DNA of 64,000 nt, taken from the NCBI GenBank assembly GCA_946639585.1, contig CAMPBS010000003.1, forward strand, positions 25,595 through 89,594, given 5' to 3'. Each line of letters starts with the position of its first letter. Within the stretch, counting starts at the first letter, position 1. Under the pieces are notes generated by a model. That model searched no databases. It worked only from the letters and a program-made list of their open reading frames with translations, and was not told the DNA's origin. This document shows, in pieces, positions 1 to 64,000 of this stretch. Both the position numbers and the translations under genes were made by a program. This DNA comes from an uncultured Clostridium sp. GTDB taxonomy: Bacteria > Bacillota > Clostridia > TANB77 > CAG-508.

Positions 1-1
1 T

Positions 2-1507
2 GCGGGTAAAGATGCTGTTGCTATAGACACACAAACAATACTTCTAGATTTATATTCATCAGGAAATACCCAACCTTCTGCTGAAGATATTGCAGATAAA
101 TTTTTATCTCATCAATATAATTCAGATTATGCTACAATAACAACTAAAAAAGAAATGACGGAAGATAGTGTAGGGACTATTAACATTGTTTCTAATGAGG
201 ATAAAACGTATGCAATAATAGGAACTGTAAGCAAAACAGGAAAAATAGACTGGAAAGAAGAATTTGGAACCTATAATACTGAAGAAACTGAATTAGCAGA
301 AAATGTAGATAAAGCTGAAAATACTGATAAAGTTGATTTAAAGAAAAGAATTGCAGACTATTTACAATCAATAAAACCTATGATTGATGAAAAAGACATT
401 ACTAAGGTGTCTAGTTCAGATTCAAGTGGATTTTCATTAGAAATATCAAATGAAAAATTAATTCAGATTATAGGCATTATATTAGATAAAATGTCTTATG
501 AGGATAAATTGATTAGTGATGATGCATTATCTTATTATAAACTAAGCTTTTCTAACATTATTCCAGAAGACGGGAAAGTTATTGTAACAATATATCAAAA
601 CGACGAAAAAACTAATAGAATATGTATAGAAGTAAGTGATCATTTTAAAATGGATGTTAAAAAGCTTGTGCAAAACGATGAATTGAGTTATGATATCAGC
701 TTAACTCTAAGCCAAACAAATAACAATATTCTTGCAAAAGCTGTTGTCGGATTTACTGGATTAGATTCACTTGAAACAGTAAATGAAAACTACAATATTG
801 GAATAGATATGAATGGATATAGTTACACATATAATATCGAAAATGAAGTAAACTTTACAGATGTTGAAATAAAAGACTTTGCTGATAAAGAGTTTACTGA
901 TATAAATAAATTATCTCAAGCAAACCAAGCAAAACTACTTCAAGCAATTATGGATAGATTTAATAAAATTAACAATGAGTTAATGAAAAAAGCTAAAATA
1001 AATCCTGATAATTTCTGGAATAATCTTATTCCTAAATATTATGCACCAAAAAGAGATGCAGATGAATTTGATTATTCATTAGATTTAGAAGATGAAGATA
1101 AAGATGAAGAAAATGAAGAAGATGATGAAGATGAAGCATCACAAACTGGTGATACGATAGATTCAACAAAGAAAACAGCTACAGACAGCAATTCAACAAG
1201 CACAGATAACGATTCAGATGAAAATTTAGCAAAATCTTTCTCAGAAACTGAAAAAAATGTATTTAATTCAAAATATGAAAAATATAAAGGGGACGAAGTT
1301 GAAGGAAGTAAGGTAAAACAACTAATAATGAGCATTATTGCAAATAACATGGCAGACGAAGAAAGACAAATAAAAGTTACAGGAGATGTAACTCTTACAG
1401 GAAACGAAGTTCCAGAAAGCGTAGAAACTTCAAAAACATATTCAGTAGAATTTAAAAAATCAAAAGATGGATATGTAAACGAAGCAGTAATTAAAGTAAA
1501 TGAATAG
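2..1507 (+). CDS. hypothetical acidic protein, 5' end outside window
   Basis: The frame is open from position 2 to the stop at 1507, so the listed Met at 155 is internal. Contains the acidic low-complexity tract DLEDEDKDEENEEDDEDE. A hairpin terminator follows. Confidence 0.5.
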   Translation, partial: AGKDAVAIDTQTILLDLYSSGNTQPSAEDIADKFLSHQYNSDYATITTKKEMTEDSVGTINIVSNEDKTYAIIGTVSKTGKIDWKEEFGTYNTEETELAENVDKAENTDKVDLKKRIADYLQSIKPMIDEKDITKVSSSDSSGFSLEISNEKLIQIIGIILDKMSYEDKLISDDALSYYKLSFSNIIPEDGKVIVTIYQNDEKTNRICIEVSDHFKMDVKKLVQNDELSYDISLTLSQTNNNILAKAVVGFTGLDSLETVNENYNIGIDMNGYSYTYNIENEVNFTDVEIKDFADKEFTDINKLSQANQAKLLQAIMDRFNKINNELMKKAKINPDNFWNNLIPKYYAPKRDADEFDYSLDLEDEDKDEENEEDDEDEASQTGDTIDSTKKTATDSNSTSTDNDSDENLAKSFSETEKNVFNSKYEKYKGDEVEGSKVKQLIMSIIANNMADEERQIKVTGDVTLTGNEVPESVETSKTYSVEFKKSKDGYVNEAVIKVNE

Positions 1508-1521
1508 TTATAAAAAATAAT

Positions 1522-1552
1522 AAAAAGCATATAGTATATATATGCTTTTTTA
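1522..1552 (+). terminator. intrinsic terminator hairpin
   Basis: AAAAGCATATA..TATATGCTTTT stem followed by a T run, directly after the stop at 1507. Confidence 0.6.
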
Positions 1553-1603
1553 TTGCTTAAAAAACAATTAATTCAAATATAATTTAATGAAAGAGATGAA
1601 AAT

Positions 1604-2449
1604 ATGGATTATATTTTAAATGCCTTGCCAAGGCAAATAGCTAATGAAATTATACAAATATTTAGTCAATGTTCAAACTTAATAAATTCATTGCAAGAAA
1701 TAAGGTTAAGAGTTGCTAAACCTATCATTTTAAAACAAAGAAATAGAGATATAGTATTACAACATATTGTAACAGGTGAGGAAATTTTACATATATTAGA
1801 AAGGTTTTGTGAAAATTCAATCTATGCTTACAAAAACCAAATATGTGAAGGATTTTTAACAATAAGAGGTGGACATAGAATTGGAATTACAGGTTCATGT
1901 GTAATTGAAAATGGAAAAATAATAAATATTAAATACATATCAAGTTTAAACATAAGAATAGCTAGGCAAGTTATAGGTTGTAGCAATTCAATAATAAACG
2001 AAATAATTGATATAAAAAATCAAACAATATTAAACACACTTTTAGTTTCTCCGCCAGGTAAAGGAAAGACAACAATGCTTAGAGACTTGGTTAGACAAAT
2101 TAGTAATGGAATAAATAGTAAAGGATTTAAGGGAAAAACGGTAGGACTAATAGATGAAAGAGGCGAAATCGCGGCATGTTACAGGGGAATTCCACAAAAT
2201 GATGTTGGAATAAGAACAGATGTAATAGAAAATGTAAGCAAAGAAAAAGGAGTGGAAATATTGCTTCGTTCTATGGCTCCAGAGATAATTGCATGTGACG
2301 AAATAGGTACATTGCAAGACATACAGACGATACAAAAAATGTTGATATCCGGCGTAAAAGGACTATTTACAATGCATGGAAGCAGCATAGAAGATGTAGA
2401 AAAAAATTCTGAAATAAACAAGATGGTAGAAAAAATTATAGTGCTCTGA
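1604..2449 (+). CDS. spoIIIAA: stage III sporulation protein AA (ATPase)
   Basis: Walker A SPPGKGKTT. First gene of a colinear AA-AB-AC-AD-AE-AF-AG-AH series. Confidence 0.85.
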   Translation: MDYILNALPRQIANEIIQIFSQCSNLINSLQEIRLRVAKPIILKQRNRDIVLQHIVTGEEILHILERFCENSIYAYKNQICEGFLTIRGGHRIGITGSCVIENGKIINIKYISSLNIRIARQVIGCSNSIINEIIDIKNQTILNTLLVSPPGKGKTTMLRDLVRQISNGINSKGFKGKTVGLIDERGEIAACYRGIPQNDVGIRTDVIENVSKEKGVEILLRSMAPEIIACDEIGTLQDIQTIQKMLISGVKGLFTMHGSSIEDVEKNSEINKMVEKIIVL

Positions 2450-2545
2450 ACCTTGCTTTTTGGCGTTTTTGTGGACACTCCCTAAAAACCAGGTTTTGTT
2501 ATCTAAACCTTGCTTTTAGGGAGTGTCCCAAAAAGTTTGCCCTAA
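2449..2545. mobile_element. MITE-like foldback element of the GGGAGTGTCCC family, between spoIIIAA and spoIIIAB
   Basis: Imperfect inverted arms GGCGTTTTTGTGGACACTCCCTAAAA (2462-2487) and TTTTAGGGAGTGTCCCAAAAAGTTTGCC (2514-2542). Direct repeat AACCTTGCTTTT at 2449-2460 and about 2506-2517. The motif recurs elsewhere in the window. Confidence 0.5.
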
Positions 2546-2629
2546 AGTATTCCAAAAGATATTAATAAATTAGTTCTAAATTAAATTTTAGCTAATATAA
2601 TATACTAACATTTTTTTAAGGAGTGGAAA

Positions 2630-3139
2630 ATGCAAATTGCCAAATTATTTATACTATTTATAATTTTTGTGCTGTCTAATTTGATTGGAAAGATGGTTGC
2701 TGGAAAGTTTAGGTATAGGCTAGAAGAGCTTCAAGAAATGAAAAATGCTCTGTCTATTTTTAAAACCAAAATAAAGTTTACATATGAGCCAATACCAGAG
2801 ATTTTTGGAGAGATTTCTTCTAATTTACATACTAATATTTCGAAGATTTTTAAAAATGCAAATGAAGGAATGGTGACGCAAAGTGCAGGACAAGCGTGGG
2901 AAGAGGCGGTAAGAACATCTCAAAACTATATGAACAAAGAAGACAAAAATATAATGCAAATGATGGGGAAAATGCTTGGCCAGTCAGATGTAGATGGCCA
3001 GATTAGCCAGATAGAAGTAACAGAGGAATTCTTAAATAAGCAAATTGAAGAAGCTGAAAAAGAAAAGACAAAAAATGAAAAACTATACCAAAAACTTGGA
3101 ACAATCCTTGGCTTAACATTAGTAACCATACTTATATAA
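2630..3139 (+). CDS. spoIIIAB: stage III sporulation protein AB
   Basis: 169 aa with an N-terminal TM helix. Position and size fit the spoIIIA operon order. Confidence 0.75.
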   Translation: MQIAKLFILFIIFVLSNLIGKMVAGKFRYRLEELQEMKNALSIFKTKIKFTYEPIPEIFGEISSNLHTNISKIFKNANEGMVTQSAGQAWEEAVRTSQNYMNKEDKNIMQMMGKMLGQSDVDGQISQIEVTEEFLNKQIEEAEKEKTKNEKLYQKLGTILGLTLVTILI

Positions 3140-3177
3140 GCATATTTGCATATAAAAACGAAAGGAAATTACATATT

Positions 3178-3372
3178 ATGAACATAGATTTATTATTCAA
3201 AATTGCTGCAATTGGAATACTAGTTGCGGTATTACATCAAGTACTAGTAAGAGCTGGAAGAGAAGACCAAGCAATGATGACTACACTTGCAGGGCTTGTA
3301 ATTGTTCTAACAATGGTAATTAAAGAAATTAGCACACTATTTGATACTGTAAGAAATCTTTTTAATTTATAG
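3178..3372 (+). CDS. spoIIIAC: stage III sporulation protein AC
   Basis: 64-aa two-helix membrane protein in the expected operon position, with an RBS upstream. Confidence 0.8.
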   Translation: MNIDLLFKIAAIGILVAVLHQVLVRAGREDQAMMTTLAGLVIVLTMVIKEISTLFDTVRNLFNL

Positions 3373-3381
3373 GGTGGAAAA

Positions 3382-3768
3382 ATGGAAATTATTAAAATAG
3401 TTGGAATAGGTCTAATTTCTTTAGTAATTATAATGTTGTTAAAACAATACAAACCAGAATTTGCAATATATGCAAGTATTCTTGCAGGAATTATAATTCT
3501 AGCTTTAGTAATGGACAAGCTAACAGGAATAATAAATTTAATAAACTCAATTGCGAGCAAGGCATCTGTCAATACAAAATTCATAGCGCTGCTTATGAAA
3601 ATAACCGGAATAGCATTTCTATCAGAATTTGCTGTAAGTATATGCAAAGACTCTGGCGAAAGCGCCATTGCTAGTAAGATAGAGCTTGGAAGCAAAATAG
3701 TTATTATATCAATGTCAATTCCAATAATAACTAGTTTACTAGAGCTAATAATAAAAATACTTCCATAA
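3382..3768 (+). CDS. spoIIIAD: stage III sporulation protein AD
   Basis: 128-aa polytopic membrane protein directly after spoIIIAC. Confidence 0.8.
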   Translation: MEIIKIVGIGLISLVIIMLLKQYKPEFAIYASILAGIIILALVMDKLTGIINLINSIASKASVNTKFIALLMKITGIAFLSEFAVSICKDSGESAIASKIELGSKIVIISMSIPIITSLLELIIKILP

Positions 3769-3781
3769 AAGGATAAAACAA

Positions 3782-4932
3782 ATGAAAAGACGAATTCTAT
3801 TTATATTTTTGATTTTGATACTAGTAACCCGGAACATCAGTATTTGCAACAACTGAAGACACAATTGAAGAACAGAAAAACACATTTGAAATAAAACAAT
3901 TTATAGAAAATGCAGATGAATATGTTGATGGCGAAATTTTAAAAGAAAGTGATTTAAATGATTTATTGAACTGTGCTATAAAAGGACAAGTTGATAATAA
4001 AAAAGTGCTAAGCAAATTTTATGGACTATTTGGCAAAGAATTTAAAAACACATTAGCCACGCTTTCAAGTATTTTAGTAATAGTGGTAATACATAGCATT
4101 TTAAAATCAATAAGTGAAAGTCTAGAAAATGACAATATATCAAGACTCATTTTTTATGTGCAATATATTTTAATTGTAACAATTGTGATGAGCAATTTTT
4201 CACAAATAATTACAATGATAAAAACATCGACCACAAACATGGTTGGTTTTATAAATATTTTAATACCGCTATTAACAACACTTATGGTATTTACAGGAAA
4301 TCTAACGACAACAAGTATGTTGCAGCCAGTAATAATGTTTAGCGTAAATTTTATTGGAAACATGATACATTCAGTAATTTTACCAGTGGTTTTAGTTGCA
4401 TCAAGCTTGAGCATTGTTTCTAAAATATCTGATAGAGTTCAAATAGACAGATTATCTAAAATGTTTAAGTCAGGCATTATATGGTTTTTAGGTATTACTT
4501 TAACAGCTTTTGTTGCAGTGGTTTCGTTAGAAGGTTCATTATCTAGCAGTGTTGATGGAATATCAGCAAAAACAACTAAAGCTGTTGTGAGTTCAGCTAT
4601 TCCAATTGTTGGCAAAATATTAGGTGATGCAGTTGATTCGGTTTTAGGCTGTGGGATCATTCTAAAAAATGCAGTTGGAATTGTTGGAGTTATAGTCGTT
4701 TTAGGTATTTGCATAGGACCAATTTTAAAGCTGGTGTTAGCGATGATTACATATAAAATACTTGCTCGGCGTCTGTCAGCCGATTGCAGATGAAAAAATT
4801 TTGAAATTGTTTGATGAATTGTCAGATATTTTCAAAATACTTTTGGCAATTCTTGCTTCTGTTGCAGTTCTTCTGATAATTGGCGTAACGCTTGTTATAA
4901 AGATATCAAATAGTGGCATGATGTATCGATGA
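3782..4932 (+). pseudogene. spoIIIAE: stage III sporulation protein AE, reading frame broken twice (+1 needed at 3830 and 4767)
   Basis: ATG at 3782 gives signal peptide MKRRILFIFLILILVT, then in-frame CGG at 3830-3832. The +1 frame (GGA at 3831) continues GTSVFATTEDT.. and joins the listed ORF 3966-4793. A second in-frame CGG lies at 4767-4769. The +1 frame (GGC at 4768) gives GVCQPIADEKILKLFDEL..SNSGMMYR and a stop at 4930-4932, which is the expected SpoIIIAE C-terminus. Confidence 0.8.
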
Positions 4933-5006
4933 TTTGTCGGTCCCCACAGCGTTCGCAAAAAATAATATATCTTAGCCGTAGAAATTAGAATAGAAAGAGG
5001 CTTAAA

Positions 5007-5633
5007 ATGATAAATTCTCTAACAACTTGGTCAAAAGCAATTGTAATGTCAATAATTGTAGTTTCGATTTTGGAAATGCTTTTGCCAAATAATAAAACAA
5101 AGAAATATGTGAAAATGGTAATGGGACTTTTTATTTTATACAATATAATTTCGCCTTTTATAAAAGACAAAAATGTTTTGAAATTTGAGGAGGAAGAGCT
5201 CCAATCCTTTTCTTCCAATTCGACTCAAAAGATAGAGGTAAATCAAGAATCTATGGATAGAAGACTTGAAGAATTGTATATTCAGCAAATTGAAAAAGAT
5301 ATTACTAAAAAACTTGAAAAAAAGGGATATCTTGTTAAATCATGCAAAGTTCAGGCTAAGATTTCGAAAGATGAAGAAAACACAGGAATTACAAAGATTA
5401 AACTTAAAATTGAAAAAGGAGAAATAAAGGAAAAAGAAGAAGAAAAACAAGATGAAGAAATTGAGGACAAGCTGATTTCGACCATTCAAAGTATTAAAAA
5501 AGTTGACACAAGAATTCCAAAAACTGAAAAGGTCTTAGGAGATGCACTGCTTGAAAAGGTTGATATTCAAAACATAAAACAATTTTTAATAAAGGAATAT
5601 GAGGTGAATGAAAGATGCTTAGAGATAAATTGA
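5007..5633 (+). CDS. spoIIIAF: stage III sporulation protein AF
   Basis: N-terminal two-TM segment (..SILEMLLPNNKTKKYVKMVMGLF..) typical of SpoIIIAF, in the expected operon position. Confidence 0.7.
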   Translation: MINSLTTWSKAIVMSIIVVSILEMLLPNNKTKKYVKMVMGLFILYNIISPFIKDKNVLKFEEEELQSFSSNSTQKIEVNQESMDRRLEELYIQQIEKDITKKLEKKGYLVKSCKVQAKISKDEENTGITKIKLKIEKGEIKEKEEEKQDEEIEDKLISTIQSIKKVDTRIPKTEKVLGDALLEKVDIQNIKQFLIKEYEVNERCLEIN

Positions 5634-6220
5634 ATTTTTTAAAGCCAAGGGAAGACGGAAATGACAAAAAGAAAATTGAAAATCTAGTTTTTTTCATAAT
5701 TATTTTGATTATTACAATTATTGCAATCAATACAATTTGGAGTGATAACACTACAAAAAATAAATCAAAAGAAAATATAAATGATAATTCCAAACAATTA
5801 GCTTCGTCAACAATAGAAACAAGCAGTGATTTGGGCCTGGAGCCAAAACTGAAAAATATTTTAGAAACTATTCAAGGTGTTGGTAAAGTTAATGTTTTTA
5901 TAAATTATTCCGAAAGTAGTGAAACTGTTGCAATGTTTAATGAAAATTCAAAAACAAGCACAACAGAAGAAACAGACACTTCAGGCGGCAAGCGTATTAT
6001 AGAACAAAAAGATACTCAAAAAGATGTGGTTTACCAGGATAGTAATGGTGATAAAATTCCTATTACTCAGAAAACAATTCAGCCTAAAATTGAAGGTGCA
6101 ATAATTACTGCAGAAGGTGCTGGAAATGCAACAGTTAAGGCTAGTATTATTCAGGCAGTTGAGGCGGCGACAGGGTTGGCAACTCATAAAATCCAAGTAT
6201 TTCAATTTGCAAATAAATAA
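5615..6220 (+). CDS. spoIIIAG: stage III sporulation protein AG
   Basis: N-terminal TM helix and C-terminal ..IEGAIITAEGAGNATVKASIIQAVEAATGLATHKIQVF, which resembles the SpoIIIAG ring domain. Overlaps the spoIIIAF end. Confidence 0.75.
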   Translation: MLRDKLNFLKPREDGNDKKKIENLVFFIIILIITIIAINTIWSDNTTKNKSKENINDNSKQLASSTIETSSDLGLEPKLKNILETIQGVGKVNVFINYSESSETVAMFNENSKTSTTEETDTSGGKRIIEQKDTQKDVVYQDSNGDKIPITQKTIQPKIEGAIITAEGAGNATVKASIIQAVEAATGLATHKIQVFQFANK

Positions 6221-6268
6221 GCAAAATATAATTATTTTTAAATAATTGAATTTAAAGGAGTGTTGTTT

Positions 6269-6991
6269 ATGAATTTTAGAAATGTTTTTAAAAAGAATCA
6301 GATGATTGTGTATGCAATGGCTTTTATGCTAGTTGTTGCAGGGTATTTTAATTATACTGCAAATGTTGGAGAAAATGAGGTTGAAACTTCTGTACAGGAG
6401 ATTTCAAATTCCGATATTGGAGAAGCTGCAACAGAGACAAATACAGCCTCTAAAGAAGATAAAAATAACGAACCAATCAATAAAAATGATAACAAAACAG
6501 CATTGGTTCCAAATGAAGAAAGTGTAAAAGCAAATTCGGAAAATAGTAAAAATGAAACAAATGGCTCTGATTCAGCAACATTAAATAAGGATAAAGTGGC
6601 AGAAATTGGTGATGCAACTCTTGTAAATAGTAGTGATGTTGTAGTCGATGACTATTTTGCAAAGTCTAAAATTGAAAGAGATGCAATGTATTCTCAAATG
6701 CTAGAAACATACCAAACTATATTAAATAGTCACAATTCAGCTGAAGCACAAAAAGAGAGGGCAAGTGTAGAAATGGCTAAAATAAATGAAACAAAAAATA
6801 GTATAATGATTTGCGAAAACTTATTGGAAACAAAAGGATTTAAAAATTGCATTATATTTGTTAATGCAGAAAACGTAAGTGTTGTTGTAGGTAGTAAAGA
6901 TTTGAAACCTGACCAAACCGCACAAATTCAGAATATAATTACAAGAGAACTAGGAGCTATAATAGAAAACATCCACATTTCGACCAAGTGA
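6269..6991 (+). CDS. spoIIIAH: stage III sporulation protein AH
   Basis: Last gene of the operon. TM anchor, low-complexity linker, then a C-terminal YscJ/FliF-like region. ATG 6269 is preferred over the listed TTG 6260 because AGGAG lies 8 nt upstream. Confidence 0.65.
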   Translation: MNFRNVFKKNQMIVYAMAFMLVVAGYFNYTANVGENEVETSVQEISNSDIGEAATETNTASKEDKNNEPINKNDNKTALVPNEESVKANSENSKNETNGSDSATLNKDKVAEIGDATLVNSSDVVVDDYFAKSKIERDAMYSQMLETYQTILNSHNSAEAQKERASVEMAKINETKNSIMICENLLETKGFKNCIIFVNAENVSVVVGSKDLKPDQTAQIQNIITRELGAIIENIHISTK

Positions 6992-7006
6992 AATTAACTT
7001 TCGGTT

Positions 7007-7046
7007 GGCTTTTTAGGGAGTTTTTTGGGGACACTCCCAAAAAAAC
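7007..7046. repeat. GGGAGTGTCCC-family hairpin copy after spoIIIAH
   Basis: GGCTTTTTAGGGAGTTTTTTGGGGACACTCCCAAAAAAAC, with GGGAGT/ACTCCC forming the stem. Confidence 0.5.
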
Positions 7047-7138
7047 AGTTAATTACAAGTTATAAATTTTTTTATTTTTTATGTTGTAATTTTTTTTATT
7101 ATTGATATAATAAAGAAAAAACTTAGGAGGAACAAAAA

Positions 7139-8275
7139 ATGATTAAGAAAGTAGCAATTATTACAAATGGAGGAGATGCACCAGGTTTGAATGCTGTAAT
7201 TAGAGCAATTGTTAAAACAGCCGAAACTAATGGAATTGAATGTTATGGTTATATTGAAGGGTATAGAGGACTTTTAGAAAATAACTATGTAAAATTAGAT
7301 TCAAATACAAATGCATCAGGTTTATTACATAGAGGTGGAACAATTATTGGAACATCTAATAGTACAAATGTATTTAATTTAAAATGTGAAGAAAATGGCG
7401 AGATAGTATATAAAGATATGTCTCAAAAATGTATAGATAATATAAAAGAAGCAGGATTTGACTGCATTTTCACACTTGGTGGAGATGGTACACAAAAATC
7501 TGGTAGAGATTTTTCACAAAGAGGAGTAAATGTTATTGGAGTTCCAAAAACAATTGATAATGATGTTGCACACACAGATGTAACTTTTGGATATAATACA
7601 GCTGTATCAGTTGCAATGGAAGCGTTAGATAGACTTCATACAACAGCAGAATCACACCACAGAGTAATGGTACTTGAAGTTATGGGAAGATATGCTGGAT
7701 GGATTGCACTAGAATCAGCAATAGCTGGTGGAGCCGATGTTGCACTTATTCCAGAAATCCCTTATGATATAAATAAAGTTGCAGAAAAAATAAATGCAAG
7801 AAAAGCAGCTGGTAAACAATTTAGCATTGTTGTTGTGTCAGAAGGAGCAAAACCAAAAGATGGAGATATTGTTATAAAGAAACAATTAGACGATGGAAAA
7901 GGATTAGACAATATTCGTCTTGGCGGAATTGGAGACCAAGTAGCAGAAGACTTAGAAAAACTAACAGGATTAGTTTCAAGATGTACAGTTTTAGGGTATG
8001 TTCAAAGAGGTGGAACACCATCTGCATTTGATAGAGTTCTTTCTACAAAATATGGAGTAAAAGCAATGGAACTTGCAATGGACGGCAAATTCAATGTTTT
8101 AGTAACATATAAAAATGGAAAGATGGATTATGCATCTTTAGAAGATGTTGTAGGTAAAAATAAAGAAATTGGTGCAGCATCTGGAAATACTAAAAACAGC
8201 AATATTAGAAAAATCCAAATGGACGACCCATTAATTACTACTGCTAGACATATTGGAATTAATTTAGGTGACTAA
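7139..8275 (+). CDS. pfkA: 6-phosphofructokinase (PfkA family)
   Basis: Motifs GGDAPGLNAVIRA, LGGDGT, PKTIDND and MGRYAGW. Confidence 0.85.
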   Translation: MIKKVAIITNGGDAPGLNAVIRAIVKTAETNGIECYGYIEGYRGLLENNYVKLDSNTNASGLLHRGGTIIGTSNSTNVFNLKCEENGEIVYKDMSQKCIDNIKEAGFDCIFTLGGDGTQKSGRDFSQRGVNVIGVPKTIDNDVAHTDVTFGYNTAVSVAMEALDRLHTTAESHHRVMVLEVMGRYAGWIALESAIAGGADVALIPEIPYDINKVAEKINARKAAGKQFSIVVVSEGAKPKDGDIVIKKQLDDGKGLDNIRLGGIGDQVAEDLEKLTGLVSRCTVLGYVQRGGTPSAFDRVLSTKYGVKAMELAMDGKFNVLVTYKNGKMDYASLEDVVGKNKEIGAASGNTKNSNIRKIQMDDPLITTARHIGINLGD

Positions 8276-8288
8276 GTTGGATAAAAAT

Positions 8289-8309
8289 AAAAACGGCTTA
8301 GCCGTTTTT
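8289..8309. terminator. bidirectional intrinsic terminator between convergent pfkA and mgtA
   Basis: AAAAACGGC-TTA-GCCGTTTTT. Confidence 0.65.
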
Positions 8310-8317
8310 ATTTTTAT

Positions 8318-10922
8318 TTAAATCCACTCTCCATATTTTTTAATATAAATCTTTTTAGCAAATAGTGCTACAAAACAATATAATATTGGTACAACTAAAA
8401 TAATTGATAAATATTTAAAATCTAATGGAACAAGTCCTATTAAATTCCCTAAAAATGTGTAAGGCACTAATATTCCTATTAAGCTAAGCATTATTGAAGA
8501 TGTGTAAACAGCTCTATGAGCATTGCTTTGCACAAATGGAATTTTTGCAGTTCTAATTATATGCATACCAATTAAGTTTGAAACAATACTATAACTAAAC
8601 CATACAGTTTGGAATGTTGCGACATCTCTTAAATTAAACATAAACCACATTGTAGCAAAAACAACTAAGTCGAATAGTGAACTAAGTGGTCCCATAAACA
8701 GCATAAAATGCAACAAACTTTTTACATTAAATTGTTTTGGCTTATTTAAATATTCTTTATCAACATTATCAAAAGGCAGTGTAAGCTGACCAAAATCGTA
8801 AAGCAAACTTTCTACTAAAAGCTGAATTGGAGTTTCTGGTAAAAAAGGCAATAGAACACTGGCAATTATAATAGAAACAACTTCACCAAAGTTAAAACTT
8901 ACAGCCATTTTAATATATTTCATAAGATTTCCAAATGTTTTTCTTCCGTTCTTTTACACCATCCAATAAGACTTTTAAATCTTTTTCCAATAGAATTATA
9001 TCTGCAGATTCTTTTGCAATATCAACAGCTGTATCAACTGAAATTCCTACATCTGAATTTGTAAGAGATGGACTATCGTTTATTCCGTCTCCCATGTATC
9101 CAACAACATTTCCGGCTTCTTTTAGAAGTCTTACAATTCTTGCTTTCTGAATAGGAGAAAGCTTTGCAAAAATATTTGTCTTTTTCAAAATTCTCATAAT
9201 AGCAATATCAGGTAATTGCTCAATTTGACTGCCAAGTACAATATTGTTAGAATTTATTCCAACTTTATCACATATACATCTTGTAACTTCTGCATTATCA
9301 CCAGTTAGAACGATTACACGAACTCCAGCTTTATTAAGTTTTTCAATAGATTCTTTTGCACTTTCTTTTGGTGGATCTAAGAATCCTATAAATCCCATTA
9401 AAACCATATTCTTCTCTGCATTTACATCAAATGTTTCGATAGAATTTATGTCATTTTTTTGACAAACTGCAACAACTCTTAAACCATTCTTATTTAGCTC
9501 TTTACTTATTTTTCTAATATTTTCTTTAATTTCTTTTGTTATAATTGTAACTTGCCCCTTATAATCTACCATAGAGCAAATACTTAAGATTTCTTCAACA
9601 GCGCCTTTTGTAATAAGTTGTTTTTTGATACCGTCTGTAACTACAACAGACAAGCGTCTTCTTACGAAGTCAAAAGGTACTTCATCTATTTTTGTATACT
9701 TTTCTTTGTATTCTTCCATACCATTTTTAAGACCTCTATCAATTACTGCTTGATCCATATTGCTTCTTAAACCGGTTTGGAAATAAGCATTTAAAAATGC
9801 ATGCTTTAAAACTCTTATGTCTTCTTCACCATGAATATCAAGATATCTTTCTAAAACTATTTTATCTTCCGTTAAAGTGCCTGTTTTATCAGTACATAAA
9901 ATATTCATTCCACCAAGGCTTTGAATAGAATCTAATTTTTTAACAATAGTTTTCTTTTTACTCATTCTTACAGCGCCTTTTGAAAGACTGGATGAAAGTA
10001 TTACAGGTAGTAGAAGAGGGGTTATACCGATTGCAATAGCAACTGCAAAAGTGAAGGCTGTTAAATTGTCATGTTTCCAAGCATTTAAAACAAATACAAG
10101 AGGAATTAAAAAAATCATAAATCTTATTAAAAGTTTTGAAATTTGTTCAATTCCTTTTTGGAAAGATGTTTTGGGTTTACCTTGAGTTATATTTTTAGCA
10201 ACTTTACCAAAATAGGTAGAATCGGCAGTTTTTATAACAACACCCGTTGCACTACCACTAATTACATTAGTTCCCATAAAACATATTGTATCTAAATCTG
10301 ATATGTTATCTATTTCATTTATGGAAATCTCAGACTCTGAAAGTTTTTTAACAGCTTCAGATTCTCCAGTTAATGAAGATTGCCCAACATATAAATCTTT
10401 TGAATTTATAATTCTTAAATCTGCGGGAATCATACTACCAGCAGAAAGTTTTACAATATCTCCTAATACAACTTCTCTAATTGGAATTTGAATTTCTTGC
10501 CCATTTCTTAAAACTGTAGTTGTGGTAGCAACCAGCTCTTTTAGCTTTTCAGCAGCCTTATTTGAACGGAATTCTTCAAAAAACTCTAATAAAGTGCTTG
10601 CTAAAACCAAAACAACAATTACAATTATATTTGCATAATTGGGAACCTCTGGTAAAAATACATCAGTATATAATAAAATTAAAACAATTCCCATTAAAAT
10701 ACTATTAAACGGACTAAATAAACTACTAAAAAAATAATTATACCATTTCTTAGGCTTTCCTTGTTTAACCTCATTATAGCCGAAGTTATGTAGCAATTCT
10801 TCAACTGTTTGAGAGTTTAAACCTTCTTTATTTATTTTGAATTTCTTAATAAAATCTTCACATTTTAAAGTGCATTCTTTCCCATACATTTTGAGTGCTG
10901 TATTTTCTTTTATTTCTTGCAT
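8318..10922 (-). pseudogene. mgtA: Mg2+-importing P-type ATPase, single frame break (+1 needed at 8948)
   Basis: Motifs CTDKTGTLT, TGDN and GDGINDSP. The 670-aa N-terminal ORF runs onto an in-frame CGG (plus-strand CCG 8946-8948). Skipping the C gives ..LLDGVKE-G-RKTFGNLMKYIKMAVSFNFGEV.., which joins the 201-aa C-terminal ORF and matches the conserved EGRxTF..MKYIKM region. Confidence 0.85.
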
Positions 10923-11090
10923 TTTGTCTCACATTCCTTTCATTAATATAGTATAGCACTAATTAAAAAAAATAATTATTACATTTATGTTACAATAATA
11001 TTACATTTTTTATACAAATAAAAAACAATATTGAAATTAAAAAAAATTTATTTTATAATTAATTTGACAGTAATACCTAGGAGGAAAATT

Positions 11091-11969
11091 ATGGATGGTC
11101 TTCAATCATATTTAATGGATCATGAAAAAGACGTATGCTCTAAAATGTACGGAGTTCGTAAACTTCAAATAATCAAAGAAAAAAAAGGAGAGAAAATCTT
11201 TTTTGATAAATCTGTTTTATTTAAAACTGAATTAGCTCGTATGTTTATTGACTATATGCATTTAGATGTTGATAGAGACTTAGTCCTAACAGCTTGTTTA
11301 TTGTGCAATTGTAAAAAAGTTGATAATCCTCAAAAAAAGGGAAAACTATATACTTATGCGGAAGAAGGCGCTGAATATTTACAAGGATTGGGCTTTGAAA
11401 AAAGATTTTGCAAAATATGCAAGGGTGTAAATAGATACAGTGAAAAAAGAGAATTGGAAAATGGAAAAATACCAGAAGGTAGAGAACCAGAAAGCGATAT
11501 ATTAGAACTTGTAGATCATTTTGGCGGATGGATGCTTGATAGAAAAGAAAGAGAAGGACTTACTCCAGAAAATGCACTTATTCAAATGGAAACAGAAACT
11601 TTAAAAGGAAAAAACAACAGATATTTACATAAATTTCATGATTTCGTTTCAAAAATGCAAGAAATTGAAATAAAAGATTCAAAAATGGGATTGGTTGGTA
11701 ATAAAATTTTACCTAAAGCCAAAAAAGTAATTGATGAAAACGATATTGATCATTTAATTGGTGGAAATGTGATATTTGACTTTAATGAAATAGCAGATAA
11801 TAAAGCAAAAGAAGTATTCAATAATCAAGAAGCATTATTTGGAGGAATTCCAAATAATTCATATAAAAATACAGAGTCAACAAGATCTTTATTTACAAAA
11901 GAAGCAATTATGGCTGCAAGAACAGCAAGTAATTATAATAAGAATAGAGAAAATGATTATGAAAGATAA
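11091..11969 (+). CDS. hypothetical protein
   Basis: ATG 11091 follows AGGAGGA. No family recognised. Confidence 0.45.
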   Translation: MDGLQSYLMDHEKDVCSKMYGVRKLQIIKEKKGEKIFFDKSVLFKTELARMFIDYMHLDVDRDLVLTACLLCNCKKVDNPQKKGKLYTYAEEGAEYLQGLGFEKRFCKICKGVNRYSEKRELENGKIPEGREPESDILELVDHFGGWMLDRKEREGLTPENALIQMETETLKGKNNRYLHKFHDFVSKMQEIEIKDSKMGLVGNKILPKAKKVIDENDIDHLIGGNVIFDFNEIADNKAKEVFNNQEALFGGIPNNSYKNTESTRSLFTKEAIMAARTASNYNKNRENDYER

Positions 11970-12033
11970 ATTTTACGAAAGATAAAGCGACTAGAATAGT
12001 AGTCGCTATTTTATATGAAAGGAGAAAATTAAA

Positions 12034-13230
12034 ATGTATGAAATATTTGCAGACTTACATATACATATTGGGAGAGCAGAAAACGGAAAACCGATAAAAA
12101 TTACAGCGGCGAGGTCTTTAAATTTTGCAAACATAGCCAAAGAATGTGCAGAAAGAAAAGGGATAAATGTTTGTGGAATTATAGATTGTGCATCACCTTA
12201 TGTTATAGAAGATATAGAAAACTTTTTAAAAACAGGAGATGCCTACGAACTAGAAGATGGAGGGATAATTTACAAAGACAAGGTATGCATAATTTTAGGA
12301 AGTGAGGTAGAAACCTCTGAAATAAGCCGTGATGGTAAAAAAGGAGCAGCTCATAATCTTTGCTATTTCCCACATTTAGCTGATATAAAAGCATTTTCAA
12401 ATGAACTAAGCCATCATCTAAAAAATATAACATTAAGTACACAAAGAACAGATTTATCAGGATATGACTTAATAGATATGGTAGAAAGATATAATGGTAT
12501 TTTGGTTCCGGCACATGCATTTACACCATTTAAGAGCTATTATGGAAATTGTGTAGATAGAATGAAAGATATCTTTAAAGAAAAATTTGATAAGATCTTT
12601 GCAGTTGAGCTAGGTTTGAGTTCTGATACATTTTTAGCAGATACAATATCAGAATTAGAGGATAAAACATTTTTAACAAATTCAGATGCACACTCTTTAC
12701 CTAAAATTGCAAGAGAATACAATAAAATGCAAGTGGAAGACATTTCTTTTAAAGAAATAGTAAAAGCTCTAAAAGGAGAAGATGGAAGGAAAATACTTGC
12801 AAATTATGGGTTGGATCCAAAGCTCGGAAAATATCATAGAACATTTTGCGATGCTTGCAATAAAGTAATAGAAACTAAAGAACCTGTAAATGAGTGCCCA
12901 TATTGCGGAAGTAAAAAAGTTACATTTGGTGTTTTTGATAGAATTGAGCTAATCAAAGATAAAAAAGAAACTAAAAGCCCTGCAAATAGACCACCATACA
13001 TATATCAAGTGCCACTACAATTCATACCAGGTGTCGGAGGTAAAACAATAGAAAATTTACTAAAAACATTTGAAACAGAAATGAATATTTTACACAAATT
13101 ATCTTATGATGATATAGAAGCTGTTGTAGGAACAAAAGCAGCATTAAACATTGAAAATGCAAGAAATGGCAATATGAAAGTACATTCAGGTGGTGGAGGT
13201 AACTACGGCAAAGTTGAAGTTAAAAAATAA
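12034..13230 (+). CDS. PHP-domain protein, endonuclease Q-like (TIGR00375-like)
   Basis: N-terminal DLHIHIG metal motif, internal zinc ribbon CDACNK..CPYCGS, and a helix-hairpin-helix-like tail. Confidence 0.5.
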   Translation: MYEIFADLHIHIGRAENGKPIKITAARSLNFANIAKECAERKGINVCGIIDCASPYVIEDIENFLKTGDAYELEDGGIIYKDKVCIILGSEVETSEISRDGKKGAAHNLCYFPHLADIKAFSNELSHHLKNITLSTQRTDLSGYDLIDMVERYNGILVPAHAFTPFKSYYGNCVDRMKDIFKEKFDKIFAVELGLSSDTFLADTISELEDKTFLTNSDAHSLPKIAREYNKMQVEDISFKEIVKALKGEDGRKILANYGLDPKLGKYHRTFCDACNKVIETKEPVNECPYCGSKKVTFGVFDRIELIKDKKETKSPANRPPYIYQVPLQFIPGVGGKTIENLLKTFETEMNILHKLSYDDIEAVVGTKAALNIENARNGNMKVHSGGGGNYGKVEVKK

Positions 13231-13317
13231 TAGTAGTTTACTCATAAAAATGTAAGTTCTAAAACTCCTTATTTCGAATACACATTATGTATAAAAGAAA
13301 TAAGGAGAAAAAAGCTT

Positions 13318-13959
13318 ATGAAAAAATTAAAAAAAACACAAAAAATTAAAGAAATGGTTGTAAACCATTTGGCTAAAAACAAAAGAGAATATATAATTAT
13401 TTTAATATTATTTATAATAGGAATTTTTTCAGGAGTTTTATTTATAAATAATGTAAAAGAAGAACAATTTGGAAATATAAGTAATTATATAAATACTTTT
13501 ATAGAAAAAATTAAAAATATTGAAAGCATAAATAGTTTACAATTATTAAAAGCAAGCTTGTGGCAAAATATTGGAGTAGCATTACTTATTGGCTTTTTTG
13601 GAACAACAGTAATAGGTGTTCCAGTTGTATTTGGTTTAATCATATACAAGGGTTTTTGCTTGGGGTATACAATTTCTAGTTGCATAGCTGTATTAGGAAC
13701 ATCAAAAGGACTAGCATTTTTATTAAGCAATTTACTCTTACAAAATGTAATAATTATACCAACAATAATTGCAATAGCTGTGAGTGGGTTTAAACTTTAT
13801 AAATCCATACTAAAAGATAAACGAAAAGAAAACATAAAACTGGAAATAATAAGACACATACTATTCTGTGCGATAATGACAATAATGCTTGTTATAGCAT
13901 CATTAATAGAAGTATTTATATCAAATAATATGTTAAAAATGGTTGTCAAATATTTTTAA
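13318..13959 (+). CDS. spoIIM: stage II sporulation protein M
   Basis: 213-aa polytopic membrane protein. Size and adjacency to xerD fit spoIIM in clostridia. Confidence 0.65.
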   Translation: MKKLKKTQKIKEMVVNHLAKNKREYIIILILFIIGIFSGVLFINNVKEEQFGNISNYINTFIEKIKNIESINSLQLLKASLWQNIGVALLIGFFGTTVIGVPVVFGLIIYKGFCLGYTISSCIAVLGTSKGLAFLLSNLLLQNVIIIPTIIAIAVSGFKLYKSILKDKRKENIKLEIIRHILFCAIMTIMLVIASLIEVFISNNMLKMVVKYF

Positions 13960-14054
13960 AATTTTCATAAAAACTATTTACAAAATAGTAAATGTTTGAT
14001 ATAACTATAATAATAGTTTATGTAAATATAAATAAAATGAATAGGGGTATAGTG

Positions 14055-14936
14055 ATGGAAAAACAATTGAAACTTTATTATGAATTTTTAGAAAACGAAA
14101 AAAAATTATCAGATAATACATTACAATCTTATAAAAGAGATTTAAAACAATTTAAAAACTATTTAGATGAAAATGGAAAAAATTATAATAAAATTGAAGA
14201 AAAAGAAATAAAAGATTATATAGATTATTTACAAAATGTTGGAAAAAAGCCATCAACAATTTCAAGATGCATTGCGTCTATTAGATCATTCTATCAATAT
14301 GAATTAAAAAACAAAAAGGTAAAACAAGACCCAACAGATAGAATACAATCTCCAAAAATTGAAAAGAGAACTCCAAGCGTTTTAACATCAAATGAAGTTG
14401 CTTTATTACTTGAGCAACCAAGCAATGTTGATTTAAAAGGAATCAGAGATAAAGCAATGCTAGAATTCGCTTATGCTACAGGAATGAGAGTTACAGAAAT
14501 AATTTCTTTGAACATTGAAGATGTAAACATTGAAGAAGGATTTGTTGTTTGTACAAATGGCAATAAAAAAAGAAATATACCACTAGGATCAATGGCTCTT
14601 AAAGCTCTAAAAGAATACATAAAAAATGCTAGAGATATAATAATAAAAAATGAAAAAGAAACAGCTTTATTTGTAAACATAAATGGAAAAAGACTAACAA
14701 GACAAGGTTTCTGGAAAATTATTAAGTATTATAAAGAACAAGCACACATAACAAAAGAAATAACACCACACGTTTTAAGACATTCATTTGCAACACATTT
14801 ATTACAAAATGGTGCAGATTTAAAAGCTATTCAAACAATGCTTGGACATTCAGATATTTCATCAACACAAGTATATATGCAATTCCAAGATGAAAGCTTA
14901 AAAAAAGTATATAAAAACGCTCATCCAAGAGCTTAA
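14055..14936 (+). CDS. xerD: site-specific tyrosine recombinase XerD
   Basis: N-terminal core-binding region ..YYEFLENEKKLSDNTLQSYKRDL... Catalytic motifs ATGMRVTE, HVLRHSFATHLL and LGHSDISSTQVY. Start is uncertain: 14037, 14052 and 14055 are all possible. Confidence 0.8.
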   Translation: MEKQLKLYYEFLENEKKLSDNTLQSYKRDLKQFKNYLDENGKNYNKIEEKEIKDYIDYLQNVGKKPSTISRCIASIRSFYQYELKNKKVKQDPTDRIQSPKIEKRTPSVLTSNEVALLLEQPSNVDLKGIRDKAMLEFAYATGMRVTEIISLNIEDVNIEEGFVVCTNGNKKRNIPLGSMALKALKEYIKNARDIIIKNEKETALFVNINGKRLTRQGFWKIIKYYKEQAHITKEITPHVLRHSFATHLLQNGADLKAIQTMLGHSDISSTQVYMQFQDESLKKVYKNAHPRA

Positions 14937-14940
14937 ATAA

Positions 14941-14966
14941 AAATTCGGCAATAGCCGAATTTTTTG
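14941..14966 (+). terminator. intrinsic terminator after xerD
   Basis: AAATTCGGC-AAT-AGCCGAATTT followed by a T run. Confidence 0.65.
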
Positions 14967-15008
14967 TTTTGTATCTAGACTTTTTTTGTATTTATATGTA
15001 TAATAAAA

Positions 15009-16943
15009 ATGTCGAAAAAACCAGAAAGGAATATAAATATGGTAAAAAATGAGGAAATAAATAAGTTAAAAAACAGAGTAAATCAAGTATTGAATTCACC
15101 ACTTTTTGTATTAATAATAGGAGTAATATTGTTTTTTAAAACAATATTTTTCTATAACAACACAATAGCAATAAATGAACCTATTGGATTTGATACTATA
15201 TTAGGAACAATATCATTTATTGCGGTAATTGTTTCTGTTATTAGTATATTACCCAATAGAGGGAGAATGTGGACGGCAATTATAATTAATTTATTGTTAA
15301 GTATATTATTGTTTGCAGATAATATTTACTATTCTTTTTCAAGTAATGTGTTATCTGTTGCACAATTAGATAATCTTCAATATGGTGGAGAAATAATGAA
15401 AACATTGCCATCACTATTAGAATGGAAACAATTGATGTATTTTATTGATATCATAATAGTTCTATTACTAATTTGTTTTAAAGAAATAAAAATAGTTAAA
15501 ACAAATGAAAAAGGAAAGAAATTTGCAATTATAAAATCTGTTTATGCTGTACTTGCAATATTTGTATTTTTATTTGTAAGTATGGATTATGTAAGAGAAG
15601 GAGTACAAACATCATATAACAAAGATGTTCAAATAAGAAATGCAACAATATATGGTTACCATATTTCAGATATAGTAAATGAAACAAATGTAGCAAACAG
15701 AGCAAAATACAAGAATTATGATGATTTCAAAAAGAATTACGACAAATTTAAACAAAATTCTGAAGAAGATTATGGTACACTACAATATGATTTTGAAGAT
15801 TTAGCAAAAGGAAAAAATATAATTGTAGTTCAACTTGAATCAGTTCAAGAATTTGTTATAAATAAAACAATAAATGGAAAAGAAATAACACCAAACATAA
15901 ATAAATTTTTACATGAAAACATAGAGTTTACAAATATGCATATGCAAAGCTATTCAACAACAGCAGATTCAGAACATACAATGATGACATCAACTTTTCC
16001 GATGGAAAATGGTATGAGTTTTGCAAAATATTTTACAAACACTTATGATGATATATTTAAAATGTATAATGAAAATGGATATCACACATCATACATGCAT
16101 GGAAACTTCCCATATTTCTGGAATAGAGGAAATGTATATGGAAGATTAAAAATAGACAAAACAGAATTTAAAGAAGATTTTGAAGACCGCCATGAAGATA
16201 TAAATGGGGATTTATCAGATGAATTATTTTACGTTCAATCTGTAGATAAGATGAAAGGATATCAACAACCTTTCTTTACAGAAGTTGTTTCTGCATCATC
16301 TCATACACCTTTTACATTAGAAGGATTACAAGATAGAAGTAAAGTAACTATTGATGTTGGTAAATATAAAGATACATATTTTGGAAACTATATAGAATCA
16401 ATGAGTTATGCAGATTACGCTTTTGGAAAATTTATAGATAAATTAAAACAAGAAAATTTATACAATGATTCTGTAATACTTATATATGGAGATCACAATG
16501 GTTTAAGTATGTATGATGAAGAAATGATAGATTTCTTAAAACAATTAAATCCAGATTTAAATGATATACAAATAAAACTAAACTATACAAAAGTAGCATG
16601 TGGATTAAAATTGCCAGGAGTATCAAAATTAAAAATAAACAAACCAATCAATAAATTAGATATAAAACCTACAATGGCATATTTAAGCGATTTAGAAGAT
16701 GGAATATCACTTGGAACAAATATGTTTGCTAGTAAAAATTATGTATGTTTAAACAATGAAAGAATAATAACAGATAAATACTATTTTGATGGAAATTGGT
16801 ATGAAATAGAAACTGGACAAATGCTTGATATGAATAATATTAATTACAACTTAAAACAAGATTTACAAAAATATGAAAAAGAAATGCATGAACAAATAGA
16901 TTTATCAATTTCATTAAGTATTAATAACTTATTAGCTAAATAG
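15009..16943 (+). CDS. LTA synthase family protein (LtaS-type sulfatase domain, five N-terminal TM helices)
   Basis: Polytopic N-terminus followed by an extracytoplasmic sulfatase-like domain (..VVQLESVQEF.., ..YGDHNG..). Confidence 0.7.
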   Translation: MSKKPERNINMVKNEEINKLKNRVNQVLNSPLFVLIIGVILFFKTIFFYNNTIAINEPIGFDTILGTISFIAVIVSVISILPNRGRMWTAIIINLLLSILLFADNIYYSFSSNVLSVAQLDNLQYGGEIMKTLPSLLEWKQLMYFIDIIIVLLLICFKEIKIVKTNEKGKKFAIIKSVYAVLAIFVFLFVSMDYVREGVQTSYNKDVQIRNATIYGYHISDIVNETNVANRAKYKNYDDFKKNYDKFKQNSEEDYGTLQYDFEDLAKGKNIIVVQLESVQEFVINKTINGKEITPNINKFLHENIEFTNMHMQSYSTTADSEHTMMTSTFPMENGMSFAKYFTNTYDDIFKMYNENGYHTSYMHGNFPYFWNRGNVYGRLKIDKTEFKEDFEDRHEDINGDLSDELFYVQSVDKMKGYQQPFFTEVVSASSHTPFTLEGLQDRSKVTIDVGKYKDTYFGNYIESMSYADYAFGKFIDKLKQENLYNDSVILIYGDHNGLSMYDEEMIDFLKQLNPDLNDIQIKLNYTKVACGLKLPGVSKLKINKPINKLDIKPTMAYLSDLEDGISLGTNMFASKNYVCLNNERIITDKYYFDGNWYEIETGQMLDMNNINYNLKQDLQKYEKEMHEQIDLSISLSINNLLAK

Positions 16944-16976
16944 TATTTAATCAACAATTAAGGAGATATAATTAAA

Positions 16977-17987
16977 ATGGATGAAAATAATTTAATGAGT
17001 CCAAGCTTAGAAAGCAACCAAGAAGAAAGGCTAGAAAATTCATTAAGACCACAAACTTTAGAAGAATATATTGGGCAAAGTAAAGTAAAAGAAAATATGA
17101 AAATTTATATAGAAGCGGCAAAAAAGAGGGAAGAAGCTTTGGACCATGTACTTTTATATGGACCTCCAGGTTTAGGAAAAACAACACTTTCAAATATTAT
17201 AGCAAACGAAATGGGAGCTAATATAAAAATAACATCAGGTCCAGCAATAGAAAAACCAGGAGATTTAGCTTCAATTCTAACAAATCTTTCAGAATATGAT
17301 ATTTTATTTATAGATGAAATACATAGAATAAATAAGAATGTAGAAGAAATTTTATATCCTGCAATGGAAGATTATACATTAGATATAATGATAGGTAAAG
17401 GGCCTGGTGCAAGGTCGATAAGACTTGACTTACCAAAGTTTACATTAATTGGAGCTACAACAAGAGCTGGTTCATTAACAACACCATTAAGAGATAGATT
17501 TGGAATTGTACATAGATTGGAACTATATTCAATAGAAGACCTAACAACTATTGTTAAAAGGACAAGCAAAATCCTAGAAGTAGAAATAGAAGAAGAGGCT
17601 GCAATAGAAATTGCAAGACGTTCAAGAGGAACACCTAGAATTGCAAATAGATTATTAAAAAGAGTTAGAGATTATGCAATGGTTTTAGGAGATGGAAACA
17701 TAACTCTAAAACTTGCAAAAATGGCATTAAACAAACTTGAAATAGATGAATTAGGCTTAGACGAAATAGATAGAAAAATACTAGACACAATGATAGTTCA
17801 ATATGCGGGACGCCCTGTTGGAATAGAAGCATTAGCAGTAACAATAGGAGAAGAAGTTGAAACAATAGAAGATGTATATGAACCATATCTAATCCAATTA
17901 GGTTTTATTGCAAGAACAATAAGAGGGAGACAAGTACTTCCGCCAGCATATAAACATTTAGGATATTCATATCAAGATAATTTATAA
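16977..17987 (+). CDS. ruvB: Holliday junction branch migration helicase RuvB
   Basis: Motifs [12 protein letters not shown], Walker [17 protein letters not shown] and RTIRGR. Confidence 0.95.
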
Positions 17988-17993
17988 TTATTA

Positions 17994-18130
17994 GTTAAAA
18001 TATATTAATTTTTAAACCCTTGGTGTCGCAACTTCCAGTTTTTAAATAACTAGTCTGTAAGTTGCTCCAGTCGCCCTGCGCTTCGCTTCGGTTGGTCGCT
18101 TACGCGGGTTTTAAATTAATATATTTTAAC
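17994..18130 (+). repeat. GC-core element copy 1 (conserved ~95-nt GC-rich core inside a copy-specific perfect A/T stem)
   Basis: Arms GTTAAAATATATTAATTT (17994-18011) and AAATTAATATATTTTAAC (18113-18130). Core CCCTTGGTGTCGCAACTTCCAG..CTGTAAGTTGCTCCAGTCGCCCTGCGCTTCGCTTCGGTTGGTCGCTTACGCGGG. Confidence 0.75.
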
Positions 18131-18194
18131 TTTTAATAAAAAATGTCTTGAATTTACGAATGTATTGTGATACAATACATTTTGGTTTTAATAA

Positions 18195-19544
<1,350 letters not shown>

Positions 19545-19554
19545 TAAATACAAT

Positions 19555-19588
19555 AAAAAGTTCTAAGAAAAAATCTTAGAACTTTTTT
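19555..19588 (+). terminator. intrinsic terminator after eno
   Basis: AAAAAGTTCTAAGA-AAAAA-TCTTAGAACTTTTTT. Confidence 0.7.
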
Positions 19589-19791
19589 AAAATTCTATTG
19601 AAAACAAATTACTTTTGTTATAAAATTACAATATCTAGTAAAAAATAGATAAATATGGATTACAATTTTTCTTTAATGCAAAAATACACGCAAGCTAGTA
19701 TTTTTGCGAAAAATTGTATCTATATTTTGTAACTAAATTTTAAATGCTATGCATCTAAAATTCAGACAAAATTATAGAGGAGGAAAAAGAA

Positions 19792-20973
19792 ATGAAAAAA
19801 ACAGTAAAAGACATTGATTTAAAAGGAAAGAAAGTATTGGTAAGATGTGATTTTAACGTACCAATGGATGAAGACAAAAATATAACAGACACTACAAGAA
19901 TAATCGCAGCTATACCAACAATAAAATATTTATTAGAAAATGATTGTGCAATAATTCTTTGCTCACATTTAGGAAGACCAAAAGGAGAATTCAAACCAGA
20001 ATTTTCATTAAAACCAGTAGCAAATGAATTATCTAAAATATTAGGTAAAGAAGTTATTATGGCAGAAGATGTAATAGGTGAAGATGCTAAAACAAAAGCT
20101 GCAAATTTAAAATCTGGCGAAATTATGTTATTAGAAAACGTAAGATTCCATAAAGAAGAAACAGATAATGATGAAGGATTTGCAAAAGAATTAGCAAGTT
20201 TAGCAGAAGTATATGTAAATGATGCATTTGGTGCAGCACACAGAGCACATGCTTCAACAGCAGGTGTTGCAAAATTTTTACCAGCAGTTTCTGGATTCTT
20301 AATTGAAAAAGAATTAGAATGCCTTGGAGATGCTATAAACAATCCAGAAAGACCATTTGTTGCAATATTAGGTGGCGCAAAAGTTTCAGATAAAATAGGT
20401 GTTATAGATAGCTTATTAGAAAAAGTAGATACATTACTAATTGGTGGTGGAATGGCTTATACATTCTTCAAAGCTCAAGGATATGAGGTAGGAAACTCAA
20501 TTTGTGAATTAGACAAGCTTGACCTAGCAAAAGAAGCTATGGCAAAAGCTAAAGCAAAAGGAGTAAACTTAGTATTACCAGTAGATACAAAAGTAGGAAA
20601 AGAATTCAAACCAGATACAGAGAGCAAAACAGTTGCATGGACAGAAATACCAGCAGATTGGGAAGGATTTGACATTGGAGAAAAAACAATAGAAATCTTC
20701 TCAGAAGAAATTAAAAAAGCTAAAACAGTAATCTGGAACGGTCCAGTTGGATTATTCGAATTCCCACAATTCTCAGTAGGAACAAATGCAATAGCTAGAG
20801 TACTAGCAACAATTGATGCTAAAACAATTATAGGTGGTGGAGATTCTGCAGCAGCAGTTAAAAAAGCAGGATTAGAAGATAAAATGACACACATTTCTAC
20901 TGGTGGTGGAGCTTCATTAGAATTTCTTGAAGGCAAGAAACTTCCTGGAATCGAATGCTTACTAGATAAATAG
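19792..20973 (+). CDS. pgk: phosphoglycerate kinase
   Basis: Motifs ..RCDFNVP.., ..SHLGRPKG.. and ..GGGDSAAAV... Confidence 0.95.
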
Positions 20974-21029
20974 ACTCAATATAGTAAAAAATATTTTATT
21001 ATAGAAATAATTAATAAGGAGTAAATATC

Positions 21030-21251
21030 ATGAATGAAATTAAATTATTTTCTAGCACAGATGATATACTAATAAGCCAAGTATGTGAGATATTAAAAGA
21101 AAACAATATACCATTCATTAAAAAACAGGAAGGATCTGGAGCTTATGTAGGAGTACTCTTTGGAAGCACAATAGGAATAAAAGATATATATGTTAGTGAA
21201 GAGGACTACGAAAAAGCAAAAGAGCTAATAAAAGTTTTCGAAAACGATTAA
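21030..21251 (+). CDS. small DUF2007-like protein (putative signal-transducing fold)
   Basis: 73-aa ORF with an RBS, sitting between pgk and tpiA. The family assignment is tentative. Confidence 0.4.
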   Translation: MNEIKLFSSTDDILISQVCEILKENNIPFIKKQEGSGAYVGVLFGSTIGIKDIYVSEEDYEKAKELIKVFEND

Positions 21252-21299
21252 AGGTAATTTTAAGGAAAGTATTTCTTGAAATGCAAAGGAGAGATTAGA

Positions 21300-22052
21300 A
21301 TGAGAAAAAAAGTAATTGCAGGAAACTGGAAAATGAACATGCTTCCAAATGAAGCAATAAAATTTATAGATGAAATTACACCATTAGTTAAGGATACAAA
21401 GAACGAAGTAATTCTTTGTGTGCCATATACAGACCTATTTTATGCACTTTTAAATGTTCAAGAAACAAATATTAAAATAGGTGCTCAAAATATGCACTTT
21501 GCAGAAAGCGGTGCATATACTGGAGAAATTTCAGCTCAAATGTTAAAATCTATAAATGTTGAATATGTAATAATAGGTCACTCTGAAAGAAGACAATATT
21601 TCAACGAAACAGATGAAACAGTAAACAAAAAAATAAAAGCAGCATTTGAAAACGGATTAAAACCAATAGTATGTGTTGGAGAAACATTAGAGCAAAGAGA
21701 AAATGGCACAACAATAGATGTTATAACTACTCAAACAAAACTTGCATTAGATGGATTAACAGATGAGCAAGTGGCAAATACAATAATTGCATATGAACCA
21801 ATTTGGGCAATAGGAACAGGAAAAACAGCAACAAGTGAAGATGCTCAAAACTCAATAAAAGCAATTCGTAACAAAATTGAAGAAATCTATGGACAAAATG
21901 TAGCTGAAAGAGTTATAATACAATATGGTGGAAGCGTAAAAAGCTCTAATGCCAAAGAACTATTTGAAATGCCAGATATAGATGGTGGATTAGTTGGAGG
22001 AGCAAGCTTAAAGCCGGATGAATTTGCTAAAATTGTAAACTATGATTTGTAG
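21300..22052 (+). CDS. tpiA: triose-phosphate isomerase
   Basis: [13 protein letters not shown].., ..IGHSERR.., ..[11 protein letters not shown]... ATG 21300 follows AGGAGAG. Confidence 0.95.
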
Positions 22053-22077
22053 TAAATAAATGTTGAAAGAAGGTATA

Positions 22078-23622
22078 ATGATGAAAGACAAACTTACAAT
22101 GCTAATGATATTAGATGGCTTTGGAGATAATTCAAATACAGAAGGAAATGCAGTAAAACAAGCCAAAACACCTAATATTGATAAACTAATGAAAAAATAT
22201 GCTAGTACTGATATTTATACAAGTGGTAAATATGTTGGTTTACCAGATGGACAAATGGGAAATTCAGAAGTTGGCCATACAAATATAGGTGCTGGTAGAA
22301 TAGTATACCAAGAATTAACAAGAATAACAAAATCAATAGAAGATGGAGACTTCTTCTCAAACCAAGAATTAATTGCGGCAATAGATAATTGCAAGAAAAA
22401 CAATTCTAAACTACATATATTAGGTTTAGTATCTGACGGTGGAGTTCACAGCCACGATAGACATTTATATGGTTTATTAGAATTAGCTAAAAGAAGAGAC
22501 TTTGAAAATGTATATGTACATTGCTTTTTAGATGGAAGAGATACACCACCTGCATCAGCAGAAAACTATATAGCTAAATTACAAGAAAAAATGAATGAAA
22601 AAGGTGTAGGAAAAATTGCTTCAATTAGTGGTAGATTTTATGCAATGGACAGAGATAAAAGATGGCAAAGAGTTCAAAAGGCTTACAATGCAATGGTTAA
22701 TGGTGAAGGAATAAAAGCTGCAAATGTTATTAAAGCAATAGAAGACTCATACCAAAAAGAAGTATTTGATGAATTTGTTGAACCAACAGTTATTTGCAAT
22801 AATGGAGAACCAATTGCTACAATAGGTAAAAACGATTCTGTAATATGCTTCAACTTCAGACCAGATAGAGCTAGAGAAATAACTAGAACATTAGTAGATA
22901 CTGAGTTTAATGAATTTGAAACTAAAAAAGATTTAAACTTGTATTATGTATGTTTTACAAGCTATGATGAAACAATGCCAAATGTTCATATTGCGTTCAA
23001 AAAAGAAGCATTAACAAACACATTTGGAGAATATATTTCAAAACAAGGTTTAACACAATTAAGGATTGCAGAAACAGAAAAATATGCACATGTTACATTC
23101 TTCTTTAATGGTGGAGAAGAAAAACAATTTGAAGGAGAAGATAGAATATTAATACCATCTCCAAAAGTTGAAACATATGACATGAAACCAGAAATGAGTG
23201 CTTATGAAGTAACAGAAAAAGTGCTAGACGAAATTGCAAATGATAGATTTGATAACATAATTTTAAACTTTGCAAATCCAGACATGGTTGGACACACAGG
23301 AAGTTTGCCAGCTGCAATTAAAGCAGTAGAAACAGTTGACGAATGTGTAGGAAAAATAGTTGCTTTAATAGAAGAAAAAGAAGCAAATCTAATAATTACA
23401 GCAGACCATGGAAACTGTGAGCAAATGATTGATTACAAAACAGGAGAACCACATACAGCACACACAACAAATCCAGTTCCAATTGTGGTAATCAATGGAA
23501 AAAATAAAATCAAACTAAGAGAAGGCGGAATATTAGCAGACCTAGCACCAACAATGCTTGACATGATGGGACTAGAAAAACCAGCAGAAATGACTGGAAG
23601 TACTTTAATTGTCAAGGAATAA
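22078..23622 (+). CDS. gpmI: 2,3-bisphosphoglycerate-independent phosphoglycerate mutase
   Basis: Motifs ..LMILDGFG.., ..NSEVGHTNIGAGR.. and ..ADHGNCE... Confidence 0.95.
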   Translation: MMKDKLTMLMILDGFGDNSNTEGNAVKQAKTPNIDKLMKKYASTDIYTSGKYVGLPDGQMGNSEVGHTNIGAGRIVYQELTRITKSIEDGDFFSNQELIAAIDNCKKNNSKLHILGLVSDGGVHSHDRHLYGLLELAKRRDFENVYVHCFLDGRDTPPASAENYIAKLQEKMNEKGVGKIASISGRFYAMDRDKRWQRVQKAYNAMVNGEGIKAANVIKAIEDSYQKEVFDEFVEPTVICNNGEPIATIGKNDSVICFNFRPDRAREITRTLVDTEFNEFETKKDLNLYYVCFTSYDETMPNVHIAFKKEALTNTFGEYISKQGLTQLRIAETEKYAHVTFFFNGGEEKQFEGEDRILIPSPKVETYDMKPEMSAYEVTEKVLDEIANDRFDNIILNFANPDMVGHTGSLPAAIKAVETVDECVGKIVALIEEKEANLIITADHGNCEQMIDYKTGEPHTAHTTNPVPIVVINGKNKIKLREGGILADLAPTMLDMMGLEKPAEMTGSTLIVKE

Positions 23623-23691
23623 ATAGAAAATTAGCGAACAAAATAATAATTTTGTTCGCTATAAATTAAACTGTAGAAAAAAGAGGTAAAA

Positions 23692-24366
23692 ATGTTAAAA
23701 ACAACTCGAAAAATAAAAGGAATATATGAAGATATCCAAAAAATGTTATTTTACATGATTCCAGAAAAATGGGGAGAACTATACTTATATTCATCAGTAT
23801 TAGAAAGATTTAATAATGTAGAAACAGGTGAATTATTCTTTTATTACATCCCAAAAGGATTATTAAGAAAAAATCCAGTAAATGTATACGAAATTCCTTC
23901 AAAATTCAATCTAGAAGAAGGTGAGTACTTACGTCTTGTTGAGTTATTATACGATAAAATAAAAGAGTTGAGAAATGAACATAAAAAACAAGAACGAAAA
24001 ACATGGAGTAACCTTACAATTATAATAAAAGATACTAAATTTAGGGTAGAATATGATTATGAAGATATACAAAATAGTGAATTTGATAGTTTTCAAAGAC
24101 ATATAATTTGGAGAAGCAAATACCTAAATGTTGGAGTGGAAAAAGTTAATAAATCTGAAAGAGCAATTTTGGAAAGATATTATAATATGGAAAAGACATT
24201 AACAAAAACAGATGAATATGAAGAGGATATTTATATTAGGGATGTTAAAAATATGGTTGATTACCAAACAGAAAATTATGAAACAACACAAAATGTAGAA
24301 TATATGGCTAGTAAAAATGATAAGAAAAGGAAGAATCAGATTTTAATGATGGATGAAGATCAATAA
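23692..24366 (+). CDS. YezG/DUF600-like immunity-type protein with C-terminal extension
   Basis: ..IPEKWGELYLYSSV..GELFFYY..W(S)NLTIII..KFRVEYDYEDI.. resembles the DUF600 antitoxin pattern. No cognate toxin gene is adjacent. Confidence 0.45.
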   Translation: MLKTTRKIKGIYEDIQKMLFYMIPEKWGELYLYSSVLERFNNVETGELFFYYIPKGLLRKNPVNVYEIPSKFNLEEGEYLRLVELLYDKIKELRNEHKKQERKTWSNLTIIIKDTKFRVEYDYEDIQNSEFDSFQRHIIWRSKYLNVGVEKVNKSERAILERYYNMEKTLTKTDEYEEDIYIRDVKNMVDYQTENYETTQNVEYMASKNDKKRKNQILMMDEDQ

Positions 24367-24408
24367 TTTTAAATTGTTGGTCTTTTTTATTTGTAGTAAG
24401 GTTTCTTA

Positions 24409-24551
24409 AAGTTTAAATATATTATTTTTCAAACCCTTGGTGTCGCAACTTCCAGATTTTAAAATACTGGTCTGTAAGTTGCTCCAGTCGCCCTGCGCTA
24501 CGCTACGGTTGGTCGCTTACGCGGGTGTTAAAAAATAATATATTTAAACTT
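24409..24551 (+). repeat. GC-core element copy 2
   Basis: Arms AAGTTTAAATATATTATTTTT (24409-24429) and AAAAATAATATATTTAAACTT (24531-24551). The core is near-identical to copy 1. Confidence 0.75.
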
Positions 24552-24683
24552 TATAATTTATTACAAAAACGAACAAAAATTTCAAAAAACTATTGACAAA
24601 TTTAAAATCATGATATAAAATAACATCAAGAAGAGCGAACAAGACTTCGCAAAACAAATAATCGAACAATGGAGGGTAATATT

Positions 24684-25187
24684 ATGAATTTAGTTAGAGT
24701 TAAAAATGTTGTAAAAACAATAGAAAGACATCCGGTAGAGATTCTTGGAAATGATTATAGGGTTAGAATAGAATATAAAAATGTTAAAGTTATGGAATTA
24801 AATGTTTATGAAGATACAATAAAAATTACTCTTCAAAATAAATTTAAAAGAGTTAACAACGAAAAGATGTTAGACTTTGCAATAAATAAAATGTATAATG
24901 CAATAGCTAAAGTAGAAGTGGAAAGAGCTATGGAAAAAACAAGATTAATGCTTGGATTTGCTCCAGAAGATTATAAAATAGAAACTATAAAAGGATTTGC
25001 AAAATGTGAAGATGGAGTAATAACAATAAATCCTGAAATAGTAATGTATAATAGAAACGTAATAGATTACATAGTTTTAAAACAATACTTACATTTAAAA
25101 TACAAAACAGAATGCAAAGGGTATATGAAACTTTTAAAACAACATTGCAAAAATTACGAAAATTATGAAAAAGTCTTGAATTTTTAA
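24684..25187 (+). CDS. hypothetical protein (possibly a degenerate YgjP/DUF45-like fold)
   Basis: ATG 24684 follows GGAGGG. No intact HExxH motif seen. Confidence 0.45.
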   Translation: MNLVRVKNVVKTIERHPVEILGNDYRVRIEYKNVKVMELNVYEDTIKITLQNKFKRVNNEKMLDFAINKMYNAIAKVEVERAMEKTRLMLGFAPEDYKIETIKGFAKCEDGVITINPEIVMYNRNVIDYIVLKQYLHLKYKTECKGYMKLLKQHCKNYENYEKVLNF

Positions 25188-25267
25188 TAAGAAATTTGCT
25201 ATAATATCAATAGCAAATTTTTTGTTTTGGGTAAATAAAGCTATTTGCGACTATAAACTAAATATAT

Positions 25268-25342
25268 TGGGGTATCGCCAAGCGGTAAGGCATCGGACTC
25301 TGACTCCGACATTCCTGTGTTCGAATCACAGTACCCCAGCCA
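25268..25342 (+). tRNA. tRNA-Gln (anticodon CUG), CCA encoded
   Basis: Acceptor TGGGGTA/TACCCCA, D arm GCCAAGCGGTAAGGC, anticodon stem TCGGA/TCCGA with loop CTCTGAC, T arm CTGTG-TTCGAAT-CACAG. Confidence 0.9.
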
Positions 25343-25496
25343 AATTTCAAGCTTCTGCAAGTGTTAATGTATTTGAAAGAATTGCTTCTGATAGAAAATG
25401 ATATTGGAAAATAATAAAAAAATAGTCAGATTTTAAAGGCAGTTAATAACTGTCTTTTTCTTATTTTAAAAAAATAGACTAAAAGTCGATTTTATA

Positions 25497-25545
25497 TTGA
25501 CATTTTAAAAATACCATGTTATAATGAAATTCGACCATGAGTCGA
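25497..25545 (+). promoter_or_regulatory. sigma-A type promoter with palindromic candidate TetR operator
   Basis: TTGACA at 25497-25502, 17-nt spacer, TATAAT at 25520-25525. The palindrome TCGAC-CATGA-GTCGA (25531-25545) lies between the -10 and the RBS. Confidence 0.55.
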
Positions 25546-25561
25546 GAAAGGAGGCATAAAT

Positions 25562-26155
25562 GTGAAAAATAATGATAGGAAAGAAAGTTTAGTGAAAATT
25601 GCTTTTAAAATGTTTTTAAGTAACGGCTATGAAAATACAAGCGTGGACAAAATAATTGAAGAAGCAAAAATTGCGAAAGGCACATTTTATTATTATTTTG
25701 AAAGCAAAGAACAATTACTAGAAGAGGTAGTTGGGTTAATGCTAGATAATCAATCTAAACATGCAGAAGAAATATTAAATTCTAATATTTCAATACCTGA
25801 AAAGATAGTAGGAATTATATTATCGTATACTCCAAATGAAATCGAAAATACAATTAAAAATACTATTCATAATAATGAGAACATTGTTTTACATCAAAAG
25901 TTAAATAAAGAATTAATAGAAAGAATGATCCCTATATTAACAGAGGTTGTAAAAGATGGAAATAAAGTTGGTATATTTAATTGTGATAATATTCCAGAAA
26001 GAATAAAATCTATTTTGATATTAAGTGGTAGTTTATTTGATGACAATAAAAAAATTACTAAAAATGATATAGATGTATTCATTGATATTATAGAAAAAAC
26101 TCTTGGTGCAAAATCAGGAACAATGAATTTTATAAATAAAATAATAGAAAGATAA
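25562..26155 (+). CDS. TetR/AcrR family transcriptional regulator
   Basis: N-terminal HTH ..GYENTSVDKIIEEAKIAKGTFYYYFESKE... GTG start after AAAGGAGG. Confidence 0.85.
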   Translation: MKNNDRKESLVKIAFKMFLSNGYENTSVDKIIEEAKIAKGTFYYYFESKEQLLEEVVGLMLDNQSKHAEEILNSNISIPEKIVGIILSYTPNEIENTIKNTIHNNENIVLHQKLNKELIERMIPILTEVVKDGNKVGIFNCDNIPERIKSILILSGSLFDDNKKITKNDIDVFIDIIEKTLGAKSGTMNFINKIIER

Positions 26156-26165
26156 GGTGATAAAA

Positions 26166-27014
26166 ATGAAAAAATATAAATATAAACCAATAAAATTTTA
26201 TCTAATAGCTTTTTCTTTAACTTGGCTATTTTGGATTCTTGCAATTATTTTCAAAGATTCTACATTTGCATTTCTTTTAATGTTTCTAGGATTAATTATG
26301 CCTCCAATAGTTGCATTAGCATTTGTATTTTTATCTAAAAATGAAATGTTAAAAAAAGATTTTAAAAGAAAGATTGTCGGATTTTATAGACTTAAACCTA
26401 AATATATATTATTAGCAATTCTATCATTTGCAATAGTTGTTTTATTATCAATAGGTACTTCAATTTTATTTGGGGGATCAACTAGTCAATTTGCTTTTAC
26501 TGATTTTTCGTTTTCTATTGCAGGTACTTCAGCTCTATTAACTATATTACTTGCTTCGATAATTGAAGAATTAGGCTGGCGTGGTTATGGAGAAGATGCT
26601 ATTGGCTCAAAGTTTAGCTGGTTTAAAGAAACCCTAATCTTTGGTATTATTTGGGGATTATGGCATATACCTTTATTCTTTATGCCAGGAACATATCATT
26701 TTGCTTTGAGTGAACTTGGAACAATGTATGTTATTAATTTCTTTATAAGTGCTATTCCGGCTAACTTTTTACAAACTTGGGTTTATGTTAAGAATAATAG
26801 AAGTATCTTTGCAACAATGCTTTTACATCTTTTCCTAAATCTAGGACAAGAAAAAATAGCAATGACTCCTGAAACCAAATGTATTGAAACAATCTTTTTA
26901 ATGTTACTTTCTATTATAATTGTTTTGACAAATAAAGAATTGTTCTTTGAAACAAAACATGTTGGTAAACTATTAGAAACACAATTAGAACAGGAGAAAA
27001 TAAATGAAAAGTAA
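26166..27014 (+). CDS. CPBP family intramembrane glutamic endopeptidase
   Basis: Motifs EELGWRG and ..LWH.. plus HLFLN, in a polytopic protein. Confidence 0.8.
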   Translation: MKKYKYKPIKFYLIAFSLTWLFWILAIIFKDSTFAFLLMFLGLIMPPIVALAFVFLSKNEMLKKDFKRKIVGFYRLKPKYILLAILSFAIVVLLSIGTSILFGGSTSQFAFTDFSFSIAGTSALLTILLASIIEELGWRGYGEDAIGSKFSWFKETLIFGIIWGLWHIPLFFMPGTYHFALSELGTMYVINFFISAIPANFLQTWVYVKNNRSIFATMLLHLFLNLGQEKIAMTPETKCIETIFLMLLSIIIVLTNKELFFETKHVGKLLETQLEQEKINEK

Positions 27015-28227
27015 TAATTTTAAAAAATTCTTATTAATATGGCTGGGTGAATTAATTTCATCTATAGGTGGTGGATTAACAACATTCGGACTTGGTGTAT
27101 ATGTTTTTTCACAAACTGGAAATGCCACATCTATGGTACTTGTTACACTTTTAGGTTTTCTTCCATCACTTATTTTAAGTGTTCCAGCTGGAGTTCTTGC
27201 AGATAAGTATGATAGAAGACTTTTAATGATAATTGGAGATGGATGCTCAGGGTTGGGTATTGTTTATATATTGATTTGTATGTTAAATGGCGGGGCAACT
27301 CTATTACAAATATGTATAGGCGTATTTATTAGTTCTGTTTTTTCTTCATTGCTTGAACCATCATTTAAAGCAACTATTACAGATTTGCTTACTAAAGAGG
27401 AATTTTCAAAAGCAAGTGGTTTAGTATCTTTAGCGGGTAGCTCTAAATATTTATTTTCTCCGATTATTGCGGGCTTTTTGTTGAGTATAAGTAGTATTAA
27501 TTTACTTTTAATAATAGATATATGTACTTTTATATTTACTATAATAGTAACTGCCATGGTAAGAAAAAATATTAAAACAAAACAAGTCAAGTCTATGGAT
27601 TCACTTTTTAAAGGGTTCAAAGAAGGATGGAACGCTATATATAGTAATAAAGGGATTTTTATGCTTATTTTAGTATCAGCATTGATTACAATGTTTATGG
27701 GAATATTACAAGTTCTTATAGAACCAATGGTATTGTCATTTACAGATTCAAAAACATTAGGAATAGCAGAAACAGTATGCGCCTCTGGAATGTTAGTGTC
27801 TAGTATATTTTTAGGAATATATGGAATAAAGAAAAAATATGTGAAAATATTAAGTATTGCTCTTGCACTTTCTGGTATATCAATGATTGGTATGGGGATA
27901 TTGGAAAATATCGTGATGATTTGCTTTTTTGGAATGTTTTTCTTTTTTACACTTCCTTTTGCCAACAATTGTTTAGATTATCTTGTAAGAACTAATATTC
28001 CTGATGAACTTCAAGGAAGGTCTTGGGGACTGATAGGATTTATTTCACAACTAGGTTATGTTTTTTCATATTCTATATCTGGAATTATGGCAGACTCACT
28101 GGGAACATTAACTAATCAAGGTGTAGGCAGAGGTTCAGCATATATAATACAAATTGCAGGAATATGTCTTATTATAACGGCATTAAGTATTCCTACCATA
28201 AAAAAAATTAAGAAACTAGAATTATAA
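27004..28227 (+). CDS. MFS transporter
   Basis: 12-TM pattern with the ..GVLADKYDRR.. loop motif. Overlaps the CPBP gene end. Confidence 0.8.
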   Translation: MKSNNFKKFLLIWLGELISSIGGGLTTFGLGVYVFSQTGNATSMVLVTLLGFLPSLILSVPAGVLADKYDRRLLMIIGDGCSGLGIVYILICMLNGGATLLQICIGVFISSVFSSLLEPSFKATITDLLTKEEFSKASGLVSLAGSSKYLFSPIIAGFLLSISSINLLLIIDICTFIFTIIVTAMVRKNIKTKQVKSMDSLFKGFKEGWNAIYSNKGIFMLILVSALITMFMGILQVLIEPMVLSFTDSKTLGIAETVCASGMLVSSIFLGIYGIKKKYVKILSIALALSGISMIGMGILENIVMICFFGMFFFFTLPFANNCLDYLVRTNIPDELQGRSWGLIGFISQLGYVFSYSISGIMADSLGTLTNQGVGRGSAYIIQIAGICLIITALSIPTIKKIKKLEL

Positions 28228-28313
28228 GAGAATAAATTTTTCTTCTCTTTATTGACATTCTACCCTAAGAATGATATAAAGATATTATAAAAAATGAAAA
28301 GAGGTAATGAAAA

Positions 28314-28922
28314 ATGGAAAATGTAGATATTAATGGATTTAACACTTTAGATGGAGCAAAGGCTCTATTTCAACAATTAAATTGTATAGGACAAGAGAAC
28401 TGCTTTGTTGTAGCTTATAATAGAGATTATCTTCCTAGTGGTACACCAAATACTTTAAATTCTTCTGCTACAATAGTTGGAATGAAAAATGGGGGAATTG
28501 TAGGCGGAATAGCTGGCGGAATGGTTGCAAATGCTATAACTAATGCTGCAAATCAAGCAGAAGAAGAATTTCAAAATACTTTAGATAATGATTTAAAAGT
28601 AATCTTTAATAGAGGAAAATATTGCGGATTTTTAATTAACAAAACTGAAAGCGGAATCGGATTTATTCCTTTAATGAACGATTACAAATTGCTTGTAAAA
28701 GTTGAAGATTTCAAAACTGACTTAGAAAACTTTGTATTTATAAGCAATGAAAAAATAAAGTCAATTGAAGTTAACAAACTTGCATTAAATTTCGGAAAGA
28801 GAATATTAAAAATAAAATTTAATAATGAAAATAATGCTGCTACAGCATGGACATTACCAATGAAACACAAATTAATTCAATATCAAGAAGAAAACTTTAA
28901 TAAATTTATTACTCTAATATAA
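28314..28922 (+). CDS. hypothetical protein
   Basis: 202-aa ORF with an RBS. Contains the glycine-rich segment GGIVGGIAGGMVANAI. No family recognised. Confidence 0.5.
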   Translation: MENVDINGFNTLDGAKALFQQLNCIGQENCFVVAYNRDYLPSGTPNTLNSSATIVGMKNGGIVGGIAGGMVANAITNAANQAEEEFQNTLDNDLKVIFNRGKYCGFLINKTESGIGFIPLMNDYKLLVKVEDFKTDLENFVFISNEKIKSIEVNKLALNFGKRILKIKFNNENNAATAWTLPMKHKLIQYQEENFNKFITLI

Positions 28923-29158
28923 TTTGCTTTAGCAAATTGTCTAAAAACTTGAAAATATGCTAAAATAAGGCATATATTTAATAAATTTATGGCGCCAAGA
29001 ATTGAAATAATTAATGGCGCTTTTTCTGATGAATGTTTTAAAGAATTCATTGATGAATTATGGAAAAACAGAAATGAAGTATATGATAATTTTAAAATGC
29101 ACTTGTATTTTTTTAAAACTTTCTATATAATGGCTATGAAGAAATTGGAGGTGTACAA

Positions 29159-30157
29159 ATGAACTTTATTGAAAGCGTAAAACAAAGGACCAAAAAGAAT
29201 ATTAAGACAATAGTTCTTCCTGAAGCCGAAGATATCAGAGTTTTAGAGGCAACTGCTACAATATTAAAAGAAAAATTTGCAAATGTTGTATTAGTTGGAG
29301 ATGAAGAACTAATCACTACAAAAGCAAAAGAAAAGAATTTAGAAATTGAAGGTGTGAAAATAGTAAATCCTTCAAAATCTGAAAATTATGATAAATACGT
29401 AAATCTATTAGTAGATCTTAGAAAAAATAAAGGAATGACCGAGGAAGAAGCAAAAAAACTTGTATTAGATCCAGTTTATTATGGAATGTTAATGGTAAAA
29501 GCTGGCGAAGCCGATGGGTTAGTATCAGGTGCTGCACATTCAACAGCAGATACGTTAAGACCAGCGCTTCAAATATTAAAAACAGCAGAAGGAACAAAAT
29601 TAGTGTCAGCGTTTTTTGTTATGGTTGTACCTAATTGCGAATATGGAGAAAACGGAACGTTCATATTTGCTGATAGTGGTTTGAACCCTAATCCAGGGGT
29701 TGATGATTTAGAAGCAATAGCGGTATCATCAGCAAAAAGTTTTGAATCATTAGTACAAAAAGAAGCAAAAATAGCAATGCTATCATATTCTACATATGGA
29801 AGTGCTAAATCTGAATTAACAGAAAAGATGGTAAATGCAACCAATCAGATTAAAGCTAATTATCCAAATTTAGCAATTGATGGAGAATTACAATTAGATG
29901 CGGCAATTGTTCCAGAAATTGCAAAATCTAAAGCACCAGGAAGTAAAGTAGCAGGACAAGCTAATGTATTAATATTCCCAGATTTAAATGCTGGTAATAT
30001 TGGCTATAAATTAGTTCAAAGATTAGCAAAAGCGGAAGCATATGGCCCACTTTGCCAAGGAATTGCAAAACCAGTAAATGATTTATCTCGTGGGTGTAGT
30101 GCACAGGATATTGTTGGAGTTGTTGCAATTACTGCTCTTCAAGCTCAGAACTTATAA
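29159..30157 (+). CDS. pta: phosphate acetyltransferase
   Basis: Motifs ..IVLPEAED.R.. and ..ADGLVSGA.HSTADT... Confidence 0.9.
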   Translation: MNFIESVKQRTKKNIKTIVLPEAEDIRVLEATATILKEKFANVVLVGDEELITTKAKEKNLEIEGVKIVNPSKSENYDKYVNLLVDLRKNKGMTEEEAKKLVLDPVYYGMLMVKAGEADGLVSGAAHSTADTLRPALQILKTAEGTKLVSAFFVMVVPNCEYGENGTFIFADSGLNPNPGVDDLEAIAVSSAKSFESLVQKEAKIAMLSYSTYGSAKSELTEKMVNATNQIKANYPNLAIDGELQLDAAIVPEIAKSKAPGSKVAGQANVLIFPDLNAGNIGYKLVQRLAKAEAYGPLCQGIAKPVNDLSRGCSAQDIVGVVAITALQAQNL

Positions 30158-30204
30158 AATATAATTATAATGCAGAATAAATTTTAATTTAAAGGAGGCA
30201 TTTT

Positions 30205-31392
30205 ATGAAAATTTTAGTTCTAAATTCTGGTAGTTCTTCACTAAAATACCAGGTAATTGACATGGAAAATGAGAAAACAATTGCTAAAGGTTATTTTGAA
30301 AGAATTGGGCAACCAAATTCATTTTTATCACACAAAGTAAATGGAATGAAGCATAAATTTGAAAGGGAAGCAAAAGACCATGAAGAAGCAATAGCATTTG
30401 TATTAGACAGATTAACAAATGACCACTATGGTGTAATTAAAGATTTAAGTGAACTAAATGGAATTGGACACAGAATAGTTCATGGTGGAGAAAAGTTTGC
30501 AGATAGTGTTTTAATAACAGATGAAGTAATTGAAGAAATTAAAAAATGTAGTGATTTAGCACCACTACATAATCCGGCAGCAATACTTGGAATTGAAGCT
30601 TGCAGAAAAGTTGTACCAAACATGAAAATGGTGGCAGTATTTGATACAGCATTCCATCAAACTATTCCAAAATCAAGATATATATACCCAATACCATATA
30701 AATACTATGAAAACTATGCTGTAAGAAAATATGGATTCCATGGTACTTCACATCAATATGTAGCATACAGAGTAGCTGAAATGCTAAATAAAGACGTGAA
30801 AGATTTAAAAGTTGTTAGTTGCCATTTAGGACAAGGTGCAAGTATTTGTGCTGTTCAAAGTGGAAAATCTGTTGAAACAAGTATGGGATTAACTCCACTT
30901 GGCGGAATACCAATGGGAACAAGAAGCGGAGATTTGGATCCATCAGTTTTAACATATTTAATGAAAAAAGAAGGTTTAACAGCAGATGAAATTGAAACAA
31001 TATTAAATAAAAAATCTGGGGTATATGGTGTTTCACGAGTTTCTATGGATTTTAGAGATATTGAATTTGAAGCACTAGTTGGCGGAACACATGCAAAACT
31101 TTCATTAGATATATTCTGTTATTTAATAGCAGGTTATATAATGAAATGTGCAGTAGCAATGGGAGGAATAGATGTACTTACATTTACAGCAGGTGTAGGC
31201 GAAAAAAGCCCATATTGCAGAGAAAATATTTGCAAGAACTTAGAATTTATGGGAGCAAAACTTGACTTAACCAAAAATGAAGTTAAAGGTGAAGAAGCAA
31301 TTATTTCAAAAGATGATTCTTCAATCAAGATTTGTGTAGTTCCTACAAATGAAGAACTAATGATTGCAAGAGAAACATTAAAGCTTATTTAA
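30205..31392 (+). CDS. ackA: acetate kinase
   Basis: Motifs MKILVLNSGSSSLKYQ, GHRIVHGG, APLHNPA, FHGTSHQYV and PTNEE. Confidence 0.9.
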   Translation: MKILVLNSGSSSLKYQVIDMENEKTIAKGYFERIGQPNSFLSHKVNGMKHKFEREAKDHEEAIAFVLDRLTNDHYGVIKDLSELNGIGHRIVHGGEKFADSVLITDEVIEEIKKCSDLAPLHNPAAILGIEACRKVVPNMKMVAVFDTAFHQTIPKSRYIYPIPYKYYENYAVRKYGFHGTSHQYVAYRVAEMLNKDVKDLKVVSCHLGQGASICAVQSGKSVETSMGLTPLGGIPMGTRSGDLDPSVLTYLMKKEGLTADEIETILNKKSGVYGVSRVSMDFRDIEFEALVGGTHAKLSLDIFCYLIAGYIMKCAVAMGGIDVLTFTAGVGEKSPYCRENICKNLEFMGAKLDLTKNEVKGEEAIISKDDSSIKICVVPTNEELMIARETLKLI

Positions 31393-31472
31393 GTTAATCT
31401 TATAAAGTAATTATATTATTTTTGAAATATAATTACTTCAAATATAAACAAAAAAGAAAGGATTTTAAAATT

Positions 31473-32672
31473 ATGAAGATTTTAGTACTAAACTGTGGTA
31501 GTTCATCACTTAAATACCAATTAATTAACATGGAAACAGAAGAAGTTATGGCTTCTGGAAAATATGAAAGAATAGGAGAAGAAGAAGCATATATTACACA
31601 CAAAGTAAATGGTCAAAAAATAGAAATAAAACACACAGCTTATGACCATGAAGAAGCAATAGACTTTACTTTAAAACAACTAGTAAATCCAGCATATAAA
31701 GTTGTAGATTCACTAGATGAAGTAAATGCAATTGGACACAGAGTTGTTCATGGTGGAGAATATTTCTCAACACCAGTACTTATTACAGAAGAAGTAATAA
31801 ACAAAGTTGAATTAGCAGCAGAGCTTGCGCCATTACACAATAAAGCAGCTGCACAAGGAATGAGAGCATGTCAAGCTGTTATGCCTGGTAAACCAATGGT
31901 TGTTGTATTTGATACAGCTTTCCATCAATCAATTCCAAAAGAAAGATATATTTATCCAATTCCTTATGAATATTACAAAAAATATGGAATTAGAAAATAT
32001 GGATTCCATGGAACATCACATCAATATGTTGCTAATAGATTAGCAGAAATAGAAAATAAATCAATAGAAGATTTAAAAATAGTAACATGTCATTTAGGAC
32101 AAGGGTCAAGTATATGTGCTGTTAAAGGTGGAAAATCAGTTGACACAAGCATGGGATTAACACCACTTGCAGGAATCCCAATGGTTACAAGAAGCGGAGA
32201 TTTAGATCCATCTGTTGTAACTTATATTATGAAAAAAGAAAATATGACAGCTGACCAAGTTGAAGATATGTTAAACAAAGAATCTGGAGTAATGGGAATT
32301 TCAGGATTAGCACCAGATTTCAGAGTTATAGAATCAGCTTCTTATGAAGACAATGAAAGAGCATCATTAGCTATGGAAGCATTTAAATATGCAATAGCTG
32401 GATTTATAGCTAAATATGCAGTTGCAATGAATGGAATTGATGCAGTAGTATTCACTGGTGGAGTTGGAGAAAACCAAATAAACATCAGAAAAGGAATATG
32501 TAAACAACTTGAGTTTATGGGATTAATAGTTGATGAAGAGGCTAACAACGTAAGAAGTGAAGAAAGATTAATAACAAAACCAGAATCTAAAATAAGAGCA
32601 TATATAATTCCAACAAATGAAGAACTTATGATAGCTAAAGAAACAGAAAAATTAGTAAAATATATCAAATAA
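31473..32672 (+). CDS. acetate/propionate-family kinase, second tandem paralogue
   Basis: Motifs MKILVLNCGSSSLKYQ, GHRVVHGG, APLHNKA (differs from the NPA of the first copy), FHGTSHQYV and PTNEE. Confidence 0.85.
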   Translation: MKILVLNCGSSSLKYQLINMETEEVMASGKYERIGEEEAYITHKVNGQKIEIKHTAYDHEEAIDFTLKQLVNPAYKVVDSLDEVNAIGHRVVHGGEYFSTPVLITEEVINKVELAAELAPLHNKAAAQGMRACQAVMPGKPMVVVFDTAFHQSIPKERYIYPIPYEYYKKYGIRKYGFHGTSHQYVANRLAEIENKSIEDLKIVTCHLGQGSSICAVKGGKSVDTSMGLTPLAGIPMVTRSGDLDPSVVTYIMKKENMTADQVEDMLNKESGVMGISGLAPDFRVIESASYEDNERASLAMEAFKYAIAGFIAKYAVAMNGIDAVVFTGGVGENQINIRKGICKQLEFMGLIVDEEANNVRSEERLITKPESKIRAYIIPTNEELMIAKETEKLVKYIK

Positions 32673-32767
32673 TAAAGCAAAATGATGGCAAAAGCCATCA
32701 TTTTTATTGACAAATTTATGTCAAAAATATATAATACAGGAAATTGTCTTTAAAGAGGAGGGATAAT

Positions 32768-33769
32768 ATGAAAAAACAAATACTAAGTGGAATTCAACCA
32801 TCTGGAATTTTAACATTGGGAAATTATCTGGGGGCGTTAAGAAATTGGGTGAAGATTCAAGATGATGAGGAATATGACTGCAAATTCTTTGTTGCAGATT
32901 TACACGCAATCACAGTTAGCCAAGAGCCAGAAACATTAAGAAATAACATTAAAAGCATAATCATGCAATATTTAGCATGTGGGTTAGACCCAGAAAAAAA
33001 TACAATATTCATTCAATCACATGTGCATGAACATTCTGAACTAGGCTGGTTATTAAACAATTATACATATATGGGCGAACTTAGCCGTATGACACAATTT
33101 AAAGATAAATCTAAAAAACAAGATAATGTAAAAGTTGGTTTATTCGATTATCCAGTACTTATGGCAGCAGATATTTTATTATATGATGCAGACCTTGTAC
33201 CAGTTGGGCAAGACCAAAAACAACATATAGAAATAACAAGAGATATAGCTCAAAGATTTAACTCATTATACAAAAAGGAAATATTTAAAATACCAAGTCC
33301 TTTAATTACACAAAATACTGCTAAGATAATGAGTTTACAAGAACCAACAAAGAAAATGTCTAAATCAGATGAAAATAAAGAAGCAACAATATTCTTACTA
33401 GATTCAAGAGAAGTAATAACAAAGAAAATTAAAAAAGCTGTTACAGATTCTGAAAATGTTGTAAGATATTCAGATGAAAAGCCAGGAATTAAAAACTTAA
33501 TAAATATCTATTCAGCAGTAACAGATAAAACAATTCCAGAAATTGAAGAAGAATTTAAAGATTCTGGCTATGGAAAATTCAAACAAGCGGTCGCAGATGC
33601 AGTTGCAGACTTATTAGAACCGATTCAAGCAAAATATGCTGAATTAGCTTTGCCAGAAAATGATGAATACATAAAAGGCATTTGCAAAAGAGGTGCAGAA
33701 GTAGCACATGAAATTGCAAGCAAAAAACTAAAAGAAGTACAAGAAGCTATAGGATATAGAACTATATAA
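32768..33769 (+). CDS. trpS: tryptophan--tRNA ligase
   Basis: Motifs ..GIQPSGILTLGNYLGA.. and KMSKS. ATG 32768 follows GAGGAGGG. Confidence 0.9.
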   Translation: MKKQILSGIQPSGILTLGNYLGALRNWVKIQDDEEYDCKFFVADLHAITVSQEPETLRNNIKSIIMQYLACGLDPEKNTIFIQSHVHEHSELGWLLNNYTYMGELSRMTQFKDKSKKQDNVKVGLFDYPVLMAADILLYDADLVPVGQDQKQHIEITRDIAQRFNSLYKKEIFKIPSPLITQNTAKIMSLQEPTKKMSKSDENKEATIFLLDSREVITKKIKKAVTDSENVVRYSDEKPGIKNLINIYSAVTDKTIPEIEEEFKDSGYGKFKQAVADAVADLLEPIQAKYAELALPENDEYIKGICKRGAEVAHEIASKKLKEVQEAIGYRTI

Positions 33770-33859
33770 GTTTTATGCAAATTAGGACACTTTAGAGATG
33801 CAGGAATTTATGCATTTCTAAGGTGTTTTAAATTTCAGCTAAAAATAATATAATTTATG

Positions 33860-33888
33860 TTGACTGAATGAGGGATTGATGTTATAAT
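33860..33888 (+). promoter_or_regulatory. near-consensus sigma-A promoter of the purA-like gene
   Basis: TTGACT at 33860-33865, 17-nt spacer, TATAAT at 33883-33888. Confidence 0.55.
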
Positions 33889-33937
33889 GCACCTGTAAGT
33901 TATTTGTAACACAACTTAGTTTAAGGAGGTTAAAACT

Positions 33938-35209
33938 ATGGCTGTAAAAGTTATTATTGGAGCCTTTTGGGGCGACGAAGGCAAAGGCAAATGTGCCCAT
34001 TACGAGGCGGCAGATGCCAAAGTGTCAATCCGGTCAACCGGAGGGGCTAATGCAGGGCACACAATCGTTGTAAACGGCGAGAAGTATGCAATGCATTTAC
34101 TTCCCTCCTCAATACTGAGGGAGGATGTAAAATCTGTAATTGGTCCTGGCGTTGTTGTCGACCTGGAAGTTATTTCAAATGAAATCAAAACAATTAAGGC
34201 TGCTGGCATCAAGCCAAACCTTTATATCAGTGACAGAGCTTGCATTGTTCTGCCAACTGATAAGAAAATGGATGGTTTCGTTGAGAATATTAGAAAAACC
34301 AAGGTAGGGACGACAAATAGAGGCATAGGTCCTGCTTATGCAGCAAAGGACCATAGAATTGCTATTCGAATGGGAGATTTTAAAAGTGTTTACTGCGGAG
34401 ACATTGTGGATAAGTTACAGTGTAATGTTGAGTTCGCAATGCTTTTCGATTTCGATCCATATAGGAAACATCAATATTTTGAAAAGCTTTATAACTATTT
34501 ATACGAATATATTGATGAAATAATTCCTTATATTTGCGACACGCAGAAAATCATAAACAGAGCTCTTTCAAAAAAAGAAACAATTATTATTGAAGGTGCG
34601 CAGGCCATGTATCTTGACAAAGACCACGGCGATTACCCTTATGTTACGAGTAGTAATCCTACTGCTGCGGGAGCATGCTGTGGTGCAGGAATTGGCCCTA
34701 TGTACGTCACTGATGTAATAGGCGTAATGAAGGCTTATTGTTCCAGAGTGGGCGAAGGACCTTTCCAAACTGAGTTATTTGACGAAGTTGGGGAAAAAAT
34801 TCGTGAACTCGGACACGAGTATGGAACAACAACAGGCAGACCCAGGAGGTGTGGCTGGCTTGACCTAGTCAGAGCCCAAAATGCTGTTATGGTCAACAGC
34901 ATAAGCTGCTGGTGTGTGAATCACATTGACACAATCGGAAAAATAGGTAATCAATTTGGCTCGATAAAAGTATGCACTTCATACAAATACAGAGGCAAAG
35001 AAATCGACTATGTTCCTATAGATTCACAGAACGCTAAACCAGTCTACAAGGAATTTACAGGTGGCTGGGATACAACAGGGTGCAAAACCTATAATGATCT
35101 TCCTGTAAATGCAAGAAACTATATTGCGTTTATTGAAGAGTATACTGGAGTACCGGTAAAATACATTGGCATTGGCCCTGCTGATACTGATGTAATAATA
35201 AAAAAATAA
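33938..35209 (+). CDS. purA: adenylosuccinate synthase-like protein, divergent and compositionally foreign
   Basis: Motifs GDEGKGK, GGANAGHT, GTTNRGIGPAY, YVTSSN and TTGRPRRCGW. Where PurA normally has TKLD, this protein has VNHID. Several 60-nt lines are 55-57% G+C. Confidence 0.8.
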   Translation: MAVKVIIGAFWGDEGKGKCAHYEAADAKVSIRSTGGANAGHTIVVNGEKYAMHLLPSSILREDVKSVIGPGVVVDLEVISNEIKTIKAAGIKPNLYISDRACIVLPTDKKMDGFVENIRKTKVGTTNRGIGPAYAAKDHRIAIRMGDFKSVYCGDIVDKLQCNVEFAMLFDFDPYRKHQYFEKLYNYLYEYIDEIIPYICDTQKIINRALSKKETIIIEGAQAMYLDKDHGDYPYVTSSNPTAAGACCGAGIGPMYVTDVIGVMKAYCSRVGEGPFQTELFDEVGEKIRELGHEYGTTTGRPRRCGWLDLVRAQNAVMVNSISCWCVNHIDTIGKIGNQFGSIKVCTSYKYRGKEIDYVPIDSQNAKPVYKEFTGGWDTTGCKTYNDLPVNARNYIAFIEEYTGVPVKYIGIGPADTDVIIKK

Positions 35210-35338
35210 CAACATAGTTACAAACCAAACTTACAAGGAGCTCATAATTTGGGCTCCTTTTTTATTTCCTTTTTGAACTTTATTTACATAATTACATATT
35301 ATATATTATGAAATTATAAATGAAGGGAGGGGGAGTGC

Positions 35339-35919
35339 TTGGAAATAAAAGGTAAGAAAATAGGCTTTGTACTTACAGGCTCATTTTGTACATTCAGTAA
35401 AACTATTCCTAAAATGAAAGAACTTGTTGAAAAGGGGGCAGAAGTTATTCCGATAATGTCTTACAATGCATATAATTTAGATACTAAATTTGGTAAATCT
35501 GAAGATTTTATAAAAGAAATAGAAGAAATAACAGGAAAAGAAATAATCCATACAATTCAAGGAGCTGAGCCGATAGGACCTAAAAAACTAACAGACATTA
35601 TGGTTGTTGCTCCAGCATCGCGGAAATACAATGGCAAAATTAGCAAATGATATAATAGATACACCTCGGTTTGATGGCCATAAAATCACATCTTCGCAAT
35701 AATCTGCCAGTTGTAATAGCTCCATCAACCAATAATGCTTTAAGCGGAAATGCTGAAAATATTGGTAAATTATTAAATAGAAAGAATTATTATTTTGTTC
35801 CATTTAAACAGGATAATCCAATAACAAAGCCAAGGTCTGTTGTATTTGATTTTGAATATCTAATAAAAACAATAGAATTTGCTTTAGATAATGAGCAAAT
35901 TCAGCCTATATTGTTGTGA
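35339..35919 (+). pseudogene. dpaB: dipicolinate synthase subunit B (flavoprotein), frame broken twice (+1 needed at 35621 and 35667)
   Basis: TTG start after GGGAGGGGGAG. MEIKGKKIGFVLTGSFCT..DIMVVAPAS, then in-frame CGG 35621-35623. The +1 frame gives GNTMAKLANDIIDTP, then in-frame CGG 35667-35669. The next +1 frame gives GLMAIKSHLRNNLPVVIAPSTNNAL..QPILL. The product is colinear with SpoVFB as I recall it. Confidence 0.7.
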
Positions 35920-35956
35920 ATATATAGCTAAAACTAAAAAAGAGCATAGCTCTTTT

Positions 35957-36943
35957 TTAGTTTTTAATATCTGCTAAAGGGTTATTTTCTACCGCGTTTC
36001 TAACTTGTTCATTTTCGACATGAGTATAAATCTCTGTTGTAGAAATACTTTCGTGGCCAAGCAAAACTTGCAACGCTCTTATATCAACTTGTCCATATTG
36101 ATACATTAATGTTGCAGCAGTGTGGCGAAGTTTATGTACAGAGCATTGTTTAGAATCTAAGCCTGCATTATGAAGTTCTTTTTCTACAATATGTTGAACA
36201 GTTCTTCTACCAATACGAGTTTGTCTTTCACTTAAAAATAAAGCTTTGTCAGAATTTTTGGCATCTTTTTTTCCTTGTGGGCGACTTTCTCTATAATCTT
36301 GAATTGCTTTCATACAAGCTTTATTTAGATAGATAGTTCTTTCCTTGTTACCTTTTCCAATTACAGTTAATTTACACTCAGAAAAATCAATATCTGTTGT
36401 ATTTATTCCAACTAATTCGGATAGACGCATACCACAATTTAAAAATAAAGTTATAATCGCATAATCTCTGATTGCATTTCTGTTTTCATCTTCATTTGCA
36501 GTTATTTCTAGTAGTTTTTGACTATCTTCTAATGACAAATATTTAGGAAGTCTTCTATCAAGCTTAGGACTTTCCAAATTTTGAGCAGGATTAACTTCTA
36601 GAATTTTTTCTTTTTGAGTTAAGTATTTAAAAAATATTCTAATAGTAGATGCTTTTCTAGCTCTAGTTGCAGCTTTACTATGGAATGTGGCTGTCATATA
36701 AGCTAAATAAGCATGAATATCATTTAAGGTTATTTTTCTTAGTGTATCATAAGAGATGTCGTTTATTGTGATATTATCAAGCTCAGTTTCTTTGGTTAAA
36801 TTAAAATGTCTTTTAATAAACTTTAGGAAATTTGATATATCATAATTATATTCTTTAATTGAATTAGATGATTTATTTAAAATAGTTGCAGAATAATCTA
36901 AAAATGAATTTAGATATTCTGGGTTTTCATTTCTATCTGACAT
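35957..36943 (-). CDS. tyrosine recombinase, XerC/phage-integrase family
   Basis: Motifs ..NCGMRLSE.., ..HKLRHTAATLM.. and ..LGHESISTTEIYTH... Confidence 0.8.
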   Translation of the reverse strand: MSDRNENPEYLNSFLDYSATILNKSSNSIKEYNYDISNFLKFIKRHFNLTKETELDNITINDISYDTLRKITLNDIHAYLAYMTATFHSKAATRARKASTIRIFFKYLTQKEKILEVNPAQNLESPKLDRRLPKYLSLEDSQKLLEITANEDENRNAIRDYAIITLFLNCGMRLSELVGINTTDIDFSECKLTVIGKGNKERTIYLNKACMKAIQDYRESRPQGKKDAKNSDKALFLSERQTRIGRRTVQHIVEKELHNAGLDSKQCSVHKLRHTAATLMYQYGQVDIRALQVLLGHESISTTEIYTHVENEQVRNAVENNPLADIKN

Positions 36944-37010
36944 TTAAATTATCTCCTTTCATGTTTTGGTATTTTGCCAGTATTAGATATATTTAGTCTG
37001 CAAACATAAT

Positions 37011-38342
37011 TTAATGTGTAACTATAAATGTTACAATAGAGTTTGCATCTAAATTATCATGAAAATATTGATTTTCAATGCAAAGATTATATTCAATATT
37101 AAAAGCATTTTTATTTAAAAGCACAACAACAATAGAATTGCCAGTGTTTCTAAATGCTGTTACATTGATGCTTTCAGTAAACCTACTAAAACCAATTCTA
37201 TGAGCACCTGGTTTTATAAATTTACTGAATTGTGCTATATAATAAAATGCAGGAGTTTTAATACAATCTGAATTATCGTTATTTAGCATAATAGGACTAT
37301 TACAATTATTATTTTTATGGTTTGGACCACCTTTGTAATCTAATACCATATTCCAATCTATAAAAGCATTTACACCGCTATTCAAGTCGCCAATAATCTC
37401 ACTGGCATACATTTGGGCGTTAAACAATTCGTCTTCTGGTTTGAAATGAGAATAACCAGTACAGCCTTCTGTATGAATTAAAAGCTTATTAGGGAATAGG
37501 TCATGTAGAATTTCAAGGTTTTCAAAGTGAGTTCCTGTATACCAATGGAAGGCAATTCCTGAAACATGTTCTAGTGCACCATATTTTATTAAAGTTTCTG
37601 TTGTTCTATTTACAATATTGTCTTTATTATGGTCCCAAATTAAAAAGTTTACAAATAAATTATTATCCATAAAAGTAGGGAATAGGTAATTCTTTAAAAA
37701 ATCCGCTTCTTCTTCAGTTGTAAACTTACAAGACTCCCATGATTGCGATGCGTTTGGCTCATTTTGAATAGTCATATAATCAATATTTATACCATGTTTT
37801 TGATATTCAAGAACATATTTTGCTAAATAATTTGCCCATGTTTGTTTAAATTCATTTTTAAGCTTTCCGCCATGATACAAACTCTTGTTATCCTTCATAA
37901 AAGCAGGAGGAGACCATGGTGTAGCCAAGAATTTAAGACTTTTATTTCTGTTTTGAGCCTGTTTTATTGTTGGAATAATAAATGTAGCATCTTCTGAAAT
38001 ATTAAAGTCTGACAAGTCTTTTTTAGAAGAATATGAATAGCTTTTAGGAGAAAAGTCTGAACTTGCAATAGTTAATCTGCAAAGCGAATAGTTTAAACCA
38101 TCTTCATTAAAATATTCATCTAAAATAGCATTGCTTACCGCTTCTGGTGCATTTGCCAAACAATAACAAGTTGAACCAGTAAAAGCACCGCCAAATCCAA
38201 TAATATCTTGGTATTTAATATCTTTATAAATGTTTAAAACATTATTTTCAATTTTATCAGTGTAAGGTTTTATATTTTTAACTTCTGTTTGATGTAAATA
38301 CAAACCTCTTTTTATATTTGTTTCAAATTTGGTTATTTTCAT
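37011..38342 (-). CDS. glycoside hydrolase family 30 (glucosylceramidase-like)
   Basis: Motifs ..TIQNEPN.. (acid/base Glu) and ..IHTEGC.. (nucleophile Glu). ATG 38342 has an AAGGA RBS and is preferred over the listed TTG at 38444. Confidence 0.7.
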   Translation of the reverse strand: MKITKFETNIKRGLYLHQTEVKNIKPYTDKIENNVLNIYKDIKYQDIIGFGGAFTGSTCYCLANAPEAVSNAILDEYFNEDGLNYSLCRLTIASSDFSPKSYSYSSKKDLSDFNISEDATFIIPTIKQAQNRNKSLKFLATPWSPPAFMKDNKSLYHGGKLKNEFKQTWANYLAKYVLEYQKHGINIDYMTIQNEPNASQSWESCKFTTEEEADFLKNYLFPTFMDNNLFVNFLIWDHNKDNIVNRTTETLIKYGALEHVSGIAFHWYTGTHFENLEILHDLFPNKLLIHTEGCTGYSHFKPEDELFNAQMYASEIIGDLNSGVNAFIDWNMVLDYKGGPNHKNNNCNSPIMLNNDNSDCIKTPAFYYIAQFSKFIKPGAHRIGFSRFTESINVTAFRNTGNSIVVVLLNKNAFNIEYNLCIENQYFHDNLDANSIVTFIVTH

Positions 38343-38619
38343 ATAATTAAATCCTTTAAAGTTAGTATAATATATACTTAATACAAACAAATTATATACT
38401 AATAAAACAAAAAAAGAAATACATTTCAAAAAAATTTTGTGCAAAGTTTGATTAAAATAAAAATAAATGAAAATAATCTATGTGGGGAAAGATTAGGATT
38501 TGTGTTGTATTGGAACTTTTTATAAAATAAAATGAAAAAAATAGAAAAATTTTCAAAAATGGGTTGACAAATGGGGTAGAAGTAATGTAAAATTATATAT
38601 GTGCTTGAGCTGATTACAT

Positions 38620-38697
38620 GGTGGATGTAGCGTAGTTGGTTAACGCGCCAGTTTGTGGCACTGGAGACCGTGGGTTCGAGTCCCATCTTCCACCCCA
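38620..38697 (+). tRNA. tRNA-His (anticodon GUG) with G-1 and encoded CCA
   Basis: G-1 plus acceptor GTGGATG, anticodon stem CCAGT/ACTGG with loop TTGTGGC, T arm GTGGG-TTCGAGT-CCCAT. A TTGACA/TAAAAT promoter lies upstream. Confidence 0.9.
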
Positions 38698-38734
38698 TTT
38701 AAATTACTTTTTAAAGTACAAATTAAATATACAT

Positions 38735-38809
38735 TGGACTGTAGCCAAGCGGTAAGGCACCAGACTTTGACTCTGGCATGCGCTAGTTCGAATCTAGCCA
38801 GTCCAGCCA
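38735..38809 (+). tRNA. tRNA-Gln (anticodon UUG), CCA encoded
   Basis: Acceptor TGGACTG/CAGTCCA, anticodon stem CCAGA/TCTGG with loop CTTTGAC, T arm GCTAG-TTCGAAT-CTAGC. Confidence 0.9.
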
Positions 38810-38811
38810 AT

Positions 38812-38846
38812 AAAACTGTCGAATTAATCGACAGTTTTTATTTTTT
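38812..38846 (+). terminator. intrinsic terminator after the tRNA pair
   Basis: AAAACTGTCGA-ATTAA-TCGACAGTTTT followed by a T run. Confidence 0.7.
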
Positions 38847-39002
38847 ATATGGTTCATGTCAACTTTACATTTATGTTAATATATGATATACTCTTTTTAA
38901 TATTTTATAATCAGGTCATGCACCTGTTTTCATATAAAGCAAACCGATCAAATAGTAAAGTCAGGCTGTTTGAGTTTCTTAATAATTTAAGGAGGTTAGT
39001 AA

Positions 39003-39770
39003 ATGAAAATAACTGTAGATCTTTTGACTCTTACGGATCAAACCCGGAATATGCTTTTGAAAGAAATAGCTGACAGGGAAACTCTTTCAATGCTTTCAAA
39101 AGACAGCGATAGGGAAATAAGAATTAGTATTGCACAAAATAAACGCGCTCCAAAGGAAGTTTTATCTAATCTAGCAAAAGATAAAGAATGTAAGGTTAGG
39201 TGCGAGGTAGCCAAAAATAATCGCACACTTCCAAAGGATTTACTTAAACTGGCTAAGGATATAGAAGTTGAAGTCAGGACGAATGTTGCAGGAAATACTA
39301 ATTCTCCAGCAGAGGCTTTAGAAAAGCTTGCACACGATTCGTGTGACCAAGTTCGGCAAGCTGTAGCTGGAAATATCAGGGCGACCAAGGAAATATTATC
39401 TATTCTTGCTAGAGACAAAAATAGGTATATTAGAAACGCTGTTGCATATAATGACAGTGTTTATTTGGAAAACCTGGAAATACTTTATAAAGACATCAGC
39501 GAATTTGTTAGATTTAAAGTTGCATCTAATAAAAGGTCAACTACTAAAATCTTATTAAAACTTGCTGAAGACATTGATGACAACGTGAGACTTGCGGTTG
39601 CAGAAAACCCAAACACATCTCCAGCAATATTAGCTAAGCTGGCTGAGGATAAAGTACCCTTTGTAAGGGTAGCCGTTGCAGTAAACCCCAATACATCATC
39701 AGAAATTGTTTCGATACTTCGTAGAGACAAAGATAAAGAAGTTCGGAATGCTACTAAACTGAGAATTTAA
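39003..39770 (+). CDS. leucine-rich-repeat-variant / HEAT-like repeat protein
   Basis: About ten tandem ~23-aa repeats of the form ..VR.AVA.N..TP.E.L..LA.D... Strong RBS AAGGAGG. Uses in-frame CGG for the repeat Arg. Confidence 0.6.
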   Translation: MKITVDLLTLTDQTRNMLLKEIADRETLSMLSKDSDREIRISIAQNKRAPKEVLSNLAKDKECKVRCEVAKNNRTLPKDLLKLAKDIEVEVRTNVAGNTNSPAEALEKLAHDSCDQVRQAVAGNIRATKEILSILARDKNRYIRNAVAYNDSVYLENLEILYKDISEFVRFKVASNKRSTTKILLKLAEDIDDNVRLAVAENPNTSPAILAKLAEDKVPFVRVAVAVNPNTSSEIVSILRRDKDKEVRNATKLRI

Positions 39771-39944
39771 ACTGACTAATAGAAGAGTTTTTGCTTTTGC
39801 AGAAGCTCTTTTATTTTTTTAAAAAATAATCAAAAAAACTTGTCAATTTTTAGAGGAAATGATATATTGAAATTGGCCGAAATGTTAGTTACATATCTTG
39901 ACTTTTTTATAAAAATCAGGATGAACGACAAAAGGAGGTAAGAG

Positions 39945-40250
39945 ATGGAATATTCTAAATTCAACGAAATACGAGTTTCGACACGGGCAAAAAATTATTT
40001 AATTTATTGGCGGTATGAAAAGGGAAAAGGCGGACTATACAATAGAAAATGTCAAGTTGTGGAATATTCCACAGGTCTACTTGCCATGCCAATTATGCAC
40101 GAAATAATAAGGAAAATAGTAAAACTTGAGCTTAATAGTAAACTAGAGCTTATTACTGAAACCCAAATGCCACTCGGCGGAATTCGTGAAGAACTTTTTA
40201 CCAGCAGTGATATAATTACTGGTATAGAGTTTGGAGAAAAAATAGAGTAG
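39945..40250 (+). CDS. hypothetical protein
   Basis: 101-aa ORF after AAAGGAGG. Two in-frame CGG codons. No family recognised. Confidence 0.4.
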   Translation: MEYSKFNEIRVSTRAKNYLIYWRYEKGKGGLYNRKCQVVEYSTGLLAMPIMHEIIRKIVKLELNSKLELITETQMPLGGIREELFTSSDIITGIEFGEKIE

Positions 40251-40395
40251 AGCCATTATAAAGCACCAAGCATAATTGCATTGGTGCTGTTTTTAATTTA
40301 AATAATATTCGAAATTGTATTTTAATTAATTGCACTTTTGAAAGTTGTTTTTTTAATTAAGTTGTGCTAACATATACAAAAGAGAGGAGTTTAAA

Positions 40396-40833
40396 ATGAA
40401 AGCAGTAATTCAAAGAGTAACACAAGCAAGTGTTACAGTAGAAGGAAAAGAAATAAGCAAAATAGAGAAAGGATTTTTAGTATTAGTTGGGATAACACAT
40501 ACAGATACTGAAAAAGAAGCGGACTTTATTGCTAAAAAGGTGACAAATTTAAGAGTATTTGAAGATGAAAATGGCAAGATGAATTTAAGCATAAAAGATG
40601 TAGGAGGAGAACTTTTGATTGTTTCTCAATTTACATTATATGGGGAGTGTGAAAAAGGAAATAGACCATCTTTTACAGAAGCGGCAAAACCAGAGATAGC
40701 AAATCCATTATATGAATACTTCTGTAAAAAATGTGAGGAGACAGGAATCAAAGTAAAAAAGGGAATTTTCGGTGCTGACATGAAGGTTAATTTACTAAAT
40801 GATGGACCTGTAACACTAATAATTGAAAAATAA
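40396..40833 (+). CDS. dtd: D-aminoacyl-tRNA deacylase
   Basis: Motifs MKAVIQRV.., ..SQFTLYG.. and ..NDGPVT... Confidence 0.9.
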   Translation: MKAVIQRVTQASVTVEGKEISKIEKGFLVLVGITHTDTEKEADFIAKKVTNLRVFEDENGKMNLSIKDVGGELLIVSQFTLYGECEKGNRPSFTEAAKPEIANPLYEYFCKKCEETGIKVKKGIFGADMKVNLLNDGPVTLIIEK

Positions 40834-40906
40834 TTATAATACACTTGCAATTTAAAAATATATGTGTTAAAGTATATATTGTTAAAAAAATAAGGGAGGA
40901 AAAAAT

Positions 40907-41509
40907 ATGAAAAAAAGTATTATTATTTCAGTAGTATTACTACTAATCTTAAGTATTGCAACAACAGTAAACGCATACTCAACAAGTGAGTTCGAGATAG
41001 ATATCCCGGCTTCATTTAAAAAGGCAGGTACAAATGTATATGTTGATGGAGAAGGAAGAAGCTTTAATATAACAACTGTTCCATATAATGAAAAAGATGG
41101 AGATCCATATAATCAAAGAAGTATTGATAAAATGGTAAATGAACTTAAAGAAGAGATGAATTTACAAGATGTTTTCATTAAAGAAATTACAAGATGTACA
41201 AAAAACAACCACAAGTGTGCACACATACAATCAAGTTATCCTATATCAAATATGGTTTATTATATTGATCAATATGCAATAGTATCTGGAAATAAAATTT
41301 ACACTTTAACATTAAGTGCACTTAATAAAGAGGATTTAAACTCTGGTGATTTAAAAAACGTTTTAGATTCTTTTACAATTAAAAATTACAAAGAACCAAA
41401 AAGCACAATGAGCCCAACACTAATTGGTGCAATAATAGGTGCAGGTGTTGGTGTTGTATTAGCAATAGTATCTGTAATAAAGAAGAAAAAAGAAAATCAA
41501 GCTCAATAG
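40907..41509 (+). CDS. hypothetical exported protein with C-terminal membrane anchor
   Basis: Signal peptide MKKSIIISVVLLLILSIATTVNA and a C-terminal TM helix followed by KKKKEN. Confidence 0.5.
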   Translation: MKKSIIISVVLLLILSIATTVNAYSTSEFEIDIPASFKKAGTNVYVDGEGRSFNITTVPYNEKDGDPYNQRSIDKMVNELKEEMNLQDVFIKEITRCTKNNHKCAHIQSSYPISNMVYYIDQYAIVSGNKIYTLTLSALNKEDLNSGDLKNVLDSFTIKNYKEPKSTMSPTLIGAIIGAGVGVVLAIVSVIKKKKENQAQ

Positions 41510-41656
41510 TTAAGTAAATATGCCATCTTATTAAATTTTTTCAAAACAATCTTGCAGAAAACTTGACAAATTTTAAAAATGCTTGTATAATCTATTAGTG
41601 ATTAAAATGTAAAAAAGAAAAGATATATAATATATCTGTTGCGAGGAGGGATAAAG

Positions 41657-41845
41657 ATGGCACAACCAAAAAGAAGATGGTCAAAAGCTAGAACACATTT
41701 AAAAAGATCAACATGGAAAAAAGATGCTCCAAAATATGGAACATGTCCAAAATGTCATGAACCAATTTTACCACACAGAGTATGTGGAAACTGCGGTTAC
41801 TATGACGGAAAAGAAATTATTGCAAAAAAAGAAAATGAAGAATAA
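41657..41845 (+). CDS. rpmF: 50S ribosomal protein L32
   Basis: MAQPKRRWSKARTH.. with a CxxC..CxxC zinc ribbon. TTGACA/TATAAT promoter upstream. Confidence 0.9.
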   Translation: MAQPKRRWSKARTHLKRSTWKKDAPKYGTCPKCHEPILPHRVCGNCGYYDGKEIIAKKENEE

Positions 41846-41850
41846 TAAAG

Positions 41851-41877
41851 AAACGGCAAATTAAAAGCCGTTTTTTT
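41851..41877 (+). terminator. intrinsic terminator after rpmF
   Basis: AACGGC-AAATTAAAA-GCCGTT followed by T7. Confidence 0.6.
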
Positions 41878-41932
41878 CTTATTATACTATCAGGTCAGTT
41901 CTGTGCATTTTACTTTAAAATATGATATAAAA
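41878..41932 (+). promoter_or_regulatory. fab-box promoter/operator cassette, copy A
   Basis: CTTATTATACTATCAGGTCAGTTCTGTGCATTTTACTTTAAAATATGATATAAAA, sharing the conserved block TA(C/T)..CA.GGTCAGTT..T.CATTTT...TTAAAA.TATGATATAAA with copies B and C. Extended -10 is TGATATAAA. Confidence 0.55.
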
Positions 41933-41985
41933 GATATGTTGAAATAAAAAGGGGATAAAGAATTTAATAAGAAAGAGAGAAACGT

Positions 41986-43704
41986 ATGAGTGAAAAACTT
42001 TATAAAACAATAAAAATACACAATTTGAAAGATATGCTAGAAAAAACTGGAGAGTTATATGCTGATAACATAGCTTATAAAATCAAGCTTGAAAAAGGAA
42101 AATATATAACATATACACACAAACAAGTAAGAGATATGATAAATGCACTAGGAACAGCGCTAATTGATATAGATTTAAAAGACAAAAGAATAGCTGTAAT
42201 TGGAGAAAATAGATACGAATGGGAAATAGCTTATCTATCTGTTGTTTGCGGTACAGGTACAGTGGTTCCACTTGATAAATCGTTACCAGCAAATGAATTA
42301 GAATCAGTTATACAAAGGTCAGAAGTTGAAGCAATTTTCTATTCTGAAAAATATGAAGAAACTTTAACAAAAATAAAATATAAAGAAAGTAATAAATTAA
42401 AACACTTAATTTCTATGGATAAACTTCAAAGTGAACATGGAATTTATTCAATGAAAGAGCTGATTTCAAAAGGAGAAGAACTTTTAGACAAAGGAAATAA
42501 TCAATTTTTAAATGCTAAAATTGATAGTGAGGCTATGAGCATAATGTTATTTACTTCTGGAACAACTTCACGCTCTAAAGTTGTTATGCTATCACATAAA
42601 AATATTTGCTCTAATTTAATGGATATTGCAAGTATATTAGATGTAACATCAGAAGATGTGCTATTATCTATATTACCAATTCATCATGTTTTTGAATGTA
42701 CAGTTGGATTCTTATTTTCTCTATATAAAGGAGCTCAAACAGTATTTTGTGATGGTTTAAGACATATTACAGATAACTTAAAAGAATATAAAGTAAGTGT
42801 TATGGCATGTGTACCAGGCATTTATGAGAAAATCTTTTTAATGATTAGAAAACAAATGGAAAAACAGGGAAAGCTTGAAGAAATTCTTGAAAAAGAAGAA
42901 AAATATAAAACCGCTTCTTTAGAAGAAAGAAAAAAAGTATTTGAAGAAATCCATGACATGTTTGGTGGAAACATAAAACTTTTCATATCAGGAGCAGCAG
43001 CATTAGATAGCAATATAGAAGAAAAATACAGATTATTAGGCTTTAATTTAGTACAAGGTTATGGACTAACAGAAACATCACCAGTTGTAGCAGTTGGAAC
43101 AAACAAAGAATACAAAACTGGCTCAATAGGAAAATGCGTGCCAAGTGATGAAGTTAAATTATTAAATATAAATTCAGAAGGGATTGGAGAACTTGCTGTA
43201 AAAGGACCTAATGTTGCACTTGGTTATTACAATGATTCAAAAGCTACAAAAGAATCATTTGAAGATGGATGGTTTAAAACAGGTGATTTAGCTAAAATAG
43301 ATGAAGAAGGATACATATTCATTTGTGGTAGAAAGAAAAGCGTAATAGTTCTTAAAAATGGAAAAAACATCTTCCCAGAAGAAATGGAGAATCTTGTAAA
43401 TAAAATCGAAGGGGTAAAAGAGTCATTTATATTTGGAAAACAATTATCCGAAGATAATGAAAATGTCAAAATACATGTGAAAATTGTTTACGATAGAGAC
43501 ATAGTAAAAGAAACATATAAAGTAGAAACAGAGGAAGAAATTTACAATGCATTAGCAGGTAAAGTTAAAGAAATAAACTCACACATGCCTAAATATAAAG
43601 CGATTCGTGGTATGATTATTACAGAGGAGCCTCTTATAAAAACTACTACAAATAAAATTAAAAGGCAGGCAAATTTAGATGAAATTAACAAAGTTAAAAA
43701 CTAA
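41986..43704 (+). CDS. AMP-dependent long-chain fatty acid ligase (acyl-CoA or acyl-ACP synthetase-like)
   Basis: AMP-binding signature LFTSGTTSRSKVVMLSH, plus ..GYGLTET.. and ..GDLAKIDEEGY... Confidence 0.8.
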   Translation: MSEKLYKTIKIHNLKDMLEKTGELYADNIAYKIKLEKGKYITYTHKQVRDMINALGTALIDIDLKDKRIAVIGENRYEWEIAYLSVVCGTGTVVPLDKSLPANELESVIQRSEVEAIFYSEKYEETLTKIKYKESNKLKHLISMDKLQSEHGIYSMKELISKGEELLDKGNNQFLNAKIDSEAMSIMLFTSGTTSRSKVVMLSHKNICSNLMDIASILDVTSEDVLLSILPIHHVFECTVGFLFSLYKGAQTVFCDGLRHITDNLKEYKVSVMACVPGIYEKIFLMIRKQMEKQGKLEEILEKEEKYKTASLEERKKVFEEIHDMFGGNIKLFISGAAALDSNIEEKYRLLGFNLVQGYGLTETSPVVAVGTNKEYKTGSIGKCVPSDEVKLLNINSEGIGELAVKGPNVALGYYNDSKATKESFEDGWFKTGDLAKIDEEGYIFICGRKKSVIVLKNGKNIFPEEMENLVNKIEGVKESFIFGKQLSEDNENVKIHVKIVYDRDIVKETYKVETEEEIYNALAGKVKEINSHMPKYKAIRGMIITEEPLIKTTTNKIKRQANLDEINKVKN

Positions 43705-44257
43705 AAATATTGCAAGACATTTTATTTATTATGATGAAATAGATTCAACTCAAAGTGAAATTTGGCGTCTTATAGAAGAAAACAAAATTGTAAATGGAAC
43801 AATGGTTGCATGTGATATTCAAACAGCTGGTAAAGGCACACATGGGCGAAATTGGGTTACAGATGAACAAGGTAATATTGCATTTTCTTTGTATATAGAA
43901 ACAAATTGCCAGGTTGAAAAACTAAATGGCTTAACTTTTGATATTGCAAAGATTTTTGTTGATTTATTAAAACAAGACTATAATATAAATGTTGAAATAA
44001 AAGAACCAAATGACCTAATTATAAATAGAAAAAAGATTGGTGGAATACTAACAGAAAGTAAAATTTTAGGTGAGAATGTTAAATTTCTAGTTATAGGCAT
44101 CGGAATCAACATAATTAAAATGAATTTTGAAAAAGAACTTGAAGATATTGCAACATCAATAAAAAGGGAATATCATGTTGAGGTTGATAGAGAGGAATTA
44201 ATAACGAAGTTTTGTAATGAGTTAGAAAAAAATATTGATAGGAGAATTGGTGGATGA
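43679..44257 (+). CDS. birA: biotin--[acetyl-CoA-carboxylase] ligase, short catalytic-core-only form
   Basis: ..QTAGKGTHGRNW.. (biotinyl-AMP loop), ..KIGGILTE.. and ..GIGINI... Only 192 aa, with no HTH domain. Ends in an ATGA overlap with fabD. Confidence 0.7.
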   Translation: MKLTKLKTKNIARHFIYYDEIDSTQSEIWRLIEENKIVNGTMVACDIQTAGKGTHGRNWVTDEQGNIAFSLYIETNCQVEKLNGLTFDIAKIFVDLLKQDYNINVEIKEPNDLIINRKKIGGILTESKILGENVKFLVIGIGINIIKMNFEKELEDIATSIKREYHVEVDREELITKFCNELEKNIDRRIGG

Positions 44258-45180
44258 AAATTGCATTTTTATTTCCTGGCCAAGGAACACAAACAATTGG
44301 TATGGGAAAAGATTTATATGAAAAATATGATGAAGTAAAAAACATATACAACAAAGTAAAAGAAATAACTGGAATCGATATTGCAAAAATATCATTTGAA
44401 GGTCCAGAGGAAGAACTAAACAAAACACAAAACACTCAATTAGCAGTATTAACAGAAAGTTTGGCTATTTTAGAAGTGTTAAAGAAAAACGGAATAAAAG
44501 CGGAAATGTCAGCTGGGTTAAGTCTAGGAGAATATACAGCTTTAATTGAAGATGGAGTTTTCAGTTTAGAAGATGGAGTTAAGCTAGTTCAAAAAAGAGG
44601 AGAGATTATGCAAAATTATACTCCAGATGGTAACTGGAAAATGGCAGCTATACTTGGACTAGACGAAAAAAGCGTAGAAGATGTTTGCAAAAAAGTAGAA
44701 AATGGATTTGTTGTTCCTGCGAATTATAATACTATTGGGCAAATTGTTATTTCTGGAGAAGAACAAGCTGTAATAGAAGCAGGAGAATATGCTAAAGAAG
44801 CAGGTGCAAAAAAGGTAGCAATACTAAATACAGCAGGACCATTCCACACAAGCAAACTTACAGAATGTTCTAAAAAATTAAAAGAAGAATTAGACAAAAC
44901 AACTATAAATGCAAAGGATTCAAAAGTAGTAAAAAACATTGATGGAATGCAATATACAGCAAATGACAATGTTGCTGAAACACTTGCAAAACACATAATG
45001 AATCCTGTAAGATTCACATCATGTTTACAAACAATGTATGATAATGGCGTAGACACATTTGTAGAAGTAGGGCCTGGAAAAACTTTAAGTGCTTTTGTTA
45101 AAAGAATGAAATTTGATGGAGAAATTGGTATTTATAATATAAATAGCTGTGAGAGCTTAGAAAATTTTGCAAATTTTTAG
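44254..45180 (+). CDS. fabD: ACP S-malonyltransferase
   Basis: Motifs FLFPGQGTQ and ..AGLSLGEYTAL... Confidence 0.9.
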   Translation: MKIAFLFPGQGTQTIGMGKDLYEKYDEVKNIYNKVKEITGIDIAKISFEGPEEELNKTQNTQLAVLTESLAILEVLKKNGIKAEMSAGLSLGEYTALIEDGVFSLEDGVKLVQKRGEIMQNYTPDGNWKMAAILGLDEKSVEDVCKKVENGFVVPANYNTIGQIVISGEEQAVIEAGEYAKEAGAKKVAILNTAGPFHTSKLTECSKKLKEELDKTTINAKDSKVVKNIDGMQYTANDNVAETLAKHIMNPVRFTSCLQTMYDNGVDTFVEVGPGKTLSAFVKRMKFDGEIGIYNINSCESLENFANF

Positions 45181-45196
45181 GGACAGGTTCAAAAAA
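45174..45196. repeat. degenerate GGGAGTGTCCC-family motif overlapping the fabD stop
   Basis: TTTTTAGGGACAGGTTCAAAAAA compared with family consensus TTTTAGGGAGTGTCCCAAAAAG. Confidence 0.3.
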
Positions 45197-45258
45197 TATT
45201 TATGTTTGATTTGGGCATAATGACAAAATAAAAAAATATAAAGAAAAGGAGAATTTAT

Positions 45259-45993
45259 ATGGAAAATGTAGCTTTTATTACAGGAGCAACAAGAGGAATT
45301 GGAAGACAAATTGCAATTACACTTGCAAAAAATGGTTTTGATATTGCATTAAATTATAGAACTCAAAATGAAGAATTAGAAGATCTTAAGAAAGAAATTG
45401 AAAGCGAGAATGTAAAATGTTTTGCAGTTCAAGGCGATGTTTCAAGCTTTGAAAGCGCTGAAGAAATGGTTAATAAAATAATTGAAAAATTTGGAAAGAT
45501 TGATGTTTTGGTTAATAATGCAGGTATAACAAAAGATATGCTTCTTATGAGAATGAAAAAAGAAGATTTTGAAAGTGTTATTGATGTTAATTTAGTTGGA
45601 ACTTTCAATATTACAAAAAATGTTATTCCATTTATGATGAAACAAAGAAGCGGAAGAATAATAAACATTTCTTCTGTTGTAGGAATAAGTGGAAATGCAG
45701 GGCAAACTAATTACTCCGCTTCTAAAGCTGGAATAATAGGATTTACAAAGAGCTTGGCAAAAGAAGTTGGAAGTAGAAATATATTAGTAAATGCAGTAGC
45801 ACCTGGATTTATTGAAACTCAGATGACAGATGTATTAAAGGATGAAGTTAAAGAAGAAATAGCAAAACAAATTCCATTAAAAAGAATGGGAACTACACAA
45901 GATGTAGCAAATGTTGTTAAATTCTTAGCTTCAGAAGAAAGTTCATATATCACAGGGCAAGTTATTCAAGTTGATGGCGGAATGCTTATGTAG
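45259..45993 (+). CDS. fabG: 3-oxoacyl-ACP reductase
   Basis: Motifs TGATRGIGR, NNAGIT and YSASKAG. Confidence 0.9.
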   Translation: MENVAFITGATRGIGRQIAITLAKNGFDIALNYRTQNEELEDLKKEIESENVKCFAVQGDVSSFESAEEMVNKIIEKFGKIDVLVNNAGITKDMLLMRMKKEDFESVIDVNLVGTFNITKNVIPFMMKQRSGRIINISSVVGISGNAGQTNYSASKAGIIGFTKSLAKEVGSRNILVNAVAPGFIETQMTDVLKDEVKEEIAKQIPLKRMGTTQDVANVVKFLASEESSYITGQVIQVDGGMLM

Positions 45994-46017
45994 AACAAAA
46001 TTAGATTAAAAAACAGG

Positions 46018-46047
46018 TAAAAAATCTCAATTTATATTGGGATTTTT
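46018..46047 (+). terminator. hairpin terminator forming the 5' part of fab cassette B
   Basis: AAAAATCTCAAT-TTAT-ATTGGGATTTTT. A near-identical hairpin occurs at 53273-53302. Confidence 0.55.
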
Positions 46048-46100
46048 CTTATACCATCAGGTCAGTTATGTACATTTTCCATTAAAAATATGATATAAAT
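46048..46100 (+). promoter_or_regulatory. fab-box promoter/operator cassette, copy B
   Basis: CTTATACCATCAGGTCAGTTATGTACATTTTCCATTAAAAATATGATATAAAT, upstream of fabF. Confidence 0.55.
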
Positions 46101-46140
46101 ATATAGGTACAATTTTGAACATAAGAAAGGAAAAAGAAAA

Positions 46141-47370
46141 ATGAAACGAGTTGTAATAACAGGAATGGGAGCAATAACTCCTATTGGTAAAAATATAGAA
46201 GAAATGTGGGAAAGTATTAAAAATAAAACATGTGGTGTAAATGAAATTACTTTGTTTGATACTACAAATTTCAAAACAAAGGTAGATGCAGAAGTTAAAA
46301 ATTATGATCCATTAGAATACTTTGATCCAAAACAAGCAAAACGTTTTGACAAGTCATCTCAATTTGCAATTATAGCTGCAAGAGAAGCAGTTAAAGATGC
46401 AGGAATAACAAAAGAAAATACAGGCTATGATAGAGTAGGGATATTTGTAAGTTCTGGTATTGGGGGATTAAAAACAATTGAAGACCAATGTAGAGTCGAT
46501 TTTGAAAAAGGAAATAAAAGAGTATCTCCACTATTTATACCAAACTCAATAGTAAATATGCCAGCTGGAAATGTTGCAATAGAATTTGGATTTAAAGGTG
46601 AATCAATTAGTGTTGTAACAGCATGTGCATCATCTACACATAGTATTGGAGAAGCTTATAAAACAATTAAATTAGGCGAAGAAGATGTAATAATAGCTGG
46701 AGGAACTGAAGCATCAATTTGTGAAATTGGTGTTGCTGGTTTTGAAAATATGAAAGCACTATCTGGAAGTACAGATGTAAATAGAGCAAGTATCCCATTT
46801 GACAAAGAAAGAGATGGATTTGTTATGGGAGAAGGCGCTGGAATGCTTGTTTTAGAAGAACTTGAACATGCAAAAGCAAGAGGTGCAAAAATCTATGCAG
46901 AAGTAATTGGTTTTGGTTCTACAACAGATGCTTATCATATTACATCACCTTGTCCAGATGGAGAATGTGGTGCAAAAGCAATGATAAGAGCAATTAAAAA
47001 CGCTGGAATTGAACCAAGTGATGTTGATTACATTAATGCACATGGTACATCTACACATTTAAATGACTCAACAGAAACAATGGCAATTAAAACCGCTTTT
47101 GGTGAACATAGTAAAAAAGTGATGGTAAGTTCAACAAAAGGAAATACAGGCCATTTACTTGGCGCAGCAGGCGCAGTAGAAGCTGCTATTTGTGTTAAAG
47201 CGGTTGAAGCAGGAATTGTTCCACCAACATTAAATTATCAAGTTAAAGATGAAGAATGTGATTTGGATGTTGTTCCAAATGAACCTAGAAAAGTAGATTT
47301 GAATGTTGTAATGTCTAATTCACTTGGATTTGGCGGACACAATGCAAGTATTGTAATTAAAAAGTTCTAA
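46141..47370 (+). CDS. fabF: 3-oxoacyl-ACP synthase II
   Basis: MKRVVITGMG.., active-site ..VTACASS.., ..NAHGTST.. and ..GFGGHN... Confidence 0.9.
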   Translation: MKRVVITGMGAITPIGKNIEEMWESIKNKTCGVNEITLFDTTNFKTKVDAEVKNYDPLEYFDPKQAKRFDKSSQFAIIAAREAVKDAGITKENTGYDRVGIFVSSGIGGLKTIEDQCRVDFEKGNKRVSPLFIPNSIVNMPAGNVAIEFGFKGESISVVTACASSTHSIGEAYKTIKLGEEDVIIAGGTEASICEIGVAGFENMKALSGSTDVNRASIPFDKERDGFVMGEGAGMLVLEELEHAKARGAKIYAEVIGFGSTTDAYHITSPCPDGECGAKAMIRAIKNAGIEPSDVDYINAHGTSTHLNDSTETMAIKTAFGEHSKKVMVSSTKGNTGHLLGAAGAVEAAICVKAVEAGIVPPTLNYQVKDEECDLDVVPNEPRKVDLNVVMSNSLGFGGHNASIVIKKF

Positions 47371-47409
47371 AGATATGATATATTTTTAATTAAGAAAGGA
47401 AAGAGAAAA

Positions 47410-47880
47410 ATGGAATATGATAAAATAAAACAATTAATTGAAGACATGGGAAAATCAAAATTAGATTCTTTGGAAATAGAATTCCCAGATGGTACAAAAA
47501 TAAGCATGACAAAAAATGGTAAGAAATATAATGCAGTGAATGTGAATAATGGCAGCGTGATTGAAGCAAGTGCACCTATGACTGTTCCTGTTGTTCAAAA
47601 TAGTGTTGGAACTAGTTTAGTGGCTACAGAAAAAGAAACTCCTACTGGAAATGTTGTTAAATCTCCAATGGTTGGTACATTCTATTCAAAGCCATCTCCT
47701 GATGCAGAGCCATTTGTTGAGGTTGGGCAAGTTGTAAAAAAAGGTCAAACACTTTGTATAATAGAAGCAATGAAGTTAATGAATGAAATTGAATCTGAAT
47801 TTGATGGAAAAGTTAAAGAAGTTCTTGTTTCAGATGGCGAAGCCATTGAGTATGGTAAACCATTATTTATTATTGAATAA
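47410..47880 (+). CDS. accB: acetyl-CoA carboxylase biotin carboxyl carrier protein
   Basis: Biotinylation motif ..CIIEAMKLMNEIE... Confidence 0.9.
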   Translation: MEYDKIKQLIEDMGKSKLDSLEIEFPDGTKISMTKNGKKYNAVNVNNGSVIEASAPMTVPVVQNSVGTSLVATEKETPTGNVVKSPMVGTFYSKPSPDAEPFVEVGQVVKKGQTLCIIEAMKLMNEIESEFDGKVKEVLVSDGEAIEYGKPLFIIE

Positions 47881-47891
47881 ATTAATTTGAA

Positions 47892-48026
47892 CATAATATA
47901 ATGATTTTAAAATCCGCGTAAGCGACCAACCGTAGCGAAGCGCAGGGCGACTGGAGCAACTTACAGACTAGTAATATTATAATCTGGAAGTTGCGACACC
48001 AAGGATTTAAAAATCATTATATTATG
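47892..48026 (-). repeat. GC-core element copy 3, inverted orientation, between accB and fabZ
   Basis: Arms CATAATATAATGATTTT (47892-47908) and AAAATCATTATATTATG (48010-48026). The core is the reverse complement of copies 1 and 2. Confidence 0.75.
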
Positions 48027-48046
48027 GGTAAAGGAAGGATTTAAAA

Positions 48047-48469
48047 ATGTTAAATAAAGAAGAAATAAAAAATATCATACCTCAACGCGAGCCATTTTTA
48101 ATGATAGATGAGGTTGATGAGTTTGTACCAGGAGAAAGTGCAGTTGCATACAAAAATGTAGATGAAAGTGAATGGTATTTTAAAGGACATTTTCCAGGTA
48201 ACCCAATTATGCCAGGGGTTTTAATTGCTGAAAGCTTAGCACAAACAGGCGCTGTTGCAATACTTTCATTAGAAGAAAATAAAGGTAAAAATGCTTTATT
48301 TGGTGGAATAGATAAAATGAAATTCAAGAAAATGGTTGTGCCTGGAGATAAACTTAAACTTGAAGTGAAAATTATAAAGAAAAAAGGCCCAATTGGAGTT
48401 GGAGAAGGTATTGCAACTGTTAATGGAGTTTTAGCTGCTAAAGGTGAATTTACATTTGCAGTGGTATAA
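48047..48469 (+). CDS. fabZ: 3-hydroxyacyl-ACP dehydratase FabZ
   Basis: Motifs ..LPQREPFLMID.. and ..HFPGNPIMPGVL... Confidence 0.9.
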   Translation: MLNKEEIKNIIPQREPFLMIDEVDEFVPGESAVAYKNVDESEWYFKGHFPGNPIMPGVLIAESLAQTGAVAILSLEENKGKNALFGGIDKMKFKKMVVPGDKLKLEVKIIKKKGPIGVGEGIATVNGVLAAKGEFTFAVV

Positions 48470-48536
48470 TTTTAAAAATTAATATATTGTACTAATAGCA
48501 ATAAAAAATAAAGAGAAAATGGAAAGGACAAACGAA

Positions 48537-49877
48537 ATGAACAAAATTTTAATTGCAAATCGTGGAGAAATTGCAGTAAGAATAATAAGAGCCTGCAAAG
48601 AAATGAATATAAAAACAGTAGCAATATATTCAGAAGCAGATAAAGATGCTCTTCATACTCGTCTAGCAGATGAAGCAATATGTATAGGGCCTGCAAATTC
48701 AAAGCAAAGCTATTTAAACATAAAAAACATAATAGAAGCAGCATATTTAACAAAAGCAGACAGCATTCATCCAGGATTTGGTTTTTTATCTGAAAATGCA
48801 CAATTTGCAAAAATATGTGAAGAATCAAATATAAAATTTATTGGACCAAAATCAAGTGTTATAAACCTTTTAGGAAATAAATCTAATAGCAAAGAAATGA
48901 TGAAAAAAGTTGGAGTTCCAGTTATACCTGGTTCAGATGGTTCAGTAAATAACATAGAAGATGCAATAATAGTTTGTAAAGAAATTGGATATCCAATATT
49001 GTTAAAAGCAGCAAGTGGCGGTGGAGGAAAAGGAATAAGAATAGTTAATACGCCAGACGAACTTGCCCAAAACTTCAACATTGTAAAACAAGAAGCCAAA
49101 AATGCTTTTAATGATGATGAAATTTACATAGAAAAATTTATAAAAGAGCCTAGACATGTTGAAATTCAAATACTTGCTGACGAATATGGAAATGTTGTTC
49201 ATCTAGGAGAAAGGGATTGCACAATCCAAAGAAATCATCAAAAAGTAATAGAAGAAACACCTTCAACAATTATAGATGAGAAATTAAGAAATAAAATGGG
49301 AGAAGCTGCGGTGAAAGCTGCAAAAGCTGCAGGATACACAAGCTGTGGTACAGTTGAATTCTTAGTTGATAGTGATAGAAACTTTTATTTTATGGAAATG
49401 AACACAAGAATTCAAGTAGAGCATCCTATAACAGAAATGGTTACAGGAATTGATCTTGTAAAAGAACAAATAAGAATAGCTGCAGGAGAAGAATTAAAAA
49501 TTAGTCAAAAAGAAATAGGCTTCAGAGGTCATTCAATAGAATGTAGAATAAATGCTGAAAATCCAAGCAAAAACTTTATGCCATCACCTGGAAAAATAAA
49601 TGAATTAAACTTACCAGGCGGAAATGGAATTAGAGTAGATACTGCAATATATAGTGGATATGTAATTCCACCAAACTATGACTCTATGATTGCAAAAATA
49701 ATTGTACATGGTGTAAATAGAAATGAAGCAATAAGCAAAATGAAAAGAGCTTTAGAAGAACTTGTAATTGATGGAATTGATACTAATAGAGATTTCTTAT
49801 TTGATATTATTAGAAATCCTGATTTTATTAGAGGAAATTATGACACTTCTTTTATTGAGAAGAAGATATTAAACTAA
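48537..49877 (+). CDS. accC: acetyl-CoA carboxylase biotin carboxylase subunit
   Basis: MNKILIANRGEIAVRI.., ATP-grasp ..GGGGKGIR.. and ..EMNTRIQVEH... Confidence 0.95.
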   Translation: MNKILIANRGEIAVRIIRACKEMNIKTVAIYSEADKDALHTRLADEAICIGPANSKQSYLNIKNIIEAAYLTKADSIHPGFGFLSENAQFAKICEESNIKFIGPKSSVINLLGNKSNSKEMMKKVGVPVIPGSDGSVNNIEDAIIVCKEIGYPILLKAASGGGGKGIRIVNTPDELAQNFNIVKQEAKNAFNDDEIYIEKFIKEPRHVEIQILADEYGNVVHLGERDCTIQRNHQKVIEETPSTIIDEKLRNKMGEAAVKAAKAAGYTSCGTVEFLVDSDRNFYFMEMNTRIQVEHPITEMVTGIDLVKEQIRIAAGEELKISQKEIGFRGHSIECRINAENPSKNFMPSPGKINELNLPGGNGIRVDTAIYSGYVIPPNYDSMIAKIIVHGVNRNEAISKMKRALEELVIDGIDTNRDFLFDIIRNPDFIRGNYDTSFIEKKILN

Positions 49878-49941
49878 AAAGATACTTTACAAGTATCTTT
49901 TTTTGATATAAAATACAGAAAGATGGAAAGGAATAGATGAT

Positions 49942-50400
49942 ATGAATGATTTAGTTAGAAACTGTATTGAAAGCCGTAGAACAGCTATATTCAATGCATA
50001 TGATGTTAAAAATGAAGATAATTTAAATAAGATAGAGGAGTTTTTTAAAAAACTTGAGGATTTTGCAAACAATTATGATGATGTAATGGCATTTGAAGGA
50101 GCATTTGCAAGTTCAGAATTGAACCAAGAATATATGTCTTTATTTACTCAAATTGCTACAACGGAAGCACCAAAAAATATAAATGTAGATGATTATAAGC
50201 AACAAGATTCATTACAACTTTCTGGAGATGAAATTGCTCAAATGGCCGCAGATGAACTTGTAGAAGGAGTGACGTCAAAAGCTAGAGGAATTGCATATAG
50301 AGAAGCCTATGACAAGGTTAGAGATATTCCAGGTGTTGGCGATGCTATAGATATTAAAAATAAGATTGATTTCTTTGGAAGATTTAGAAAGAATAAATAA
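49942..50400 (+). CDS. hypothetical protein
   Basis: 152-aa ORF. No family recognised. Confidence 0.45.
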   Translation: MNDLVRNCIESRRTAIFNAYDVKNEDNLNKIEEFFKKLEDFANNYDDVMAFEGAFASSELNQEYMSLFTQIATTEAPKNINVDDYKQQDSLQLSGDEIAQMAADELVEGVTSKARGIAYREAYDKVRDIPGVGDAIDIKNKIDFFGRFRKNK

Positions 50401-50423
50401 TTTTTAGGGGACAAGTTTAAAAG
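50401..50423. repeat. degenerate GGGAGTGTCCC-family motif
   Basis: TTTTTAGGGGACAAGTTTAAAAG, immediately after the stop at 50400. Confidence 0.3.
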
Positions 50424-50433
50424 GAGAAAAATT

Positions 50434-51303
50434 ATGGAACAAGTTAATTTTTATGCAACAGATGGTGTTTTATTAAATGGGCTTTTATACAAATCAAATA
50501 CAGAAACAAAAACTATTATAGTTTCAGTTCATGGAATGGGAAGTAATTGTTTTAAAGATAGAGAAGTTGCAATTGCTAAAAATACTATTCAAAATGGAAT
50601 GGATTATTTCTGTTTTAATAATAGAGGAAGTGAACTTGCAAGATATTTAAAGAAAACAGTTAATGGTAAAACAGAGAAAATATTAGCTGGAACATGCTAT
50701 GGAGATGCTTTGGATGGCTATTATGATGTGCTTGGTGCGATTTTAAAAGCTAAAGAACTTGGCTATGAAAATATCTTTGTACAAGGTCATAGTTTAGGAA
50801 GCACTAAGGTTTTATATACATATAAAAAACTAAAGCAAGATAACCATGAAATTCTAAAAAACATAAAGGGACTTATATTACTATCACTAGTTGATATAAA
50901 TGCAGTAATGAAGGCTTATTTAGGAGATAAGCTTCCATATTACCTTGAATTTGCTGAAAAGAAAGAAGCGGAAGGTCATTTAAAATATCTTATGCCATCA
51001 GACAGCTTTATTCATCCAATAAGTGTAAAAACATATTTAAGATATCTAAGAGATTATAAAGAGATAGATATTGATGATTATAATATGGTTTCTTGCATTG
51101 ATATTCCGGTTTTCATGCGCTGGGGAACTGATAATGAAATGACAATTTACAAGCCAGAAGAATTGATCCAACTAGTAACAAGTAAAATTGCCCATGATAA
51201 AAAAGACATAAATTGCATATTCGGTGCAAACCATAGTTACGATAACTATGAAGAAGAATTAGCCAAAGAAATTGATAAATTTGTGAAAGTGTATAATGTA
51301 TAG
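50434..51303 (+). CDS. alpha/beta hydrolase
   Basis: Nucleophile elbow ..VQGHSLGS.. in a 289-aa protein. Confidence 0.6.
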   Translation: MEQVNFYATDGVLLNGLLYKSNTETKTIIVSVHGMGSNCFKDREVAIAKNTIQNGMDYFCFNNRGSELARYLKKTVNGKTEKILAGTCYGDALDGYYDVLGAILKAKELGYENIFVQGHSLGSTKVLYTYKKLKQDNHEILKNIKGLILLSLVDINAVMKAYLGDKLPYYLEFAEKKEAEGHLKYLMPSDSFIHPISVKTYLRYLRDYKEIDIDDYNMVSCIDIPVFMRWGTDNEMTIYKPEELIQLVTSKIAHDKKDINCIFGANHSYDNYEEELAKEIDKFVKVYNV

Positions 51304-51356
51304 AAAGGTGTCCTTAAAATGGACACTTTTGCTTTTAGGAAGTTTCCCAAAAAACA
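51304..51356. repeat. GGACAC/GTGTCC hairpin plus degenerate family motif (terminator-like)
   Basis: AAAGGTGTCC-TTAAAAT-GGACACTTTT, then TTTTAGGAAGTTTCCCAAAAAAC. Confidence 0.4.
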
Positions 51357-51368
51357 TATATTTTTATC

Positions 51369-51406
51369 AAACAACTGTTTACAAACAAATAAATATGTGA
51401 TATAAT
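51369..51406 (+). promoter_or_regulatory. promoter of the Y-family polymerase with candidate LexA (Cheo-like) box
   Basis: AAAC-AACT-GTTT palindrome at 51369-51380 overlaps -35 TTTACA (51378-51383). 17-nt spacer, then extended -10 TGATATAAT (51398-51406). Confidence 0.35.
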
Positions 51407-51438
51407 GCAAATAGAAGTTTGTAGATGGAGGTGTAAAA

Positions 51439-52941
51439 GTGAATAACAAATATGATAAAGTATATATAGCAATTGATTTAAAAAGCTTTTATGCCTCTGT
51501 TGAGTGCAAAGAGAGAGGCTTAAATCCGCTTACAACAAATCTAGTTGTAGCAGATAATAGTAGAACAGAAAAAACGATTTGTTTAGCTGTAACGCCGTCT
51601 TTAAAAGCGTATGGAATACCAGGTAGGGCAAGACTTTTTGAAGTTATACAAAAGGTTGAAGAAGTAAATAAGCAAAGAAGATTAAATGCACCGGGGCATA
51701 GATTTACTTGTGCTTCTTATGATGATATTGCTTTAAAGAAAAATAAGGATTTAGAATTGTCATATATAATAGCACCACCTAGAATGAAATATTATATGGA
51801 ATATAGTGCAAAAATTTATAACATTTATTTAAAATGGTTTTCACAAGAAGATATATTTTCATATTCAATAGATGAAGTATTTATAGATATAACACATTAT
51901 TTACAAACATATAAAATGACTCCAAGGCAACTTGTTACTGCTGTTATAAAAAACGTATATGAAGAAACTGGAATAACAGCAACGGCAGGTATTGGAACAA
52001 ATATGTATTTATGTAAAATTGCCATGGACATAGTAGCAAAACATGTAGATGCTGACGAAAATGGAGTAAGAATTGCAGGATTAGATGAAAAAACATACAG
52101 AAAGTATTTATGGAGTCATAGACCTTTAACAGATTTCTGGCGTGTAGGTAAAGGAATATCTAAAAAGCTTGAACAAAATGGAATGTTTACAATGGGCGAT
52201 GTTGCAAGGATGTCTGAAAAAAATGAGGAGTTGTTATATAAACTATTTGGAATAAATGCAGAGTTACTAATAGACCATGCTTGGGGGTATGAACCTTGTA
52301 CAATTCAGAGTGTAAAAGCATATAAGCCAATATCAAATAGTTTAAGTTTAGGGCAAGTTTTACATCGTCCATATAATTATGAAGAAACTAGATTGATAGT
52401 AAAAGAAATGACAGAATTGCTTACATTAGATTTAGTTAAAAAAGAACTTATTACAAGTAAATTAGTTTTAACTATTGGCTATGATGTAGATAATTTAAAA
52501 GATGAAGAAATCAGTAAAAGATATTATGGAGAGATTACATTAGATAGGTATGGAAGAGAAGTACCAAAACATGCACATGGAACGATAAATATAGACCATA
52601 AAACTTCTTCAACTAAAATAATTACAAAAGCTGTAATGGAACTTTATGAAAGGATAATGAATAAAAATTTATTAGCTCGTAGAATAAATATTACTGCTGA
52701 AGAGGTTATTAGCGAAAATGAATATAAGAGTATGAAGAATTATGAGCAAATGGATTTGTTTGTTGATTATAATAAGATTGATAAGCAAAGAAAAAAGGAA
52801 AAGTCTGAAAAGGAATTACAAAAAGCAGTTTTGAATATAAAAGAAAGATATGGTAAAAATGCAGTGCTTAAGGGGATGAACTATATGGAAGCGGGTACTA
52901 CTATTGATAGAAATGGACAGATTGGAGGTCATCACGGCTAA
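51439..52941 (+). CDS. Y-family DNA polymerase (UvrX/ImpB/UmuC-like)
   Basis: ..YIAIDLKSFYASVEC.. and ..SIDEVFIDIT... GTG start after GGAGG. Confidence 0.8.
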   Translation: MNNKYDKVYIAIDLKSFYASVECKERGLNPLTTNLVVADNSRTEKTICLAVTPSLKAYGIPGRARLFEVIQKVEEVNKQRRLNAPGHRFTCASYDDIALKKNKDLELSYIIAPPRMKYYMEYSAKIYNIYLKWFSQEDIFSYSIDEVFIDITHYLQTYKMTPRQLVTAVIKNVYEETGITATAGIGTNMYLCKIAMDIVAKHVDADENGVRIAGLDEKTYRKYLWSHRPLTDFWRVGKGISKKLEQNGMFTMGDVARMSEKNEELLYKLFGINAELLIDHAWGYEPCTIQSVKAYKPISNSLSLGQVLHRPYNYEETRLIVKEMTELLTLDLVKKELITSKLVLTIGYDVDNLKDEEISKRYYGEITLDRYGREVPKHAHGTINIDHKTSSTKIITKAVMELYERIMNKNLLARRINITAEEVISENEYKSMKNYEQMDLFVDYNKIDKQRKKEKSEKELQKAVLNIKERYGKNAVLKGMNYMEAGTTIDRNGQIGGHHG

Positions 52942-53050
52942 AAAATAATTGGCGAATTTCGTTGTTGAACTGCACTCGATAATCCTCAACGTGCCCATGC
53001 ACGCCTCCGGTTATCTCGTTTGTTCGCCTAGAAATTCACTCAATTATTTT
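52941..53050. repeat. single-copy hairpin-bracketed GC-rich insert between the polymerase and the yolD-like gene
   Basis: Arms AAAAATAATTGGCGAATTTC (52941-52960) and GAAATTCACTCAATTATTTTT (53031-53051) are imperfectly complementary. They flank a ~70-nt G+C-rich core unrelated in sequence to the three-copy family. Confidence 0.4.
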
Positions 53051-53082
53051 TCAGCCTGTTAGAAAAATTCAAGGAGGTAGTA

Positions 53083-53274
53083 ATGAATTTTAAAATTGAT
53101 AAAAGTTATGATGATATTATAAATTTGCCACATCATGTGTCTAAAAAGCACCCTCAAATGTCTTTGTATGCTCGTTCTGCACAATTTGCACCATTTGCTG
53201 CATTAACTGGCTTTGAAGATGTAATAAAAGAAACAGCAGAAAAGCATGAGGAAGAAGAAGAAAATAAAAACTAA
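53083..53274 (+). CDS. YolD-like protein
   Basis: 63 aa with ..RSAQFAPFAALTGF.. Lies immediately downstream of a Y-family polymerase, as in the uvrX-yolD arrangement. Confidence 0.55.
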   Translation: MNFKIDKSYDDIINLPHHVSKKHPQMSLYARSAQFAPFAALTGFEDVIKETAEKHEEEEENKN

Positions 53275-53302
53275 AAATCTCAATTTACATTGGGATTTTT
53301 TT
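53273..53302 (+). terminator. hairpin terminator forming the 5' part of fab cassette C
   Basis: AAAAATCTCAAT-TTAC-ATTGGGATTTTTTT. Confidence 0.55.
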
Positions 53303-53356
53303 CTTATACCGCAAGGTCAGTTTAATGCATTTTTATTTAAAAATATGATATAAATT
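53303..53356 (+). promoter_or_regulatory. fab-box promoter/operator cassette, copy C
   Basis: CTTATACCGCAAGGTCAGTTTAATGCATTTTTATTTAAAAATATGATATAAATT, upstream of accD. Confidence 0.55.
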
Positions 53357-53440
53357 ATATATGTGTGTAATGGGCAACATTGTGCTTAAAAGCAGTACAT
53401 GTAAGCCAAGTACACTTAATAAAGTTAAGGAGGCATTTTC

Positions 53441-54289
53441 ATGATTGTTGACAAAATCAAGAAAAGGGAACCAGGTATAAAAAAGATAAAGTCAAATATC
53501 GATATTCCAATTGGACAATGGATTAAATGCGATAATTGTAAAGACATTTTATACAAAGATGATGTTAGAAAAAATTATAATATTTGTCCTAATTGTGGCC
53601 ATTATTTTAGAATGCATATTGGTAAACGACTTGCTTTAATTATAGATGAAGGCACATATAAAAGATTTGATTTAAACTTAGATACAACGAATCCTTTAGG
53701 TTTGGAGGATTACCCTAAAAAGCTTAAAACTCTAAGAGAAAAAACTGATTTGGAAGAAGCGGTTGCTTGTGGTACTGGTAAAATTAAAGGAGAAGATGTT
53801 GTTATTTGTATTATGGACAGCGGCTTTTTAATGGGAAGCATGGGAGCTGTTGTTGGAGAGAAGATAACATATAGCATTGAACAAGCTATCAAATTAAAAT
53901 TACCACTTATTATTTTTGCGGTGTCTGGAGGCGCTAGAATGCAAGAGGGGATTGTTTCTCTTATGCAAATGGCTAAAACTACTGCTGCTTTAACTAAATT
54001 AGACGAAGCGGGATTATTATATATTTCTGTTTTAACAGACCCAACATATGGGGGCGTTACAGCATCTTTTGCAAGTTTGGGAGATATTATTTTAGCTGAA
54101 CCAGGTGCAATGATAGGTTTTGCAGGTCCAAGAGTAATTGAACAAACAATAGGGGAGAGTTTACCAGAAGGATTCCAAACAGCAGAATTCCTACTAGATC
54201 ATGGTTTTATAGATAAAATAGTTGAAAGAAAAGATATGAAAGAAACTTTATATAAATTAATACAATATCACAAAGGAGGGCAAGCATAA
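53441..54289 (+). CDS. accD: acetyl-CoA carboxylase carboxyltransferase beta subunit
   Basis: N-terminal zinc ribbon CDNC..CPNCGH and ..GGARMQEG... Confidence 0.9.
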
Positions 54290-55098
54290 TGGGAAAAGAA
54301 ATATCAGCATGGGAAAGAGTAGAAATTGCAAGAAAACCTAAAAGAAAAACTTCTTTGGATTATATAAATTCAATATTTGATGATTTTATAGAATTACATG
54401 GAGATAGAAATTTTAAAGATGATAAAGCAATTGTATGTGGTTTAGCGAAAATAGGAAAACAAAACTTTACTGTTATTGCTGAGCAAAAGGGTAGAACAAC
54501 AAAGGAAAATATTGAAAGAAACTTTGGTATGCCAAACCCAGAAAGTTATAGAAAAGCAATTAGGTTTATGAAACAAGCTGAAAAGTTTAATAGACCAGTA
54601 ATTACTTTTATTGATACAAAAGGAGCTTATCCAGGTTTAGGAGCAGAGGAAAGAGGCCAAGGAGAAGCTATTGCTAAATCTATGTTTGAAATGGCAAAAT
54701 TGAAAGTTCCAGTTATATCAATAGTAATTGGAGAAGGTTCATCTGGTGGGGCTCTTGCAATAGGTGTTGCAAATAAAGTATTCATGCTAGAAAATGCTAT
54801 TTATTCAATTCTTTCGCCAGAAGGTTATAGCTCAATTCTTTGGAAAGATTCAAGTAGATTTAAAGAAGCAGCAGAAAAAATGAAATTAACAGCAAAAGAC
54901 TTGTATTCTTTGAAAATTATTGATAAGATAATAAACGAGCCAATAAAAATGGAAGAAGAAGATTTTGCAAAAGTTTCAGAAGATATAAAAAAGGCAATAA
55001 AAAAAGAAATATCAAGAATGAATAAGCTTTCTAAAGAAGATGTAATTGAAGAAAGATATGCAAAATTCAGAGAAATAAAAGAATTAGTTGAATTATAA
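54289..55098 (+). CDS. accA: acetyl-CoA carboxylase carboxyltransferase alpha subunit
   Basis: Motifs ..[21 protein letters not shown].. and ..[10 protein letters not shown]... Confidence 0.9.
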
Positions 55099-55112
55099 AA
55101 TGGAGGTAAAAA

Positions 55113-56003
55113 ATGGGATTAACATTAAAAAATGTTTCAAAGTCATTTGCAGGAAAAAAAGCAGTTGACAATATTTCATTCAGCTTAAATGAGCCAGGTG
55201 TTTATGGATTACTTGGAACAAACGGAGCTGGAAAAACAACAACAATTAGAATGTTGCTTGGAATTTTAAATAAAGATTCTGGAGAAATTACATGGAATGG
55301 TAAAACAGTAGATAGAAAAAATGTGAATTTTGGTTACTTACCAGAAGAAAGAGGTGTGTACCAAAAAACACTTATAATGGACCAATTAATGTATTTTGCA
55401 GAACTTAAAGGCATGAATAAAAGAGATGCTGAAAAATCAATAAAAGAATGGGCAAAAAAATTAAAGGTTGAAGAATATTTAAATAAAACAGCTGAAAAGC
55501 TTTCAAAAGGAAATCAACAAAAAATTCAGCTAATGACTGCTTTAATACACAATCCAGAGCTTGTTGTATTAGATGAACCATTTAGTGGTCTTGACCCTGT
55601 TAACACTGATTTAATAAAAAATATTATTATAGAATTAGTTAGAAATGGTAAATATGTAATAATGTCAGCTCACCAAATGGCGACAATTGAAGAATTTTGT
55701 AGTGATATATTAATTTTAAATAAAGGTATAACAGTGCTACAAGGTAACTTAAAACAAATAAAAGCTTCTTACCCAGCTAATAGAGCTAAAGTTGAAGTAA
55801 ACCAAAATATAGACAATTTCGTAAAAGAATGTAATTTAGAAATCGAAAATGAAGTTGATAATAATTATGTTTTAAAACTAGATGATGAAGAAAAAGCTCA
55901 TAATTTATTAAAAATGTTAGTAAAAAATGATGTTACAATAACAAAATTCGAAATTATGAAGCCAACATTGAATGACATTTTCGTAGAAAAGGTGGGTGAG
56001 TAG
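55113..56003 (+). CDS. ABC transporter ATP-binding protein (NatA-like)
   Basis: Walker A GTNGAGKTT, signature LSKGNQQK and Walker B LVVLDEP. Confidence 0.9.
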   Translation: MGLTLKNVSKSFAGKKAVDNISFSLNEPGVYGLLGTNGAGKTTTIRMLLGILNKDSGEITWNGKTVDRKNVNFGYLPEERGVYQKTLIMDQLMYFAELKGMNKRDAEKSIKEWAKKLKVEEYLNKTAEKLSKGNQQKIQLMTALIHNPELVVLDEPFSGLDPVNTDLIKNIIIELVRNGKYVIMSAHQMATIEEFCSDILILNKGITVLQGNLKQIKASYPANRAKVEVNQNIDNFVKECNLEIENEVDNNYVLKLDDEEKAHNLLKMLVKNDVTITKFEIMKPTLNDIFVEKVGE

Positions 56004-56004
56004 A

Positions 56005-57234
56005 ATGAGAAATTTATTTACAGTAATGAAATTTACAATGAGAGAAATGGTTAGAAAAAAATCATTTATAATCTCAACAATTATAATTCTAGTATTGATT
56101 GTGGTAGGATTTAGTCTTCCTAAAATTTTAAGCACAATACAAGAAGAAAAAGGAAATAAAAAGATTCTAATTTCAGATGAATCTAATGTATTTGAAGGAA
56201 GTTTAGAGTCTTTAAAAAATATGAATTTACCATATGATATTACAATTAACAAAACATCATATGATGATATTAAAAAGAAAATTGAGAATGAAGAAATAAA
56301 AACAGCTATAATAATTGAAAAAGAAAATGAACAAGTAAAATTAAAATATGTTGTACAAAATTTAAGATGGGAAAATGAAGTACCACAAGACTTATTTGGC
56401 GCAATAAACTCAATTTACTCAAATTTACAAATAACAAAATTGGGAATTACACCAGAACAATTACAAGCAATTACACCAAATTTTGAAACAAGTGTTGAAC
56501 AAACACAAGAAAGTGAAGTAGAATTCCAAAATACATTTATTATGATGGCGGTAAGCTTGGCACTTTATATGGCAATTATACTATTTTCAGTGCAAGTTTC
56601 ACAATCTATAACAACAGAAAAGACATCAAAAATAATGGAAACATTAGTAACTTCTACAAGCCCAAGAACAATAGTACTTGGAAAAACAATAGGAATAGGC
56701 TTAATAGGCTTAATGCAAGTTATGTTTTTTATTACAACTGCAATTGTTTGTGCAAATGTATTTTTGGATTCAGAGATTATAAATGCATTATTTGATGTTT
56801 CTAAAATAACACCATTTTTCATCTTAATTACACTTGTATACTTTATTTTGGGATATTTTGCTTATGCATTGTTATATGCTTTAACAGGCTCATTAGTAAC
56901 AAAGCCAGAAGATATACAGTCAGCTAATACACCTGTTTCAATGATTGCAATGATTGGCTTCTATTTAGGATATTTTTCAATATCTATAGATCCAACAAGC
57001 TCAATTGCTGGATTTGCTGGAATATTCCCATTATCATCAGCATTCTGTATGCCTGCAAGAATAATGATGGGATTAGCAACTCCACAAGATATCGCAATTT
57101 CAATAGTGTTATTAGTTGCTATGGTTGCTATAATAACTAAAATTGCAATTAGCATATATTCAAATGCAATTTTGAATTATGGTTCTAAAATGAGCTTAAA
57201 AGAAGCCTTAAGATTATGTAAGGATAAAAAATAG
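56005..57234 (+). CDS. ABC-2 type transporter permease (NatB-like)
   Basis: N-terminal TM helix, large extracytoplasmic loop, then a C-terminal bundle of about five TM helices. Coupled to the ATPase gene. Confidence 0.7.
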   Translation: MRNLFTVMKFTMREMVRKKSFIISTIIILVLIVVGFSLPKILSTIQEEKGNKKILISDESNVFEGSLESLKNMNLPYDITINKTSYDDIKKKIENEEIKTAIIIEKENEQVKLKYVVQNLRWENEVPQDLFGAINSIYSNLQITKLGITPEQLQAITPNFETSVEQTQESEVEFQNTFIMMAVSLALYMAIILFSVQVSQSITTEKTSKIMETLVTSTSPRTIVLGKTIGIGLIGLMQVMFFITTAIVCANVFLDSEIINALFDVSKITPFFILITLVYFILGYFAYALLYALTGSLVTKPEDIQSANTPVSMIAMIGFYLGYFSISIDPTSSIAGFAGIFPLSSAFCMPARIMMGLATPQDIAISIVLLVAMVAIITKIAISIYSNAILNYGSKMSLKEALRLCKDKK

Positions 57235-57243
57235 GAGGAAATT

Positions 57244-58017
57244 ATGATATTAGAAAATAAACAAATTTTAATTATGGGAATTAGAAATAAGTGGAGCATT
57301 GCTTATGGTATAGCAAAATCTGCTTATGAAAATGGAGCAAAGTTACTATTTACATATATGGGAGAAGAAAATAAGGATAAAATAGAAGCTTTAATTTCAG
57401 AATTTGAAGGAAGTAAAGCATATGTTTTAAATGATGCTTCTGTAGATGAAAATGTAAAAGAAGTATTTACACAAATAAAAAAAGAAAATGGGAAAATAGA
57501 TGGTTTAGTTCATGCTATTGCACATGCTAATACAGAAGACTTACACAATGACTTTATATATACAAGCAAAGAAGGATATTCTCATGCAGTTGATGTAAGT
57601 GCATATTCATTTGTACTTGCTGCAAAAACTGCGAAAGAATTAGACTTTTTAAATGAAAATGCAAGCTTGGTAACTTTAACATATCATGGTTCAACAAAAG
57701 TAATTGAAGGATATAACATTATGGGAGTTGCAAAAGCAGCGTTAGAAACAAGTGTAAGATATTTAGCAGAAAATCTTGGAAAAGAAGGAAAAAGAGTAAA
57801 TGCAGTATCTGCTGGACCTATTAAAACACTTTCAGCTAAAGGTATAAAAGATTTTTCATCAATATTAACTGTTGTTGAAGAAAAAGCACCATTACATAGA
57901 AATGTTACAACTACTCAAGTTGGCAATGTTGCAGCATTTTTATTAAGTGATATGTCAGAAGCTGTTACAGGCCAAGTTTTATATGCAGATTCAGGATTTA
58001 ATATTATGGGGGTATAA
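57244..58017 (+). CDS. fabI: enoyl-ACP reductase FabI
   Basis: ..[18 protein letters not shown].. and ..[10 protein letters not shown].. SDR pattern. Confidence 0.85.
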
Positions 58018-58019
58018 AA

Positions 58020-58259
58020 ATGAATAATGAAGAAATTTTTGAAAAATTAAAAGAAATAATAGTAAACCAATTAGGAGTAGAAGAAGAACAAGTCAAAATG
58101 AAATCAACATTTGTAGACGATTTATCAGCTGATTCTCTAGATATAGTTGAACTAGTAATGAGCATTGAAGAAGAATTCGATATGGAAATTCCAGACGAAG
58201 CAGCAGAAAAAATTGTTACAGTTGAAGATGTTGTTAAATATATAGAAGAACATAAATAA
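58020..58259 (+). CDS. acpP: acyl carrier protein
   Basis: Phosphopantetheine site ..[14 protein letters not shown]... Confidence 0.9.
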
Positions 58260-58265
58260 GTAATA

Positions 58266-58293
58266 AAAAAGCTCAATTTTTATTGAGTTTTTT
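58266..58293 (+). terminator. intrinsic terminator after acpP
   Basis: AAAAAGCTCAAT-TTTT-ATTGAGTTTTTTT. Same hairpin type as in fab cassettes B and C. Confidence 0.6.
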
Positions 58294-58345
58294 TATATTT
58301 TAATGTAAAATTAGTATAAATTAAATAAAGGATAAAGGAATAACA

Positions 58346-59251
58346 ATGAAACAACAATTACCAGATTTTTTTATAAAAAGATTAGAACAGCAATATGTAC
58401 CTGAACTATTAGAAAATATTAAAGATGGCTTTGAAAAGAAGAGATTTACAACTTTTAGAGTTAATACTTTAAAATCAAATAACGAAGAAGTTGAGAAGGT
58501 TTTAAAAGATAATAATATAGAATTTGAAAAAGCAAGTATTTCAGATAATGCTTATATAGTAAAAAATGCAAATGAAGCTAAAATTCAGGAGTTAAAGATT
58601 TTTAATGAAGGTAAAATATATTTACAAAGCTTATCTTCAATGTTGCCACCTATTATTTTAGAACCAAAAGAGAATAATGATATTTTAGATATGGCAGCAG
58701 CACCAGGTGGCAAAACCACGCAAATGGCAGCACTTTCTAATAATAAATCACACATTACAGCGTGTGAAAGAAACCCAATTAGAGCCGAAAAACTAAAATA
58801 CAATATAGAAAAACAAGGGGCAAGCTGCGTATTTTGTATGGTTAAAGATTCAAGAAAAATAGATGATTTCTTCTCATTTGATCAAATTTTATTAGATGCA
58901 CCTTGTAGCGGAAGTGGAACTTTAGATTTAGAAAATGAAAAGTTAAACAAATACTTTACTGAAACTTTAATAGAGAAATCTGTAAAAACTCAAAAATTAT
59001 TGCTAAACAAAGCTATTACAATCTTGAAAAAAGGCTCAGAAATGGTATATTCAACTTGTTCAATTTTACAAGAAGAAAATGAAGAAGTAATACAAAGTGC
59101 TTTAAAAACAGGGAAAGTAGAGGTCGTTCCAATAGACATAGCAAAGTTTGAAAATTTGCCGGTATTGCCAACTAGCATCAATGGAACGCTTTGCCTAATG
59201 CCAAATGAGTATTTTGAAGGATTTTTTGTAGCCAAATTAAAGAAATTATAA
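58346..59251 (+). CDS. RNA cytosine-C5 methyltransferase, NOL1/NOP2/Sun (RsmB/RsmF-like)
   Basis: SAM motif DMAAAPGGKT, plus LLDAPCSGSGT and YSTCS catalytic cysteines. Confidence 0.75.
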   Translation: MKQQLPDFFIKRLEQQYVPELLENIKDGFEKKRFTTFRVNTLKSNNEEVEKVLKDNNIEFEKASISDNAYIVKNANEAKIQELKIFNEGKIYLQSLSSMLPPIILEPKENNDILDMAAAPGGKTTQMAALSNNKSHITACERNPIRAEKLKYNIEKQGASCVFCMVKDSRKIDDFFSFDQILLDAPCSGSGTLDLENEKLNKYFTETLIEKSVKTQKLLLNKAITILKKGSEMVYSTCSILQEENEEVIQSALKTGKVEVVPIDIAKFENLPVLPTSINGTLCLMPNEYFEGFFVAKLKKL

Positions 59252-59260
59252 TAAAATATT

Positions 59261-59288
59261 CTTTTGGGGAGTGTCCCAAAAAGTTTGA
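59261..59288. repeat. GGGAGTGTCCC-family hairpin copy
   Basis: CTTTTGGGGAGTGTCCCAAAAAGTTTG. Has a TTTTGGG/CCCAAAA stem and matches the right arm of the 2449-2545 element. Confidence 0.5.
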
Positions 59289-59361
59289 TAAGATGTTAAA
59301 TAGAGTAATATAAACAAAAAGAGCCAGAATAGAAGTCTAGCTCTTTTTTAAGGTTTTCATA

Positions 59362-60435
59362 TTAAGTAGTACTTATTCTGCTGTTTCTTGACTTGCGATT
59401 TAAAATATTCTTATAAAAATCGCTTTTGTTGTTCAGCATATTTTTCTCGGCTTCGTTTATTACATTTTCCAAAGAAATATGCTTAATTTTTGAGATTTCG
59501 AAACCTACTGCAATGTGATAATTTTTCGCTTCGATTTTTTTAATCATTTCCTGCAGTGAGCTTTCAAGTTTTTCCTTATCTTGGTCTGGGACAAAGGCAA
59601 CGAATTCATCGCCACCAATTCGATAGGTGAGTTCCTCTGAAAAAGCAAATTTAACTTCATTGGCAATGTTTTTCAACATTTTATCGCCGTATTCATGTCC
59701 CTTTTCATTGTTTGCCTCGTGCAAGCCATTAACATCAATATAGATAACGGCAAGTGTCTGCCGACAAATATCTATAATTGACTCGCGTTCGAGTTCGTAT
59801 GCGTTACGATTTCTCATCTGGGTTAACTGGTCAATTCTGCTAATTTCTTGCAGTTGCAATTCTAACATGAAACCTCTGATTCGCATATTGTTTACTACAA
59901 AACCGCTAGCCAAACCTAAAATGGAAAAAATAATTGCATCAATAACATCAACTGATAATACTTCTCCTGTCTTATTGCGATAACACAATATAATGAATAT
60001 CGCTACAAAAATACTTGATATAGATACAACTCTAATGGGCCAATCTATAAAAAGCGTGGGCAGGAAGACCAGTAATACCATAAAGGTTACTGTTTTTCCA
60101 TGTGGGTCTGTAATTGCACCGATTAGGATACCATACATATAATATATAGCGTATGATAAATAAACCAACCATTTAACCAGTTTAAGTGTTTTTCTAACAA
60201 CCGTCAAAGACATAACGGAAATTGCCAACGAGAGTATAAGGCCTGCAACATACACAATTTTATTCTTATTTATTCCATTTGAGAAAAAAGACAAAATAAG
60301 AAGTGCTGCTATTAGTATCGTTGCAAATGTTGACAGTGTTGTTGTCATTGTCAAATTTGCTTTGATTATTTTGGGTTTTATCCGCTCTAAACTACTTTTT
60401 TCAATCTTTGTGTACATAAATGATTTTCTAAGCAT
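59362..60435 (-). CDS. membrane-anchored diguanylate cyclase (GGDEF domain)
   Basis: About six N-terminal TM helices, then ..RIGGDEF.. Strong RBS AAGGAGGG. Two in-frame CGG Arg codons. Confidence 0.85.
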   Translation of the reverse strand: MLRKSFMYTKIEKSSLERIKPKIIKANLTMTTTLSTFATILIAALLILSFFSNGINKNKIVYVAGLILSLAISVMSLTVVRKTLKLVKWLVYLSYAIYYMYGILIGAITDPHGKTVTFMVLLVFLPTLFIDWPIRVVSISSIFVAIFIILCYRNKTGEVLSVDVIDAIIFSILGLASGFVVNNMRIRGFMLELQLQEISRIDQLTQMRNRNAYELERESIIDICRQTLAVIYIDVNGLHEANNEKGHEYGDKMLKNIANEVKFAFSEELTYRIGGDEFVAFVPDQDKEKLESSLQEMIKKIEAKNYHIAVGFEISKIKHISLENVINEAEKNMLNNKSDFYKNILNRKSRNSRISTT

Positions 60436-60659
60436 AAAATTCCCTCCTTGAATCTGATAAAGACAACTAACTACGTAATATGTTTAAACCTTTTATATGA
60501 AATTCCCATTTACGAGAATGACATAATTATACCATAGAAGCAATAGAAAATAAAGTATTTTTTAAAAATCTTTATCAATATAAATACACAAAAAACAGCT
60601 CACCACAAATGAATGGTGAGCTGCTAAAAAAGTTAAGTGAATGAGCTTTCTTTTTTAAC

Positions 60660-60998
60660 TTACCAAGACTCCTTTATTAGTATTGTTTCGGCATATCTGG
60701 AGATTTCGAATACACGTGAAGCAGTATACTCAGAAAATCCGGCATCAGTCATGAGATCGTGAAGCCCCCAAGGACCTTCGCCTCGATAACCTACGCAGAA
60801 TGCGCCAAGAACGTCAATCTGCATATACATGTTGCCTGAAGTATTAAAGAAGAAAGTTACCATGATTCCGTCATGCTCAACAGGGGTAATTATAATCTCT
60901 GTTATTTGTGTTAGGTCAAAATTCCGAAGATATTTGGTTGCAAATTGTGTAGCTCCGGTATCAACGACTGCTTTAAGATAAATAGTTTTCTTAGACAT
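60660..60998 (-). CDS. hypothetical protein
   Basis: 112-aa ORF with its own terminator (CAGCTCACCA..TGGTGAGCTG at about 60596-60625). Locally higher G+C. No family recognised. Confidence 0.45.
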   Translation of the reverse strand: MSKKTIYLKAVVDTGATQFATKYLRNFDLTQITEIIITPVEHDGIMVTFFFNTSGNMYMQIDVLGAFCVGYRGEGPWGLHDLMTDAGFSEYTASRVFEISRYAETILIKESW

Positions 60999-61277
60999 TA
61001 TGAATCCTCTTATGCATAGTAATTGTCCAAATTAATTAATACTAATTGAAAAGATACAAAATTTACCGCTTGACCCAGGATTAGCTTCAGAAGCAATGAT
61101 TGAGGCTGAGAAAACTTCCGAGGAAAGAAAAATTTTTGTAGAATTGGTTAAAAAATCTTACTGAATCTTGAAAAAATTGACATAAAATGGTATAATATAA
61201 GGTATAAGTGGGAATTCGCCCATGAACCACTCATAAGAGTGGAGAACATTGAAAACCGTATTAACAGGAGGTACATT

Positions 61278-61730
61278 ATGGACAAATTTGATTTAATTAT
61301 TGAGAACATTCAGAAAGAGTTACTTGTGCTAAAAGAAATTAACCAGTCGCTACGGGACGAAAATGCTTCTTTAAGAGAGCAACAGGGAATGTCTGTTAAC
61401 AATAATGATATTTACAATATATCATTGAGTGAAGCTAGTGATAATTTTAGTATAGTAGATGATTATTTTGGAAGGAAAACTAGAATGATTTCATGCTTTT
61501 CACGGGCTGGTTATAAGAATCTTGGTGATTTTAAAGACAAAAGTATTCATGATTTAATTAAGGTCAAAAACGCTGGTATAATTTCATGCGCAGTTTTAAT
61601 TGTTCTTTTAGAACATTATGACATTCATATTGATATGTCTTCGGATTGGGATGATGAATATCAAAATATGATTAAAAAAATTTCCGAGGAAATACTAAGA
61701 GTCAGAGAGAAAATGGTATTCAAAAAGTAG
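61278..61730 (+). CDS. hypothetical protein with coiled-coil N-terminus and an RpoA-alpha-CTD-like helix-hairpin-helix
   Basis: ATG 61278 follows AGGAGG (the listed GTG 61239 is unlikely). ..RMISCFSRAGYKNLGDFKDKSIHDLIKVKNAGIIS.. resembles the alpha-CTD pattern R..NCL.RAGI..LGDL...EL.K..N.G..S. Confidence 0.45.
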   Translation: MDKFDLIIENIQKELLVLKEINQSLRDENASLREQQGMSVNNNDIYNISLSEASDNFSIVDDYFGRKTRMISCFSRAGYKNLGDFKDKSIHDLIKVKNAGIISCAVLIVLLEHYDIHIDMSSDWDDEYQNMIKKISEEILRVREKMVFKK

Positions 61731-61894
61731 CCTCCTGTCATATACAGAGGTTTTCCAAAAGTCCCTTTAATTCAAGGGACTTTTTATATTATAGAATAGT
61801 TAAAATGGTAATAGAATAATTGTTTCCATATAGACAGAATAAAAATAATATTGTAAAATAATAATAAATACAAGGATGGAAAGGAGGAAATAGT

Positions 61895-62044
61895 ATGGAT
61901 AAAATTGTAAGATGTGAAAAATGCGGTGCAATGGTAAAAGTTTTAATTGATTGCAAATGCGACAATTGTGGTATTAAATGCTGCAACGAAACTATGAAAG
62001 AAATTTCAGAAGAAGAAGCAAAAAAATATATGGAAAATAAATAG
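61895..62044 (+). CDS. small desulforedoxin-like Cys-rich protein (49 aa, below the ORF-track cutoff)
   Basis: MDKIVRCEKCGAMVKVLIDCKCDNCGIKCCNETMKEI.. after AAGGAGGA. The CxxC..CC spacing resembles desulforedoxin or the Dfx N-terminal domain. Confidence 0.45.
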   Translation: MDKIVRCEKCGAMVKVLIDCKCDNCGIKCCNETMKEISEEEAKKYMENK

Positions 62045-62125
62045 TGATATAATATTATAAAAGTCTTAAAAGGGAATCTTTAAAGATTCTCTTGTGAGGC
62101 TTGTTTATAGAAAAGAGAGTAATAC

Positions 62126-62974
62126 ATGGAAATAATAGTAGGAAAAACAGCTGGATTTTGCTATGGAGTACAAAATGCGGTAACTAAAACAGAAGAATTG
62201 CTAAAAGATAACAAAAACATTTGCTGTTTAGGTGAACTAGTCCATAATGGAGAAGTAATAAAAAAATTAGAAAAAAAGGGATTAAATGTTGTAGAAAACA
62301 TCGAAAACGCGAATGATAAAGTAATTATACGAGCCCATGGAATTCCAAAAGAGATTTATAACAAAGCCCAAAAACTAAATATCGAGATTTTTGATTATAC
62401 ATGTCCAAATGTTTTAAAAATACATAAAATAGCTGAAGAATATGTAAAAAATGGATATTTCATATTTTTGATTGGAAAGAAAGAACATCCAGAAATAATA
62501 GGAACTATCAGCTTTTGCGGAAACAATTCATATGTATTAGAAAAAGCAGATGACACCCCAGAAGCCATCGAAAAATTCAATGAAAGTCATATTAACAGAC
62601 TTCTTATAATAGCACAAACTACGTATAGCTTAGAAAATTTTAAATTAATTGCAGAAAACATAAAAAAAGAGATAACAAGTAATGTTGAATTAGTAATAAA
62701 AAATACAATTTGTAATGCAACAAAGATAAGACAAGAGGAAACAAATAAAATATCTAAAGAGGTCGAATGTATGATAATCGTTGGTGGCAAAAATAGCTCG
62801 AATACCAAGAAATTATATGATATTGCAAAGATAAATTGCCCAAATGCTTTTATAGTTGAAAATAAGGATGAATTGCCAATCGAAAAAATTAAGGATTTTG
62901 AAAAGTTAGGAATAATGGCTGGTGCTTCGACTCCAAGTGAAAGTATAAAAGATATAATCGAACTGATAAGATGA
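62126..62974 (+). CDS. ispH: 4-hydroxy-3-methylbut-2-enyl diphosphate reductase
   Basis: ..GFCYGV.., ..HNGEV.., ..TCPNV.. and ..ICNAT.. cluster cysteines, with a ..SSNT.. motif. Confidence 0.9.
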   Translation: MEIIVGKTAGFCYGVQNAVTKTEELLKDNKNICCLGELVHNGEVIKKLEKKGLNVVENIENANDKVIIRAHGIPKEIYNKAQKLNIEIFDYTCPNVLKIHKIAEEYVKNGYFIFLIGKKEHPEIIGTISFCGNNSYVLEKADDTPEAIEKFNESHINRLLIIAQTTYSLENFKLIAENIKKEITSNVELVIKNTICNATKIRQEETNKISKEVECMIIVGGKNSSNTKKLYDIAKINCPNAFIVENKDELPIEKIKDFEKLGIMAGASTPSESIKDIIELIR

Positions 62975-62984
62975 ATGTGATGTA

Positions 62985-63335
62985 GTGATAATAGTAATAA
63001 TGATGTTATTACTAGGCTTAAATATAGAAAATACTTTCCCTGTTGCTACTTTAATGTATTTTGTTACAATAGGAGTTTTACTTATCACATATTCTGGAAT
63101 GATGAAAGATAAATTTGATATAGAAAAATATAATAATGAAAATACAGATGAATACAAAAAAGTAGATAACAAAATCGGAAGAATCTGTGGAGTTATAATG
63201 CTAACAGCAACAATTATTTTCTTAGTATTGGGATTTGTATTAAATATTTGGTATATAAATTGGATAGTATATCCAATTGGTGGAATATTGTGCGGTATAG
63301 TTGGAACTATATTAAAAAAAGATAATATAAAATAG
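62985..63335 (+). CDS. small hypothetical membrane protein
   Basis: Three or four hydrophobic helices. Start is uncertain (GTG 62985 or ATG 63000). Confidence 0.4.
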   Translation: MIIVIMMLLLGLNIENTFPVATLMYFVTIGVLLITYSGMMKDKFDIEKYNNENTDEYKKVDNKIGRICGVIMLTATIIFLVLGFVLNIWYINWIVYPIGGILCGIVGTILKKDNIK

Positions 63336-63557
63336 AAACAATCTCCTCATTGCACAAAACCTTGATACTAGGCGCTTTTTTGTACCTCTTTTTAGAAAAA
63401 AAGGATGGTACATTTTTTTGCTTATATTTTGAAAAAAATGTTGACAAATATAAAAACATACAATATAATCAGAACAATAGTTCATGTACTAATAGATAAA
63501 TCTTAATGCGTTAATATAAATAATAAGAACTATATTTATAAAAAAGGATGTGTTTAT

Positions 63558-64000
63558 ATGGACGAAAAAAATAATGAAATTATCTTATTTGAAAATCAGG
63601 GTGTAAAGTTAGAGGTGAATTTAAGAGAGGAAACTGTATGGCTAACTCAAGCACAAATGGGAATACTATTTGATGTTAAGCAAGCAACTTTAAGTGAACA
63701 TATTAGCAATATTTTTAAAGAAGGAGAACTGGATGAAAAAACTTCTATCGGAATTTCCGATAAAAGTTCTGGAGGAAGAAAATCCAAATTATACAATTTA
63801 GATGTTATCATTTCAGTTGGATATCGTGTAAAATCAAAAAATGGTGTAATATTTAGAAAATGGGCAAATAAAATCCTAAAAGATTATATGCTAAAAGGTT
63901 ATGCAATTAATCAAAAGAGACTAGAATACTTAGAAAAGACTGTCCAACTAATAGATATTGCAAATCGCATAGATGAACGATTAGAAGGCGATGAAGCAAA
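63558..64000 (+). CDS. RhuM-family protein, 3' end outside window
   Basis: ..ILFENQGVKLEV..ETVWLTQAQMG.LF..ATLSEHI.NIF.EGEL..KLYNLDVIISVGYRVKS..G..FRKWA.. is the RhuM pattern. The frame is open to the window end. Confidence 0.6.
   Translation, partial: MDEKNNEIILFENQGVKLEVNLREETVWLTQAQMGILFDVKQATLSEHISNIFKEGELDEKTSIGISDKSSGGRKSKLYNLDVIISVGYRVKSKNGVIFRKWANKILKDYMLKGYAINQKRLEYLEKTVQLIDIANRIDERLEGDEA

Follow-up and report, generated by a model that had tools for sequence, protein, structure and literature searches.

The 64,000-nt stretch of DNA analysed here (hereafter the window) carries three copies of a previously undescribed repeat family of AT-rich rumen Clostridia. Each unit consists of one hairpin nested inside another, with a near-invariant core between variable, strictly matched arms. 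We consider the family to be probably (with a probability of roughly 0.55) a non-coding, non-autonomous interspersed DNA repeat, MITE- or REPIN-like in its behaviour. Its mobility is suggested by its distribution among related genomes, and the loci analysed revealed neither a transposase or recombinase nor an autonomous partner.

Three copies of the element in the window

The three copies were located at 17994–18130 (+), 24407–24553 (+), and 47892–48026 (−), confirming those reported in the initial annotation, and a 16-mer of the core gave three exact matches in the window against 0.00 expected (100 shuffles). Each copy consisted of a G+C-rich core of 86–87 nt enclosed by an A/T-rich inverted repeat of 24–30 bp. 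In copy 1, the 5′ arm (GTTAAAATATATTAATTTTTAAACCC; 17994–18019, +) pairs with the 3′ arm (GGGTTTTAAATTAATATATTTTAAC; 18106–18130, +), and the conserved, G+C-rich core (TTGGTGTCGC...GCTTACGC; 18020–18105, +; 173.7 bits) contains an inner hairpin, P2 (18028–18065, +). The 5′ arm, core, and 3′ arm of copy 2 were found at 24407–24436 (TAAAGTTTAAATATATTATTTTTCAAACCC), 24437–24522 (174.2 bits), and 24523–24553 (GGGTGTTAAAAAATAATATATTTAAACTTTA), respectively, all on the forward strand. Those of copy 3, on the reverse strand, were found at 48003–48026 (CATAATATAATGATTTTTAAATCC), 47916–48002 (175.2 bits), and 47892–47915 (GGATTTTAAAATCATTATATTATG), respectively, the 24-nt arm pair being 96% complementary. 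As first annotated, the cores (18020–18105, 24437–24522, and 48002–47916) were nearly identical, with differences confined to the inner hairpin loop and two W positions. Three spaced GTCGC motifs are visible in the core sequence of the copies, and the core, as read from the sequence, has no ATG and no plausible coding frame.

The neighbours of the copies are ruvB/eno, a YezG-like/YgjP-like gene pair, and accB/fabZ. Copy 3 occupies the accB/fabZ spacer (site B), antisense to both genes, and the protein encoded downstream of copy 2 had no exact match on record. In same-species contigs, the copy 2 core differed by 0–3 SNPs, and five short contigs broke within it, as is expected of a repeat in short-read assemblies. 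A covariance-model search of the window for partial or diverged copies returned the three known copies and nothing more. The only non-element match to the arm consensus within the window at ≤1 mismatch was a solo arm without a core in the fabZ/accC spacer (site C; 48470–48492, +; TTTTAAAAATTAATATATTGTAC). A short segment of low complexity in the fabF/accB spacer (site A; 47372–47383, +; GATATGATATAT), which is coreless in the window, is tentatively regarded as a possible arm remnant. Other long inverted repeats in the window were different in kind, being terminator-like hairpins and members of a second element family.

Complementarity and divergence of the arms

The long inverted repeats around the core included perfect segments of 18, 21, and 17 bp in copies 1, 2, and 3, respectively, the lengths originally given, and pairing extended over 24–30 bp, abutting the core, when one mismatch or bulge was allowed. 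The arms had been described as completely different in each copy; however, when the 26-nt 5′ arms were aligned right-justified at the core, copies 1 and 2 matched at 23 of 26 positions (88%) and copies 1 and 3 at 18 of 26 (69%), and each difference was mirrored in the partner arm. Nor are the arms composed of A and T only, as had been stated: each contains one or two G·C pairs, in addition to CC/GG adjoining the core.

Over 30 copies, sequence identity fell outward from 94–96% in the core to 72–75% in the inner arm, 58–65% in the outer arm, and 41–43%, which is the background level, in the flank. Of the arm pairs, 1518 were Watson–Crick, 17 were G·T, and 19 were A·C, with a further 82 mismatches of other kinds, and changes were nearly all from one Watson–Crick pair to another, with many A–T to T–A swaps. 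G·U pairs were not enriched in the arms on either strand, a test weakened by the fact that they are expected to be rare anyway in A/T-rich stems. The best reading of this pattern is a DNA palindrome, with arms that are probably matched at the DNA level. The arms are not hypermutable; in the orthologous copies L022 and L033, whose flanks are 88% identical, 4 of 54 arm positions differed, one mirrored pair included.

The 32-bp arm of subfamily sf3 and the ~30-bp arm of subfamily sf2a were found again at unrelated loci, and because such subfamily-specific arms recur, the element is considered to carry most of each arm. The inner arms also contain conserved asymmetries that travel with the core, such as GGGTATTG opposite CAAACCC. 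In three comparisons of filled and unfilled alleles, the outer part of one arm continued the sequence of the unfilled allele, and the other arm had no counterpart. These comparisons, made at the copy-1 site and at sites A and C, suggest that the outermost arm may originate from the flank; the homologies at the copy-1 site and site A are short and of low complexity. In copy 1, the outermost GTTAAAA mirrors TTTTAAC, whose counterpart in the unfilled allele of L101/L104 is TTTTAAG. Furthermore, the outermost arm bases were locus-specific and common to different cores at site B (window and L051) and site C (L038, L067, and window). The earlier suggestion that the element generates A/T palindromes is consistent with the continuation of the unfilled-allele sequence into the outer arm; it does not extend to the larger part of the arm, which the element seems to bring with it.

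Inner hairpin and folding of the core

Across the family, the arms form an outer inverted repeat of 18–38 bp (P1), and the 5′ arm is followed inward by a short conserved segment, YTTGKTGTCG. The inner palindrome, P2, is of variable length (32 to 61 nt between its strands) and is the single conserved internal hairpin in most copies. The 3′ segment of the core is a conserved and apparently unstructured stretch of 30–45 nt, rich in GTCGC, GCTTC, and ACGC motifs, and in some copies an optional 51-nt hairpin is inserted at one point of this 3′ domain.

The inner stem GCAACTT/AAGTTGC of the initial annotation is real and covaries across the wider family, where at least five Watson–Crick variants (GCAACTT, GCAATTT, GCAACCT, GCGACCT, and GTAACCT) occur, each with a matching partner. 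Covariation was limited to P1 and P2, with a score of 0.433 compared with 0.126 in shuffles (reached in 0 of 500). The structure cells were paired in 94.5% of cases, compared with 75.7% in shuffles; double-sided changes were present in 384 cells, and one-sided changes in the arms were close to zero. Covariation thus supported the outer stem and P2 and no other helix: over ~55 nt of the core, predicted helices were invariant or G·U-dependent. The GGUG/CGCC helix from RNAalifold and the helices of the 3′ domain were rejected on these grounds. Fold energies beat those of shuffled sequences on both strands in every copy (z = −6.2 to −8.3), although such z-scores are expected of any palindrome.

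The proposed UNCG tetraloop is present in sequence as C(UNCG)G, but it comprises the closing pair only, with no stem beyond it and no supported enclosing helix, and some copies have CUCUGG instead; it was accordingly rejected. Two other candidates were dropped, namely, a TAATATTAC-like loop of copy 3, which is not conserved across subfamilies, and ACTTCC...TGTAA as a Firmicute dif site, for which the spacing is wrong. Promoter and terminator scans of the copies revealed no conserved promoter or intrinsic terminator, and the weak consensus matches were as expected in A/T-rich DNA. One outward TTGCGA-N16-18 match recurred in the promoter scans.

Distribution of the family

AT-rich rumen Clostridia MAGs and metagenomes yielded over 55 non-redundant relatives, which fall into five or more subfamilies. 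Exact-seed copies numbered 17 in five AT-rich Clostridia MAGs, including 7 in the RGIG2630 assembly, where the same loci hold two further diverged copies. The element was present in 30 more metagenome loci, and a profile search across the fetched loci gave 98 matches. Seven genome-scan matches in G+C-rich genomes and metagenome L025 were discarded as chance matches inside coding DNA. Within the sampling, the family was restricted to one clade of uncultured rumen Clostridia with AT-rich genomes.

All copies were intergenic, with approximately 11 co-oriented with the flanking genes and 8 antisense. The proteins encoded beside the copies belonged to housekeeping families, with no other recurrent family, and neither a recombinase nor a Y1 transposase was found among the neighbouring ORFs. 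Split versions, ORF-bearing versions, and half-elements were absent from 540 kb of loci. The mean length of the best flanking direct repeat was 3.44 nt in a set of 54 non-redundant copies, compared with 3.51 nt in a control pairing the flanks of different copies, and no target-site duplication was therefore detected; isolated long flanking direct repeats at L010 (11 nt) and L048 (8 nt) were not consistent. The left flanks end in unrelated sequences, with no common insertion motif of the IS200/IS605 type.

Comparison with known families was likewise negative. Above the gathering threshold, Rfam matched three tRNAs in the window and nothing else, and permissive searches gave nothing credible at E ≤ 10 on copy 1 or E ≤ 1 on the sf3 loci. 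No BLAST match to the core was obtained among 72,556 plasmids or 50,697 phages, an exact scan of viral contigs gave 0 matches, and a literature search with key words and literal core strings returned nothing relevant. In these searches, the core could be assigned to no named family of RNAs or repeats, in line with the initial annotation.

Empty, filled, and swapped orthologous sites

The arms and core appear to be insertions because orthologous spacers in related genomes are compact and empty. The spacers of the P0014 group are arranged as fabF-22 nt-accB-2 nt-fabZ-23 nt-accC, site A comprises only 9 nt in L066–L071, and the ruvB–eno spacer is 131 nt and element-free in L101/L104, compared with 252 nt in the window. 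The comparison with empty sites called for at the outset revealed no pre-existing long A/T palindrome in the compact or unfilled spacers, which speaks against the suggestion that the element targets such palindromes. A small 8-bp A/T hairpin lies beside the insertion point in the unfilled ruvB–eno spacer.

The same spacers were filled in different ways among relatives. Site A holds a full element in L051/L056/L058/L065, with a right arm containing ATGATTATAT, and the exact reverse complement, ATATATCATATC, is present at this site in L072. Site B contains the core in either the minus or the plus orientation, a different P2 haplotype, an unrelated element of 245 nt, or just 2 nt. Site C contains a solo arm, sf1, sf4, an sf4-like variant, or sf5, with family members there also in L066–L075, L072, and L079. 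Homology links the solo arm of site C to the right arm of the complete element found there in L038; the solo arm may be either a deletion remnant or a target. One orthologous site is occupied by an sf1 copy in L050 (+) and by a member of the long-P2 subfamily in L001 (−), and L004 and L007 have different sub-subfamilies at one site with flanks 95–96% identical. At site B, the arms of the window and L066 are identical and the cores are alike except for at least 9 clustered changes within P2, corresponding to a switch between two family-wide haplotypes; internal segments have been exchanged between copies.

Within the species, copies 1 and 2 have reached fixation, and the site C spacer has been occupied over a long time. 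At copies 1 and 2, the strain represented by a 434-kb contig shares ~99% identity with the window, but it diverges by ~5% around sites A and B; the polymorphism at these two sites could therefore be the result of import through homologous recombination and not of local transposition or inversion. The gains and losses observed were between related genomes, with none caught within a single lineage.

Discussion

The initial annotation had offered a structured RNA and a DNA element as alternatives, of which the DNA element is nearer the evidence. If the family represented a structured non-coding RNA (a cis-acting element of mRNAs or an sRNA present in multiple copies), the conserved core would be the functional part, and P1 and P2 would be kept for pairing alone, like the stems of riboswitches or ribozymes. 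A near-invariant junction and core with variable, covarying helices, the length variation of P2, the optional hairpin in the 3′ domain, the matched P2 variants, the strongly negative fold energies (z = −6 to −8), and the conservation of the core across species would all suit such an RNA, and the covariation of the closing helix and inner hairpin is the part of that proposal that stands. However, the double changes are dominated by the transversion type, as Watson–Crick swaps with no excess of G·U (17 vs 19), and the ~55 nt of core outside P2 contributes no covariation-supported helix. Copies also lie in either orientation relative to transcription, including antisense within the acc/fab operon, one spacer holds the core in both orientations among relatives, and presence varies in housekeeping spacers; neither a conserved promoter nor an intrinsic terminator accompanies the copies, and Rfam was empty even at E ≤ 10. 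An RNA thus seems unlikely to us. Equally doubtful, in our view, is the possibility that the host has recruited the core as a DNA site bound or processed by one of its chromosomal proteins (for example, a topoisomerase or a nucleoid, replication, or recombination factor), with selection at the individual loci, and not selfish spread, maintaining the element and with palindromic arms that would favour cruciform extrusion. REP/BIME elements have been proposed as sites for chromosomal proteins, and a function independent of orientation would fit the roughly equal strand distribution, the conservation of a core devoid of RNA-like structure among copies and across species, the three spaced GTCGC motifs, and the long-standing occupation of site C together with the fixation of copies 1 and 2. 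Nevertheless, the element is missing from the corresponding sites in close relatives, there are solo arms and decayed remnants, subfamilies with much shorter or altered 3′ domains replace one another at one site, and there is no candidate protein; moreover, such a role is compatible with a mobile origin rather than exclusive of one.

The arms might also be wholly target DNA, if a short core inserted into the loop of existing A/T palindromes such as terminators, in the way that IS1397 inserts into REP loops. The locus-specific outermost bases shared by different cores at sites B and C and the 8-bp hairpin of the unfilled ruvB–eno spacer point in this direction, but the compact and unfilled spacers have no long palindrome, the window contains no empty arm-like A/T palindrome, subfamily-specific arms of 30–32 bp recur at unrelated loci, and the inner-arm asymmetries travel with the core. 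Loop insertion is therefore largely refuted and very improbable. A further reading, which we regard as tentative and rather unlikely, is an undescribed type of prokaryotic mobile DNA without target-site duplication, in which a conserved ~90-nt asymmetric core cassette with only short inner repeats would be moved by an unlinked structure-specific enzyme, its long arms being made and perfected by snap-back synthesis from adjoining DNA. Such a cassette could be exchanged or inverted at its site, or excised from it with a solo arm left behind.

Under the preferred reading, that of a non-autonomous MITE- or REPIN-like repeat, the copied unit would comprise the conserved core and the inner 12–20 nt of the arm. 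A putative unlinked, trans-acting enzyme presumably recognises this unit as a folded single strand or cruciform, and from such recognition it would follow that the stems need pairing and not a particular sequence. By analogy with known quasi-palindrome mutagenesis, the arms could be kept perfect without selection through intra-strand templating during replication (snap-back synthesis, or quasi-palindrome template switching), in which a change in one arm would be either reverted or copied to the other arm. The same templating could lengthen the palindrome into the flanking DNA, and each copy would thereby acquire outermost base pairs of its own. The cores may be kept alike in part by gene conversion between copies; alternatively, the 94–96% identity of the core across species could reflect a host function at the DNA or RNA level, rather than selfish constraint and conversion.

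Several known systems offer parallels. A REPIN consists of two inverted copies of a conserved 20–30 nt REP around a short spacer, with conserved arms, and the associated RAYT, whose gene is flanked by REPs in the same genome, is an IS200/IS605-like HUH Y1 transposase that acts in trans and is unlinked to the elements it mobilises. The present family resembles REPINs in being short, gene-less, and intergenic, with tens of copies, a whole unit that forms a long hairpin, no target-site duplication, and mutations in one arm that tend to be matched in the other. A trans-acting, unlinked mobilising enzyme and movement via folded single-stranded DNA, as is thought for REPINs, would be a further likeness. 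Unlike in REPINs, the arms are variable and a large asymmetric core of 86–113 nt is conserved; the REP-type GTAG motif was not seen, no flanked RAYT gene was found in the loci, and the hosts are AT-rich Clostridia, whereas those of REPINs are Proteobacteria. The REPIN/RAYT system was reportedly set out by Bertels & Rainey in 2011 and Nunvar in 2010.

The Correia (Neisseria), RUP and BOX (pneumococcal), ERIC (enterobacterial), and bcr1 (Bacillus cereus) elements are also alike in size (100–230 bp) and in having terminal inverted repeats of ~25 bp, intergenic positions in either orientation, strain differences, subfamilies, nested insertions, and stable predicted hairpins. These bacterial MITEs with RNA-like folds have conserved terminal repeats, a cognate IS family, and a defined target duplication, such as TA (Correia and RUP) or TTTAT (bcr1). 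The present family differs in having no detectable duplication, ends that vary by copy or subfamily, conservation that peaks in the middle, and a sequence similar to nothing in Rfam, plasmids, or phages. The lack of a fixed-length duplication and of conserved terminal repeats (outer arm 58–65%) sets it apart from classical DDE-transposase MITEs. PATEs, which are derived from IS200/IS605, have distinct sub-terminal hairpins at each end and insert 3′ of a fixed tetra- or pentanucleotide, whereas here most copies have one conserved internal hairpin, P2, and no common left-flank motif.

Integron attC sites, like other recombination sites that work as folded single strands, are imperfect palindromes with free sequence, a preserved structure, and a centre of variable length, whose function depends on the folded strand. 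The family is similar in that its sequence is free to vary while structure is kept and its central region varies in length. However, attC sites keep their outer R''/R' boxes (RYYYAAC / GTTRRRY) and vary centrally, an arrangement opposite to the present one, in which the arm ends vary, and they follow cassette genes in arrays beside intI, whereas the present copies neighbour housekeeping genes (ruvB, eno, accB, and fabZ). Copy 1 alone happens to begin with GTTAAAA. The mobile GC clusters and double-hairpin elements of AT-rich fungal mitochondrial genomes are likewise short, G+C-rich, and foldable, scattered in A+T-rich spacers, with strain differences and no encoded protein; they differ in being organellar, 30–60 bp long, and palindromic themselves, rather than an asymmetric core in A/T arms. 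Invertons are invertible promoters between inverted repeats, such as the C. difficile flgB and cwpV switches and those of Bacteroides capsule loci; a single population contains the two orientations with identical repeats, and a dedicated recombinase is present. A segment of ~90–200 bp between inverted repeats of 20–25 bp and the opposite orientations of the core in relatives recall such switches, but the two orientations have different arm and core variants and diverged flanks. Because the plus and minus alleles of site B differ in arms, core, and flanks, they are probably old alleles and not a switch; in addition, the inverted repeats are not conserved in sequence, and neither an adjacent recombinase nor a convincing internal promoter was found.

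Small palindromic repeats shape bacterial intergenic regions, and the origin and movement of only a few families are known. The family reverses the usual pattern, its centre being nearly invariant and its ends variable yet strictly complementary, and it re-uses the same spacers with no target duplication detected. It is also a caution for RNA discovery, as very strong 'covariation' scores can be obtained without any RNA being needed. In practical terms, the repeats interrupt short-read assembly in these MAGs and serve as markers of strain differences. If the arms are kept and extended by self-templated synthesis, the family would document, in nature, quasi-palindrome template switching on an evolutionary timescale, and if an enzyme acting on the folded core exists, it would represent a new structure-specific DNA-handling activity in an uncultured rumen lineage.

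Identification and distribution of the repeat family

Three copies of the repeat, each a G+C-rich core enclosed by A/T-rich inverted arms, were located in the window. Copies 1 and 2 lie on the plus strand, with cores at 18020-18105 and 24437-24522 flanked by arms at 17994-18019 and 18106-18130, and at 24407-24436 and 24523-24553, respectively. Copy 3 lies on the minus strand (arm, 48026-48003; core, 48002-47916; arm, 47915-47892). Inspection of each copy bore out the positions assigned in the initial annotation. A 16-mer of the core occurred exactly three times in the window (0.00 expected), and the three cores were identical except for the inner-hairpin (P2) loop and two W positions. All three copies were intergenic; copies 1 and 2 had the same orientation as their flanking genes, and copy 3 was antisense, between accB and fabZ. 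Five of the seven short Logan and ENA contigs of the copy-2 locus (L122-L128) stopped 89 nt past the upstream gene, at ...CTTCCAG within the core, and L126 and L127 stopped 74 and 42 nt past it, respectively; the repeat thus breaks up assemblies of this species made from short reads.

When one genome per species was scanned for an exact 19-mer, 17 true copies emerged, spread over five 'Clostridia bacterium' MAGs; these MAGs are AT-rich (26-32% G+C) and come from the rumen of goat, buffalo and cattle. Seven further matches, in G+C-rich genomes, were due to chance. A gapped-pattern scan of metagenomes yielded 30 more loci, and a profile search brought the total up to 98 hits, approximately 55 of which were non-redundant. 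The family had no match in viral contigs, plasmids, phages or Rfam, and nothing on it was found in the literature. All copies were intergenic, with approximately 11 co-oriented with and 8 antisense to neighbouring genes. Neither a recurrent protein family beside the copies nor a split or ORF-bearing version was found.

The copies fell into at least five subfamilies. The window copies belong to sf1, characterized by a short P2, while sf2 has a long P2 extension with the conserved internal-loop sequences TCATTCCGT and ACTYCATTY. A 32-bp arm, GTTACTAGTCAGCCTTATTAATATATCTTTTA, defines sf3; sf4 has the P2 GCGACCT/AGGTCGC and a 3' domain approximately 15-20 nt shorter; and sf5 has the P2 GTAACCT/AGGTTAC and arms of at least 30 bp. 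Another long-P2 form was also present. Some sf2 copies (L007:2172-2404, L045:14024-14189, L012:4211-4440 and L028:993-1222, all loci from related MAGs or metagenome contigs) carried an extra 51-nt hairpin-forming insertion, TTGCTGYCCATTGTTAAGGCTCTGCCTGTTACAATGGCAGTATGCAGTAGC, at a single point of the 3' domain, which is an optional stem or else an even smaller palindromic element nested within the repeat.

Structure and covariation

On both strands, each window copy folded far more stably than its own shuffles (z = -6.2 to -8.3), which is what any palindrome would give. RNAalifold on 30 sf1 copies and pair counts on a 56-copy covariance-model alignment supported only the outer stem formed by the arms (P1) and P2. 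In these helices, 94.5% of the cells were paired (75.7% in shuffles), 384 cells were changed on both sides, and the covariation score was 0.433 (0.126 in shuffles), with none of 500 shuffles attaining the observed score. Sliding the partners made pairing collapse to 36-47%. The remaining predicted helices were invariant or G·U-dependent, and thus approximately 55 nt of the core are conserved in sequence without demonstrated structure.

One-sided (wobble) changes were almost nil, and A-T to T-A swaps were common. The arms of 53 non-redundant copies comprised 1518 Watson-Crick pairs, and their mismatches were 17 G·T, 19 A·C and 82 of other kinds. A selected RNA helix is expected to gain G·U on the transcribed strand and to purge A·C; here, the mismatches favoured neither strand, and wobble pairs were no commoner than hard mismatches. 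The pair pattern of the arms is that of a DNA palindrome.

Origin of the arms

The claim that the arms are completely different in each copy failed once they were registered on the core: in the 5' arm, copy 1 shared 23 of 26 positions with copy 2 and 18 of 26 with copy 3, and every difference had a mirror change in the 3' arm. Subfamily-specific arms of 30-32 bp recurred at unrelated loci, inner-arm asymmetries travelled with the core, and sf1 arm identity fell smoothly from 72-75% (inner) through 58-65% (outer) to the flank background of 41-43%; these observations point to arms that are largely part of the element. The arms are not hypermutable: the orthologous copies L022 and L033 (flanks 88% identical) differed at 4 of 54 arm positions, including one mirrored pair.

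The outermost part of the arms may be local: its bases were common to different cores at one site, and three comparisons of filled and unfilled spacers pointed the same way. At ruvB-eno, fabF-accB and fabZ-accC, the downstream arm ran into the unfilled-allele sequence for approximately 7 nt, approximately 12 nt and the whole arm, respectively, and the upstream arm had no counterpart in the unfilled allele in any of the three. Deletion may have left the unfilled alleles as remnants with one arm kept; alternatively, the palindrome may have been extended by inverted copying of one flank.

Empty, filled and re-used sites

Syntenic DNA of relatives was fetched via FabZ and RuvB homologues. A distant group (FabZ 89% identical) had a compact operon, with spacers of 22, 2 and 23 nt separating fabF, accB, fabZ and accC; the close relatives L066-L071 had only 9 nt at fabF-accB; and L101 and L104 (RuvB 97% identical) had a 131-nt ruvB-eno spacer lacking the element with the eno promoter kept. 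These spacers imply that arms and core are insertions and that a long pre-existing palindrome is not required; insertion into pre-existing palindromes is thus largely refuted.

At accB-fabZ, the site of copy 3, some relatives carried the same element, and others combined these arms with the alternative P2 haplotype that occurs family-wide, where at least nine clustered changes were confined to P2, a gene-conversion signature. In further relatives, the core was reversed, with the outermost arm bases shared and the middle of both arms altered in mirror fashion. Still others had nothing or an unrelated 245-nt element (L038:396-640; also in L067, L069-L071, L073 and L074, with a 152-nt deleted form in L072), composed of A/T arms GTGAAATATATA...TATATATTTCAC, a long internal palindrome and a G+C-rich end TCGGCTACCCGACGACGACG...CTGGTCGCATTC. 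In this clade, several palindromic families are therefore competing for the same set of spacers.

At fabZ-accC, the window holds a single arm without a core (48470-48492), its sole non-element match to the arm consensus with at most one mismatch. The same spacer contained a full sf1 in L038 and sf4, an sf4-like variant or sf5 in other relatives, and the outermost arm bases TACAATAT/ATATTGTA were common to sf1, sf4 and the solo arm. In L079/L080, the accB-fabZ and fabZ-accC spacers (1291-1500 and 1924-2174) were both bounded by TTTAGAGRC ... GCCTCTAAA inverted repeats, one with an sf5 member nested inside, and the fabF-accB spacer of L080 contained a 91-nt insertion carrying a GGAACGTTTGGGGACGGTTCC hairpin.

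At one site, L050 and L001 carried different subfamilies in opposite orientations, with identical inner arms and four mirrored outer-arm changes. L004 and L007 carried different sub-subfamilies between flanks 95-96% identical. The strain with a 434-kb contig was approximately 99% identical to the window at copies 1 and 2 and approximately 5% different around the acc spacers; homologous recombination probably brought in the polymorphism there, which would then not have arisen in place. That the element has been gained and lost across lineages is certain; no such event was caught within one lineage.

Other elements in the region

A second stem-plus-conserved-core family was represented at 52936-53056 (+), directly upstream of an RBS and ATG, with arms GGCTAAAAAATAATTG/CAATTATTTTTCAGCC, an imperfect P1 and the core GCGAATTTCG...GAAATTCAC. 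Homologues occurred at L024:6062-6178 and L047:7993-8082, L066 and L068 each began with a partial copy, and internal helices changed with compensation from one homologue to another (e.g., GTGCCCATGCAC to GTACCTTAAGTAC). Rfam gave no hit for this second family at E<=10. It is apparently a candidate leader RNA with a cis-regulatory role, unrelated to the repeat family.

Three transcription units, one starting with fabF at 46141, are each preceded by a 58-nt direct repeat, TTTTTCTTATACCATCAGGTCAGTT...TATGATATAAAT (41876-41933, 46043-46100 and 53298-53355), which may serve lipid-synthesis genes as a common operator and promoter. Terminator-like palindromes after genes formed two small families, TTTTGGGACACTCCCTAAAA/... 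and AAAATCTCAATTTAnATTGGGATTTTT (2467-2534, 51323-51358 and 59252-59287; also 46003-46047, 53256-53300 and 58249-58293); ordinary terminators here have short G/C-containing stems, in contrast to the long A/T arms of the repeat family. Tandem paralogous genes at 30205-31392 and 31422-32672 (395 and 416 aa) shared approximately 73-81% nucleotide identity over the stretches repeated as D1, D3 and D7 (direct repeats, spacing 1268).

Nature of the element and possible mechanism

The element is most likely a non-autonomous DNA repeat. A structured RNA is disfavoured, as the copies showed neither orientation bias nor G·U enrichment, the conserved half was apparently unstructured, conserved promoter and terminator signals were absent, and the element was present or absent in housekeeping spacers. 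A role as a host DNA site would agree with both the conserved core and the indifference to orientation, and does not exclude a mobile origin. No target-site duplication was detectable (best flanking direct repeat averaging 3.44 nt versus 3.51 nt in a mismatched-flank control), which, together with the unconserved arm ends, makes an ordinary DDE-transposase MITE unlikely.

For such a non-autonomous repeat, an unlinked enzyme would presumably recognise the conserved core and inner arm on a folded strand or cruciform, needing the stem and not its sequence. Quasi-palindrome template switching is an established behaviour in bacteria, and intra-strand (snap-back) switching of this kind is the likely means by which the arms stay complementary without selection: a change in one arm would be erased or copied to its partner, and the stem could extend outward. 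Such a process would fit the Watson-Crick-only pattern, the mirroring of transversions and the outer pairs peculiar to each copy. Conversion between copies, as seen at accB-fabZ, and a presumed constraint on the core would keep the cores alike.

In its working, the family is closest to REPINs and hairpin-forming MITEs (Correia, RUP, BOX, ERIC and bcr1), but it lacks the target duplication, conserved ends and cognate IS that define a classical MITE, and it reverses the conservation pattern of REPINs and attC sites. The family is of moderate interest in itself. Its greater interest is that it offers a case from nature of palindromes that maintain themselves, and that it warns against relying on covariation statistics alone, by which a DNA palindrome can be taken for an RNA.
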